A DNA stretch of 63,933 nt, counting the filler, from Choristocarpus tenellus KU-1152 (taxonomy: Eukaryota; Protista; Phaeophyceae): the NCBI GenBank assembly GCA_964200185.2. It is 13 parts of 13 records of this genome, joined end to end, with 100 filler letters (N's around TTAATTAATTAA, not from the genome) between each part and the next. Parts side by side here need not be neighbours in the genome. Positions count along the whole stretch, not along the records: positions 38,121 to 43,225 come from CAXNAD020011857.1; 12 more parts are not named here. One strand, given 5' to 3'. Numbering within the stretch: the stretch's first letter is position 1; the number at the start of each line of letters is the position of its first letter. Below the pieces are notes generated by a model that was not told the DNA's origin, searched no databases, and saw only the letters and a program-made list of their open reading frames with translations. Made by a program: the position numbers and the translations under genes. This document shows positions 1-63,933 of the stretch, piece after piece.

Positions 1-369
1 TTTTTTGGGGGTCATTCCTGACAGGGTAAAACTTCATTTGGGGAAGCCCCCCCCCCCCCCACTCCCTCCTCTTGTATGTAGAACTCTGGTACAATATTTA
101 CGCTTGGAAGGAGTCTTCTGTATTAGTAGGGAAGATGAGATGCGCAGTTGGTGATCCAACAACCTATTTCAAAATCTTTCAAGTGCTTACACTCATCTAC
201 ACCCACCCACCTGTGCTCATTCTTCCTTCCCTCTCACACCCCCAGCCTATTGTAGATCCTATTGATGGGGTAAAATATTATCAATGTAAGACGTAACATA
301 CCTTTGTCCCTCCCCTACTAAACTCGTAAATTGGTCCCTATCCTGACTTGACCGTCCTTGCTGGTTCAG

Positions 370-1310
370 GGGGACAGCTGGGTAGAGGCAGCGCACCGTC
401 TTAGAGCTGCAAATGTCACATTTGCCCCAGTGGTGGATGATAGGGGTGATCTGCTAGCAGTCTTGAGCCCTGCTGATCTGTTGAAAGAAATGGAAATTGA
501 GGCCACAGATGATGTGATGCGCTACTCTGGTTCTGGTGGAGGGGAGAGTTACTTTGGAACACCTTTGATGCGACTGGTAGCCAGCAGGGTGGGATGGCTG
601 GTTTCGTTGCTGTGTCTGCAATCCCTCTCATCAGTCATTCTTCAGCGATATCAGAGGGTGATTGAGAAGCACATAGTGATTGCGCTGTTCTTAACGATGC
701 TTACTGGCACCGCAGGAAACGCAGGGAATCAGGCAAGTTGGTTGTTCTGAGGGGGGAAACAGGATGGTAGCTCTGCAGGGAAGGGCAATGGACCACAAGA
801 TTGGATGGGTAGTAGTTTCTGCTTGGGGGTGTGGGAAAGGAGGGAAGAAAGAAGGGGGGGGATATGGGGGATGTGGTTGAGCAATGGAAATGCATGTGTG
901 TGTGTGTGTGTGTGTTCTTGCATCCTCAGGGACATGGAAGAATTTTGGGAGTACCATTGAGTGAAGTATAAAATCTGCCCATACACAGCAGCAAAAATAT
1001 TAATATTCAACATGTTCAACATGCCACTCCTATCCTGCATTCCCAATCTGTAAAGAGCTCGGCAATGGTTATACGTGGACTTGCAACAGGTGAGATCAAT
1101 GCATCCAATGCCCGTCAGGTGGTGTTGCGGGAAGCTAAGGCAGCGATGTGTGCAGCATTGGTGCTCTCTGGAGCTTCGTTCTTGAGGGTGTTGCTGACTC
1201 CAGGAGCCTCCATACTGGCTACACTTGCTGTCTCTGTGGCCATGGGTGCGACTGTGGTCGGTGCAGTTATGTTTGGGACTGTGGCTCCTATCCTACTGGA
1301 TCGATTTGGG
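370..1310 (+). CDS. mgtE: MgtE-family magnesium transporter, two internal exons (370-732 and 1056-1310), gene partial
   Basis: CBS-like segment PVVDDRGDLLAVLS, then MgtE membrane-domain motifs SRVGWLVSLL and ALFLTMLTGTAGNAGNQ|SSAMVIRGLATGEI. Splicing at the GC donor (733 GCAAGT) and AAG acceptor (1053-1055) restores the conserved GNAGxQSS-VIRGLA motif. Downstream donor GTAAGA at 1311. Final DP-containing exon not found. Confidence 0.9.
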
Positions 1311-2989
1311 GTAAGAGATCTAGAGGGAGGGGGGGGCGAGGGGCAAAGGGGGATATTGAGGTATAATTCAGTGGGAGCATCAAAATATTAAGGTGCCTGT
1401 TTGTAGTCATTGTGTGTGGTGGTCAGAGCAATCCACGAGGCACTTGTCCGTTGTGTTGTTCGTTGTGAGGGGCAAGATTTTAGTGGTGGTTCTCTGAGGA
1501 CCCTTGGGTGACGTGTGGGTCAACTGAATGTGTATATTTCTTCATGTGATACTAACCCTAACCCTAATTAAAATGCCAGCTCTCGTGTGATACTCATATT
1601 TACTACTTGAAGCACATGCTCTAGATATGTATTTACAGCATCAAACGTCATTGGAATGGCGAGCTAGCATGCAAAACAATGAGCTCACAGTGACTCCTGA
1701 CCACGAGATACTATGATTTAGGCTCCTTGTATGCACCTGTGGGCATTTCTGATACTCTGAGAGGTGTTCCACCTGCATCGTAGATGGAAACAAAATCCTA
1801 TGTGCACATGCATAGAGTACACATATACACATCGTTAGCATCCCATGGTGGCAATTACATTTGTTCTTAGAGCACCTCCTTCATGTGATGGACAGCAAGG
1901 CTAACTCTATGATGTACATGTTGACCTTGGTTGTGCAGTTTGCATCAGTGTAGACCTACATCACCAGATGTTGTTCCCCTCCGGCTCTCAGTCACGACTT
2001 TTCAAACTGATTTGCTGACTACCTTAACTCTAGAGTACATTGCAAATTTGACCATGACTGTGATGGCCCAGTGCTCTGACCCTCCCACTGTTACCATCTT
2101 CTCAATGGCAATTGTGTGCCACCTCCCTTGCCTCTTGCCCAACCTAGGTGGATCCAGTGAACTTTGCATCACCTGCACTTGCAACACTTACGGATGTTTC
2201 TGGGGTGTTCATCCTTTGCTCAGTTGCAAGCTTGATGCTCGGAGGAGGCTGAATTTGAGCTGGGCAGTGATACCTAGTGTCTAGGTGGGGTGGGAGGAAG
2301 AGGAAGGTTGGGGGAGTGGGGTACTGATTTGAGGTCCCCACCACACGCTGAATCATGCAACACAATATTTAGGCTGCCCAGAAGAACTTTCTTGCCTTGC
2401 CTATAGGCGATGTTCTGCCAGATTCTGTACAGGACAGTACTGCAGCTTTGTAGGTGTCATTGAGAGGGGAGGGTTGCATAATGAGAGGGAAAGGTTAGAA
2501 AACGATAAACTGTAGCTGTGTCTGTGAGTATATGTGTCTAGGTTTGTATGTAGTGAGTGGTGTGATGTAGAACCCGAGATTGATGTTATGTTTGTTGTTA
2601 TGGATACTTCAGTTAAGCAGAATTCAATAGTATTCGGAATATTCAGTTTTTAAGCATGCTTGTGTGTGATGCTTTCCAAAATCCTCAAGAGAGGACAGGA
2701 TTTACTTGAGCATGCCTTTTCGGAGCCTCAAGGTTCATGTGAAAGATGTGATAGTGGATGATGTAATTGAAATGCTGTTCAACATACTGGGGTGGTGTGG
2801 TGCTGTTGTGGTGCTACACCTCCACCAATCTGTTGCACCGTTAAGAGAGCCTCAGTGTCTCCCACCCTCGAAATAGTTTGGAAGTCTCCCTGTAAGTGTG
2901 TGCAGGTGGCATAGGATTGTGACAACCCTTTATGGTGTTGTGTGCAATTTTTTTCTCATGTAGTACAGTGATCTTTGAAGTAACGAGTT

Positions 2990-3915
2990 ACTGGAGCGCT
3001 GAGGGACCTTAGTGTCCATGATTGGCCAGATCCCGATTTTCCTATCAAGCCACACCCTGTTGGAGAGCTTCCTAGGGCAAGGCACAGCTGCAAGGAACAC
3101 CACCTTTGTAATGTAACAATTATTCTGTACCTGTGGGGGTTTGGGGTCCTCAGTGGGGTGCTGGTATTCACCTTGGCCATCTTTGAGCATGTAAAACCAC
3201 TTCTCATCCACATGTATCCAGTCATAAAGATCGTCCATTAATACCCCACTTCTCCACCTCTTGTGTATGTAGTTGATAATGAAACTCACCCCGTTGACTT
3301 TCTGCTGGTCTGAGAGGACTGGCTTAATCCACCACTTGACCTTCACATTCTCACGCTTGCACAGATCCCACAACGAGGCAAGGAAGACCATAGCTTTGGC
3401 CACCCATTAGCAGAAGAACATGTGGCGTACCAATGGTACATCCTAAACATTGATACAGATACTTGTATAATGAACACATCACCCCTTGCAACATCTTCCA
3501 AGGTTCATGCGTTCACCCAGTGCAATCTGGCTGTCATACCCCTTCAGATGACGGAACACATTGATTCGGGAAATTCCAAAGTCCTCCACGATGGCCATTA
3601 CCATCCCCCGAGGCATCCCACTTCTCATGCCATCTCACCTCTAGGCATCACGCCATCATGTTGTTCTCTGTTAAGGGTGTTTGAGTCTGGACCCCAGAAA
3701 GACTTCTGGGCCGAAGAATTGGGACCGTTGGACGACAATGGGATGAGTGAGCTGCTCGAACAATGGGGCCTTAGTCCTAGGACATGCTAATAAACACCCA
3801 CGTCAACATTTTCGTGAGGTTTTTGAATCCCATCAAATGCAACTTGGTCGACTTTGCACTGGTGATCCTCCACAGTCTTGACAGTGCACCATCTCAAACT
3901 TTGCACGTCTCGCAA
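2990..3915 (-). mobile_element. Degenerate Tc1/mariner transposase (plant/oomycete DD39D-like), N-terminal and first catalytic region
   Basis: ORF 2930-3403 contains WIHVDEKWFY, KVVFLAAVxxPR and DRKIGIWP, motifs of DD39D mariner-like transposases. Upstream part is disrupted and is repeated at about 19040-19510. Confidence 0.8.
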
Positions 3916-6366
3916 TCTGTGTAAGGACCAAGCCTCATCCAGAGGGTTTATCATGTGTGTTGTTCCTGGGCGAGAAAGGAGCTTGCAAAAGTTATGTTAC
4001 ATTTATTTCCAAGTGGAGGAAGTACTTGTTAGTCTCCAACCTCCACAAAGATCGATTTCCCAATATGAATTGGAATTGGATACTCCATCAAATTTCCCAC
4101 TTGGTTATTTGGCTAACTTCAACTGGTGGAATGTGAAGGACAAAGTCCTTTGTCAGTTCAACACTCCATCTGTTAAGGCACACACCCAAAAAATTCATGG
4201 ATGAAGATACTTGTCATAGTCGAGGAGCAGTGCAACTTCAAAAATGGGCTGCAACAGAACGTTCCACTCGACAATTGGTGGATCAAAACTTTCAAAGAGA
4301 CTCCCAGTAAACAGGCAGCCAAAGTTTGGCGTCCAGAAACCTTGGGATGACCTTGGCCCAAGTGCCTGCTGTCAGGTGACATGCTCAAGTAGCGCTAGTA
4401 GAGGGAAGGAAAGTGTGGTCAACGCTATGGTTAAACTTCATCAGGCCACAGAGTCGACTGCCAAAGCAATTAAGCAAGGGAATGCCTCAGCAAGGCCTGC
4501 AAAAGAAGCGAAGAAGCCACAGCTGTGGTCATAGTGGTAGAGGTGAAGAAGCAGGCAGCCGCCAGTAACGCTTGTCTTTGTCAAGAAATCCGTTTGGAGA
4601 TATGGGGCCGAGAGCACTCCAAAGGAGGCTACAAGACAATAATACATCTAAACGAAAAAGTGATGCGTATGGAGACCCATCTAAGGGATACAACAAGATG
4701 TCAGAGGAGAGACTGAAGGGGAAGAAGATACTCCATTTGAACTGTGCTCCTGTGGATTAGGTGTCCATCCCCTGCATTGCTTTCTCCGTAACTTTGTTGA
4801 CTGACTTTAGTAGCAACACCCACTTTGCCATAGAACCCCTGGTCAGAGGCAAAGTTCTTGTTAAGTCGGTGAACTGGAAATGAGGAGAAGAAGATCATGG
4901 CAGGAGCTGTTATGGTTCGCTGCCCTGTACATGAAGGGAGGTTGCCCAACACGATGGGATGCAAAAATCTATGCACCCAAAATTTCGATAAACTACTCTG
5001 GCAACATGGGCTCATTCGTTCACGTTCATTGGCCCATACAGATTGATAATAGACCCATGTGTGTCCAACTGACCTTGCATTGGGCAAACACGATAATGTC
5101 ATTGAAGTACCCCAGAGCCTTCAGCTGGAGGTGATGTAGGCAGTAGAGCACAGTCATAGCAAAGTCAGTCACTTTGGCTAGATGAAACCTGCTGGGAGAC
5201 AGATGTGATGGTCACCCTCACAGGTGATGAAGCCTCCACCCTCACCACAGATCCAGTGGTAGACCCAGTCCAGCAGCACAGTTTGCAGTCAGCTGGCAAA
5301 CATTGCCTGTGCACACATATCAAGGGATCATGTAGCTGATAATAGGACTTCCGCCAGTACAGCCCACAGTATACACCCAGCAAGTGGCATGAAACTCAAT
5401 TGGTCACGGCAAGGAGACCACCCCACAACTTCTCAGCCAGGGACACCATATCCCAGATTGCCATCCGCCTTGTCTCTGTAGGGCATTGAAACTTATTTTC
5501 ACATTTCAATCTGGGAAGATGCTTGACTAAATTGCACATTGCTTCCACAAATGTTTGAAGTTGGTGGAACAGGATACGTTGCACCAAATATTACCACAGA
5601 GCGATCAAGTGTGGCATTTCCCACTCAAGCCACAAGCCCATGCCCGCTGGTCCTATGACCCATTTTCTCTCTGAAGGCCTGTGATGACCACCTGGTGCCA
5701 AATGTGGAGAAAGTATCCCGTGTTGATTACTCTCTTCCCACTGTGTGTCATGTTGAATGGTCCTTACCAAATCCATATATGCTATATAGCGCCTCCGAAC
5801 AGTGTTAACATTTGCAAGTTCTCATGCTGACACTATCGCCTCATCATGTACTATCAAGCTCCTTCCCCCTACTCCGAAGGATTTTGCCTCTCTCGATATC
5901 ATATTTCTAGTGTTACCACAAACCATTGGGTCTTGGCATTGCGTTGCAGTGTAGGTGCCTGCTCGTCTGGAAAACTGTTACCATAGCTGTTCCTGTGCAA
6001 TAGCCTCTAAATACCTGTGCGGGGAAGGAGGGGCTAGATGTATCGCTAACCTCAGTCTCAAGGCTCATCGTGGGAGAGTGAAAGGAAAGAGGTATTTTAT
6101 CTCTCCAGGAATATGAGGATATTATGTCATTGGCCTTGTGTAGAATGTTCTGATGGCAGGACCAGTCCAGGACTCTAACGAAGCTTTACAGTCCGAAAAT
6201 GGAACCTAGAAAAATTATTTTAATACCCTGTTAGTGCTTCCTCCATGAATGCTGGGTCAATCTCCCTATAATATGCTCAAGTACCCTCAGGTAGAAGCAG
6301 TTTATATCAGTCCTATCTCTATTTGCTTTAGACAATCTCTTTTCCTTGGCTGAAATTTCTACAAAT

Positions 6367-6400
6367 GACCCAAAGTATCTGGAGGGGGGGGGGGGGCTGC
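6367..6400 (+). mobile_element. End of MITE family D (terminus GACCCAAAGTATCTG followed by poly-G); further ends at 6645, 25552, 28653, 31235, 38160, 49784, 49988
   Basis: Recurrent terminus next to contig breaks, in both orientations. Confidence 0.75.
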
Positions 6401-6446
6401 ACACCTAATAAACCTTTAGAACTAAAAGGAGGAAATTTCCACTTCA

Positions 6447-6546
6447 NNNNNNNNNNNNNNNNNNNNNNNNNNNNNNNNNNNNNNNNNNNNTTAATTAATT
6501 AANNNNNNNNNNNNNNNNNNNNNNNNNNNNNNNNNNNNNNNNNNNN
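6447..6546. other. Artificial contig linker (first of 12: 6447, 17806, 21764, 25693, 28713, 31341, 38021, 43226, 46266, 49804, 54025, 61210; each 100 bp)
   Basis: Identical N44-TTAATTAATTAA-N44 cassette giving stop codons in all six frames. Confidence 0.98.
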
Positions 6547-6649
6547 GGAAAAAATCCTTCCCCCTAAAAATCACTAAACCCATACCCAAAAAAAGAGCCC
6601 CTGGGGTAGCCCCCCCCCCCCCCCTCCCCCCAGATACTTTGGGTCAGAG

Positions 6650-7463
6650 ATTGTCGTAACACGTTCTTCTGAGTACATCCGGTTCTCTAGACGGACGGGT
6701 GGACTGCTGTTGACAAGTTGCGAAGAAATCATTGAGAAGTGAGGTGCATGGACCGAGCACAGGAGAGGATGCTGAACAAGTTGCAAAGGGACACCCACGA
6801 GGGAAAGGAAGAGCATCTTCACCAGGTGTTCGTCTAAGGCAAACATGAATGCCAACACGGCAAACATAGACGGGACGCAGACCACACTCTCACCTCGGCC
6901 CTTTTCATAGCATTGATTAGAGCGTGAATCCCGCGGCTTCCGTCACCAATGGTTCCCCCCCGCGCGTTGAAGGTGCGATGAAGAGAAAGGCCCCCTACCC
7001 CCGCTTGTTCACATAGACCTTGGGTGACACCCTGACGTTGTCCAGCAGGTTGTAAAAGCAGTATTCCTCAGGACGATTTCCTACAGATCCCATTCCCTCG
7101 CAGCTTGAGAGGGATGTTGTTGCACGGGGAACAGTGGGTGCCAGACGGACATAGCAGCAAACACTGTTGTCAGACTGCCAACGAGTATTGGTTGCCGAGG
7201 GTGTCCAGTGCAAACCTAAGCCAACTATGCCAGCGAGATACTTGCCTGCCCAGTGTGTAGCACTGGGTGCAAGCAAAAACAAGTACCCGTAAACAACGCC
7301 TCTGGGTGGCATTGATGGTTCTTCTCTAAGTTTGAAGAGATCACCCAGCTCACACTCGTACAGCTTAGGGCACGACAAAGTCCACTTGCCCAGTCGGTCA
7401 GATAGATAGGCAGTCAGTAACTCGGAATCGGCAATTTTTGGGAGGGTCAATATGGTCGTACAT
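6650..7463 (-). CDS. Multi-exon hypothetical protein, possibly divergent MCM-family (exons 7019-7463 and about 6650-6900; probable upstream exon about 7504-7710)
   Basis: Two long ORFs join in phase 0 across intron 6901-7018 (GT...AAG). Polypyrimidine-TAG acceptor at 7464-7466. Protein text ...NLLDNVRVSPK|GRGESVVCVPSMFAVLAFMFALDEHLVKMLFLSLVG... Confidence 0.55.
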
Positions 7464-8196
7464 CTAGAAAGCGCCAAAAAAAAACAGGAGACAGCGCTCC
7501 CACCCACCCCAAAAAGTGGTTCCTGGGCGATTTGAAATGCTCTGCTCCTCTTCGCAATAAAAAGTGGCCCCGTGGCGAATAGGTGATTGGAGGGGGGAAA
7601 GAGTACTGCACCAAAGGAGAGATCTTTTAAAGTTTACGAAGAAAGAGAAAGACGAAAAGTCAATGCAGCTATGAACGGCAGCCAAGAAACCAGGCACGCC
7701 CTGGCACGCCCTAGCGCCCAAAACAGCTCGGATAGGACGCTGTTTTAGTCAACCACTTAGCCGGCAAGATGCTGCGGGAGAGTGTGGGGAAAATAAAATG
7801 TTTCCATATTACTCAGTACATCCAATCTGAACACCACTCATCACATATCACACATCACGAATCAGGTATCGCATATCATCATGTGCTACACAAAAGGAAA
7901 GAGGGGAGCACAGGAATAATCAATCCAAAGGGTAGAAGCCAGTGAGAAAATCAACGTCCAGCAGGCAGTAGTAAGGAGTGAGAGTGCATGTATAGCCTTA
8001 CGTGCTTGGGGTGCGGTTGGTGCTGCTTCGATGTGACGTGTGTCAGCTACATCACGGCCTCTCGGGCACTCAACTTGTCTGTGAAGGTGTTTGCTCCATC
8101 AACCAAAGATGGGTACAACCTGTGTTGGTTTGTCGCCCTTGTGCTCCACTCTTGACCGCGCTCCCAACCTTCTCAGAGTCACCTCGCAGGTACATC

Positions 8197-8513
8197 TGTT
8201 ACAGGCGATATATCTTGATGGCGGTTCCATAAACACCATTATAACCTTGAAGTACTAGATTTGATATATTTGCACTTCTTGATAATTTATTTATTTTTTA
8301 GTTGTTATATTGCCCCCAATTGGTACATCATTGCCAGTTCCTTTTATATGATGATATTGATGATACTGATGAAGGGAACAATCCAAGTGAGGGATCCAGC
8401 ATACTTGACGACTTGTGCATCAGGAGTCCTATACGTGCATCAGCGTCATCTATAGGCTTGTGGACTGGAGCTATACACCCTGTGGAGGTAAGCTTCTGGA
8501 GCGTGCTGTAACA
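8197..8513 (+). mobile_element. LTR, family A (5' LTR followed by primer-binding site)
   Basis: TGTTACAG...CTGTAACA inverted ends with TG/CA termini. Related copies at 9105, 11301, 12893 and 43359. Confidence 0.85.
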
Positions 8514-8531
8514 TGGAGGTCCTACCAAGAT
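8514..8531 (+). promoter_or_regulatory. Retrotransposon primer-binding site complementary to the tRNA-Gln 3' end
   Basis: TGGAGGTCCTACCAAGAT directly after the LTR. Its reverse complement ATCTTGGTAGGACCT-CCA resembles the eukaryotic tRNA-Gln 3' end. Repeated at 11610-11622. Confidence 0.75.
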
Positions 8532-8548
8532 TTCCGTGTTGTAACAGA

Positions 8549-8808
8549 GAGTGAACGTATCTTAGAGGGTACGAGTTTTTCCCTGTTTGTCCATTTGGGG
8601 CTTGGCTTCCCACGGGTTTTTAATGTCACTTTACCTACTCCAATTTTTTTCGAAGGAGGTGAAATGTATACGTTATGAAAAGGTGCGCCCGGAACAAGGA
8701 TATTGACATCTCCTAACAAATATGATAGCCAAAATTTCATAATAAATTGCAGCATTGGATTTCAGTCCGCAAATTGATGCGACTCTACCCTCTGAGATAA
8801 TCTAACTC
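8549..8808 (+). mobile_element. MITE family C (about 260 bp, PIF/Harbinger-like)
   Basis: Family TIRs GAGT(G/C)AAAGTATCTTAGAGGGTA, slightly degenerate in this copy; several copies in the window. Confidence 0.8.
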
Positions 8809-9104
8809 GCATCCACCAGTGCTTCTCCTGTCCATGTCGCTTCTTCATTCCTTCAAATATAGACTCTTCTCAGTATTGAAGGACGGCAATCTACAAGCTC
8901 TGCTTGGCACGTAGATGAGGGTGCAGGTGTGCTCACTACTTACTACTACTGCCTGCAGAATGTCGCGTTTTCTCGTAGGTCTCTTGTTTTTTCTGGGCTT
9001 TGCACTCTCGTTTTTTTGTTGTTGGTGATGACACGTCATGAATGGTGTTTGGATCATGCACGGTCTAGGATGTTAGACCCTGAGAAGTATACTTTTCCCG
9101 GTAG

Positions 9105-9669
9105 TGTTACAGCACGCTCCACAAAGCTTACCCCGACGGGATGTTATAGCTCCAGTCCACGAGCCTACAGATGTCGCTGATTCACGCACAGGACTCCTGG
9201 TGCACAAGTCGTCAAGTATGCCGGATCTCTCGCTTGGATTGTTCCCATCATGAGTATCAATATCATCGTATAAAAATGAACTGGTCAGCGATATCTTGTC
9301 TCAATCGGGGACCATAATGATCGAATTATAACTAAATAGTCAAGAAGTATAAATCTATAAAATCTAGGACATGAAGGTCATAATGGTGTCTATGAAACCG
9401 CCGTCAAGACATATCGCTACGCTGATTCGCGTACAGGACTCCTGGTGCACAAGTTGTCAAGTATGCCGGATCTCTCGCTTGGATTGTTCCCTTCATGAGT
9501 ATTAATATCATCGTATGAAAATGAACTGATCAGCGATATCTTGTCTCAATCGGGGACAATAATGATCAAATAATAAAAAATAGTCAAGAAGTATAAATCT
9601 ATAAAATCTAGGACTTGAAGGTCATAATGGTGTCTATGAAACCGTCATCAAGACATAACGCCCATAACA
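9105..9669 (-). mobile_element. LTR family A copy with an internal tandem duplication of about 243 bp
   Basis: Reverse complement of 8197-8513; segment 9176-9419 is repeated at 9420-9661. Confidence 0.8.
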
Positions 9670-10087
9670 GTAGAATCTCAAGTTGGTGGACGTCCTATTG
9701 CTGGTGGTGGGATAGTGGTACTAGTTGTTGTGAGGTACTCCGGTGTAACAATATTCAATAGAGTCTGGGTCTTGGCTGCCCCTCTTAGCTACACGTTCCA
9801 CATTTTCTGTTAATTTTTTGTTCTTTTTTGGTTGTGGTTTTGTATTACACTATTATAAATTGTATATTGATGTGACTGTTTATTTTTCTCCTGCGCGACC
9901 TCTTCTGACCACGGGCCGGCCCCGAGGGGGAACCCTTGGTCAAGCTAGTGCGAATTACGGTTTGTATTTTTCAACACAATCCCAATAATTAATTGGATCA
10001 AGTGTACAAGGGACCAAAATATTTGAGTAGTAGGAAAAGCAAAAGGAAAAATGAAATCTAAGAGATCGGGATCCTTGCCCTGTTCCA

Positions 10088-10169
10088 CGACGACGGCAGG
10101 ACTCGAACCTGCGCGCGGAAACCGCAATTGATTTCTAGTCAATCCCCTTAACCGCTCGGGCATGTCGTC
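10088..10169 (-). tRNA. tRNA-Ser (anticodon AGA)
   Basis: GACGACATGCCCGAGCGGTTAAGGGG-ATTGA CT AGA AA TCAAT-long variable arm-GCAGG TTCGAGT CCTGC-CGTCGTCG; 82 nt. Confidence 0.95.
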
Positions 10170-11300
10170 CGATTTACCCAACACTAATCCAAAAACCACC
10201 CTACTCATATCGCACTCCCCCCTTTCTCCCATTCTAACCGGAAAAAAAAGAAATCGACCTCCTCCACCAACCATCAACACCTGCCAAACAATCGCCACAC
10301 TCTATCCTCTACTTCAGAACCGTTACACTTTCCCCAAACCTCCGACCACATTACTCTCCTACTCATCGCTTATAGATCTACTACGTCTTTCCACCGTATC
10401 CTCAAAACCACCACCTTCCCCACCTCCAACTCGAGACCTCTACTATATTCAGCCACCTACACCCTTACCATCAGACATTACCTTTTTGACTGCCCCCTAC
10501 CGATTCCTTGCACGTAGATCTCTACCAACTTCACTTTCCACCACAAGCAAACGGATTCAAATTAGGTTCTTCCCTCTCCCTTGGTTGTACAACCACGCCA
10601 TCCTCCCGCCCAATAACGCACTTTCAAACCTAAAACAACGGGTGAGCGAATCGCAGATAATGCATCTCAATCCAATTTGGTGACGACGAGCGAACAGATT
10701 GTGTGGTTCCCTACAGGTCTCTGCTTGACTCCTCATCCCTCAAACACAACCGCAAGTTAGACAAGATTGAGCACTCTCAACGACAGAAAATAATACCAAA
10801 TGCGACCCTACCTACCTAGGGACAAAGGAAAAGTGGCTCCACCTTCATGGGGAAGTGCCCTCCCAGCACCTTGCAAAACAACTCAACATACTCTCAGAAC
10901 ACAGAGAGCACAGAGAACCCAACCGCAACCACAAGAATACATGCGCACTCACCACTACTGCAGCCCAACAGGCATGGCGCTATAGTATAGAGTTAAGGGG
11001 GCATCTATTCTTCCTACTGATCATGCGCTGGATAGAAGGACACATCCACCCCGGCCGTATACCGTCTATCACAACAAGGTAAATGCCAGATCTCTTCCAG
11101 CGGGCGTTTTAGAGTAGCGGCGCGGACAACGACATGAACGGTGGAAACTCCTCTTCCCCAAACCTAAGCAATAGGCAGGCAGTAATTCCCTGTTCTCTGT
11201 GCACTCTTGATCTACAGGATGACAGCAAACGCGAAAAAACAAACAAGATCAGGGAAGAAAAGATACATCAAAGTCATACACAAACACACACACACACACA

Positions 11301-11609
11301 TCTTACAGGCGACATGTCTTGATGGCGGTTTCATAAACACCATTATGACCTTGAAGTTCTAGATCTAACATATTTGTACTTCTTGACTATTTATTTATTA
11401 TTTGGTCATTACGGTCCCGATTGTGATAAGTCATCGTAGACCAGTTCCTTTTTATACGATGATGTTGATGATAATCCAAGTGAGAGATCCAGCATACTTG
11501 ACGACTTGTGCATCAGGAGTAGTCCTATACATGCATCAGTATCATCTATAGGCCTGTAGATGGGAGCTATACATCCTGCGGAGGTAATCTTCTGTAGCGT
11601 GCTGTAACA
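11301..11609 (+). mobile_element. LTR family A (5' LTR, PBS at 11610-11622)
   Basis: Same sequence family as 8197-8513; ends CTGTAACA then TGGAGGTCCTACC. Confidence 0.85.
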
Positions 11610-12164
11610 TGGAGGTCCTACCACCTCTCTCTTCAAATTGGAGAGAGCACTCAGTATTCACCTCAACACTTGGGATTCTTGGTAGCTCCCTATGATAGCC
11701 CGTATTTTTTTTTTCGCCTGGTTCAGTGGTCTCCTTGGATGGTTCTGGATCACCGTTGTCGTCTACGGGACTTCCTTCTGCTTGACCTCGTCGTCTCCGT
11801 GGGTGTGATGGCATCTGTGGCTCCGAGGGAATCATCATCCTTCCATAGTTGTACAATGAGTGGTCTCTGACCGCCACATCATCCACCTATAGTCGTAAAC
11901 GAGTGGTTTCTGACCGCCATGGTATAGACGTTGCCTAGTTAGATCTTCCTCGCCATTCGTACACTCACATTCCCGATCTGTTTTTCTTGTGTCACGGTGT
12001 TCTTTTACTTCACAGGTTCCGCTAGGAATTAGTAATTCGGAGAGGTTCCAGCCCAGGGCCAGACTTTGCGAGAATTCCTATAGCAGTCGTGACGACTCAA
12101 TGCGTTTATGCATCGCGTCCACGCATCAATAACTTGGCCCCTTTCCACAGCCTCAAAAGAAGCG

Positions 12165-12560
12165 AGGAGATATGTCGACCATTGTTGGAATCCACGGGTT
12201 TAGTAGGAACTGGAGTCCCCATGTTGGAAACAACTGGCAGAGTCGGAACAGAGTCGGAACTCGAGTCCCTATGTGGGAAACAACTGGCGGAGTGGGAACA
12301 GAGTCGGAACTGGAGTCTCTATGTTGAAAAAAAATGGCAGAGTCGGAACTGGAGCCCCTATGTCGCTATGTGGCAATTAATACATGCTGCTGCAGCACGA
12401 TTCGAGGTGATAGATGATATTTATTGTCCTGCCCTGTGATAATCGCCTGTGGTAAGCGTGAAACATGTATTCCTAGTTCACGCTGGGGGGCATGTTACAG
12501 GCCGATAGCAGGTCTGTCTTTTCGCAATCTAACCACAGTGTGAGTAGTTATATGCTTTCT
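12165..12560 (+). mobile_element. 3' internal region, polypurine tract and start of a second LTR type (family B)
   Basis: Homologous to 35680-36010; GCTGGGGGGCA followed by TGTTACAGG at 12493. Confidence 0.6.
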
Positions 12561-12892
12561 CAAAACAAGATATAACAATGGAGCCAAAACCTCAATAAAT
12601 TTGCGTGCTGGACCCCTTCACGTTGTGGGTGCTACTCCAGGTGAGATCCCACAATACGCGAGTGGATGGGCAATGTACTAGCGGAGGGAGAATGATATGG
12701 ACAGTATTATTGTCAGTACACTGCCACAGCTTCGGGACGTCTGAGCTTGTGCCTGGTTTCTGATACGTATTTGCGAACTTCTACTCTGGACTATGTTGCA
12801 TATATATTTTCGATTGTTTCATGTTGTGAGTTTGAAATATTAAATCTCGATATTGACCAGACCGTGCACTTGTGTGTGTGTGTGTGTGTGAG

Positions 12893-13198
12893 TGTTACAG
12901 CACGCTCCAGAAGCTTGCCTCCACAGGATGTATAGCTCCCATCTACAGGCTTATAGATGATAACTATGCATGTATAGGACTCCTGATGCACAAGTTGTCA
13001 AGTATGCTGGATCTCTCACTTGGATTATCATCAACATCATCGTATAACAAGGAACTCGTCTACGATGACTTATCACAATCGGTACCGTGATGACCAAATA
13101 ATGAATAAATAGTCAAGAAGTACAAATATTTCAAATCTAGAACTTCAAGGTCATAATGACGTTTACGAAACCGCCATCAAGACATATCGCCTGTAACA
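12893..13198 (-). mobile_element. LTR family A (3' LTR, polypurine tract at 13199-13210)
   Basis: Minus strand reads GCTAGGGGGGCA-TGTTACAGGCG...CTGTAACA, the same PPT context as 43331-43358. Confidence 0.85.
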
Positions 13199-13226
13199 TG
13201 CCCCCCTAGCATGAAGCGTAACTGCT

Positions 13227-13485
13227 GAGTGAAAGTATCTTAGAGGGTGCGAATTTTGCCCTGCTTGTCCATTTGGGACTCGGCTTCCCATGGGTTTTTA
13301 ATGACAGCTTACCTACTCCGAAACATTTTGGAGTAGGCAAAATGTGTACGTTATGAAAAGGAGTATCAGGAACAAGGGTGTTGACATCTCCTAACAAACA
13401 TGATAGCCAATATTACATCAAACTTGCAACACTAGATTTTGGTCCCCAAATGGACGCAGCTCTACCCTTTAAGATACTTTGACTC
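13227..13485 (+). mobile_element. MITE family C
   Basis: GAGTGAAAGTATCTTAGAGGGT...TACCCTTTAAGATACTTTGACTC. Confidence 0.85.
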
Positions 13486-14031
13486 TGATGGAAATATCAG
13501 TGTTGGGGACTGAGTGGTTGCAATGGCACATGTGTGAAGATAGCCACATGCAGGGAAGTGTTATGACATGGCAGGATTCAGTTATTTATTTAGAGTGCTT
13601 GTAAGTTTTGTACTTCACACCTATTCATTCTAAGTAGAATGCTCTGAACCCTCATTTTCACGTTGACACCCAACATCTGTACAGTCTGTCGGCTCTTCTT
13701 CAACCTGCAGTTGGCGACATTGGTCCATTTGGATCTAATTTAGGTAGTAAAGCACAAAGACAGATTAGGTTGATGTGGTATTATTTGACTCTAATGAAGA
13801 CCTTCAGATCATGGACAATACAATCGAGTGCAGGGAAAAAGCAATAAACTTATGGATATTGTAACTTACTATACTATACAGGATACGTAACAGATAAGAA
13901 GCAGGTCTCAACAAAATTAATATATATATATTTGAATGCTGTACAAAACTAGGTTGAGACTTGAGCTGTTCCTATGCCACTATTTCATCGTTGAACACTC
14001 GTCTGTTGTCTCTTTGTTACTCTCTGTACAG

Positions 14032-14649
14032 GCGAATGAAAATGACCCTTCCCAAAATTGTTGAGCTAGTGACGAAAAAGGAGATACCTGATTTGCAGCG
14101 GTATCTTATCTTTGAGGTAAGGGAGTGATAGTAGTGTGTTTTATTTTAGAAGCTGTGGTTTTCTGTTGGGACAGTACGATGTAATGTTGCGCTCCATGTC
14201 TGCATCTCTACGGAAGTGAGAAAAATTAGAGAGCCATAAGTAAAGAACACTGTGAGTCGTCAAAGGGAGGAAGTGTTACGCAGACTTTTCTTTGCTGTAA
14301 CTTGTGGCTTTGTGGTGACCCGAAGGTTGTGTGTGTTTCGTCAGCCTTCAAATGCAGTTTATGTCTTTCCAATGAGTTCCTGTACTGTTATCAATTGGTT
14401 GTTTGACGATGTATTAATGAAGTTAGTGATTGTGTGACCTGTGAACTCATGTTATAGTGGGCATCGTAGTACGCCATTGTGCCTGTGTATCCTCTTCTGC
14501 TTTTTTTTCCTCTTGAAACTGCTTCTTTGCATATCTATTACCAACTGTATGATCACGGTACTCTCCTGCCCGACCGGAAGATGTGCGTTAGTGATGTTGA
14601 CACTGGCGATGAGAAGGAAGTGCCATACGTCCGCTTAAAGATCAGGTGA
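14032..14649 (+). CDS. UBA1: Ubiquitin-activating enzyme E1, last two exons (14032-14116 and 14581-14649), C-terminal ubiquitin-fold domain
   Basis: Spliced translation RMKMTLPKIVELVTKKEIPDLQRYLIFE|MCVSDVDTGDEKEVPYVRLKIR* matches the characteristic E1 C-terminus (E-x-C-x-x-D...EVPYVR). CAG acceptor ending at 14031, GTAAGG donor at 14117, AAG acceptor ending at 14580. Not in the ORF track. Confidence 0.9.
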
Positions 14650-17600
14650 TAATTGTCGCATGGGTGAAATGCACCGGGGTGGTGTATGGAGCTAAAATGG
14701 CAAGATTATGACCAGGATTGAGGTTTGTAGGTAGCATGGCAGCACAAGAGAGGAAATGGGTACACTAATTTTCTGCATTGGCATTGTTTTGATTGTCTGA
14801 GCTGGGTATGATGCTCCAGTAGGTGGGATATTGACATTTGGGAGAGACGGCCTCCCTGCCTCTAATTACAGGTTGAGTGTGTCCTGTGTGTTGACTGGTG
14901 TAATGAATATGCTGTGGTCAAACAAAAAAGGCACCCTCAGCTCTAGTCTGTTGAGAGGCAGGGTAGGTTGTTGATACGTTTTGGAGAAACATGGCATATT
15001 CCGGGAAGTGCTGATGCAGTTTGTCTGAGGTCTGTATTGATTTGTTCAAGCCATTTGTGCCAAAACACATGTTGCTGATGATATGCATTGTCACTCCATT
15101 ATAGCTAGGCCATTCATATGCATCACCAAACCATCACACGATTTTGCTTTCCAGGCATTTGAATTATTTGTGGTTCAACCAATGAAAAACTGTGGCCATG
15201 TCAATGATGGTATGTCTGTGTAGCATGTACCCATCTGTTACAGGATGCTTGTTGTGTGTCTACGTATCCAAAAGAACTGTAGTTGAGTTGAAGATGGAAA
15301 TGGCATTTTGTTCAGGCACACCCATACTTCAGAGTTTCATCAGTAGGAGGTCTAAGCAAGTCAAGCATGATAATTGCAAATTCACTCCAACAAGAAGATA
15401 CAGAGAGGGAGCTTATTGATTATCCTGGAGATCGCAAAACTCGATGTTATTTTGCCCCACGTACCACACTCCTTGAAAAGTGTTAGGTATATCTGAAATA
15501 CATGAGTCCAAAGATGTGACATAAATCTGTCAAGATGGCGGCACCAGTTGCCTTGCCCCAAAAGGGATATTTGAAGCATCTGAGAAATCAATAAGCATGT
15601 CTTGTAAGCGAAAGCTCTTTCGATACAATATAGAGATTGGATCGTTCAAATTTGAATGTTACTCGTTTTGTTCATAAATTCTTTCGGTGAGTTTGGTCAA
15701 AATCAGGAAATTTAATATTAATAGATCAAATCATTTTCAAGTCAGGTTTTCTCCACAGCAATCGAAAAACGCATGCCGTAAGCTTCCACATGACTGTAGG
15801 TCATTGATTTCTGATAGACCCTACCGGAGAAATGGTTCGAAGTTGAGGCGTATATATAGAAGAAGTGGTAGTTGTAGTTGTAGTAGTAGTAGTAGTAGTA
15901 GTATCTTGATCAGTAAAAACTTTTGTTGGTGCTGGTGTTACGGCAAAGTAATGTTATGATGGTTGCATCTACAGCAATAAATCTACACAGTCGATCTTTG
16001 GTGAGGTGAACTGGATTGATAGCACTATTCGTGCACACTACAATCAAGTACAGGTAATGGGTCCTACTCACCACCAATTAAGTGTAGTAGTACATAGTGC
16101 CATCAGAAGGTAGTACGTGAATGACGAAAATGATGATGCCCCCAGCCTTGTGAATGCAGTGCTAAATCAACTGAATACCTCGCTACCCTTAGATCCAACA
16201 GTGAAAAGGAGAACCAGTAAGAAACAATCACAGCGATGATTGGATGTCATTTGGTTGGCAGAATTGACAATTCTTTTAAAACAATATATATACATGTGTT
16301 AATAGAAGGGCATGTCCAAATTCTTCCTGCTGTTGCGACTGCTGCTGATGATACTTGGTGTGGAAGGCCGTTACTGATGATACTGCTGGTATCTGGTATC
16401 ATCAAGTCTATGCATATATCTGCACATCATGCAAGCGTTGTAAGAAAGGGTAGACAGAATAGCATCACCCACAGGCAACGCCGATCGCTATTTGTTGTAA
16501 GAATCTCTCCAGAGTATTATGTACTCTGAACAGGGCAAGTATGCATGAATGATGATGTTTCCGTGTGTAACACCCCAAGGAACGTTGACCACTTATTATA
16601 TATTTGCGGGCAGAGTTCGTACCGTGTATCGTAAACTACAACTCGTCCCCTCACTTGTTCTAAGCATCCCTCTCCAAGAGACCTCCACCAATCAGTCAAC
16701 ATCACACCCTTTCGAGCGAGGGAGATGGCACAGTCATGCCTCAGACTCTAATAGCTGTCAAAACGAAGTCGATGAAACGGTCTCTCTTGTCTTCGGAAGG
16801 AGTTGATAATTCTTTTGTACCACTACCGTAGGGGACGAGTGTTAGGGAATCAGTGCACGAGTGGCCGTTGCAAGCGAGTGACGCACATGCATACGGACTC
16901 ACGTCCATCCTATACAACACACACAAAGTCAGTATCGTCAGTGGTTCGAAAAACAAAAAAGAGTTCGAGTTGACAAAAAAGACGAAAAATACAACAATAC
17001 AAGATGTCAACAAACTTTGTGGTGGTTTCAATCTCGGTTCAAGCGTGGAACCGAAGTTATTCAGAGGGACAATGGCGAAGGGAACCTGGGATTGTGGGAG
17101 AGGGGCAGGTAAGGGAACACCATGGGGCATTGGGAATGGTCGCCGCCGTGACGATCGCCACCGCCGTAGGGGTGAAGGGACGGCGGCGTCGATTGCAGGG
17201 CAAGGTGAGCGCAAGGTGGGAAATGCAGGGCGTCTACGAGGCTACAGGTTTCAATCGGTGTCCCAATCAAATGACGGCTCAGAGAATTTTCTCACGTTCC
17301 CACGATCTCTAGACGGCGTGAGGTCTTGGGGTCTTCTTGTAGTTGAACTTCCACGCCTTGTCGAGGCTTGAGGCGATGCATTTTTTTATTGCAATGTGGA
17401 ATTGAACTACAAGTTGTCAGGGCTCGTGTGGAACCGAGACGTGTCTGTATTTGTCTCGAGTTGCATTTTCCCCTTCAGAAGGATTCTTTTAAGAGCGAAA
17501 TTCCTTCGACCCACCCACAGCTCACAGCAGATCGGTGGATAAAGCCCTCTCCTTGTTACGGAAGCAATAGGTAGGGATTGAGAGGGCGAGAAAGATTGAA

Positions 17601-19039
17601 GTTGAAGGGTCGGTATTGTGGCTTTCAACCACGTACCGATGGCGAGTTCTGTAGTGGCCGGTGGACGCATGTGTGTGGGTAGTAGCTGCACTTTGAAATG
17701 ATTGGTTGGCTTCATAGGCTTAGAGAGTTCAATGTTTGATTGGTATAGTCGATGCGGTGAAGAAGTTGCGTCATCGAACTTTCAGATATGATGGCCATCC
17801 TTGCANNNNNNNNNNNNNNNNNNNNNNNNNNNNNNNNNNNNNNNNNNNNTTAATTAATTAANNNNNNNNNNNNNNNNNNNNNNNNNNNNNNNNNNNNNNN
17901 NNNNNGGTCGCACTGGTTGGTCATCATAGGCGGGGGGTGACTGGAAATCAGTGGTGAAAGGGGCTTGCATTGGTTGACCATCGCAAAGGGGGGGGAGGTC
18001 GAGAAATCAGTGGCGAAGAGGTCGCACTGGGTGGTCATAAGTGGGGGTACAATGGGGAGGGAAGGGGGAATGAGTGGAATACAAACAGCAAACAAAAATA
18101 ATAATAATCCAGAATTCGTGAGCAAAACAAAATACTCTATGTATTGTACTATGCCGTACTGAGACAAAAGACTGCTATGTTGTGTCCTACTGGCATCAAG
18201 CAGGTTTGTGCTTTACTTTGTTATATTTTGCTTAACTTTAGACTTGGATTTTTGGGAAATCATCTCGGTCAAGTAGTGAAAAAAAATGCGAGTTTGCTCG
18301 ATGTAAGAGAGAATTGGCTCTTATAGCCTATGAAGTCGTGACAAGGCAATTTACTCTCTCTTATATCGACCTCTCTTATGTTGGTACACCCACTCTAATT
18401 GATAAGAATGTTTCTGTTGACACCATGAGAAAATTATCCGGGCTCTTATAGTACAAGAAGAAGAATTCTAGAAAAGGTTGTAGCAAGTAACACAGAATGA
18501 GTGACAAGTTACTAGAATATGAATGATAAGGTGACAAGGACCCCCCTTTTTGGCCTTGGATTTTCATTCCTCCTTTCACCTTCATTTACAACCTGTTACA
18601 CACAATAAGGAACGAATTGAGTTACTTACATATGCAAGTCTTGGTAAACTTGTCAAGGCTAGCAATAAAATCGATTTGAGGGGGAGTCCCGATGGAGACG
18701 GTCATCGGTTACAGAAGACATACTTCGAGAAGAGCGGAGTATGGAGAAACGACATCTTGAACACCAGTTGAAGGTGGAGGGGTGGTTGAGTCCGCAAATG
18801 ATGATGAAGAGATGGTTAGGAGACCCCCGCAACAGATGACACCAGCTGGGCAGACAATGAGACGACTGCTACCATTGCCATCCAAGTTCAAGGTTTATAG
18901 TGGTGATGATGATGGTTATGCTACGTTTTAGAGAAAATTTCTTTCATGTGTGCACATATATGACAATAAGGCAAGGGAAACCTCAGCTTTGGCTGCCCAT
19001 TTGCGGAAGGACGTGTGGTGTACTGATGGGACATCCCAA

Positions 19040-19510
19040 ACGTCAAGGATGCTTTCATGGCGGCCACATTTCCCCTTGCAACGTTGTGCAAGGTCCATAC
19101 ATTCACCCCATGCGATCTGAATCTGACTGCCATACTCCTTCAGGTGACGGAACACAGTGATTCAGGAAATTCGGAAGTCCTCCACAATGGTCGCCGCCGT
19201 CCCCCGAGCCATCTGAGTCTTGCGTCCTCTCACCTCCAGGAATCGTTATCACACTATTATTCGTTGGGGTGTTTGAGTTTGGATCCCGGACAGACTTGGG
19301 TCTAAGAATTGGGGCCGATGCACGATGATTGTGCTGCTCAAACAACAGGGGCCGTCGTCCTAGGAATCCCAATGAACATTCGGTTTGACAGTTTCAGGAG
19401 GTTTTTGAACCCCGTCAAATGCAACTTGGTCGACTCTGCATTGGTGATCCTCCACAATCATGACACAATCATAACAGCCCACCATCTCAACCTTTGCACG
19501 ACTCCCAATC
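19040..19510 (-). mobile_element. Second degenerate copy of the mariner N-terminal region
   Basis: Clear nucleotide similarity to 3470-3915 (e.g. CCTTCAGxTGACGGAACACA, TCAAATGCAACTTGGTCGACT). Confidence 0.7.
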
Positions 19511-19869
19511 TACATTTAATTCCGAAAATTGGAGACATGTATGTATTTCGACGGTCACACCAACCCAAAAATTACGAGAGGTGTAAGGAGAATGCACAAC
19601 TAGAACTATCCGCTTAGAGGGGAGTTGATTAAAACCTTTCTGAGTGTAACAGGTTTGCTGTATCTCCTGCCTGACATTCCCATTCCCATCCCGAAGATGT
19701 AGCTAACCCCCATCAGGAGACTGTGAATGTAGAAGACGAGAACAAACGTTTCGCCCACTCAAGCAGTAGCTCGAAATCTGCCTCCAGAGTGCTAGGAGAA
19801 CATTACATAAAATAAAAAAATACATTCAAACTACTTAAAAACTGTCGAATTACAACTAGTTAGTTGCTG

Positions 19870-20400
19870 TACCTCCATTCCTGCCTTGCTTCTTGAGCGT
19901 TGGGTCCAGTACTCCCACTGCTTGTCACTCCATATCCTCCCTCGAATATTGTGTGGCACCTTCAAAGTTTCGCCTTGATCTTGGTCTAGCGTTGTTTACC
20001 ATTGTGACAGACAGGATAGTACCAGTGTTTACAATCCATTATGCTTGCCATGCGGAATGGAATAATCGAAACCAGATCTCTGTGAAAAGAAGTCCAGCAC
20101 GGAAAGTTTTTGAACTCACGAAATTCATACAGAGAACGGTTGCCTCAGTAAAGTATACAATGAGATACTGTTGAAGGTCAAGCTTCTGCCGTTTTTCATT
20201 CCTTCATGCACTATAGCACCAGCGGCAAGAGCTTAGAGGACCTTTTTGCTTGGTGCACCAACATCCCAGCAGGACAGACGGTTGCAAGTACCAAGAAAGA
20301 GACTGTTGCAGCATCGAAGGGTGAGATGAGAAACAGCTAAAATATTTCCCTGCTTTGGGGCTCAAACCATAGATAGTAGATCTCCACTTTTGTGAACTTA
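19870..20400 (-). mobile_element. Degenerate repeat, probable hAT transposase C-terminal region
   Basis: Nucleotide similarity to 29995-30470. Confidence 0.35.
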
Positions 20401-21100
20401 CGGACAAAACAAGCGTGATACAATAATTAGATTATGTCTTCTCCTTAATGCATAGTTGTCGTGCACTACCCTGTAGTGCAAGGGTGATAAAAAATAACAT
20501 GAAACGGTGTGCACTAAGTATAAACGTAACTTGAAACCGCCCAATTCACTCTCATGACATGAGTGCCATTGAGAACTAGGAATAAAAAACAATTCTCACG
20601 ACTAAGAAAAAGTCCTCAAAAGTCGCCAGTTCGACTCTCTCTCTTGAAGGACAGTAGGGGGGTGTATGTGTTCTGTTATTGGAGCATACGCACCAATGAT
20701 ATATATTCTACCTCCCTACCCTGCATTTCTTACCTTCTCCACTGTTTCGTGCCATGGTCACCATTTGAGGATCAGCTCCTCCCGTGGGAGCAATCACAAG
20801 GGTGGGATGTTCAGGAGGAGTAGCCAGCTACAGTTCCTATTGCGGGCATCCAAATGATTCCTGGAAAAAACTGATCACAAAAAACTGATTAAGTTTCGCT
20901 AGGCGCAACACGTAACAGTAGACATCACAACCAGCAGGAATTCACTCATACATGCTCCTTTCAACAACTCAAACCTTTTCCTAAGCTCTTGTAAATTGTC
21001 CTGTACACCAACAAAGCAAATCGACATGGGGAACAGAAACTTTCGCATTCCTCCCCTCGCCCTCTTCATTGTCCTTTACCCCAACCTATCCCTCCACCAT

Positions 21101-21697
21101 TCAAGACCCTTGGCATGAGGTCATCGTGCACAAATGCAAGTAACACCGCTCCTCATCTTGGCATTTCCCTAGCTGGGAGTGACCACCAGTAGTAGTAGTA
21201 CCCCCTTCAGTTCTCTCCAACTTCTTCACCTTTGCACCACGAGCCCCTTTTCCCTTCTTCACTCCCCCAACATCAGTGGTACCTCTCGACAAAGTAGAAG
21301 ACTCCAAGGTCTCCATTGCCTCATCCCCAGCCTTTTCCCTTTCCTTTACAGCCGCCTCATCCAAAGCAGCCCGGATTTTGTCATCCACTCCAGCCTCTGC
21401 CCCTAGCATCCTGATCCCTGCCACTCCCTCGAGGACACTCAGTGGCACCAAGAAAGACCGAAAATCGGTATCCAATGAGATTCGCTTATTTGGCATCACA
21501 AAGGCTGCGATAAGTGTTGGGGTTGGGGATGATGCTGAGGTTGGTACTGGGGACGGCACCAATGCTCCAGAGCGGTCATGAGATAACTGAGGAATGCAAA
21601 GATGGTGCTGGTGGTCAGGGGAGGCACCGACTGCGGACATCTTGTCTGACCCTATGCCTGCAAGTTGGTGTGTAGGAAAGGGTTCAGCTATCACCAC
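21101..21697 (-). CDS. Probable exon of a hypothetical protein (low-complexity, charged)
   Basis: 198-codon ORF starting right after a pyrimidine-rich CAG acceptor (21698-21700). No family recognised; the 3' boundary is uncertain. Confidence 0.45.
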   Translation of the reverse strand: MVIAEPFPTHQLAGIGSDKMSAVGASPDHQHHLCIPQLSHDRSGALVPSPVPTSASSPTPTLIAAFVMPNKRISLDTDFRSFLVPLSVLEGVAGIRMLGAEAGVDDKIRAALDEAAVKEREKAGDEAMETLESSTLSRGTTDVGGVKKGKGARGAKVKKLERTEGGTTTTGGHSQLGKCQDEERCYLHLCTMTSCQGS

Positions 21698-22887
21698 CTG
21701 CCATGGGAAGGGGGGCAGAGGTACGGGTGCAACGTGTGTTTAGTCGAAAGGAGGGGATCACAGNNNNNNNNNNNNNNNNNNNNNNNNNNNNNNNNNNNNN
21801 NNNNNNNTTAATTAATTAANNNNNNNNNNNNNNNNNNNNNNNNNNNNNNNNNNNNNNNNNNNNCCCCATTCTCCCCCCCGACTATTAATGGGAACACCCC
21901 CCCCCCCCCCCCCCCGCACACCTGAACGAGCTCAATATGAAAAAACAAAGACAAAAACTAGTCACAGATGTAGAAATGTGCAGCGCACAACCAGCAATGC
22001 CAATATTGCCAAGTATCCCCCCCAAGTTCCTTCAAAACCAAATCCACATATAACTTGCATCCATCTGATTGTGGCTCAAGGGATGTCCTACACAGACCAC
22101 TGCCAGTTGCAGTGACCCATTTCATCTTGCTTGCTTTTATTTTTTTTACCATTATTTACGAGCAATTTCAAAGGATTGTTCTCCCACCCCCACCCCCCCC
22201 ACCCCTTCCGTTGTGCAACTCTTCAATTCCTGGTGTATATGTAGGGGGGGAGTTGCAGTGGCCCAGGCGGGACAGGTGGCCATTCCTGCTGCAGCACGAG
22301 CTCACCTGCTCTATCCAAGCCCAGAGTCTGACAAGACAGTGTCAATGCCATCAAAACGGCGACATGGGTGTGCCGGCCCTAGACAGTGTAGTAGATCACC
22401 TCCTACTGGATGTGGACAAGACACTGTTGGGGGGGGTGGAAACATAGTAGTGGGTGTTAGGGATTAGTGTTCAAAGTTAGGTTAAGACAATTTTTATATG
22501 GAGAGGAGTTTTTTTGGGGGGGGAGCAGGGCGGTGTCTTGTTACTAGTTAGTAACTGGCGTTATTTGCCTGACCTATCCTTTTGGTTTCCGTGGCTGATT
22601 GAGAAGTTGGTTATATGGTGTGTTGGATGCAGTTTTGATTATCGTATATTTTACTGATAGTTGGGGTCCACTGGTTAGGTTTGGTTGGTGATATATTCTT
22701 GACTAATGTGTTGTTGGATCCTCAGAGAGTACGTAGAGCTCTCTACAGGGTTTTTTCTGATGGATGGCGCAAGGCTGTATCTGTGCACGATTCATTCTCA
22801 ATGCTGCTGCTGGTGGGTGTACAGTGGGCCTGCTCTTCCAGTGTTATATGTTGTAGTATGGTAGTCGTTGGAGGCAAAGCAAATAAG

Positions 22888-23129
22888 AGGGTAAGAGTTT
22901 TGCCCTGTTTGTCTGTTCAGGGCTTCGCTTTCAACAGTTTTTTTAATGGCGTTTTCGGTTTTCTGTGTGAACACAGTTACCTAAAATGTAGACGAGTATG
23001 AAATGTGTGTCCAGGGCAAGGATATTGACACTCGCTAACAAACATGATAGCCAAAGTTCATCAAAAATAGAAACTTCGGATTTATGAGCCTGGACAGATG
23101 CAGCCCCGCTTGCTTAAATGTTTTGGCTC
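22888..23129 (+). mobile_element. Degenerate MITE family C
   Basis: GAGTTTTGCCCTGTTTGTC and AAGGATATTGACACTCGCTAACAAACATGATAGCC blocks are shared with family C. Confidence 0.6.
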
Positions 23130-23551
23130 TTGGTCAATTTTGAAGGGTTCAATGTACTTGCATGTGGTGATTGATTTATGTGCGTAAATCGAATTGCCTT
23201 TGGTGGGAGGGACGCCGCAAGGGATTCCTGTCCAGAACCTGAGAAAGATCGAATGCATTCATGCATCACGGAAAAGGCTTCCGTTGCTGCTCTTCAATAA
23301 AAATACTTACGATATATACATAAATGCGTGTCATTTGGGCATCCTGGCTGGTGTGGCAGACACCAAACCAGGAATGATGATGTTGTGTTGGTAGTAGATT
23401 GATTATTGCGCGCTTTTTTTGGAGGATTCAGTAAAGAGAATCTTAATGCCGTTAGTCAAAAAGTATACTAGAGATATCCATCCAGAGGGTTACATTTTAA
23501 GGATGTTGGCAAATATGTGAAAGTTTAGGCATTTCGTGCAAATCCGGATGG

Positions 23552-23680
23552 AACAGCCGATTTCAAAAATTGAGGATGGAGCTTTTCATTGAGGATGAAC
23601 TTGACCCAAAATTGACTGGGATAAAGTGTAGATATGTTTTTTGTTTTAAATGTTGACCATCAATTTTGAAATCGGCTGTT
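23552..23680. mobile_element. Small inverted-repeat element (MITE-like); partial copy at about 29097-29155
   Basis: AACAGCCGATTTCAAAAATTGA...TCAATTTTGAAATCGGCTGTT. Confidence 0.65.
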
Positions 23681-25827
23681 ATGGGGAATTTTCTGAATTC
23701 TGTCGAAACTTTTCCCACAATATAGAAATCAATGCTCTCAAACCTTAGTGCTTCATCCCAAGAAATAGGCGTGAATCGAAGAAGATTAAGAAAGTGACTA
23801 AAAAGGGAAAACGGCCAAAACCTAGGTACCTCTCGTTTTTTGCCTCTGACTGAATGGTGTAGTTGAGTGTACCTTTGCTACATTGAACATGGAGATCTCC
23901 ATCAGGTAATAGCATTTAAAATAACAATAATAGTTTCAGTATGGAGCTGCTGTGAAAATTTAGGGGTTGAAAGAAGGTAGTGTGGCCAAGGCATCGGTTC
24001 TGGATCCATCCAAACAATGTGTAACTGCAGATTACGCAGAATACTTTATGCCTGGGAAGAAAACGGAGAGACATGTACCACACAGGCAAACAGACGTAAT
24101 GCAGGTCGAGGCTGTAGAGCAAAGGAATAAGCAAACTTTACAAGTATGTTAATCTCGTAGGTTCAATCGGCAGTGATGGTGATGTTGGCACTGAGAAACG
24201 TCGCCACATATCTAACGGGCAAGGTGGCAAACCGTTGGTGTACCACTCACTGAAGATTTGCATGCTAAGGCTAAAGTGCCTGAGGTTCTACTGGACGATT
24301 GCACGATATGGACACTCACCACAGATGACTATTGATGCACTCAGCTTAATCATTAGCACTGCCTCAGACTCTGTATACGGTAGCACACAGATCATCCCCT
24401 GTCGTACAGGGAAGCACCAGTGAGGGCTGGTTGCGACAGCATCAAAGGTGATTTATGTGTAGATGGGGTCCACTCTTTGTGGGTTTCTTGGTGGAGATGA
24501 ACAATCCTCGCTCACATAGCAATTATATTTGTGTGAATTAAAAAGCTGACTCAAAATGCAAAACGGGAAAACCTGCGTACCTCTTCCTTACTTTGGCTCT
24601 TTGTTTGGCGGGACAATACGCTGGCTAAAGTATCCCTCATAACGATCTACAATGAAATCGATACAATATCCTGCCATCCTATGACCCACCTAACACCGAT
24701 TTTACTTTTGGATAAAATGCTAAGTCAAGCCCCAAACGGACAAACAGGGCAACCTCGTACCCTCTAAGTTACTTTCCCTCATACAGAGCAACTGGCCCTC
24801 AAACCTTGCCCTGCCAATGAGGGTTAAAGAGGAATCGCCCCTACCATTATGGCACAAATATGGACGCGTTTTCGAAGGTAATGCTAGCGTGGTCATTATG
24901 CTTTGCGAGGTGTAACCCTTCGGTACCACTCCAATCTCTTCATTCGATGGAACATAAAGCTAAAAAGAAATCTATATTGTGCAGGCTGAGCAACATGGGC
25001 CTACAACAACAGTAGGTAATACTATACTCACAGGTCACTCACTCTGTATTACATTCAAGCAATACTCACTGACCTACCTGTAACTATGTGGTACCATTCT
25101 AGCAGGTGACCGGTAACTGCATGTTATTCGTAGGGGGGGGGAAATAGATGAAAGATCGAACTAATTGCAATATGGCGACATAATCACAAGCGCACTATGT
25201 GAAAGAACAGGAAACCACCCAGCCATGAAGGAATGAATCTGTTCAACTTGATTGAAAGTGTCTACCTAACCAAGGTGAACAGCATGAAAGCCCCGACCGC
25301 CAATTGCAGGAGGAGTGGTAAAGGAAAGAGACATAGCTCATTCCTTGTTCGTGTACCTCATGAAGGTTGAACAACAAAAAATCTACCCTAAGCAGTGGAA
25401 GGCATATATCTATATATATATAGTTCTTCACACCCAAATCAATTGAAAGGTAGGCAGGCTTGGACCCTTTTGCAACCTAAGTAATCTTGCTTACCCTGGG
25501 CGGCACACTCTTATTTCATTGCATTTTGTGCACAACGGTGTACCCAAAATTGGCTCAAAGTACCTGGGGGGGGTGGCGGCTGTCCATTTGGGGTCAATTT
25601 TTTCATATCGCGGTTTTGGGGTGATTTGGTTGCATACGTCGGATGGATAATGTAAATGCACTTTTCCTTGTTTTGGTATAAATAGACCCCCTNNNNNNNN
25701 NNNNNNNNNNNNNNNNNNNNNNNNNNNNNNNNNNNNTTAATTAATTAANNNNNNNNNNNNNNNNNNNNNNNNNNNNNNNNNNNNNNNNNNNNCTGGTACA
25801 TTATCCCATCAAAATCAGTTTTATATT

Positions 25828-26008
25828 AACTGAACGTATCTGGGGGGGGGGGGGGGTCTACACCAGGGTGTTCATTCGTGACCTGACCAGGAGAAGTGAA
25901 CTTACATTATCCATCCGACTCATGCAACCAAATCACCCAAAAATCGTGCCATGGAAAAAAGGACCCCAAATGGATAGCCACCCCCACCCCCCCCAGATAA
26001 TTTGAGCT
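25828..26008 (+). mobile_element. Apparently complete short family D MITE
   Basis: GTATCTG(G)n GTCTACACCAGGGT ... (C)n AGATAATTTGAGC; inner sequence shared with 28683 and 38121. Confidence 0.55.
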
Positions 26009-27330
26009 ATTGACACTGAAATGGTGTATATTCTCTGGTATACAAAGGACTGGCATAAGCCGCTCAGGTGGGGCTTGCCCCATGCACGCAATCAAAACCC
26101 TTTTCAAATCTGTAGACCAGAGTAGCATGGTCAGTATAAACCCCTCTATATTGCAGTGACACAACTGGAAAGGTTGATCCCGAACAAAGAACATTGCAGT
26201 TATAACATACCTTGTACTGGTGGAGATTACTTCATCCCTTAAAATGTTGATACTGGTGGGAGCTGCTAGCCCATCTTTGGAGCAACAGGTTGCAGGAATA
26301 AGGACAACTCCAACCTCGGAAAAAGATACACAGAAGCAACAGCTTTTTTTCTAATGTATTCTATTTCGACAGTGCTGTGCGCTACCCTTATTGCCGAGCC
26401 TAGCACTCGAACGGCATTGTCCGCGTTGAAAATGGAGATATCAAAAGGGAGGGTAATTGCCTAATAAAAACTGTGAGATTGTGACCTGCTGGTCCCTTGA
26501 TGGATCGGATGCCACACCGACCTTGTTCTCACAGTCTGATGGTGCTGACGATGTTGCTAATCAGACTTTGGAGGAGATAAGATGTGGTTGTAAACTCAAT
26601 GTTGAGGAATACGTTGCTCCATGAGGAGCGTTATTCCTTTGTCAAGCATGTACCAGTAGTATGGAAAAGAGGGGAGGGCGTGACTCTCTAGGTGTGTATT
26701 ATCTTGTGGAACTTCGTACGACATATGTTTAAGAGGGGGGGAGAGTCGGACTTGTATGATGGCGATGTTGGGCCATCCTCCGAGAAGAGAGGAAGTCCAT
26801 CCTTCTTCTGGTGTATGATAAAATTGACAATGCAGTCCATCTGGAGTGTTAAGGTGCCTAAGTAAGGGGGTGTTCACGCCTAAAGTTGTTGTAGATCAGA
26901 TGTGTGTGTACGAGTTTGTGACCCAGGAAACCTTTGTTCTGTCCGATGTCCTCATCTTATTCCTAATTATTGTCAAGAATGGATGATATGAGTGAAAGCA
27001 CGGTATTGTTTGTTGTTTCAGCAGTCTTGACTTAGTGGATAAGGCGAATGCCTGCAAAGTGTAGTATTGTACGCTTGATGTCGAGGAAAGTTTGAAATTC
27101 TTCGCGATTTTGAGTTTTCTTCCAATTTCAGTTTGTGAAAGGGACAAATGTCATACTGTCATTTGTGTAGTTGATGTGTCTACACTAAGGTTGTTGTGTT
27201 GAGGTCAGGGATGTTTGATGGATGCGAGTCTGTAACCTAACAGAAAACTTGTGTGTTCCATCCACGTTTGTTCTGAAGTCGTTTTTACATTAGATGCTAT
27301 CATCAAAGGAGAGCCATAACTGTAGCGGTA

Positions 27331-27403
27331 GCCCTCGTGGCCCAATGGATAAGGCGTACGCCTACGAAGCGTAAGATTGCGGGTTCGATCCCCGCCGAGG
27401 GTT
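27331..27403 (+). tRNA. tRNA-Arg (anticodon ACG)
   Basis: GCCCTCG-TGGCCCAATGGATAAGGCG-TACGC CT ACG AA GCGTA-AGATT-GCGGG TTCGATC CCCGC-CGAGGGT T, running into a T-tract. Confidence 0.96.
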
Positions 27404-29415
27404 TTGTTGTGGAGTGGATCTCATCATTTTTCTTAGATCACAACGAAATTCTGGGTTATAATCTATCTCCCCTCCCTCACTCTTCTTCCAAAAATTACAA
27501 CAATTGCAACATGTATCCCTACATGTTACTGTGTTAGGGAGTGGACCTCCAGGGCTTGTTCATTGATGTTTGGGGAACTGAAGAATTAAAGCACTGAAGT
27601 GGTTTTGTGCTCCTGCAGGCTTATAATGTAATATATTCTATACACAGGCTGCCATCTCTCTGTCGATCTGTTCGTCCACATTGTCCTCCCCTCTTAACTA
27701 TTCTCTTTTTCATTCTTCCTCAATCTCTAACACCCAAAAATGTCATTTTCCGTCCCAGGGGGAGCAATGATATTCTCCTCCCTCACCTCTCCTCTTCATC
27801 TTCCTTGTTTACCTCTAGCTTCAACTTCTTCATCCAGGCACAATTGCAGCTTCATTCGATGCTAGGAGGTCGGTCTTCGCCTTTTTTCTCTATCACACAT
27901 TTAGCCCCTTGTCCACATGGCTTCCCAAACTTTCGCTTCCCCATGACCCAGCCTGTCGAAATCTGGGATTGACGTTTTGCGAAGGGGAATCGTGTGAGGC
28001 TCAGAACCTGTTGGACCTGGGATTGAATGAACGCGCTCTTGTACGGTGGCAGGTTGGTTGTGGTGAAGGGGTGTCATATTGCAATGAAGCACTGGTGAAT
28101 TCGTGCTGATGAACCTAGTGAAATGCTTTGCACGGTCAGAGGTTATCTGGTACAGCGATGTAGTGTACAATAAAAGGAAGAGATACATGCTCGGTGCAGA
28201 GGTTTGCCACCTTGTAAAGACGGGTTTCTGAGTATGTTTTAACTCTGCGTGTATGACATCCAGTTGGGTGTCAGGTACACTTAGTGCAGGGTGAACTCGA
28301 GGTCTAAGTGGGGGCAAAGCCAACCAGAGAAAAAAGAATATTATATGAGACACAACTGATGGTTCTGATGTGAAGAAAAAAAACAAAGAAACAAAGTTGA
28401 ATCAATATATGGGACAATTCATATCGCACATACTATGCTTGTATATTTGGTAGATGTCAACTGTTCCGTACTTCCTATGCACCCTCGGGTTCTAAAAGTA
28501 ATTGGTGATCCTATGATGAAGAAAATGTGAGTAACGACCAGTACCAATGTGCCAATCAACAGTCAGTGTGAACTGGTAATACTTCATCGTATCAATGACA
28601 CAAAAGATGAGTAGCTTATGTTTTAACACTTCACGCCCTCCAAGGGTATTCTGACCCAAAGTATCTGAGAGGGGGGGGGGGGGTCTACACCAGGGTTTCC
28701 ATTTGGACCAAANNNNNNNNNNNNNNNNNNNNNNNNNNNNNNNNNNNNNNNNNNNNTTAATTAATTAANNNNNNNNNNNNNNNNNNNNNNNNNNNNNNNN
28801 NNNNNNNNNNNNATCCATAATGACAATGAAACACTGTCCCAAAAAAAAAACTTCGAAGTACTATTTTTTTCTACCACCTCCACCATCGACTGTCAAACGA
28901 CTCCACCCACCGCACTAATTATTCAAGCAAGCAAGCCAACGCAGGGCATACATGTACACGACGATCAAACGAAATCATTGCCCCCCCCACACACTGTCCT
29001 ACTACCACCTTCAGGATGGATTCCCATTCGTAACGGGGCCCTTAAAAAGTGCCGCAACATTTTCAAAAAAAACATATGGGCACTTTCCGCGCAACATTTT
29101 GGGTCAAACTCATCCTCCATAAAATGCTCCATCCTCAATTTTGGTGATCGGCTGTTATATGTGTATGTATATCATATGCATGGGTTTAGCATGAACAGAA
29201 AATGTCTCATTAAGCTGGTTTCAAGCTTTTGATGGGGATGCTGTGCTTGTGACACGACTACTGTACAGCCCACCTTTTACACCCCACTAGTATGTCATGT
29301 GCCTTCGCGGACCTGTGATGACACCATCCTCCTTTGTTTACCTTATTATTATCTGGGTTCACGAATGAATGACTCATCGCCCGCATAGAGAGGTTCACCA
29401 TTGTCGTGAACTACA

Positions 29416-29675
29416 GAGCCAAAGTATGTTAGAGGGTGGGGCCTAGTCCATTTGGGGTCAAATTCCAAAGTTGTGATTTTGATATAATTTAGGCTATCGT
29501 GTTTGTTGGGAAGTGTCAATATCCATGTTCCGGACGCACCTTTTCATGACTTACACATTTTACCTACTCCGAAACATTTTGGAGTAGGAAAATGTCAAAA
29601 AAAATACGCCATGGGAAGTCTGGCCCCAAATAGACAAACAGGGCAAAACTCGTACCCTCTAAGGTACTTTCACTC
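29416..29675 (-). mobile_element. MITE family C with 3-bp target-site duplication ACA
   Basis: TIRs present; ACA at 29413-29415 and 29676-29678. Confidence 0.85.
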
Positions 29676-29994
29676 ACAAGAAGTTCGGCACAGAAACAAT
29701 TTTCTCCACAAAAATGATGTCCTCCATGGGTACACATTTTTGGTCCTGTTTGGGAGTTACATATTGAATTCGAAAGGTCACCCTTTGTTTGTAATTCGTG
29801 ATAAAATAGGGATTTGTTCATACCCACACACATACAATTTCAGACGCGCGAGCAGGACACTCTTGCGCACGGACAATATTTCTGAGCAGTCTTGACCTCA
29901 GTATGTATTTTTTTCTTTAATATTTGCCATACTTCAGTTAGGGATTATCCCGACTGGTGGTCAGAGTCACTACACTTTTCACTACGACTATTTT

Positions 29995-30470
29995 TTCTGC
30001 GCCTTCATTCCTGCCTTGCTACTGGTATGTTGGTTTCAGCACTCCCACTACTCACCACTTTATCTCCTCCCTCGAATCTTCTGCTTGACCAGCCCCCAAG
30101 TTTTTCCACCTTGATCTTGGTACGGGATTTTTTGTGGTAGAGGACAGATAGGACAGTGCAGGTTTAAGATCCGCTATGTTTGCTACATGGAATGCCAACA
30201 TTGAAAACAGATTTTCGTGCAAAAAAAGTCTGACTTCTAAGGGACCCAAGCCGCCTAATTCATGTAGACCACCGCAGCCTTCACCACTGACCCACCAAAG
30301 ATGCTTGGTGGACTGCCGAGAACCAAAAGTACTTTAACGGACGGGAAAATAAACGAAAAACAGGAAGGGTTCCACACCTTGCCAGAGTTTTTAAAGTATC
30401 ATATGTGGGATTTCTCGGTACCTCCCAACAACTTCCGTACGTCACACGTCCTTCATGTGTAATGTACATG
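29995..30470 (-). mobile_element. Probable hAT transposase dimerisation-domain remnant
   Basis: Broken frames give W...YDTLKTLAR and LEVRLFLHEN, resembling the hAT C-terminal consensus; second copy near 19870. Confidence 0.35.
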
Positions 30471-33400
30471 CGTTTCTTGGTAGAGACACACCAGGCAAGT
30501 GGCCAAGAAGGGGGCCTGACAGATCTTGGGACGCTTCCCCTACCTCCTCACCCACCTTTGTAGGGCTCAGCTTGGTTAGAAGCATGGCACTGTACACATT
30601 GCTTTGTGGTGAACGACCTTTTAGGGGGCATTGTTGTAGTGGTAGGTTTCAAATACCCTAGTACAATCTTGTTACATAGATTTTATTGGTACTGTTATTG
30701 CTGTATTTGATATTATTATTTATCATCCATTATTCTGAGGGATCCCACGCCATTGGTCGAAAAATTAGTCCAAAGAAGGAAACACCCAATAGTAGCAGTC
30801 AGCAGTTGAGAATAAATAGGTAATAAAACCATGAAAGAAAACAAAGCAGTAAAAAGAAAAAACCAAAAGAGAACATAATCCTTCAGAGAAGACACCATCA
30901 CCCAACAAAACATAAGGGAAAGAGAAGAAAGAGAATGAACAGAGAATGCAGGAGAATAAGCCCACAAAGAAAACAAAAAATCAGCAGACAGTGATGGTGG
31001 ACGTGTTGGAGGCTTGGCCGACCTTAGCTGCTGCTTTGGTATGACGCATATTGGCTATCTCCTTCCATCATGAAACTTGTTATGCTGTTAGTGATAAACT
31101 CATACCACTCATGTTGGTTAATGACCTTCATGCTGCAATAACCACCAACTCCGCACCCAAACTTGTCGAGGTAATCTAGGAGACATGTCCACCAGTTCTT
31201 CTCCTGTCGGTTCTTGTCTCCTTTTTCGATTTGTGACCCAAAGTATCTGGGGGGGGGGGGGGGGGGGGGGGGGGGACCGGCCCGGGTGTCGGGATGTGTT
31301 CGCGGAAAGGAGCAGGGGCGGCTTTTTTTTTATCCAACACNNNNNNNNNNNNNNNNNNNNNNNNNNNNNNNNNNNNNNNNNNNNTTAATTAATTAANNNN
31401 NNNNNNNNNNNNNNNNNNNNNNNNNNNNNNNNNNNNNNNNCGTCACCAATGACAATGAAATGTGCACGCAATACCTTTGTGTGTGCGCGCGGGTGTGTAT
31501 TTGGGCTAAGATCAGCTCCCGAAGGGACCTGTCCGTCACACTCATATTTGATACTTATTGTTGTTTCTTGTGTGAAAAAAAAGGTATCTGACAAACACTC
31601 AACAGGGTCAAGAAATGCAATATATGGTCGCTGAAGAATTTTTGAAGTGGACTGGTAAGGATGCATGTTTTGCCTTTGACGATGTCCACAGAAAGAGGGC
31701 CAGTCATAAATGTGCCCTTGCTGAACTGGACAGGGTGCACAGCCTTGAGTTAAGCATGTGCTGCGAGGATAAAGGAGAAAAGGAACCAGTCATCCACCTA
31801 CTTGATAAACTTCAACCGCACATACTTGAACGGCATGCATACCTACCATCAACAATGCTGGCATTTGTGGCAGAAAAAAGACTCCGCAAGAATCTTGTAA
31901 TCTGGGTTGCCAACAAAGATCCACGCCGGGGTCCTTGTCCTACCTCTTCTCATCCTACTACTCCTCATTACCAAAACAATAAATTCCTGAAGATTCATCT
32001 ATTAATGGGGAAATAACTAGGCAGGATGGGCTTCGCTCTGCTTGGTGCAAATGGCATCGTGCACATCAGAATATACAACTGTCACAATGAGACTGATTCT
32101 GATGTAAAATGGTGGGTGCATGGGGGAGAGCAGTCACTGTGTGCTCTTTCTCCGGAAAAAGGAAGAGTAACTGGAGGAATAGCAGTCCATACATAGATAG
32201 CAGTAGTACTAGTACTACTACTAGTAGTAATAATGGTGGATGGGTGGATGGGTGGATGGGTGGATGGGTGGATGGGTGTGTGGGGTGTGTGGGCAAGGTT
32301 ACTTCTATTACTATCTCATACTTTTGTTGTTCTTGTACTAACCCCATTTTTTTCAAACTACTTACCTACTATTTCTTCTTCTTGGTGGTGCTGCTTGCTG
32401 TCCAGAAAGTAGTACGACGAATACATTGATTGGAGGGTGTTCTGTTATTTGTCGTAGTAGTGCTACTTGTTTATTGGACTGAGCGAAATCTGAGTAGAAG
32501 TAGTTTGGTAGTTGTGATTGTAGCATATAATATTATGTACTTGGGTAGGGCAGTAGTGCATATTTTCACAGTAGTGAATTTGATACCTGGCACAACATTG
32601 TGAATAGTACCTCATCAACCATCAGGATATGATTGAGGTCTGCATATAATCGCTTGCCTGGTGATGGCGGCCCGCATGTTGCACACTCTGTTTCTCTTTT
32701 TTTTGTTCCCGAAATATGAGATGATTATGTTGAACGGTCGTAGTTGTGATGTGACAGCCTTACTTGTTCTCATAGATGAGTTGTTATTTGAGTGAATGAA
32801 CGAGGGAGTAGAGAAGATGTATGTACGTATGACCCCCCTACAAACAACACTAACAACAACATGAATAGGGACCATCAAGTAGGAAGAGGACCGACTAATA
32901 ATGACAAACAACCACACACACTCATATGCGAACTCTTAACAACAAAATCAAGAGGCAAAATGGTGAGTCCAACGACTACACAAGAAGAAGAAGAGTACGA
33001 GCAACAACTAACTGGAACAATCTTCAAGAAAGAAGCGAACGAAGCTCAGTTAATTACTTCTCTTCTGTTACGACTCCCTGTTAATATAATGACTTACCCA
33101 CCATAATAACCTTAAGGAACGTATGTCCAATGGATCCTCCATGTAAAACAAAAAATGTCCTTCATCGTGTTCGTTTACCCACTTCAACCTACATCCATTC
33201 TGGCCAACAGATTTTTAGAAGGAAAGAAATTTCGAACAGAGTTCCGCGCTCTCTGCAGCCAGGAACGGTGGCGCGAAATTTGTCGGAATCCGCGTGAAGC
33301 TGTTAGCTATCTGATAATATATTTAACTTTGGTCGTTGCCAAAGAGTTGCAGAAGAAATTATCTTAGAGTTGGAGGAAGGATATAGCCAGTTCCAACCAC

Positions 33401-34789
33401 TCACCAATGTTTTGCTGATTGTTGGTCTCTGCGTCCATATCTCCGTGCCAATTTCAAGGAATTAAATTGAAAGGGGCATAGGGAAGGAGTCCCCCCTCCC
33501 CTACTTGGACCACCCGAGTGGAAGATGGATAGGAGATAAACCCAACTTCAAACACCCGCAGGACTCCGAAAATAATCAATAGAAGGGATTCCTCACAAGA
33601 AAATTGTGGAATCGACTAAATACAAATCCCCTTTTTTTTGCTTGGTCCACTTCTCAGGAAATCAAAAAGGAAAACAAACTCAACATTCCCTTTCAAGTGC
33701 TTGTGAAATGAGGCACGAACCTATGCAAAGGGTAGCTCAAGGCAAGATGAACTCATTGAAGTCAATGGGTGGATGTCCGATTCAGTGTGTCATACGGTCG
33801 CAAACCTGTTGTTTCCATGTTGTGCCCTGCCCCGCGCCTCCCTTGTCAAGGGTCCTTGTTCTGAGCTTCAAGTGGCTATATGTGAGCACACCACGAAGCG
33901 GACTAGGCTGGTTGGTCGGACATTCTGCGTCAAGTATCTAAAGCATGGGCAGCATTTTTGACCATGATGTTCTTAAGCAGTCTGACTGACTGTGGCGCAT
34001 CTGATGAGATGGTGTTGGCAGGCCTCATTGAGTATAGATATTCTGTCCACATATGTGCTGGAGGTCGTTTTGCTGTGTGATCTGAGGCATCGTGCTTTGA
34101 GCTGTGTGTGAGTAAAGGATATATCTGCAACGTTAGATGTACTCATTTCTTTTGAGTGGACGGTACTATGTAAATCACCTCAATAGGTTGATCCTTGTGG
34201 TGAAATAATCCAGTAGTACTTGACTTCCCCACATCCCTACACAATCCTACACCGCCACCCTTCCAGTTGGAAGCTGACACGAGATGTGAGGGTTGAGCCA
34301 ATGAAGAGTCCCTGGGCCCTCCTGCTACACTCTAATAGGGAGGACTTCCAACAGCTACATGTCTCCCCAAGCCCGACTGGTAAAATGGGAGGGCTCCTTC
34401 ACCCTGTTATCTCCTCAGGATAGAGCAAGCATGTGCTTATCAACTTCCTACCAACCAGGATCAACATGATTGAACATGATTGAGTCTTGCACTGAGGTAT
34501 GTGCAAGGTTCCTTGGTCAGATGTGTGGCTTGCCCAAGGCATGGTCATCGCACCTGGGCAAGGTGCATGAAGCAGTGGTTGTGAGCAACGATGCTATAGG
34601 ACCAGAATGCGGGGGTGGTGACGTGCAAGGTTGTAGGTTTTCTGGTTTTTTGTGGTGACTCTTGTCCTGTTTTCTTGGCTACCTATTTTCCTGCATAGGT
34701 GTGCCTCAACAACGTGTTGTACTGTGTGTGACCTGCTTCGAGTTCAGTTTTGTTGGTTTATATGTGTGGTTTTCTGGGTACTTTCCATT

Positions 34790-35100
34790 GTTAAATGTGA
34801 GTTGGTATGGTAAAGGGAGTGAAGTGGTATGGTGAAGAGTACATTTAAGAGGGTATGAAGGAGTAATGTGTGAGGTGGCCTGCTTAGGTGTCTTTCAGTG
34901 TGTTCTCCTTTGGTAATCATTATTGCTAGGAACACTGATGCACAAACATCGTTGATAATGTGTCTTCTCAATGCTTTTCCTCCATAAATATGGAATTTTC
35001 TGATGCAGGACGGAAGAATTTGCCCATTTCCTGTATGATTTTTTTGTCTTATGGTCACCTCTAGCCGCAAGTTCTATATGTAGAAGATGCAGCACAGATC
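34790..35100 (-). mobile_element. Degenerate LINE reverse transcriptase fragment
   Basis: KNHTGNGQILPSCIRK..GGKALRRHIIN..IMITKG..RP..LLHTL resembles the N-terminal motifs of LINE RT. Confidence 0.4.
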
Positions 35101-35539
35101 TAAGGTCCTCAAATTTTAGAATGTTCCTGGCTCTGTGCATTGTCATGTTGTGGCTCTGCAGACAGGCTATTTTTGTTGTGTTGATGTAGCTCCTGTTAAT
35201 GCCGTTCACGTGTTCCAAAATAATGTGTGCCTCAACAGGCAGACCCAGTTCAGGTTCTATTTTGTTAGTTATGGATTCACCTGGTTCGTTATATTAATAT
35301 GTGGTTATGCATTAAGCATATTTGTGATTAGGGAAATTGGGACTGGGGATTCATTTATCCTAGGCCATGTCAGAGATGTATGCTTTGTAACTTTCGAACC
35401 AGACCTCCAAAAGGAACACGCGTATGCTCAGATTAGGCCAGATGCTAACTGAGTCTGATGGTATTTTGTGGACTTAGCAACAGATCCTCCCAAGAAAAAC
35501 AAGGATATTTGTTTTTATCTATTTTGGGTCTAGTTGGTG

Positions 35540-35540
<1 letters not shown>

Positions 35541-35582
<42 letters not shown>
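35541..35582. repeat. (TA)n microsatellite
   Basis: Direct observation. Confidence 0.95.
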
Positions 35583-35587
<5 letters not shown>

Positions 35588-35679
35588 AAGGTGTATACTC
35601 TGATTTGGTCAAGTGCGCGTCCGTTGACTCCGACTGTGTCATAAGTCTTCTGGACATTCATTCCCCCCAAAACAAAGAG

Positions 35680-36952
35680 ATATGTCGATCATTATTCGAA
35701 ACAACTGGTTAGTTTGGAACTAGAATCTGTGTGTTGGAAAATACCGGCTTAGTTTGAACTGGAGTCCCTGTGAAACCCATTTAGAGAGCCTGTGTTGGAT
35801 ACAACTGACTAATTTGGAACTAGAGTCCCTCTGTCATCCAATGGCAACCAATACATACTGCTGTAGCACGATTGAGGTGACAGATGATATCCATTGTTTT
35901 AACACATGACAATCGCCTGTGATAAGCGTGAAACATAGATACCTAGTTCATGCTGGGGGGCATGTTACAGGCGAACAGCATGTCTGCTTTTGAGCTGTAA
36001 CCAGTGTGAGCAGCCTTACTATGACATTGATGGATGATATCTATTTCTTAACACAAGACAATTACCTGTGGTAAGCGTGAAACATGTATACTTATTTCAC
36101 GCCAGAGGGCATGTTGCAGGTGAATATTATGTCTGCTTTCATGCTCTAGCCAGTGTGAGCAGTCTTACTATGACGTTCTCTATTTTGTTGTTGTTGGACA
36201 TTTTTGTCTGTATTTGTTAAGACGTTCTTGTGTCTTCATTTGGTTTTGTTGATACTTGCGAAGGGGAGAGCCTTGTTGTGACATTCCCTATTTTATGCGA
36301 ATGTTAGACTTTTTTGTCTATATTTATTGAGACATTATTCTTGTGTCTTGTTTATGTTCGTGTTGACGGTTTTGAAGGGGGATTATCTTTCTATGACCCC
36401 ACCCTATCTCAGTGTTATTGTGATGTTGTGTCTATATTCGTTTGTATTGAGAATTATGAAGGGAGAGAGTATTGCTATGACACTCCCTATTTTTCTGTCA
36501 TCTGGAGGCATTTGTGTTTATTTGTTTATATGTTCCTCTTTCCTAAGGAGGGCTAGCATTTCCATGGCAGGACCCTATTCTTGTTGGTAACCGTGAGACA
36601 TTGTCTTGGTGTCCTGTAGTTGTTTGTGTATATAGTTATGAAGGGGAGAGTCTATAGCCGTATGCAAGTTTGTCAAGAATATGCTTTTCATTCATGTGTA
36701 AAAGAAGATTCTGTAGAAGAAACACAACCTAAGGATGACGAGACAATGTTTGTATTCTGAAGGTTAGGAGAACTGTTTGGATTTAGGAACTACAATATGG
36801 AAGAGTTCTGGAGTAGTAGGAAGCATTGTTCGAGGTGATCTGTGATTAGAGATTACTGATCTCATAGAATATTAATGATTTGGTGACAAGGACATCCCCC
36901 CTCCCCGCGCGGATGGTGTTTCTCACTCTCCGACTTTCTATCTACTGTAACA
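35680..36952 (+). mobile_element. LTR family B: 3' internal region, PPT and putative LTR of about 1 kb (35963-36952)
   Basis: GCTGGGGGGCA-TGTTACAGGCG at 35963 and CTGTAACA at 36945-36952. PPT/LTR junction duplicated at about 36050-36175. Homologous to 12165-12560; the 3' part resembles about 18500-18600. Confidence 0.5.
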
Positions 36953-39317
36953 TAACTGAGGAGGAATTAATCTACATATTTCAACGTCAAGACTTGGGAT
37001 TCTACACATTCTTTAACATGCTAGCTAGCATACTTTAAAGTGTGCTGATTGTTGAAACCTGATTTCGCACGAGTTGTGCATTGTTGTGATGTGTCTGATT
37101 TATGGCGAAGAGGATCATAGTGCAATAAAGTACTGATGAATTTGTTCTGGTAGGTCTGATGGCTTGTTTTACTCATTCAAACAATATTCGATGTTAAAGC
37201 ATGTTTGGTTGTACCGTGGTTAACACGTTTAGGGGAAAGTGTGTGTCATAGTTCAACAAGACACCTGTGGGTCCGGTCTGGTGCATCTGAAGGTATGTTT
37301 TACTCGATCAGACTATGGTTGTTGTGAAATGTGTACTGGTACGTCTGGCAGCACATTTTACTCAAGCAGACAACGATTAATGGAAAGTGTGTGGTCATTC
37401 ATTGAGACGCCCAAATGAAGAAATTAATCCTCTGTGAAGAGGGTTGTCACCTTGGCTGAGAAGGGTTTCGAAGGATGGTTTTAACTTTGTATATATTGCA
37501 TCCTGGTGTGTCTTTTATACGTGTTGCAGAGTGAGTAGGATGTCTTATGAGGGGGCAATAGTAGTCAAGTAAAAAGTAATGATCAACACATGCCATGCAA
37601 CTCATAACTTCTTGTCTGAAGAAGAAGAAGCAAGGCAAAGAAGAAACAAAGAAGAAATAAGCTTGAATCCCGTATCTAAGGTAACTAATGTGACGTATAG
37701 TATGCCTGTATGAGTGATGGGTAGTGAATGTGTCTCTGCTTCATATCTCTTATAATGTTCTAACCATGATTAAGCAGTTGCATTATAGCGTCACGCTCCA
37801 GAAGCTTACCTCCTCAGGATGTATAGCTCCAATTCACAAGCTACTCCACAGGATGTATAGAAAATGCTGATGCTCGCGTGAGCCTCTCAGGATACTTCAA
37901 CAGTCGAGAGGAGTCCATCGCCATCGCACATCAGGTTCGTCGAATGACAGCTCAGCAGAACAGGGGTACTTTTCTCAGTCAATATCAGTACAGTAGGTAC
38001 ACCGATTTTGTTCACCCATGNNNNNNNNNNNNNNNNNNNNNNNNNNNNNNNNNNNNNNNNNNNNTTAATTAATTAANNNNNNNNNNNNNNNNNNNNNNNN
38101 NNNNNNNNNNNNNNNNNNNNCTGGTGTAGACCCCCCCCCCCCTCCCAGATACTTTGGGTCTCTCCATGGGATTCCCACAACAACTTTTGTAGTATGACAA
38201 ATTCAGGGAAGGCACAAAAGATTGTGGAGCATAGCCTAAGAGCGATATTGCCGGCTGTTGAGAAGAATATAAAATGTAGTGCTCACATACCAAATGCCAC
38301 CAGCGACAATGGTTGACCATCAGAACTCTCTGCTATAGCACCACCTCACAAATCAGCATATGTATCAACACGCAACTTCTTGCTGCCTCACAAAATTTGA
38401 GGAGTTTTCACCCCGCCGCATCTTATCTTGGAAACATACCGTACAACCCTAACCCTAACCCTATCCCAAAGATTTGAAATGTCCGATCTCCTATTTGGTA
38501 TTTCAATGCCTGCAAAATTCTCTGCAGCCAGCCAGATCATCATACCAGTAATCTCTGAGCATCATTTTGATAGTATATTATTTTCACTGTCCAGCCCCAG
38601 GAAGGAAATACTGTTACCATCCTCAAATGAGAAGAAAATATATATTATTTCAATTTAACACTACATTATCTGTGTGTACATGTTTTGAACTAAGTAGTAA
38701 AATTAATTTATGGATATGTATCTAACTGTACTTGCCTTGGGTTTTGTCTTGGGCGCCGGCCTGGAGTTTATGTTGTGGCCCTGAGAAGCCTTGGTTTCCC
38801 TAGGAGGCGGCAGGCACTATAATTGTCACAATGGGGTGGGGAGAGAGGAAGGGGGATAGTGACTTAGAGACCCATTTCTGAGAGCATGCACTTGAATGAG
38901 AGAGAAGGGAGAAGTCAGTTGGTATCTCATTTCGTTATAAAGTACGACTGTGTCGTGTAAGTTGAGGTTGAGGCTAGATGTTCACTGCTGTCTCACAATT
39001 TCGAGCATCTCTATGTCCTTGGTGATATCTGTCACAATTTTGCAACAGAAGGAGGATTTGACAATGTGAAAACAGATGGAAATGTTCCATGCATGTGTGT
39101 GTGTGCGCGCGCGCGCGTGCGTGTGTTCCTTTGGAAGGAATGCTGTGAAGATCAATATTTCTCGGGTACCTTGTTCTGAGGCTTCAACCACAGCAATAGT
39201 ATTTGAACCATGTATGTTGTGTGCGATAAATGTGATTAGCAAAACAATTTACCCGAGTTCAAACTTGAACTGCACGGGTAATTTGCATTCTCAATGCACT
39301 AGTGTAGATTTACTCAC

Positions 39318-40654
39318 AAACTTTTTCTTCAGAACAGTTACGTCTGGGTAGTCCCTGTTGTCCCTAGTGAAGTCAGTGAATCGTGCCTCAATCAGAGCTG
39401 AAAGTTGGCACTCCATTTTCTTGGACTTCAACCCGTATGGTCCATCAAATGGTACCTTGTTGCACATCCAACAAGTGTAGTGATGGTTACACACTGAATG
39501 CCTTCAACAGGAATGGTACAAATAGCCCAAGTAGCACTACCTCATCTCCAATGAGGAGGAAAAATGGAGTTGAACAATGCTGAGCCTGTGCTCTGTAAAA
39601 CAAATAGCAGTAAAAAGCTCGCTACTATAGACATCGTGGTGGAGAGTTCACCCCATACAATAGAAGGGCAAAGTTTGATTCATGATACTGAATCCTTGTC
39701 TGGTCATGGCATTTGACAGAACCAGCTCTGTGAAACCCTGCAATAAGAAGAACAATAAGAATAATGTTGTGTATCAAATCTTGTTGTGAAGGTAGTTATA
39801 GGTACGTCACAATCTACATCCACGTTGTTGATGTATGTACTAGATTTGAATTTGAAGGGGATGCTAATCGATCCCAGATTTTGTTCCATGCTGTGCAGCA
39901 CATCTGAAATCGAGTGCAAGATGATGTTGTATTTGTCAGTTGACTCCGACCAAGCAAATTTGGGTGTCATTGTCTACAAGTCCATCACCTTCTGTGCAAA
40001 GCGTGCAAAGCAATAGCTCAATTGAAGCTCAATAAAACAAGAAAAGTATGACCCAAGAGCAGGAAAGATGTGTCTGCACCTAGTTACGCATACCTTGTCT
40101 CTCTTCCTCCTCCCACCCTCAGTCACCATGGAATAGGGTGGAACAAAGCGGATTTCAGGGTGGGCCTGGAGGGAAGAAGTTTATTGGAGTTGGTGAGGGA
40201 TTGCTGAGGTGTACTTGTTGATCTTGAATTCGTATCAATTTCGCTGTTAATAGCATGTTGATAGCATGCTAATAGCATAAAGGGTTTACTCATTTCGTCC
40301 ATATTCCAACCACAGAGTATGTTCTACGGTGGGATCTTATTGGGATAATCGTTCATGCTTCAAATGCTATTTGAGTCTACTACACAACTAAAAATATGGT
40401 AGAAAGACCTTGCCATTGTATTTATTTCCACCAAAATCTACACTAGTGTGAGCCTGTCTCCAGATACTAGTCGTACCCATCCAGTAGTGCAGGTTATGGT
40501 TAGAAGCAAACGACTACTACACCCACCTGGGCAAAAAGTCTGGCGTCCTTGGCAGTAATGTTGCCATTCTGAATGGCAAGAACGTTGGTCTTCACAAGGT
40601 CACGGTCTGATTTCTTTGCCACCGATGGCTTGGAGACATCCCATGTAGAAATCA
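39318..40654 (-). CDS. Multi-exon hypothetical gene (candidate exons 40527-40654, 40094-40165, 39973 downwards, 39318-39397)
   Basis: Canonical AG/GT boundaries. The first three exons splice in compatible phase: ISTWDVSKP...ARLFAQ|AHPEIRFVPP...KRDK|TMTPKFAWSES... Confidence 0.45.
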
Positions 40655-41052
40655 CTGAGAAAACATTATAGCAACCAATACATGATGGCAAGTGTAGGAG
40701 AACAACAATATGGGCAAATCACTCCTCAATTCCTTCAACGTATCTTCTCTGAATGAGCATGCCGTGATATTCGTCATTGTAGATAATGGGGATCGGCTTG
40801 AACTACCCGTTTCTTGCCCTGCGCAATAGTTTGAAAAACAGAAAGTTTGTAACTGCTGGTTGCCTTCCACTTTGAAGTTGGAGAAAAAATAAAGTTCCTC
40901 TATTTCATTCGATTTAAAAGTACATTCCACAGCTTACCCGCCCCGGCCCCCTCCTCATCCTTGGTAACTAATGCACCATAGATGTGAGCCTCCGGTGGAA
41001 GGTCATAGGTGCTTGTCCGTACCTAAGAAATGAGAGTGTGAGGGAATGAACA

Positions 41053-41290
41053 GAGTCAAAGTATCTTAGAGGGTAGAGCCGTGTCCGTTGGGGGTCAAAA
41101 TCCAAAGTTGTATCATGTTTGTTAGGAAGTGTCAATATCCTTGTTCCGGACACACCATTTCATAATGTATACACTTTACCTACTCCGAAACATTTTGGAG
41201 TAGGAAAATGTCATAAAAAGAGACCATGGGAAGCCAAGCCCCAAATGGACAAACAGGGGAAAACTTGTACCCTCTATGATACTTTCACTC
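41053..41290 (-). mobile_element. MITE family C (internally shortened)
   Basis: GAGTCAAAGTATCTTAGAGGGTA...TACCCTCTATGATACTTTCACTC. Confidence 0.85.
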
Positions 41291-42108
41291 GGAAGCATAC
41301 AAGTAGAGTATCAGAGGCGATGGCTTCAAGCTCTTAAAAATATCGGAACAATGTTCAAGTCAAGCTATTAGCTCCATTCCTTGCTCCTTATGACCTAAGA
41401 CATGGTCCTTTCGAGATATAATACCCTCTTGCCATTCCGAATCACTTGATATGCTGGGCTACCCAGGATTTACACCAGTACAACGCAAGGTTTCCATATC
41501 GTCCCCCTATACAAGGGATACAACCGTCGACAGGCACGGCATGGCAAACGATTAAATTCCCTTACCTTTCCTACAACATCCTTGACCATGGTGGCCTTCT
41601 TTGCAGAAGACATGCTCGTCGTCCTGGATACCATAGAGCGGAGAGTTTCGAAGACCTACAACAGGAGAGATATATGGTGTGGGTCTAACGGTGCCACTCA
41701 CCAAGTTTTTGCACATACTTACAAAAGTACTATGTGTGATAGACCGCACCGACCTGTAAGCATGGAAGTATGATGAAGAGAAGCGCTTGGGTCAGCTAAC
41801 CCTGTACTAATTTTCGCGCGTTTCCCTTATTGTTCCTGTGACGTTGGCCCTGTGCAATACACTTCGTCGATATATCGTTTCTTTGAGATCTGAGACAAGA
41901 TGTTTATGCGACTATGTTACTCCTATCTAACGAGCCTACAAGTGCCTCTATCCCAAGTTTCGTTGAGCAGGGTCTTCCGCCTTCGTAAGAAATTCTTTGG
42001 CTGTAAGCCAATCTAACGGTTGACGGTTACATGTAACGCCTGCAATTGCGGCACAGGAAACCAATTCATTGGAGAATATAGATTAACATTTTTTACTTTT
42101 GACGAGTG

Positions 42109-43139
42109 TTACTTCCTTAGGGATTTTTTCAGACATGTGAATAGTTCTCATCGATTTTCCCGTCGTGGTACACATCTCTAAAATGTCACAGGATATAATA
42201 ATATATACGAATGTATTAGTAATTAGAAGAAAGGATAGAGGTTTATTAGTATATTATTAGTGTTAATCACATTTGTGATATATTTTACTTCTTAGGGTTT
42301 ATGCTGACATATGTATATTTTTCATTCATTGGTTTTCCCCCTGAGACATCTGTAAAATGTCATAGACATAATATTACTTTGTACATAATATGAATATCAA
42401 GGCAAGTTCATGCTTCAAACAGCCCTTTTCTAAGATAAAAGTTAAATTCAAGAAAGAAGTTGTTGCTATAAAGTTTGGTAATTTAGACATAGAGAATCAA
42501 AAAGGTAAATATATATAGGCAGAAAAGATTGGAGCGGCTTTATCAAAAGAGATGATCTAATCACGATTGATACCCGTAATGACTATGAAGTTAAGGTATG
42601 CACTTTTGAAGGTGCAGTTGATCCTAACATTTCTAGTTTTAGAGAACTTCCTAGGTGCATAAAAGATAATATACGTTTCTTTAACGGCAAGAAAGTATCT
42701 ATGTTTTGTACGGTCCGTTTATGGGTTGTGACATACGTGAATATATAAAGTAAATAGGTTTGATCTTATTGAGTACATTAATTTATTTAAATCTTTTGAG
42801 AAATTCTTTTTAACAAGTCACTACTAGTTAGGGTTTTTTAGTTGGTTGTACAACTTAAAAGCAAAATGGACATTTATGTTTTATTCTGCATCAATATCTG
42901 AGATGCCCAAATTAAATCGTTACTTTTATTATAGATAGGCTCTATTCCGACATGTGTATATTTTTTATTCAATGGTTTTGCCCCTTACACATCTGTAAAA
43001 TGTCAGAGGGCACAATAATAATAATATTGTAGGTTTAGTTGGCCGTACTGTATGACGAAGAAAGACTGTTGATGGTGTATATAGTTTTCATTGGTTTCCC
43101 CCCTGACACATCTGCAAAATGTCCGAGGGCATAATAATA
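42109..43139 (-). repeat. Four same-orientation copies of a short repeat (family E; about 65-110 bp here, at 42109-42203, 42267-42373, 42919-43026, 43075-43139) with unrelated spacers
   Basis: Consensus on +: TTACTTCTTAGGG..CTGACATGTG..ATAGTTTTCATTGGTTTTCCCCTGACACATCTGTAAAATGTCAGAGGGCATAATAATA. Confidence 0.8.
42390..42713 (+). pseudogene. trhO: Fragment of bacterial tRNA uridine(34) hydroxylase TrhO/YceA (rhodanese domain), Rickettsiales-like, frameshifted and truncated
   Basis: Manual translation MNIKASSCFKQPFSKIKVKFKKEVVAIKFGNLDIENQKGKYI / (2-nt frameshift near 42515) / KDWSGFIKRDDLITIDTRNDYEVKVCTFEGAVDPNISSFRELPRCIKDNIRFFNGKKVSMFCT. Carries PFxKxKVxxKKExV, IDTRNDYE and MFCT(GGIRCEK) family motifs; AT-rich and intronless. 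Confidence 0.85.
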
Positions 43140-43358
43140 TATGGAAAGGATTAGTTAAATCCAGGCTATGCCAAATTGTTTCGGTGACTACGCAAGTGGC
43201 ATTGTCTCGACGTCTCATGCGCTTCNNNNNNNNNNNNNNNNNNNNNNNNNNNNNNNNNNNNNNNNNNNNTTAATTAATTAANNNNNNNNNNNNNNNNNNN
43301 NNNNNNNNNNNNNNNNNNNNNNNNNATTGAAGCAGTTATGCTTCATGCTAGGGGGGCA

Positions 43359-43662
43359 TGTTACAGGCGATATGTCTTGATAGCGGTTTCATAAACACAA
43401 TTATGACATTGGAGTTCTAGATTTGATATATTTGTACTAATTATTTATTATTTGGTCATTATGGTCTCCGATTGTGATAAGGCATCGTTGATGAGTTCCT
43501 TTCTTACACATACGATGATATTGACGATAATTCAAGTGAGAGATCCAGAATACCTGACGACTTGTGCATCAGGAGTCCTATACGTACATCAGTATCATCT
43601 ATAAGCCCGTAGGTTGGAGCTATACATCCCGTGGAGGTAAGCTTTCGGGGGCACCTGTAACA
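43359..43662 (+). mobile_element. LTR family A (3' LTR preceded by PPT)
   Basis: GCTAGGGGGGCA-TGTTACAGGCG...CCTGTAACA. Confidence 0.85.
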
Positions 43663-46265
43663 AGATGTTTTAGAATGACTAATCAAGTTCACAGTAGAGA
43701 AATGGATTGGTCAGAATCAGAATGGTCCATTTTGGATGTTTGATGAAATCCCTATGCCCGCTGTAGATCAAACCACTGAACCTACACACCCATGGAATCG
43801 CATCGTAGCTGCTCGCACCCTCAGTACTTGGTCAGCAAGAAATAGATCAGTATTGTTTCAAATGGCAAATCCAACAACACGGAAAGTACGTATCAGGAAG
43901 CATCTTGTTATAGGTCACTTAACCCCAATATCTGATCAGATACCAATTACTGTTAGTGCTCTAAATACTGATTCTGCTCCATTCAGTAAAGCTAGAGAGG
44001 AGTTACATCAAGCCTTCAATAAGACAAATGGATTCAAAGATACCATGTTCAATCGGTCACAAGTGTCTCAACTTTTAGACCTTTGTGCTCGTTATAGATC
44101 GGTATTTTCGTTGAATAAAGCAGAACTAGGCAGATGTACTCTAGCTGAAGCAGAAAATCCTATAGAGCCTGGTACCAAACCTGTTGACAGGAACCCTTAC
44201 AGAGCAAACCCCCCTACTCAACAAGTAATTGACTCGTGTGTTAATACTATGGAAGAGCAAGGCAATATTGAAAAACGTGCCAGCCCTTGCGATAGTCCTG
44301 TTGCTATTGTGGCCAAATCTGATTGCTCCCCACGATTTTGTGTGGACTATAGGTCAACTGTTAACAAATACCAGGTTCAAAAGGCTTGGCCTATGCCTGA
44401 TATGGAGTCTCGTATTGATATTGTTGGGGGTGCAAAATGTATCGTCGTTTGTGATATCAGAGTGCATATTGGCAGATTCCTGTTGCTGAGGAAGACATTG
44501 ATAAAACTGCTCTTGTCACGTCCAGAGGCAAATATGCTTTTAAGAGGATGTCCTTTGGGATACCAAATGCTCCTTGGCAATTTCAAAGAATCATATCCTT
44601 AGCCTTTGCGAATTTTGGTCCACTGAGTGGGTTACTAGTTTACATGGATGATCTGATTGTTTGTCCTCCCACATGGGAATGACATCTACAATTACTATAA
44701 CAGAAATTCAAGGCTTTACAAGAGGCAGGTTTACCCTTGAAACCGTCAAAGATCCAATTTGGGCCTAAAGAAGTAGGTTGTTTCCTGGATCACATTTTAT
44801 CATCTGAAGGAATTCGTAGCGGTGAAGATCGTGTTCGTGCAATCACTGAATTACCTAAATCCACCACCATAAAAAAACTTCGATCTGTCCTAGGTATGGT
44901 TAATTTTGTGTGTAAATTCATACCCAACTTAGCCACAGTAATCGAACCGTTACTTTATCTCACTAAAAAAGGTGTCAGTAAGAGAGTGGATAAAGAATGG
45001 GGATTGGACCAGGATGTGACATTTTTTAAACTAAAACACTGCAGCCCCGGTTCTCGTATTCCCTGACTTCACCAGAGAATTCATCGTCCATGTTAATGCC
45101 AGCGTGAGTGGTGCTGGAGGGTTTTTAGCACAACCTCGATCCGATAACCCTGCAGACCTAGGTATCATTGCATACTTCAGCAAGAAATTTAATGAAGCTC
45201 AACGTCACTATTCAGCTACATTAAGAGAGTGTTATGCAGTCGTTACAGCTATCACTCATTGGCGACCGTATCTTTGGCGTAGACACTTTACCTGCATCAC
45301 AGATCATGCCGCATTGTGTTACTTGTGTAGAATACAGGATACCAGTCACATGCTTTCTCCTTGGGCTATTGCTCTTCAAGCTTATGATTTCACAGTCAAT
45401 CACAAGCCCGGTAAGCTCAATGTTATACCTGATACTCTATCTCGTATTTCCAAGTTTGAGGAACAGGAGAAATCCGTTGCTCCAATGCTGGCACCAATCT
45501 GTCGTAATATTGCCTGAAGGTAGTCGTGCATTTACCACACGTGTTCAAAAGGAATATGAGTTACCTGCTTCTAACCTTGACCAAGCAATGCCCTTCCAAA
45601 GTGATCGTGAACTATTTATTTGTTCCACTACCGTGTTTCCGGCAGTAGACCAGGAGCAATTGCGAAAGAAGCAGGAATCCGAGTTCGGACCATATTTCAG
45701 GTATTTGCAGTCCCCAACGTCGCCCCACCTCCTGATAACGAATCAACGACGTCCATGTATTCTTTCCTTCGTAATGGCTTACTGTATCGTTCGTATTTAC
45801 CAGACCATCTTCATAAGAGGAGCATATTTAGAGACCAATTCGTCGTTCCTTACTCGTTAGTCCGTCTTGTACTCCATGCTTGTCATGACCATGCATTTTC
45901 TTGAGGTCACTTAGGTTTCAAACCCATGTTCGATAAGGTTAGAGACTCGTATTGGTGGCCAACATCCAATATCGACGTTCGTACATGGTGTCGTGATTGT
46001 CAAGCATGCCAAACGCATAAGATTGCTCATAAGAAACCTACGCTTCCCACTGGTCTTATGCCCATTGACAGACCATTTCAACGTGTTGCTATTGATTTGG
46101 TAGAGTACAAAGCGCGTTCCCCAGCAGCAAATGGTGTCATGTGCTCGTATGTGTTGTCTGCCATTGATCACCTCACTCGTTTTGTTGTGCTGAGCCCTAT
46201 TCCAAATAAAGAGGCTGCAACAATTGCTCGTACGCTGGTAGAACGTGTATTTTCAATTTTTGGTC
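43663..46265 (+). mobile_element. pol: Ty3/Gypsy pol pseudogene (RT, RNase H, integrase), multiple frameshifts and stops
   Basis: RT motifs SPCDSPVAIVAK, RFCVDYR, RMSFGIPNAP and VYMDD. RNase H motifs IAYFSKK, YSATLRECYAV and TDHAAL. Integrase HHCC (HDH..H..CRDC) and RPFQRVAIDL, IDHLTRF. RT-RH-INT domain order. Confidence 0.95.
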
Positions 46266-46713
46266 NNNNNNNNNNNNNNNNNNNNNNNNNNNNNNNNNNN
46301 NNNNNNNNNTTAATTAATTAANNNNNNNNNNNNNNNNNNNNNNNNNNNNNNNNNNNNNNNNNNNNCCGGTGATTCTCTTCGCCACCCTTGCCTGAGTGAA
46401 CCACGCCGCCACAGAATCACACGATTCACAGAAGTCAACTTTGTTTCATCCTGTCAGTGGAACCACCCTTTCGATTCCACCGATCTTGAAAATCCGTACG
46501 TCACATTTTCAGAAGTTGTAAATCAGATAATTTCCGTTAATTATATTTCTACAAAATACAATTATATCAGGAGTGATTTGTATTTTTGAAGATATCAATC
46601 ACATACTTATTTTATCTTGTATGTTTCCACTTTACAGTAACCAGGTTTGGACAAAAAACAACCTCAGCCCTCTACGTAATTGAAGTACAGAAATTTACCG
46701 AATCGGACATGAT

Positions 46714-47190
46714 GAGTGAAAGTATCTTGGAGGGTACGTTTTTAGCCTTGTTTGTCCGATTGGGGCTTGGCATCACACGTATTTTTTAAAGACATTTTCC
46801 TACTCCGAAATATTTTAGAGTAGGTGTGTATGGAAAAAGGATATTGACACTCCCTAACATACACAACAACCCAAAATTAATCAAAATCGCAACATTGGAA
46901 TTTGCCCCAAACAGACAACAAACAGAGAGCCAAAGTATCTTAGAGGGTAGAGTCGCGTCCGTTTGGAGCCAAAATCCAACATTGAGTTTTGAACATAATT
47001 TTGGTCATCTCGTTTGTTAGGAAGTATCAATGTCCATGTTCTGGAGACAGTTTTTCATAACATTTACATTTTACCTACTGCTCCAAAACGTTTTGGAGTA
47101 GTAGGAAAGTGTCAAAAAGAAACCCACGGGAAGCCAAGCCTCAAATTGAGAAACAGAGCAAAACTCGTACCCTCTAAGATACTTTCACTC
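46714..47190. mobile_element. Two MITE family C copies in opposite orientation (46714-about 46915 truncated; 46927-47190 complete with TSD AGA)
   Basis: TIRs; AGA at 46924-46926 and 47191-47193. Confidence 0.85.
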
Positions 47191-47355
47191 AGACTCGACC
47201 CTAACCTCTAAGATGCTCTGAGTCACATAGCGATTGTCATAAATGTGCAAGTCGATAATAATAGTCACTTTAGATAAACGTTCGCACCACTACTAAGAGC
47301 GTATTCGATATGAGTCACTTTACACGTGCGTTAGGGTTTAAAAAAAAGATGTACT

Positions 47356-48923
47356 AGGGGAAAAACTAATGAAAACTATGCACATAACTGAAAAATCCCT
47401 ACAGAAGTAAGAGTTGTCACAAAAATGAAAATTGTTGATCTATTTCCGATTTTACTACCACAGATCTATGTTGTACTACTGCCTTCCTCTGTCCCAAACC
47501 TATCCCTGTATCCCAGAGTGAGGAGCTAGTGTCATAATGATTCTTCCAACTTGAACTTGTTTGCCATAGGCACAAAAACGTTGTCCACAAAAAGAAGAAG
47601 ACTGTTAATACAGTACAGAATTTATGTATGGGAGGTAACACATCCTTACGATACCCAGCATCTCACCTCCAAAATGTGAGAGGCTATAAATATATATATA
47701 TTATTATGCCTTCTTAACATTTTGGAGATGTTTTAGTGGAAAAATAATATGTCGTAACACACCTGTAAAATGTGAGAGGGCACAATAATAAAAAACTCGT
47801 AGTTATAACCTCAACACCTTCACTATGGAAAGTTTTGGGCGCCTTCGTAAGCAAGCAGAAAATTTTCTAGATAAATTACCTACACACGTGGTAGGGGGGA
47901 GAGGGACAGGAGGCTACAACAGAAAAGGGGCTGCCAAATCCCGTCTACGACAGACAGATAGTTTTTGTCACAACGCAAGTAGCCCTATCCAAACGCGTCA
48001 TACATTTTAACCTGGAGACGCGAGGGAGATGGCAAGGAAGGATTTTTCATATTCGTGGGATGCTTCGCTAGCCCCTCACTCTGGGGTGCAAAAGTAAGTT
48101 AGGTTAGAGGCACAGGAAGGGAACGGTGTAACATAGCTGGTTGTACAATAGTAAATAGATGAATGTCTTTCACAAACAACTGTTGTTACTTTTTAGGGGT
48201 TATTCGACATGTCATGTGAATAGGTTTCATTGTTTTTTCCCCTGACAGATACATTTGCAAAATATCACACGCGCTTTAACCGGCGCGAGCAGTGTACGCG
48301 CGTGGGGAAACCCAAAAGGGGGAACTCCGATTTGCTAAAAAGTTGCAGAATAAAAATCTGTAATTCGGGAAAGTCGCAAGGGTTCCTGGATGGAAAGGTC
48401 GCAAGGGTTCTCAGATATATTCCAATGTCTGTAAACCAAAGAAGCCCCAACGATAAAATTATGATAAGAGATCCTAAAAACGGCCCCAAACAGCTCAGTT
48501 CTTCTGACCTAGAGACCCCACCTATAGCACTCTCTCTTGCTGATATCGGAAAACGTCCATATTTCTTGTGCTAATTGATTTAGTTGAGAGTACCCCTGTT
48601 CTGCTGAGCTGACGTTTGTTAATCTGCGAATTGGAGCTACCCATCCTGTGGAAGTAAGTTTCTGGAGCGTGCCTGTAACAGTTTGTTGGATTCTTGGGAT
48701 GTTTCCCTAGCTCCTCACCCTGCGGTGGTGCAGGAATAGGTAGATTGGAGATGAAGGAAGTCGGTGGTACAAAACATAGATAGTGGTGAAGTAACAAATA
48801 GATAAATATTTTCACATTTGTGGCAACTTTTACTTCTTCAGGGATTTTTCTGACATGCGAATAGTTTTTCCTCGGTTTTTCCCGTGACCCATTTGGTGTA
48901 AAATGTTAGAGTACATAATAATA
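47356..48923. repeat. Second cluster of family E repeats (about 47356-47432, 47655-47695, 47698-47790 palindromic, 48170-48270, 48810-48923)
   Basis: Same consensus as the 42.1-43.1 kb copies, in both orientations. Confidence 0.7.
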
Positions 48924-48925
48924 CA

Positions 48926-49783
48926 AATAGCGGGGGTTCTGGGCTTCTCCTCTATGAAATACCACCACCATATGCGGCTTTCGTAGGATCACTGGTGGCT
49001 ACTCTCCCCACCCTCCTAGCAAGGCAGCAAGGGTCTCATGGCAAGTCCCTCTCACAAGGTATCTGTACGAGCCCTACAATACAGGCCTTAGGATTGTCCG
49101 TTCACACCCTCCTCTCTACAGGGGTTCCCTCAGAAGACCTTGCTGAAATCATTGGCCAAGACTGGGTAACCTTGGGGGGGAACAACACCCCCTGCACCTG
49201 CCCCAGAGGTACATATCCTAGCTGCCCATGACGCTGGGAGGGCTCAACATAAGATCACACGCCTCCTCAACAGGATTCGTTTTGACTCCTTCAGGACACA
49301 ACTGGCCGACCTTCCAAATGAGGCACACCAAGGGAGGGAAAGCTCTTCATTAGCCCTAGCGTGCCACCGGAGCCAGTGAGGACAAGGAGCAAACGCGTGG
49401 ACCACAACTCAACCTCTGGAACCAGTATGCCAGATCCCCCCTCTCTAGGATTCAAGCTCACAGTCAGCAGATCCCTAGGGAGAGAGGAGACCCTATCGAA
49501 CAGGTGCCCAGTGGCAGGGTGCAGGAGGAAAAATATCGATACCAGACATGCCCACACCTGCCCCAGGGCAGGGGGACAGGTACAACAGCACACTCCAATG
49601 GTTAGACGGCCTGCACCAACTATGCAAGGGGATGGGCATCCCTTGCACTACGGAGGATGGTAGCCCTTTCACAGTGGACAGGAATATCCGCATGGATCTG
49701 GTGTTCCACGCAGGGGCACTAGCGGGCGGCGGAACAGCTCCCTACAGGGACAAAGGTCTTCTGCTAGACGTCACCTTCGCAGA
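48926..49783 (+). mobile_element. CRE-like non-LTR retrotransposon 3' fragment (post-RT region, CCHC knuckle, restriction-like endonuclease), frameshifted
   Basis: GVLG..AAFVGS, then CPVAGC-x8-HAHTC, then E..RMDLV..LLLDVTFAE; interrupted by a family D terminus at 49784. Confidence 0.75.
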
Positions 49784-49937
49784 GACCCAAAGTATATGGG
49801 AGGNNNNNNNNNNNNNNNNNNNNNNNNNNNNNNNNNNNNNNNNNNNNTTAATTAATTAANNNNNNNNNNNNNNNNNNNNNNNNNNNNNNNNNNNNNNNNN
49901 NNNAAATAAAAAAAAAAAATATGTTTGTTCTTCCCCC

Positions 49938-49974
<37 letters not shown>

Positions 49975-50527
49975 AGATACTTTGACCCTAAAGTTTCTGA
50001 AGTATTATGAAGTCCCTTGATTCGTTCCGCAATGTCATTTTACGTTTCTTCCTCTTATTTTTCCTGAGAGGTTGTAACCCCAAGGTCTCAAATGATGTCA
50101 CCATCACGCCACGACAACGTAAAATCGTACACCATGGTGTAACAGTACGTACGGGTTGGCAGTTAGGTTAACAGTTAGCAGGCAGGGGCGCATAGCAGTA
50201 GATGGGTGCCTCTCTTCTGGACAGCCTGCCAACATGCCACAAGAGCAGGCTCCCAGGGTGCTTAGGACAGTCACATGTGGTAGAAATCTGAACCACCATG
50301 GGAAACTGTGGAACCAGTAATCCTCATGTCATTTTTTTTTCTGTGGGAAACGGTCGAATTGCAAGTAAACTTAATTTTTTTTTTCCAAGTACATCATTCC
50401 CATACCGCACTCACCATTTCACCCTGTACCTTACAATGGTTTTTGATATATTTGATGATAGAGGTTACTGTATTGTACCTTATATTTTTTTCAAATTTGT
50501 GTTGCTGTAGGATCCAACTTTAATCTC

Positions 50528-50528
<1 letters not shown>

Positions 50529-50558
<30 letters not shown>

Positions 50559-50612
50559 GTATATATATATGTATATATATATGTATATATATATGTATAT
50601 ATATATGTATAT
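50529..50612. repeat. TA-rich compound microsatellite (12-bp unit GTATATATATAT)
   Basis: Direct observation. Confidence 0.95.
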
Positions 50613-51797
50613 AAATAAAAAGACCTTTCCATACAGTACAGTGATTTTATTTTATTATTCATTACTGTACCAAAGTGTGAAATCCCTGCCGATACGAGCC
50701 TTGATACATACACACAGTATGTTCTTGGGATGTAGAAATCCGTGAGATTTTTCTGAGATAGGGGTAGCAAGAACTTCTTTGTTGTTTTACTGTGAAAGAG
50801 TACTGATCATCAGAGTAATACTTTTCATTTTGTGACAGGGCACCAGGACTTGGACTTGTCATGCACATCACTTCCTTGCTGGTTCTTGTATGTCTAGTGA
50901 TACGTGTAAAGCGAGTTCAAATCGCTCCCTGCCAAGAACCGTTGCTTGTCATGATGCCAATGAGGCACAACACACAAGATTTTTGTTGTACCAGACCACG
51001 ACATAGTGTACATTCTTAGTCGCAATAAATAGCCTGTAAATAAGAACTTACACACATATATGTATCCTTACATACACATACGCGCATTTATCCTTTGCAT
51101 GTTGCTCCTGCCAAGAATTGAATGCTGTTCAGATTTCCTTTATTGAAGAGTTCTCACTCTGCTCGTCAAAAGTTGAGCCTGCTCTTCATAGGATTCCGTC
51201 TCTATTGTTCAGTGTGTTCTGACTTTATTTCTTGATGTTTTTGTGTTCTGAAAAACATACTGTGTCTTTGGGAAATTTCTTGAGCGGCCCATTTATTTGT
51301 GTGCTGATTTTTTTGTTTACGCGGCTGGCCAATGAAATATATATAGATATAGATATATATATTTTTCTTGGTCAGGTCGGGACAAAACAAAATTAGGCAG
51401 GACTTGGACTGAGGGCTGGCCTGCGTAATGTGTATCTTTTTGATGGGGCCTAGCCAGGCCTTCAGAAAATATTAAAGGACCGAGGGTTTCCCCATGTTGG
51501 CCTGGCTAACTCGAGGTCTCGTGTAGAGCCTTGCCTGGTGAAACAGAGAGTTAAGCTGTTGTTGTCAAATTGAGAAGCTGCTATTGAATTCCTGTTTGAT
51601 TGTGACACTTTGTGCGATCGTGGTATATCAGAACAATAACCAGCACTTTTTTTTTTGTCTTCTTGAATATGGCAGTACAGTTTTGAATTCTTGTACCCAA
51701 TATGCTCTGTGTGGGTTGGGGGCAAGAGAACTGTGGCAAGATTGTACTGTACTCTTTTGAGGTCTTCGCACTAGCTTATTCCTTTTGCTCTCCTCAG

Positions 51798-51969
51798 TTC
51801 ACGTACGCATGGAGAGACATGTAGACACTCACCTGCACACGCTCCGCCCCACTCTGCTGAAGTTCCCAGGGCTGCAACGACTGGACCTTGCATGCGTGTC
51901 TCGAGCAAATGATGTGCTTTTGACGGGAATTGCACAGGCGGTGTCCCTTCGAGAGATCAACCTTTCTTG
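51798..51969 (+). CDS. Exon of a leucine-rich-repeat protein (FBXL/RNI-like)
   Basis: Polypyrimidine-CAG acceptor ending at 51797, GTGAGA donor at 51970; FPGLQRLDLACV..NDVLL..IA..SLREINLSW. Confidence 0.7.
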
Positions 51970-53070
51970 GTGAGAAGGGATGCGTTGAAACTTGGTGAAC
52001 AGTGACCCTAAATCATTCTTTCCTCTCTCTTTTTTTTATCATTCTTTTTTTTTCTTTCTAGTCGAATCCTCCCGGTTTATCGTGTCCTAAACCACCCCGC
52101 CCACACACCTTTTCATCCCTTTCTTGACACTGCCTATTTTAACGCTGTTGCCCNNNNNNNNNNTTCTTTCTAGTCGAATCCTCCCGGTTTATCGTGTCCT
52201 AACCCCCCCCCCCCCATAACGTTTTTTACCTTTTATTGAATTGGTAATTTGGAAGGTATGTGGTCTCTGAGAAACGTCTCTGAGAAACGTGGGCTTGGGC
52301 AGCATTAGGGTCATGGGCATGGTCTTTTTTTTTTCTTCTATCGTGTACGTTTGAAGTGTGGAGATTATTATTATTTTATTATTATTGTTGTGACCAGTTT
52401 CCCTAGCTGACTGCCAGCAAATTTTATCAGTGTCTCACATTCATGGTCTATTCTATTCAGATGACCAGTTCCTACTCGGCAAACCTTTGAACCCACAACA
52501 CATACCACAAACTGAAAACTCTTGTACTGCTTCCATTTTTGACAACTCCGTTACTTACACCCCCGGTAGGAACCACTCCAGGACCACAGCTGAGAAATTT
52601 CTGTACAGTGGTATAGTTCCGATAATGTTCCTGACAGGGTTCCTGGAATGTTCTTGAGTTGTTTTTAATTTTGAAGTGGATACGTAAGGCCCTGTTGAAT
52701 GGAGCACTTCACATGCGGTTCATGTTCAGGGCTTTCCATCAGACCGGGCTATTGTGAAGGGACCAGTTCGCGGGCTGGACCAGTTCCAATATTTTCTGAC
52801 ATGTCTGGACCAGGGCTGTCAGAGATTGTAGCTGGACCAAGCTGCGGGCTGGCCCATGGTCATGTTGAAACATGGGTGGCACAATACTGACACCCGGTCT
52901 GATCTTGATTAGTCCCGTCTCGATGATGGGTAAGAAAATTGCTTGAAAAAATGGGGTACTGAGTAAAAAGCATGATTATTCCCACATGTATTTGGGATTG
53001 TTTGCGGCATATTCTGATCAAGTGGGGCCGACCCATCTTGACTGGGCTGATCCGATGAACATACTAAAAT

Positions 53071-53326
53071 ACTACTCTTGGAGTAGTATTATCCATTATG
53101 GTGAACTACTCTTGGAGTATTGTTATCCATTGCGGTGAACTACTCTTGGAGTATTGTTATCCATTATGGTGAACTACTCTTGGAGTATTGTTATCCATTA
53201 CGGTGAACTACTCTTGGAGTAGTATTATCCATTACGGTGAACTACTCTTGGAGTATTGTTATACATTATGGTGAACTACTCTTGGAGTATTGTTATACAT
53301 TACGGTGAACTACTCTTGGAGTATTT
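53071..53326. repeat. Minisatellite, 34-bp unit, about 7.5 copies, each with a hairpin core
   Basis: Unit ACTACTCTTGGAGTA(G/T)T(A/G)TTAT(C/A)CATTA(C/T)GGTGA starting at 53071, 53105, 53139, 53173, 53207, 53241, 53275 and 53309. Confidence 0.95.
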
Positions 53327-54468
53327 TGACACAGCAGGGCCGTGGGTCGATCTGGTACCAATATGTTCTAACAGAGCCGGTTCATGACTGTCAGCTGTTT
53401 AGTTGTAGTTGGACCACAGGTTGGTCCAGAACCTGTATGTTCTGGTGAGGCTGGACCATGGTCATTAATTGTTTCAATACATCTGGGCTACTGGCCAGCC
53501 TGCAGCTATGGCCCTGGAATTGGCCATGCTAGCTGCTTGGACTAACGAGAAGCCCAGTTTATTTTGATGATATGTGGATATATTACGTATCACCTTGGAA
53601 TTTTGATTCACTTTTGTGGTATGTCCAAAGTCGTCACGTTTTTTTATTTTATGGAAAGTCCAGTCTTTTCATCTTGCCTAGAAGAAACCTAAACGTGCTT
53701 TGTTAAGTAATGTTTTACGACATGTTGAACATGAGTGCTGTGAATGAGATAATGTTGTTTTCAAAGTCAGGAATACCTACGTCATTATTTTCCTGTAGGT
53801 TTCTGGGATAGAAGAAGGCAGATGATCGTATCAGTGAAAGCCACATTTTGTACTCAGCATGTCGTGAAGAGTTAAATGTGAAAAATATATATTTTTTACA
53901 TAGGGGGGGGAGGGGAATGGTACACAATAGCTTTGCACCAAGTTTCTCATGTATTGCAGGGGTTGTAGAGCTATTTTAGAGGGCATGCATTTTGTGAGGG
54001 CCAATCGCCAGCTCCTCCCCCCCCNNNNNNNNNNNNNNNNNNNNNNNNNNNNNNNNNNNNNNNNNNNNTTAATTAATTAANNNNNNNNNNNNNNNNNNNN
54101 NNNNNNNNNNNNNNNNNNNNNNNNGTGTTGAGGTTATAACTACGAGAATCAAAGGAGCCCTTGTAGTGGGTGCGCTCTATATATAGATGTGGAGAAACTG
54201 TATCAACGGTAGAAAGTCATAACGATGATGGTTACCAAACCTCTCCTATATTCTGTTGATGAAGATACTCTTAGTTTTGGATTCCCACATCTAAACACCT
54301 CATAAATTCGTTCATCAGTAGATGGCCGATATAAGAATGGTCTGTGTTCGAAATTGGTTACGATGAATAAAATAAACTGTTTCTTACTTTAGTATAATAG
54401 TAGTTCTTGATGCTTGTATTCAAAGTTTAATGTAAGTGCAGTTGGTTGTACGATATTTCCTATTATGT

Positions 54469-54525
54469 TTATTATTATGCCCTCTGACATTTTGCAGATG
54501 TGCCAATGAAAACTATACATATGTC
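54469..54525 (+). repeat. Family E repeat (partial)
   Basis: TATTATTATGCCCTCTGACATTTTGCAGATGTG..CCAATGAAAACTATACATATGTC. Confidence 0.7.
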
Positions 54526-55004
54526 GTTGTTTCCTATTATTATTGATGGGTGTTGGGTGTATAGTTATATTTATATTTTGTCTTTCACTTTTTATGGGAC
54601 AAGTTGGATTTTAGTTTTCAGAGAACCATGGATATCGACCCAAAAACAATTTCTACATTTCTAGTTTTCTGCAGAATTATTTCGTGTCAAAGAAGTATAG
54701 TTTCTAAAAGATCAAAAGAACTGTTTCATTTAAAAATTGAGGTTAGAAAGTATTTAAAAGAGAACAACCCAACATGAAAAAAATGTGAAGGTTCTGTCTA
54801 CTCCATACTCTCTACTACCTCGATCGTGTTTGGCACTCAGAGGTTGCTCCCTCTGTGAAGAAGTTGGTGGGCATTGACATTTGCTCCGACATCTGGGCCG
54901 TGAATAGATACAATAGTTCTTCACTTTCTTTCTCTTGTTGTTCGTGTGTAGGGAAAATAGGTACTAATCTGGACCACCAGTCTAGGAGCAAACAGTAGAA
55001 GGAC

Positions 55005-56690
55005 ATGGGGTTGGAAAGGAAGAGGTGTACTCTTCGTCTCGGCCTCAGTTTTCAAGATGGTAAGGTTCATCCTTAACAGCTTTTCCTGCACTTACTTGTG
55101 AAAAGTCTTCGATTTTTCGTGTGACAACATGGACATGCGCTGTCTGTACTGTGTATGTTTCTGAGTTGTCGTGCTATCTTTCTGACCTCGACCTCGACCC
55201 CCACGACAGGACGACCGGCAAGACATCCTTTTGAAAGTCATGCCATCGTCGAAAGAGTTCTTTCGTTCGCTAGTCCTGACTGCTTCTTATTTTTGGCGGG
55301 GGTGTGCCGATTGTGGAGGGATACATGGGCTGGAAAGGAGCCAAACACTTTGCTGTGTGAGATGGTGATGAGTCCCTCTCGTCTCAAGTGGGCCGGCGAT
55401 TGCGGTTTTTACTTCGGAGAGTCAGCCTGTTGGGCGTCTGCAAGGGGAGGTCATTTCGAATCCCTCTTATACCTCAAGATGAATGATTGCCCCTGGGATG
55501 CAAGCACGTGTTCTGCGGCAGCTGAAGGAGGGCACCTCGACATCCTCAAGTGGGTCAAGGCCAAGGGTTGCCCTTGGGACACAGATACTTGTGCATCTGC
55601 TGCCGAAAGTGGGCGACTAGACATATTAATGTGGGCTAGGTCGAAAGGATGTGACTGGGATGAATCTACCTGCTCCTTCGCGGCTTATGGTGGGCATCTG
55701 GACGTCCTAAGGCATGCCAAGGCAATGGGGTGTCCGTGGGATGAGTCGACTTGCCAACTCGCAGCTGAAGGGGGGCACCTGAACATCTTGAAGTGGGCCA
55801 AAGAGTGGATGGATTGCCCATGGGATTCTTCAACCTGCTCTAGTGCTGCGGAAAAAGGACATTTCCATATTTTAAAATGGGCTAGGGCTAATGGCTGCCC
55901 TTGGGGTCCTTGCACCTGCGAGGCTGCTGCAAGGTCAGGAAACCTGGAGATACTAGTATGGGCTAGGGCTAATGGGTGCCCGTGGGACGAAACAGTCTGT
56001 GACAATTATAACGGGAACCTGGAAATCCTGCAGTGGGCTAAGGCGCAGGGCTGCCCTTGGACTAGTGAGACCTGCTTGGTCGCTGCTCAATATGGGCATG
56101 TTGATGTGTTGGAGTGGGCGGTGGCCAGGGGCTGCCGTATTGACTGGTTTCGAGTCAGTTGTGAGGCTGCAGAAAATGGTCAACTAGAGGTCTTGGAGTG
56201 GATCATGGTGGGGGGCCTTCAAATGGGGGTGGATGAGAAATGGGAGCAGTTGGCTACCCTGGCGGCCTCAGAGGGCCATCTTGAAGTGGTGAGGTGGGCT
56301 TGGGACAACAAGCTTCCTTTTTGGAAATCTCGTGTATTACAGTGTGCTGCGGAAAATGGCCACGTCAAAATTTTGCAATGGTCACGCAAAGTTGGAATAG
56401 CTTGGGATGCTCAACTCTTAAAGGCAGCAGCAAAGAATGAGCAGATGACGACATTGATGTACATTAAGCGAGCAGAGGGGCTTAGCGATGAAGAGTTCTG
56501 GTCGAACTGTCTGTGGGATTCAGTTATTGACTCGGTGTGTGAGTTTGCGGTGAGAGAGGGACGACTGGACTTGCTGAAGAGGGCATTTTTCCACCGCACA
56601 CTGCCAATAGACCGCCTCCGTAAGCTGGCGAAGGCTATTGGGGCACCAAGGGTGAAAGTATGGCTAGAGTGTTTGGATGCCATTGTTTGA
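55005..56690 (+). CDS. F-box-like plus ankyrin-like (GCPWD) repeat protein; exon 1 55005-55059, exon 2 55210-56690
   Basis: 511-codon ORF with eight clear repeats of about 27 aa (GCPWDxxTCxxAAxxGHLxILKWA) plus degenerate ones, and N-terminal VERVLSF..FLAGVCRLWR. An upstream ATG exon ends at GTAAGG (55060) and joins the CAG acceptor (ending 55209) in matching phase 1. Confidence 0.85.
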
Positions 56691-59600
56691 AGCTTACTAC
56701 GGTATCTTGTTTGTTCAAATTTCTTTTCCACAAGCTAGGGAGGGTGAAGAATTCAATCGTCATGTCTGGTGTATCTTACCTATCATCACTTTGCGACTAC
56801 GGTGCATGTACTGAGGTGCTGTGAGATTTAGAGGCAACCATGCATTACACTTTTTCTCTCACCAAAACGTACTCAGATGCCTCAAACATGGGATCACGAC
56901 TTTCCCCAAGACGTTGACGTTTTCACTTACTCCCTGATCCATGTTGGGATATTGTGGTTTCTGTGTTGTTTGTTGTGTAAATCTATGGTCAGAGCTTTGC
57001 AGTCCATCATTAGTCACCGCCACCACAGTAATATGAAGAACAACAGCAATGTGACAAACACAAGCGGACTCTCTGGTCGGGGGCTCTACTGTAGTGTTTA
57101 GACCTAATGTAGTTGAACGCCCACACCCACCTTTACAAAGAAATGAGCCTGTACGAAATACACGGTCTATCCACGGGCATGGACAGGAAGCAATTGGATG
57201 TATTATCAAGAATATCAAGTACCATGCACATCCCCCGTTTGCATGTATCTCCAGTCGAAACCTTGAACTGACATGAATCAATCTGCATAGAGACCTTTTC
57301 TTCTAGAGGAAGCGTCAATTTGTGGTATTTGTAGAATGCCATGGTTCACTGAGGCAAATTGGAACCCTTCGTGATCCAAAATGCTACCTTTTCCATTGTT
57401 ACTTTGATGTACTGTGTTATCGTCTTTCCAGCACCAAGTATCTTTCCCCCACACCATACCTTCACCACGATCGGATTTTCTTGAGACTCCCAGAGTCAAA
57501 CATGAGACGCTGCTGGCAAGATGGAGAGTGGTTCTTTTATAAAGAGATTGCCCTTTGTTGCAAGAGGACCGATACGTCAATGTGATACTGAGGGTTGAAC
57601 TTGTGATGCCACCCGTAGATCCACCACTACTCCGGGGTCAATACATGATACAGGCAACAAAACATGTAGTTATTACGCAATGCATTATTTGATGAAACTG
57701 CTCTGAGTAAGATGTCTCATATGTCAGGGTGAAACTAAGAGTTGAAATCATCGCGACACCGCCAGCAGATGCCATTCCTGCTCTTCTTAAAGTCTTTAGT
57801 CGGCATCAGGATAGTTCAGAGCCCTGCAAGATACTAACTGTGTCCCAACAAACCTCGAGCCCAAACATATGTACAAAAAAATGGGGTGCACCAAGTCCAA
57901 CAGGCATTGTGAGATGAGGCAACACAAGAAAACATGTTTAAAACTTAGAAAGGAGAGCGATTCGCAACAGAAGAGTGCTTATAAAGTGCCCCTCACCTAC
58001 CACCACGGCTGCTTCACTGTGAGTGAATTAGGCGCCCCAGCTGGTACCTATCTAATACAGTGTGCACCGAGTACAGTGGCAATCACTCATTGCCAATCTA
58101 TCGTGTTAACAATTTATCAACCTGGCGGGACCTATGTTCTCTCCAATTGCAAGTGCATGCACGGATCGTAACAAGATTAGTGACCAGCCGCCCATGAACC
58201 GGCTAGACAAGAGTGCACACTTCAAAAGAGTCAAAGCAACTGAGAGGTAGGCAGGGTTACATTTTAGGAGTCCCTAGAAAGGGCTAGAAGCTGACAATTA
58301 TTACAACTGTAGAAAGAGCCTTTGATGGATTGTGATGTCACTTTGTGTGTGGTAAGGGTGGATAACGATTTTTCGTACAATGTTGTGCACATAAAAGCAA
58401 TGGAATAGAGTGTATTGAACAGGGTAAGAAAGACGGCTTAGAATGCAAAAGGGTTCAAACCTGCCTCCTCTCGCAATTGGTTTGAGTCAAATATAAGATC
58501 TGCATGCTGGTATGGTAGAGAGCAGTGTTGCCACATCTGCCACACCACTATCTCATCATAACCAGCAACATTATGATGCACAAGACAGTGTAGGGTTAGG
58601 TCAAAGACAGGGTTTGAAAATGATGGGGGGGAATGCAATCAGTGGAATGAAACCATGCACACGACAACAGGACATCCATCTATTTGTGGACTTGTGCACT
58701 TATGCATCCACATATATGAAGCCTTATGTCTGTGTAGTGTATACACTGCTACATAGTATATACCAGCAACTAGCATATATGTCCACATAGATACATGCCC
58801 ACACACCAATATTGATTTGGTTGTGAGCATATCAATTCTAGCATAGGCACACACAAACAACACAGCAGTGTCAGGAAAGCTACCTGCCAGGATTTGAGTC
58901 CATGACCCTCCTGGTTTCGTCAAGAGGATTGCGCTATACCATCAAGGCAATATTGGAAAAATTTTAAACAACCACACACACACACACACGTTCTTCCACA
59001 AGGCTACGTTCACTGCAATTTGCCTCAAAGAACAAGGCATACAATAAGTAAAATACAGGAGATTCATTTGCATAAAGCAAAGATCATTACCCCCAGAAGA
59101 GAACGATCTACCTGATACATAGGAGAGGGTCAAAAGGGACGAGGGTATTTATTGCAGAGGGAAACTCATACAATAATACTTAATGAACTTAGGAAATGCG
59201 ATTGCGCCCTTTGGCCCACCCTCCTCTCTCGTTATGTGAAAAAAAAAGACAGGATGTGAGAGGAGCGAACAAATAAAAATGTTCCCCACTCTCTCTGGCG
59301 TACAGTCAGTTTTCTGCTTTTCTTTATCTTTTGTTATAATTGCAAGCAAAAAGAGGCCACAAAACACCAAGATCACAGATATACACCTAAACTCACATCA
59401 CTGCTTGCACTGCACTTTCAATGCAACGGCATGGGCAAAAAAAAAAGCAAGCCAACAAACACACACACGATCGAACAGGAACATCTCTGCTCTAAGCAAG
59501 AGACCAAAGGTGCTGCCTCTTGCACAAGTATTGACAACGACCACAATGTCAAAGCAACAGTGAGCTCCAAACTCTGCTTAATCAAATCACACCAAGAGAA

Positions 59601-60377
59601 GGATCTGGAAGGTTATCAAACAGAAACTGCGTAAAGGTACCACAAAATACATAACACAACACTGCCCTGAAATAGAGCCAGTGAGGGGGAGTTGGTGTGC
59701 AGAGGTTGGGTCGGCATGGAAAAAGTGACAGGGCTTCAATACTAAAAAAAACTCACTAAACAATCATCATTGGGGGGAGCCTCTTGATTGTTTATGCTGC
59801 AAGCATTACCCTAACAAAATGATACGTTGATGGGGAAAGTATTTTCAGAGAGTCCGCATGACCTCAACCCACACCCATTACCTGCTTCATTATGACACAC
59901 GCCTCTCCCCTTGAGAAAGGTCTTGACCTGTACTACTTTTTGGTAATCTGTACATTCAAGTGGCATCCACCAAAACATCTACACAACTCCTAATTCTTGT
60001 TGCTATAAGGCTCAAGACCTCAGCCCCTCTTGTCACACACACACACACTACATTGTCTTCAATCCTCTCTCCAAAATTTAATCTCCAAAAAATCTCAACA
60101 TCACACACGCATACATATACAGCCTATCTGCACCAACATAAAACCTGTCTAACCAGTTGAGCATCTTTTTGTCTACCTCTGTAAAAAAGCAAGCATATTT
60201 GACAAGGACTCTCGCCATTACAGTCAGGAAAACACAACAATATGTACGCAATCATTCTACCACACACACATCCTGCCCACCCCCACTTTACTTCATGGAA
60301 CCATCTAAAGTAGTCCGTCAAACTTATCAGTCCACCTCAGCAGAACACATACACCAAGTAAATAATTACTCTTGACT

Positions 60378-60875
60378 TCACATGCCAAATAACTTGTGCC
60401 TATCACAGTGGGTTGACCTGTCTGTTCCCGCCACCCTATATTTTGGCTCAGACCCACATCCCTCAATTATGCAACCCACAACTGGGTTGCCAACCCCCCC
60501 CCCTGCCCCAGACCCTCCTTCCCCAGGCAATGGACAATGCACCAACACCGCCCTCTCGCCCTTTTCCACTCCACCTCCAAAAGCAGCCCCAGTGGGAACC
60601 TGACCCTGCATCACTGGCATAAACGAAGTACCACCTGCTGCAGCCTGAGTCCAGAGGCGGTTCAGTCCAGCCAAGTCCACCACTTGCCCGTAAGGGACTG
60701 GGGGGTGGGCATACAGAGAATGGAGGGCAGGTGGTGACAAGGAGAGACGCGTGAAAGATGAAGTTGACATAGCTACTCTCCCCACTCCTCCCCCTCCATC
60801 CCTTCCCCTCCCCAACCCCCTCCCTTCACCTTGTCCCTCTTTTGCACTATTGCTGTTGTTGCCAAAATTTTGATG
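60378..60875 (-). CDS. Exon of an EsV-1-7 cysteine-rich motif protein (Gly/Pro-rich N-terminal part; further coding sequence likely at about 60980-61205)
   Basis: CIIEGCGSEPKYRVAGTDRSTHCDRHKLFGM fits the EsV-1-7 pattern C-x4-C-x16-C-x2-H..GM. Confidence 0.7.
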   Translation of the reverse strand, partial: HQNFGNNSNSAKEGQGEGRGLGRGRDGGGGVGRVAMSTSSFTRLSLSPPALHSLYAHPPVPYGQVVDLAGLNRLWTQAAAGGTSFMPVMQGQVPTGAAFGGGVEKGERAVLVHCPLPGEGGSGAGGGVGNPVVGCIIEGCGSEPKYRVAGTDRSTHCDRHKLFGM

Positions 60876-61493
60876 CTGCTACAGACTGTACCTCTACTTC
60901 CTCTGCCACTCACATCATTTATTCCCCTAGAAACATCCTTGTCCAGGAATCGCAGATGATAATGCATCTACAGAATCACCTGAAGGAGAAGGTGAAGCAG
61001 CAACCGTCACTGCCTTTGACATCATTCCTGCGGTTGCCCCTCCACTTAATGCCATTGCTGGAGAAGTAGAGGTCACCACAGACTCCACCGGTGATGACGG
61101 TACAGGCACCATTCCGGTCATGGATGGGTGGGGTAACCACCCCCCCCCACACCCCCGGGTTGGGAGGGGGGACCCCAACCGCCCCCAACCCTAGCCCCGG
61201 CGCCCCATCNNNNNNNNNNNNNNNNNNNNNNNNNNNNNNNNNNNNNNNNNNNNTTAATTAATTAANNNNNNNNNNNNNNNNNNNNNNNNNNNNNNNNNNN
61301 NNNNNNNNNATGCATGCCCCCCCCCACTCACAATAATCGGCTTCTATTTGCCACTGGCGACAGACTCCCCCCTCCCGCCCCTTGCCAACCCATACACTAT
61401 ACAGGCAATGGATATCGTTAACCCATTATGTCACATCCGTGCCTTCCCTTCACGTCAACACCACGCACGACATGATAATCGCACGTACGCACT

Positions 61494-61752
61494 GAGTCAA
61501 AGTATCTTGGAGGGTAGAGGCGCATCCATTTGGGGGCCAAAACCCAATGCTGTGGTTTTAATGCGATGTTGGCCATCGTGTTTCTTAGGAAGTGTCAATA
61601 TCCATGTTCTGGATACAACTTTTCATAACGTATACATTTTACTTACTCCGAAACGTTTTGGAGTATGAAAATGTCATTAAGAAACCCATGGGAAGCCAAG
61701 CCCCAAATGGACAAACAAGGCAAAACCGGTACCCTCTAAGATACTTTCACTC
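61494..61752 (-). mobile_element. MITE family C
   Basis: GAGTCAAAGTATCTTGGAGGGTA...TACCCTCTAAGATACTTTCACTC. Confidence 0.85.
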
Positions 61753-63329
61753 CGCTTTCTCACTAAGATCATCACCTATCTTGGGAACAGGCAAAGAGCA
61801 GTCCTGGACCATATACACAACACATGTATCCTCAAAATGCACGTTAGCACATTTGTTGTTTTCCACTATATTGTAATTGTTTGATGTTTTGTATCATACG
61901 TCTTCATGAAAGTTCTCACCTTGAAGTTGACCTTCTTGTTGCGATGGTCCCTGGTATTCATTAAAAGTGTGTATTGCGGTCTCTCTTACTCCTGAGAAAG
62001 AACAAATCGTGGGCAGTGATTTATTGAAGTACTTTGACAGCCAATAATTTTTTGACTAGTGGTTGTAGCACACGAGCTCTAGCAATTATTCCAGAACTTT
62101 GTACTTTTTGGTGGTATCTTACTTCACTTCTCATCTATCTTCTTCGAAGTGCATGGGACATCTTGTTTGTTCTCATTATCTTCATAACACACTACAACTC
62201 ACCCACACTCCAATTTTTCCCCATCGATCTACTCTTCATCCATTCACGCCCATACCACCACAGAAGCCGACCCAGCGTTTAGAAGTCATCAACCAAGTGG
62301 AGCTCCAAAGGTGTGCAATTTGACCGGGAAGGTGTGGTACGATTCAACCTCAATACTATCATGTACAAGGAGGACGGTAAAGAAGGAGACCTCATAGACG
62401 GAGAGGGGCCAGACTGAGTAATCTAAAACTCTGAACACGTGTACAAAGGGGGTGAGAGTGATGACAATGACGATGGCAACGATGATGGGGATAGGGATGG
62501 CGATGGCGTCGATTGTGACGGTGGTGTCATGTAGGTTCAGGAGGGAGAGAATCTGGAGAGAGGTGGTGATGAGGGAAGTGAGGAGCCAAGTACAACCTTT
62601 TGCGTTCTTCCTTGGAAAGACCGCCACTTCAAGATTTGCTAGGTCGTTCTCAAATCCAAATACTCGCCCTTGGCAAGGAGTGGAGTTGGAGATGACTTGG
62701 CTAAGCTCAGCTGTCGATGCTAAGAGCGATAAACCCATAAATGTGTTACAGGGAGCAGTCCTGTATGGCGGTTCACACACCCTTCTTGGAAGCTGTACTA
62801 CTATAAGATTCGGATGACAATGAGCTATTGATTTATTGGCTTTTTATTCCTATATCTTGTCGTTTCTTATTTCAGTCCTACATCAGAGGCAAGCCACACT
62901 TACTCAGTCTCAAATATTGTGAACCAAAAACTAAAGGATAATTGAAGGTGAAGGCTCAACATAACTGGTGACTGATCACCTGGACATCTTCTTCTTCTGC
63001 CTGCGATATGACGCATTGGGGCCATCATCAAGCCACACTAGGTGAGTCAGCTCGGTTTGCAACATACGAATGGATCCTCTACTCGAGACTACTACTTGAG
63101 TCTAACACTTGGACAGAGAAAAGATAAGGAAGAGGAGCGGGACGCTAAGATAGAAGGGCACAAGGGACGCAAAAATAAGGTACCTAAGCCCACCCGAGGT
63201 CATGATCTTGACACAAGCTGGAGTCAAAGTAACCACGAGGTACGTAGAGTTGCATTTTAAGGACGCTGACAAGTATGTGCAAAGTTTGACTCTTTTTACA
63301 AGTGGGTATAGGATATTTTCTTAGTTCTG

Positions 63330-63500
63330 TCGAAAAGTCTCAAATGATAAAGAAATCAACGCTCTCAAGTCAAACTTAGCACTTCATCTATAAAAATATG
63401 GGTGAATTGCAAAGGATTGAAAAATTCGTTTAAAATGGAAAACGGCCAAAACCTGGGCACCTCTCGTTTACTATGGCTCACTGGGAGTGTGCCAGCAGAG
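63330..63500 (+). repeat. Dispersed repeat shared with about 23700-23880
   Basis: GGAAAACGGCCAAAACCT(A/G)GG(T/C)ACCTCTCGTTT block present at both sites. Confidence 0.55.
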
Positions 63501-63933
63501 TGGTTGGCAACATGCGTCAAACTCCACAACAAGCTAGTACTTCGCATTTTGGAGGCGATCAAGGAGGTCCAGGAGAGCAACCGAAATTGAGAACCATGAA
63601 GAAACAGACTGCAAGGGTCTAATACTAATGAAAAAGAAAATACTCTATCCCTTGCACTGCTTGCTGCCTGGAATTGTAGACAAGAAGTAGTAAGCAAAGG
63701 ACGTCAGGGCTTTCACGAGAGATCCCTATCGCTTCTACTGCTAGTATTCCCCACTACTCTTACATTTATCAGATACACCCCCCCCTATGTTCCCTGGAAA
63801 TTAGTAGTCCTTGTTCACTTTGGTAACATATGCTATCTTTCAAGCAGTATGGTGTTAAATTATCCCCAAATCATCAAAGAGGGTAAAGGTGATAAACCCG
63901 GGGAGATTGCTTGGTGTCTGTAGAGTGATTGAG

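Follow-up and report, generated by a model that had tools for sequence, protein, structure and literature searches.

Why does a stretch of DNA that encodes part of a bacterial-type TrhO protein lie among the repeats and spliced exons of a eukaryotic genome? TrhO is the oxygen-dependent tRNA uridine(34) hydroxylase, and DNA transfers from Rickettsiales to the nucleus are well documented. The original prediction for this locus, made within the window (the whole stretch of 63,933 nucleotides), was that a decayed trhO fragment at about 42375-42713 derives from a Megaira-like Rickettsiales symbiont and was inserted into nuclear DNA. We examined the fragment and the piece of the window that holds it (38121-43225). 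We propose, with a probability of roughly 85%, that a short stretch of genomic DNA from a Megaira-group Rickettsiaceae symbiont was inserted into nuclear DNA here and that the fragment is now a neutral relic of it. Moreover, the same data allow us to weigh this reading against a secondary nuclear copy, a faulty assembly, and a eukaryotic or viral source.

Extent and decay of the trhO fragment

Translation and profile searches place the limits of trhO-like similarity at 42387-42712 on the plus strand, slightly inside the predicted interval. These 326 nt encode residues ~84-191 of a TrhO/UPF0176 protein in two reading frames. Piece 1 (42387-42515, plus strand, in the frame of 42390) spans the last part of the UPF0176_N domain together with the linker, corresponds to residues 84-126 of the TrhO protein of an uncultured Rickettsiaceae MAG (L001), and closes at a TAG at 42516-42518. 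Piece 2 (~42512-42712, plus strand, in the frame of 42392) holds the first half of the rhodanese domain and stops at MFCT.

The TrhO/YceA motifs on which the prediction was built are borne out by family and structure searches. In NCBIfam, piece 1 matches PRK00142.1-1 (positions 67-108, E = 3.8e-6) and PRK01415.1 (E = 3.9e-6), and piece 2 matches PRK01415.1 (positions 115-179, E = 1.4e-19) and PRK00142.1-1 (E = 8.4e-19). The bit scores of these TrhO matches (27-71) are far under the whole-protein cut-offs of 170-280 because the fragment represents a partial protein. Piece 2 also matches two PDB entries: 4f67, a solved UPF0176 protein from Legionella (E = 1.2e-13), and 9j5o, a tRNA uridine(34) hydroxylase (E = 1.9e-10). 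In Pfam, piece 1 matches UPF0176_N over positions 69-92 of 92 alone (E = 0.056). The fragment is homologous to the TrhO family and lacks a complete UPF0176_N domain, the catalytic cysteine loop, and an uninterrupted frame.

The base composition of the trhO stretch also sets it apart. Its GC content is 32% vs 43% in 38121-42019, in keeping with its description as AT-rich, and it equals that of the equivalent part of trhO in L001. The codon make-up is likewise that of the bacterial gene. The AT-rich block gave no match to a plasmid collection.

How far has the fragment decayed? A TA run at 42510-42517 (plus strand) carries two extra bases, which appear in the DNA alignment A3 as a 2-column gap in both L001 and the trhO gene of Candidatus Megaira venefica (L007); correspondingly, blastn aligned 295 nt of the fragment to 293 nt of L001. 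The 2-nt frameshift that had been predicted is thus present relative to two Rickettsiaceae genes. The abrupt 3' end was also read correctly. DNA and protein similarity both stop at 42712, at MFCT, where relatives go on with GGIRCEK, part of the CTGGIRCEK active-site loop that contains the catalytic cysteine, and in alignment A3 the bases 3' of 42712 do not align to the GGIRCEK codons of L001 or L007.

No further donor sequence was recognised in this piece of the window. A tblastn search with the full-length L001 and L007 proteins found no N-terminal part of trhO anywhere in 38121-43225, and tblastn, tblastx, and blastn searches with L001, L007, and the 8.8-kb L093 sequence found no other trhO part and no trhO-neighbour gene in the same interval. 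An NCBIfam scan of 10 stop-free segments from 41894-42253 and 42691-42960 revealed no further bacterial remnant.

Decay is also visible in the residues that the fragment does encode. All 10 columns that are invariant in the alignment of piece 2 with its best matches (A1) are kept. Among the 33 columns invariant in the Rickettsiaceae clade, 5 are changed (I>V, V>L, G>C, W>C, and A>S), vs at most 2, with a mean of 0.2, when real clade members were left out one at a time. The end branch of the fragment is 0.66-0.76 changes per column, vs a median of 0.18-0.19. The frameshift, the truncation at both ends, and the 5 of 33 changed clade-invariant residues together lead us to conclude that this is pseudogene decay. 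The fragment is non-functional and has no TrhO function.

Affinity of the fragment with Rickettsiaceae

Which lineage did the fragment come from? We searched piece 2 with HMMER against 1.84 billion representative proteins and obtained 834 matches; among the best 150 of these 834, none is more than 57% identical to it. In a scan of one genome per bacterial or archaeal species (GTDB), for which piece 2 aligned with its best matches (A1) served as the query, L001 ranks first by E-value among the matches listed (62% identity, E = 5e-24) and Ca. Megaira venefica, whose record is titled "Megaera", ranks seventh (61% identity). These are the two highest identities among the matches listed in that scan; the others reach at most 57% and belong mostly to Rhodobacterales, Acinetobacter, and Pseudomonas.

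Comparison with the full proteins extends this affinity to both pieces. The full TrhO proteins of L001 and L007 are colinear with 42387-42712, which equals L001 residues 84-191. In tblastn, the L001 protein is 72% identical to piece 1 over 43 aa and 63% identical to piece 2 over 67 aa (combined E = 1.7e-36), and the L007 protein is 58% identical to piece 1. At the nucleotide level, L001 and the fragment share 72% identity over 295 nt. A word search with the L001 protein yielded 120 close relatives, of which the few named ones are Rickettsiaceae or a Rickettsiales bacterium; taxon labels here come from the GTDB loci and a few MAG names of the form "Rickettsiaceae bacterium". The nearest relatives, P0154 and P0155, are metagenomic kin of L001 and are 66-69% identical to the fragment. 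Over 108 aligned columns, identity to the Rickettsiaceae clade is 46-68% (66-68% to the L001/P0154 group and ~58% to the TrhO of Ca. Megaira venefica), vs at most 48% to anything outside it.

Maximum-likelihood trees agree with the identities. In a tree of 152 rows, the smallest well-supported sets that contain the fragment hold 49 rows (SH-aLRT 95) and 56 rows (SH-aLRT 97), and the sole labelled members of these sets are the two Rickettsiaceae genomes. In a tree of 65 rows, 39 of them labelled outgroups, SH-aLRT is 95 and 100 for the corresponding branches, and the fragment falls in an L001-like subgroup (support 82) and not with Ca. Megaira venefica. All of these supports are SH-aLRT values from quick searches, and the trees are without labelled eukaryotic TrhO/TSTD2 homologues. 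The fragment nests in the Rickettsiaceae clade, on a long branch, and as judged from its sequence its origin is Rickettsiaceae. The predicted Rickettsiales, Megaira-like source is accordingly upheld, with up to 68% identity inside the clade vs at most 48% outside and SH-aLRT values of 95-100. Since the best identity is just 68%, either the donor lineage is unsampled or the insert is old.

A giant virus or phage was considered as the source and rejected, given that relatives on viral contigs are at most 48% identical to the fragment.

The relatives also provide some context for trhO itself. The nearest protein cluster, P0154, has 13 members, and P0275, from this cluster, is encoded on a metagenome scaffold of 81.5 kb with a record name starting in SOLA22-1, the scaffold of L093. 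The nearest Rickettsiaceae contigs (L093 and L094/L001) carry two Band_7 genes and a gene with trypsin and PDZ domains upstream of trhO, and trhO also overlaps the beginning of a small gene that matches Trans_reg_C weakly.

Host sequence and junctions around the fragment

The fragment shares its piece of the window with a eukaryotic gene. We searched candidate exons singly against Pfam and read splice sites and phase from the sequence. Two exons on the minus strand match the CFAP77 family, PF14825. The first (40938-41022; acceptor AG at 41024-41023, donor GT at 40937-40936) matches positions 19-44 of the model with E = 4e-4 in segment 40903-41022, and the second (40527-40654; acceptor AG at 40656-40655, donor GT at 40526-40525) matches positions 43-89 in segment 40503-40718 with 26.5-27 bits, vs a gathering score of 24. 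The first exon ends in phase 1, with one extra base, and the second begins with the two bases that complete the codon, so that a canonical GT-AG intron of 283 nt joins them in phase. The candidate spliced exons of the original prediction are therefore supported by both Pfam and splice sites. CFAP77 is a protein of the cilium or flagellum, which makes the host a flagellated eukaryote.

Other segments near these exons are less clear. We rejected 40722-40802 as an additional exon between the two because it has no Pfam match and the flanking exons splice in phase with contiguous model positions. A stop-free segment on the minus strand at 41473-41655, with an ATG at 41634, is a candidate first exon of CFAP77 and has no Pfam match; if this exon is real, the trhO fragment and a host exon are in one and the same short-read contig. 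Several exon-like, stop-free segments of 44-89 aa lie downstream of the CFAP77 exons on the minus strand (39294-39973); they have no significant Pfam match and could be a poorly conserved C-terminal part of CFAP77 or belong to another gene. No Rfam family and no tRNA was found in 38121-43225.

Between CFAP77 and the fragment lies a MITE-like element of ~238 nt (41053-41290, unstranded), bounded by terminal inverted repeats of 23 nt (41053-41075 and 41268-41290) that are 91% complementary. It adjoins the 5' side of the first Pfam-supported CFAP77 exon, and 38140-38167 matches part of its terminus as well (pair I1). In the original assembly, the fragment occupies an intergenic position 5' of CFAP77.

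The fragment itself is surrounded by four copies of an AT-rich repeat of ~110 nt (family D1), all on the plus strand, which were found by repeat search and alignment A2. Copy 1 is at 42095-42225, and copy 2, at 42270-42386, runs up to the left edge of the fragment without a gap. On the other side, copy 3 (42912-43040) is 85% identical to copy 2 over a 73-nt core and is followed by copy 4 (43040-43165), which belongs to a very high-copy family. The conserved core of the repeat (CACATCTGTAAAATGTC) holds a short palindrome, and the copies besides 43040-43165 have diverged.

An AT-rich, unstranded spacer of 199 nt (42713-42911) separates the fragment from copy 3. Its GC content is ~27% (0.274 over 42713-42935), and it is single-copy, with a depth of ~24-28 in X1, one of the two short-read runs described below. 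Stop-free segments of at least 20 aa that lie at least partly inside the spacer gave no NCBIfam match, and the spacer showed no tblastx or blastn similarity to the 8.8 kb around trhO in a close Rickettsiaceae contig. It may be filler or further, unrecognisable donor DNA.

Is the fragment physically joined to this host sequence outside the original assembly? We used two runs, X1 and X2, which derive from two samples within a single study; one of them may be the sample that the window was assembled from, so their support is not fully independent. A third run, raw reads of another organism from that study, placed no reads on the piece and has no bearing on the junctions. The junction evidence consists of short-read de Bruijn contigs, and depths are contig word depths, a coarse measure. 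In X1, a contig of 1756 nt covers 41261-43016 at a depth of 24.1 with 0 differences; in X2, a contig of 1615 nt covers 41261-42875 at a depth of 6.09, also with 0 differences. Both contigs join the right terminal repeat of the MITE, ~760 nt of sequence with ~45% GC, repeat copies 1 and 2, and the whole trhO fragment, and the X1 contig also extends into repeat copy 3.

The depth of the fragment is that of single-copy host DNA, as the prediction of a nuclear insertion implied. Contigs of the CFAP77 region have depths of 19-22 in X1 and ~5-11 in X2, vs 24.1 and 6.09 for the contigs with the fragment, and 42396-42908 has single-copy depth at a likeness of at least 95%. Continuity of the fragment with host repeats and a host-like single-copy depth are thus both seen in X1 and X2. 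The predicted embedding of the fragment in host DNA holds in the contigs of both samples as far as the host repeats and the 45% GC sequence are concerned. Contigs break at the MITE (41076-41261), and the link from the fragment to the Pfam-supported CFAP77 exons across it comes from the original assembly.

The repeats behave very differently. In X1, repeat copies 1 and 2 have depths of ~93 (~4x single copy) and ~94, and 42054-42395 as a whole is at ~93 in X1 and ~22-27 in X2. The summed depth of copy 3 is 16483 in X1, with ~16500 in X1 and ~3200 in X2 over 42909-43079. Copy 4 reaches 337006 in X1, vs ~24 for single-copy sequence, and 43080-43225 has ~337000 in X1 and ~94500 in X2. Finally, the MITE has a summed depth of 437000-779000 in X1, vs ~20 for single-copy sequence, and 130000-220000 in X2; contigs break there, with many joints to other copies. 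Therefore, the flanking repeats are host sequence and not bacterial, and the host MITE of the original prediction is confirmed by depth. With its CFAP77 exons and high-copy MITE-like repeats, the flank of the fragment is eukaryotic nuclear DNA.

Several further features of the region were noted. A telomere-like interstitial run of 2-3 CCCTAA units lies in a repeated region at 38445-38470, depth climbs to 1e3-2.5e4 towards 38121, and loose ends are numerous at 38445 and 38463. The short-read contigs of both runs break at a compound (TG)n(CG)n microsatellite (39085-39132). Contigs of both runs also show one-base length variants at 38131, 42124, and 43098, in homopolymer or repeat contexts; because summed depths are high there, these variants probably derive from other copies of the repeats.

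Proposed origin and meaning of the fragment

Could the fragment have reached its present site by another route? The assembly might join a trhO stretch from a live Rickettsiaceae symbiont in the culture to host sequence. Bacteria of the Megaira group turn up often in SRA data from algae and ciliates (PMC10132079), the piece measures just 5.1 kb, and a single study supplied both of the supporting runs. However, a live symbiont would have an intact trhO, and this one is frameshifted and cut at both ends. Moreover, contigs from two samples carry the fragment together with host repeats and 45% GC sequence, with 0 differences and at host single-copy depth, and the summed depths of the flanking repeats, 1e4-1e5, could not arise from a bacterial genome of ~1.3 Mb. 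The neighbours of trhO in Rickettsiaceae contigs likewise have no similar sequence in the piece. We therefore consider a chimera or contamination very unlikely. A somewhat less remote idea, though still an unlikely one, is that host repeats or repair moved a partial copy of an older nuclear trhO, itself derived from Rickettsiaceae, to this site, so that the fragment would not be a direct symbiont insertion. The position of the fragment between direct copies of a host repeat that are 85% alike (42270-42386 and 42912-43040) could hint at repeat-mediated capture, and the nearest bacterium is just 68% identical. Yet 38121-43225 holds no visible intron, other gene part, or second copy, nor any sign of a parent nuclear gene; the depth of 42396-42908 is single-copy; and the GC content (32%) and codon make-up still match those of the bacterial gene.

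A source outside bacteria has the least in its favor. Eukaryotes have TrhO-related rhodanese proteins, and trhO-like genes occur on some viral contigs, so the fragment might be a pseudogene of a vertically inherited TrhO/TSTD2-type gene or a virus-borne copy. Its placement inside Rickettsiaceae (SH-aLRT 95-100) argues otherwise, in trees without labelled eukaryotic homologues, so that the case rests on the identity gap. Nothing among the best 150 of the 834 matches in the 1.84 billion representative proteins is more than 57% identical to piece 2, relatives on viral contigs are at most 48% identical, and piece 1 shares a long, specific stretch with L001 (72% over 43 aa). We regard such an origin as extremely improbable. 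A decayed insertion of Megaira-group DNA, and not contamination, is supported by the frameshift, the truncations, the 5 of 33 changed residues, and the two-sample contigs with host sequence, as had been predicted.

How might such an insertion have arisen? In the reading that we favor, the donor would be an intracellular bacterium of the Megaira-group Rickettsiaceae, from which a piece of DNA entered the nuclear genome of a flagellated eukaryotic host. The insert would comprise at least 326 nt from the middle of trhO, and up to ~550 nt if the AT-rich spacer came along. The likeliest route, which we infer, is end-joining repair of a double-strand break, as for NUMTs and Wolbachia nuclear inserts, and the landing site would have been the AT-rich, intergenic cluster of host repeats 5' of CFAP77. 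The inserted piece was presumably never a whole gene, as it would have arrived without the N-terminal two thirds of UPF0176_N, the catalytic cysteine loop, and all that lies beyond. Neutral drift may then have added the +2 frameshift, by slippage in the TA run, and the replacements at otherwise invariant residues.

Two wider readings go beyond this single insertion. Further Megaira-group DNA could be scattered through the host nuclear genome, with the fragment as one part of it, and would then record a lasting or repeated association with a marine lineage of Rickettsiaceae that, because the best identity is just 68%, would not yet have been sequenced. We offer this only tentatively and think it more doubtful than probable. 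If it is true, orthologous presence or absence in sister species could date the symbiosis. In a bolder variant, the insert, by virtue of its place in the 5' intergenic region, may have been co-opted into the regulatory region of CFAP77.

What does a dead gene fragment tell us? On its own, 326 nt of a decayed housekeeping gene have no functional consequence. The fragment is valuable as a genomic fossil, a mark left in the host lineage by a Rickettsiaceae symbiosis that is past or still present. As a nuclear insertion, it would be direct genomic evidence that the flagellated host or its ancestor harboured a Megaira-type Rickettsiaceae bacterium and that DNA of the symbiont entered the nuclear genome of the germline. 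Relics of this kind can expose hidden or lost symbioses and help to date them. They also flag genomes whose bacterial-looking sequence should not be filtered out as contamination.

Megaira-group symbionts are known from green and brown algae and from ciliates, and one of their genomes was obtained from data of the brown alga Nemacystus decipiens; MegNdeciBESST, which is associated with a brown alga, is among the published Megaira genomes (PMC10132079). A transporter gene like that of Ca. M. venefica has been described in a ciliate in a Mesodinium preprint. Gene transfer from Ca. Phycorickettsia to eustigmatophyte algae is reported as well (PMC6092422) and likewise links a rickettsialean endosymbiont lineage with gene transfer in an algal host; the case described here is a dead fragment in nuclear DNA. 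The fragment is colinear with residues ~84-191 of the Rickettsiaceae TrhO (YceA/UPF0176; ~260-265 aa; the L001, L007, and P0154 group). Unlike these proteins, it is without a start, most of the N-terminal domain, the catalytic cysteine loop, and the C-terminal part, and it carries a +2 frameshift.

The closest precedent comes from Volvox carteri, whose nuclear genome contains a rickettsial insert of ~9 kb with stretches that resemble four genes (Kawafune et al. 2015, PMC4324946). In both cases, DNA of a Rickettsiaceae endosymbiont lies in the nuclear genome of a flagellated eukaryote and is read as a trace of a past or present symbiosis. However, unlike the ~9-kb Volvox insert, the sequence described here is a single gene fragment of 326 nt, frameshifted, cut at both ends, and set amid host repeats. 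Wolbachia-to-host transfers, NUMTs, and NUPTs also place DNA of intracellular genomes in the nucleus, where it is mostly non-functional, decays neutrally, and often occupies repeat-rich sites. The present case differs from these in its donor, a Megaira-group Rickettsiaceae, and in its size, which is at the very small end. The fragment belongs to a known kind of event, symbiont-to-nucleus transfer, and this instance of it is new.
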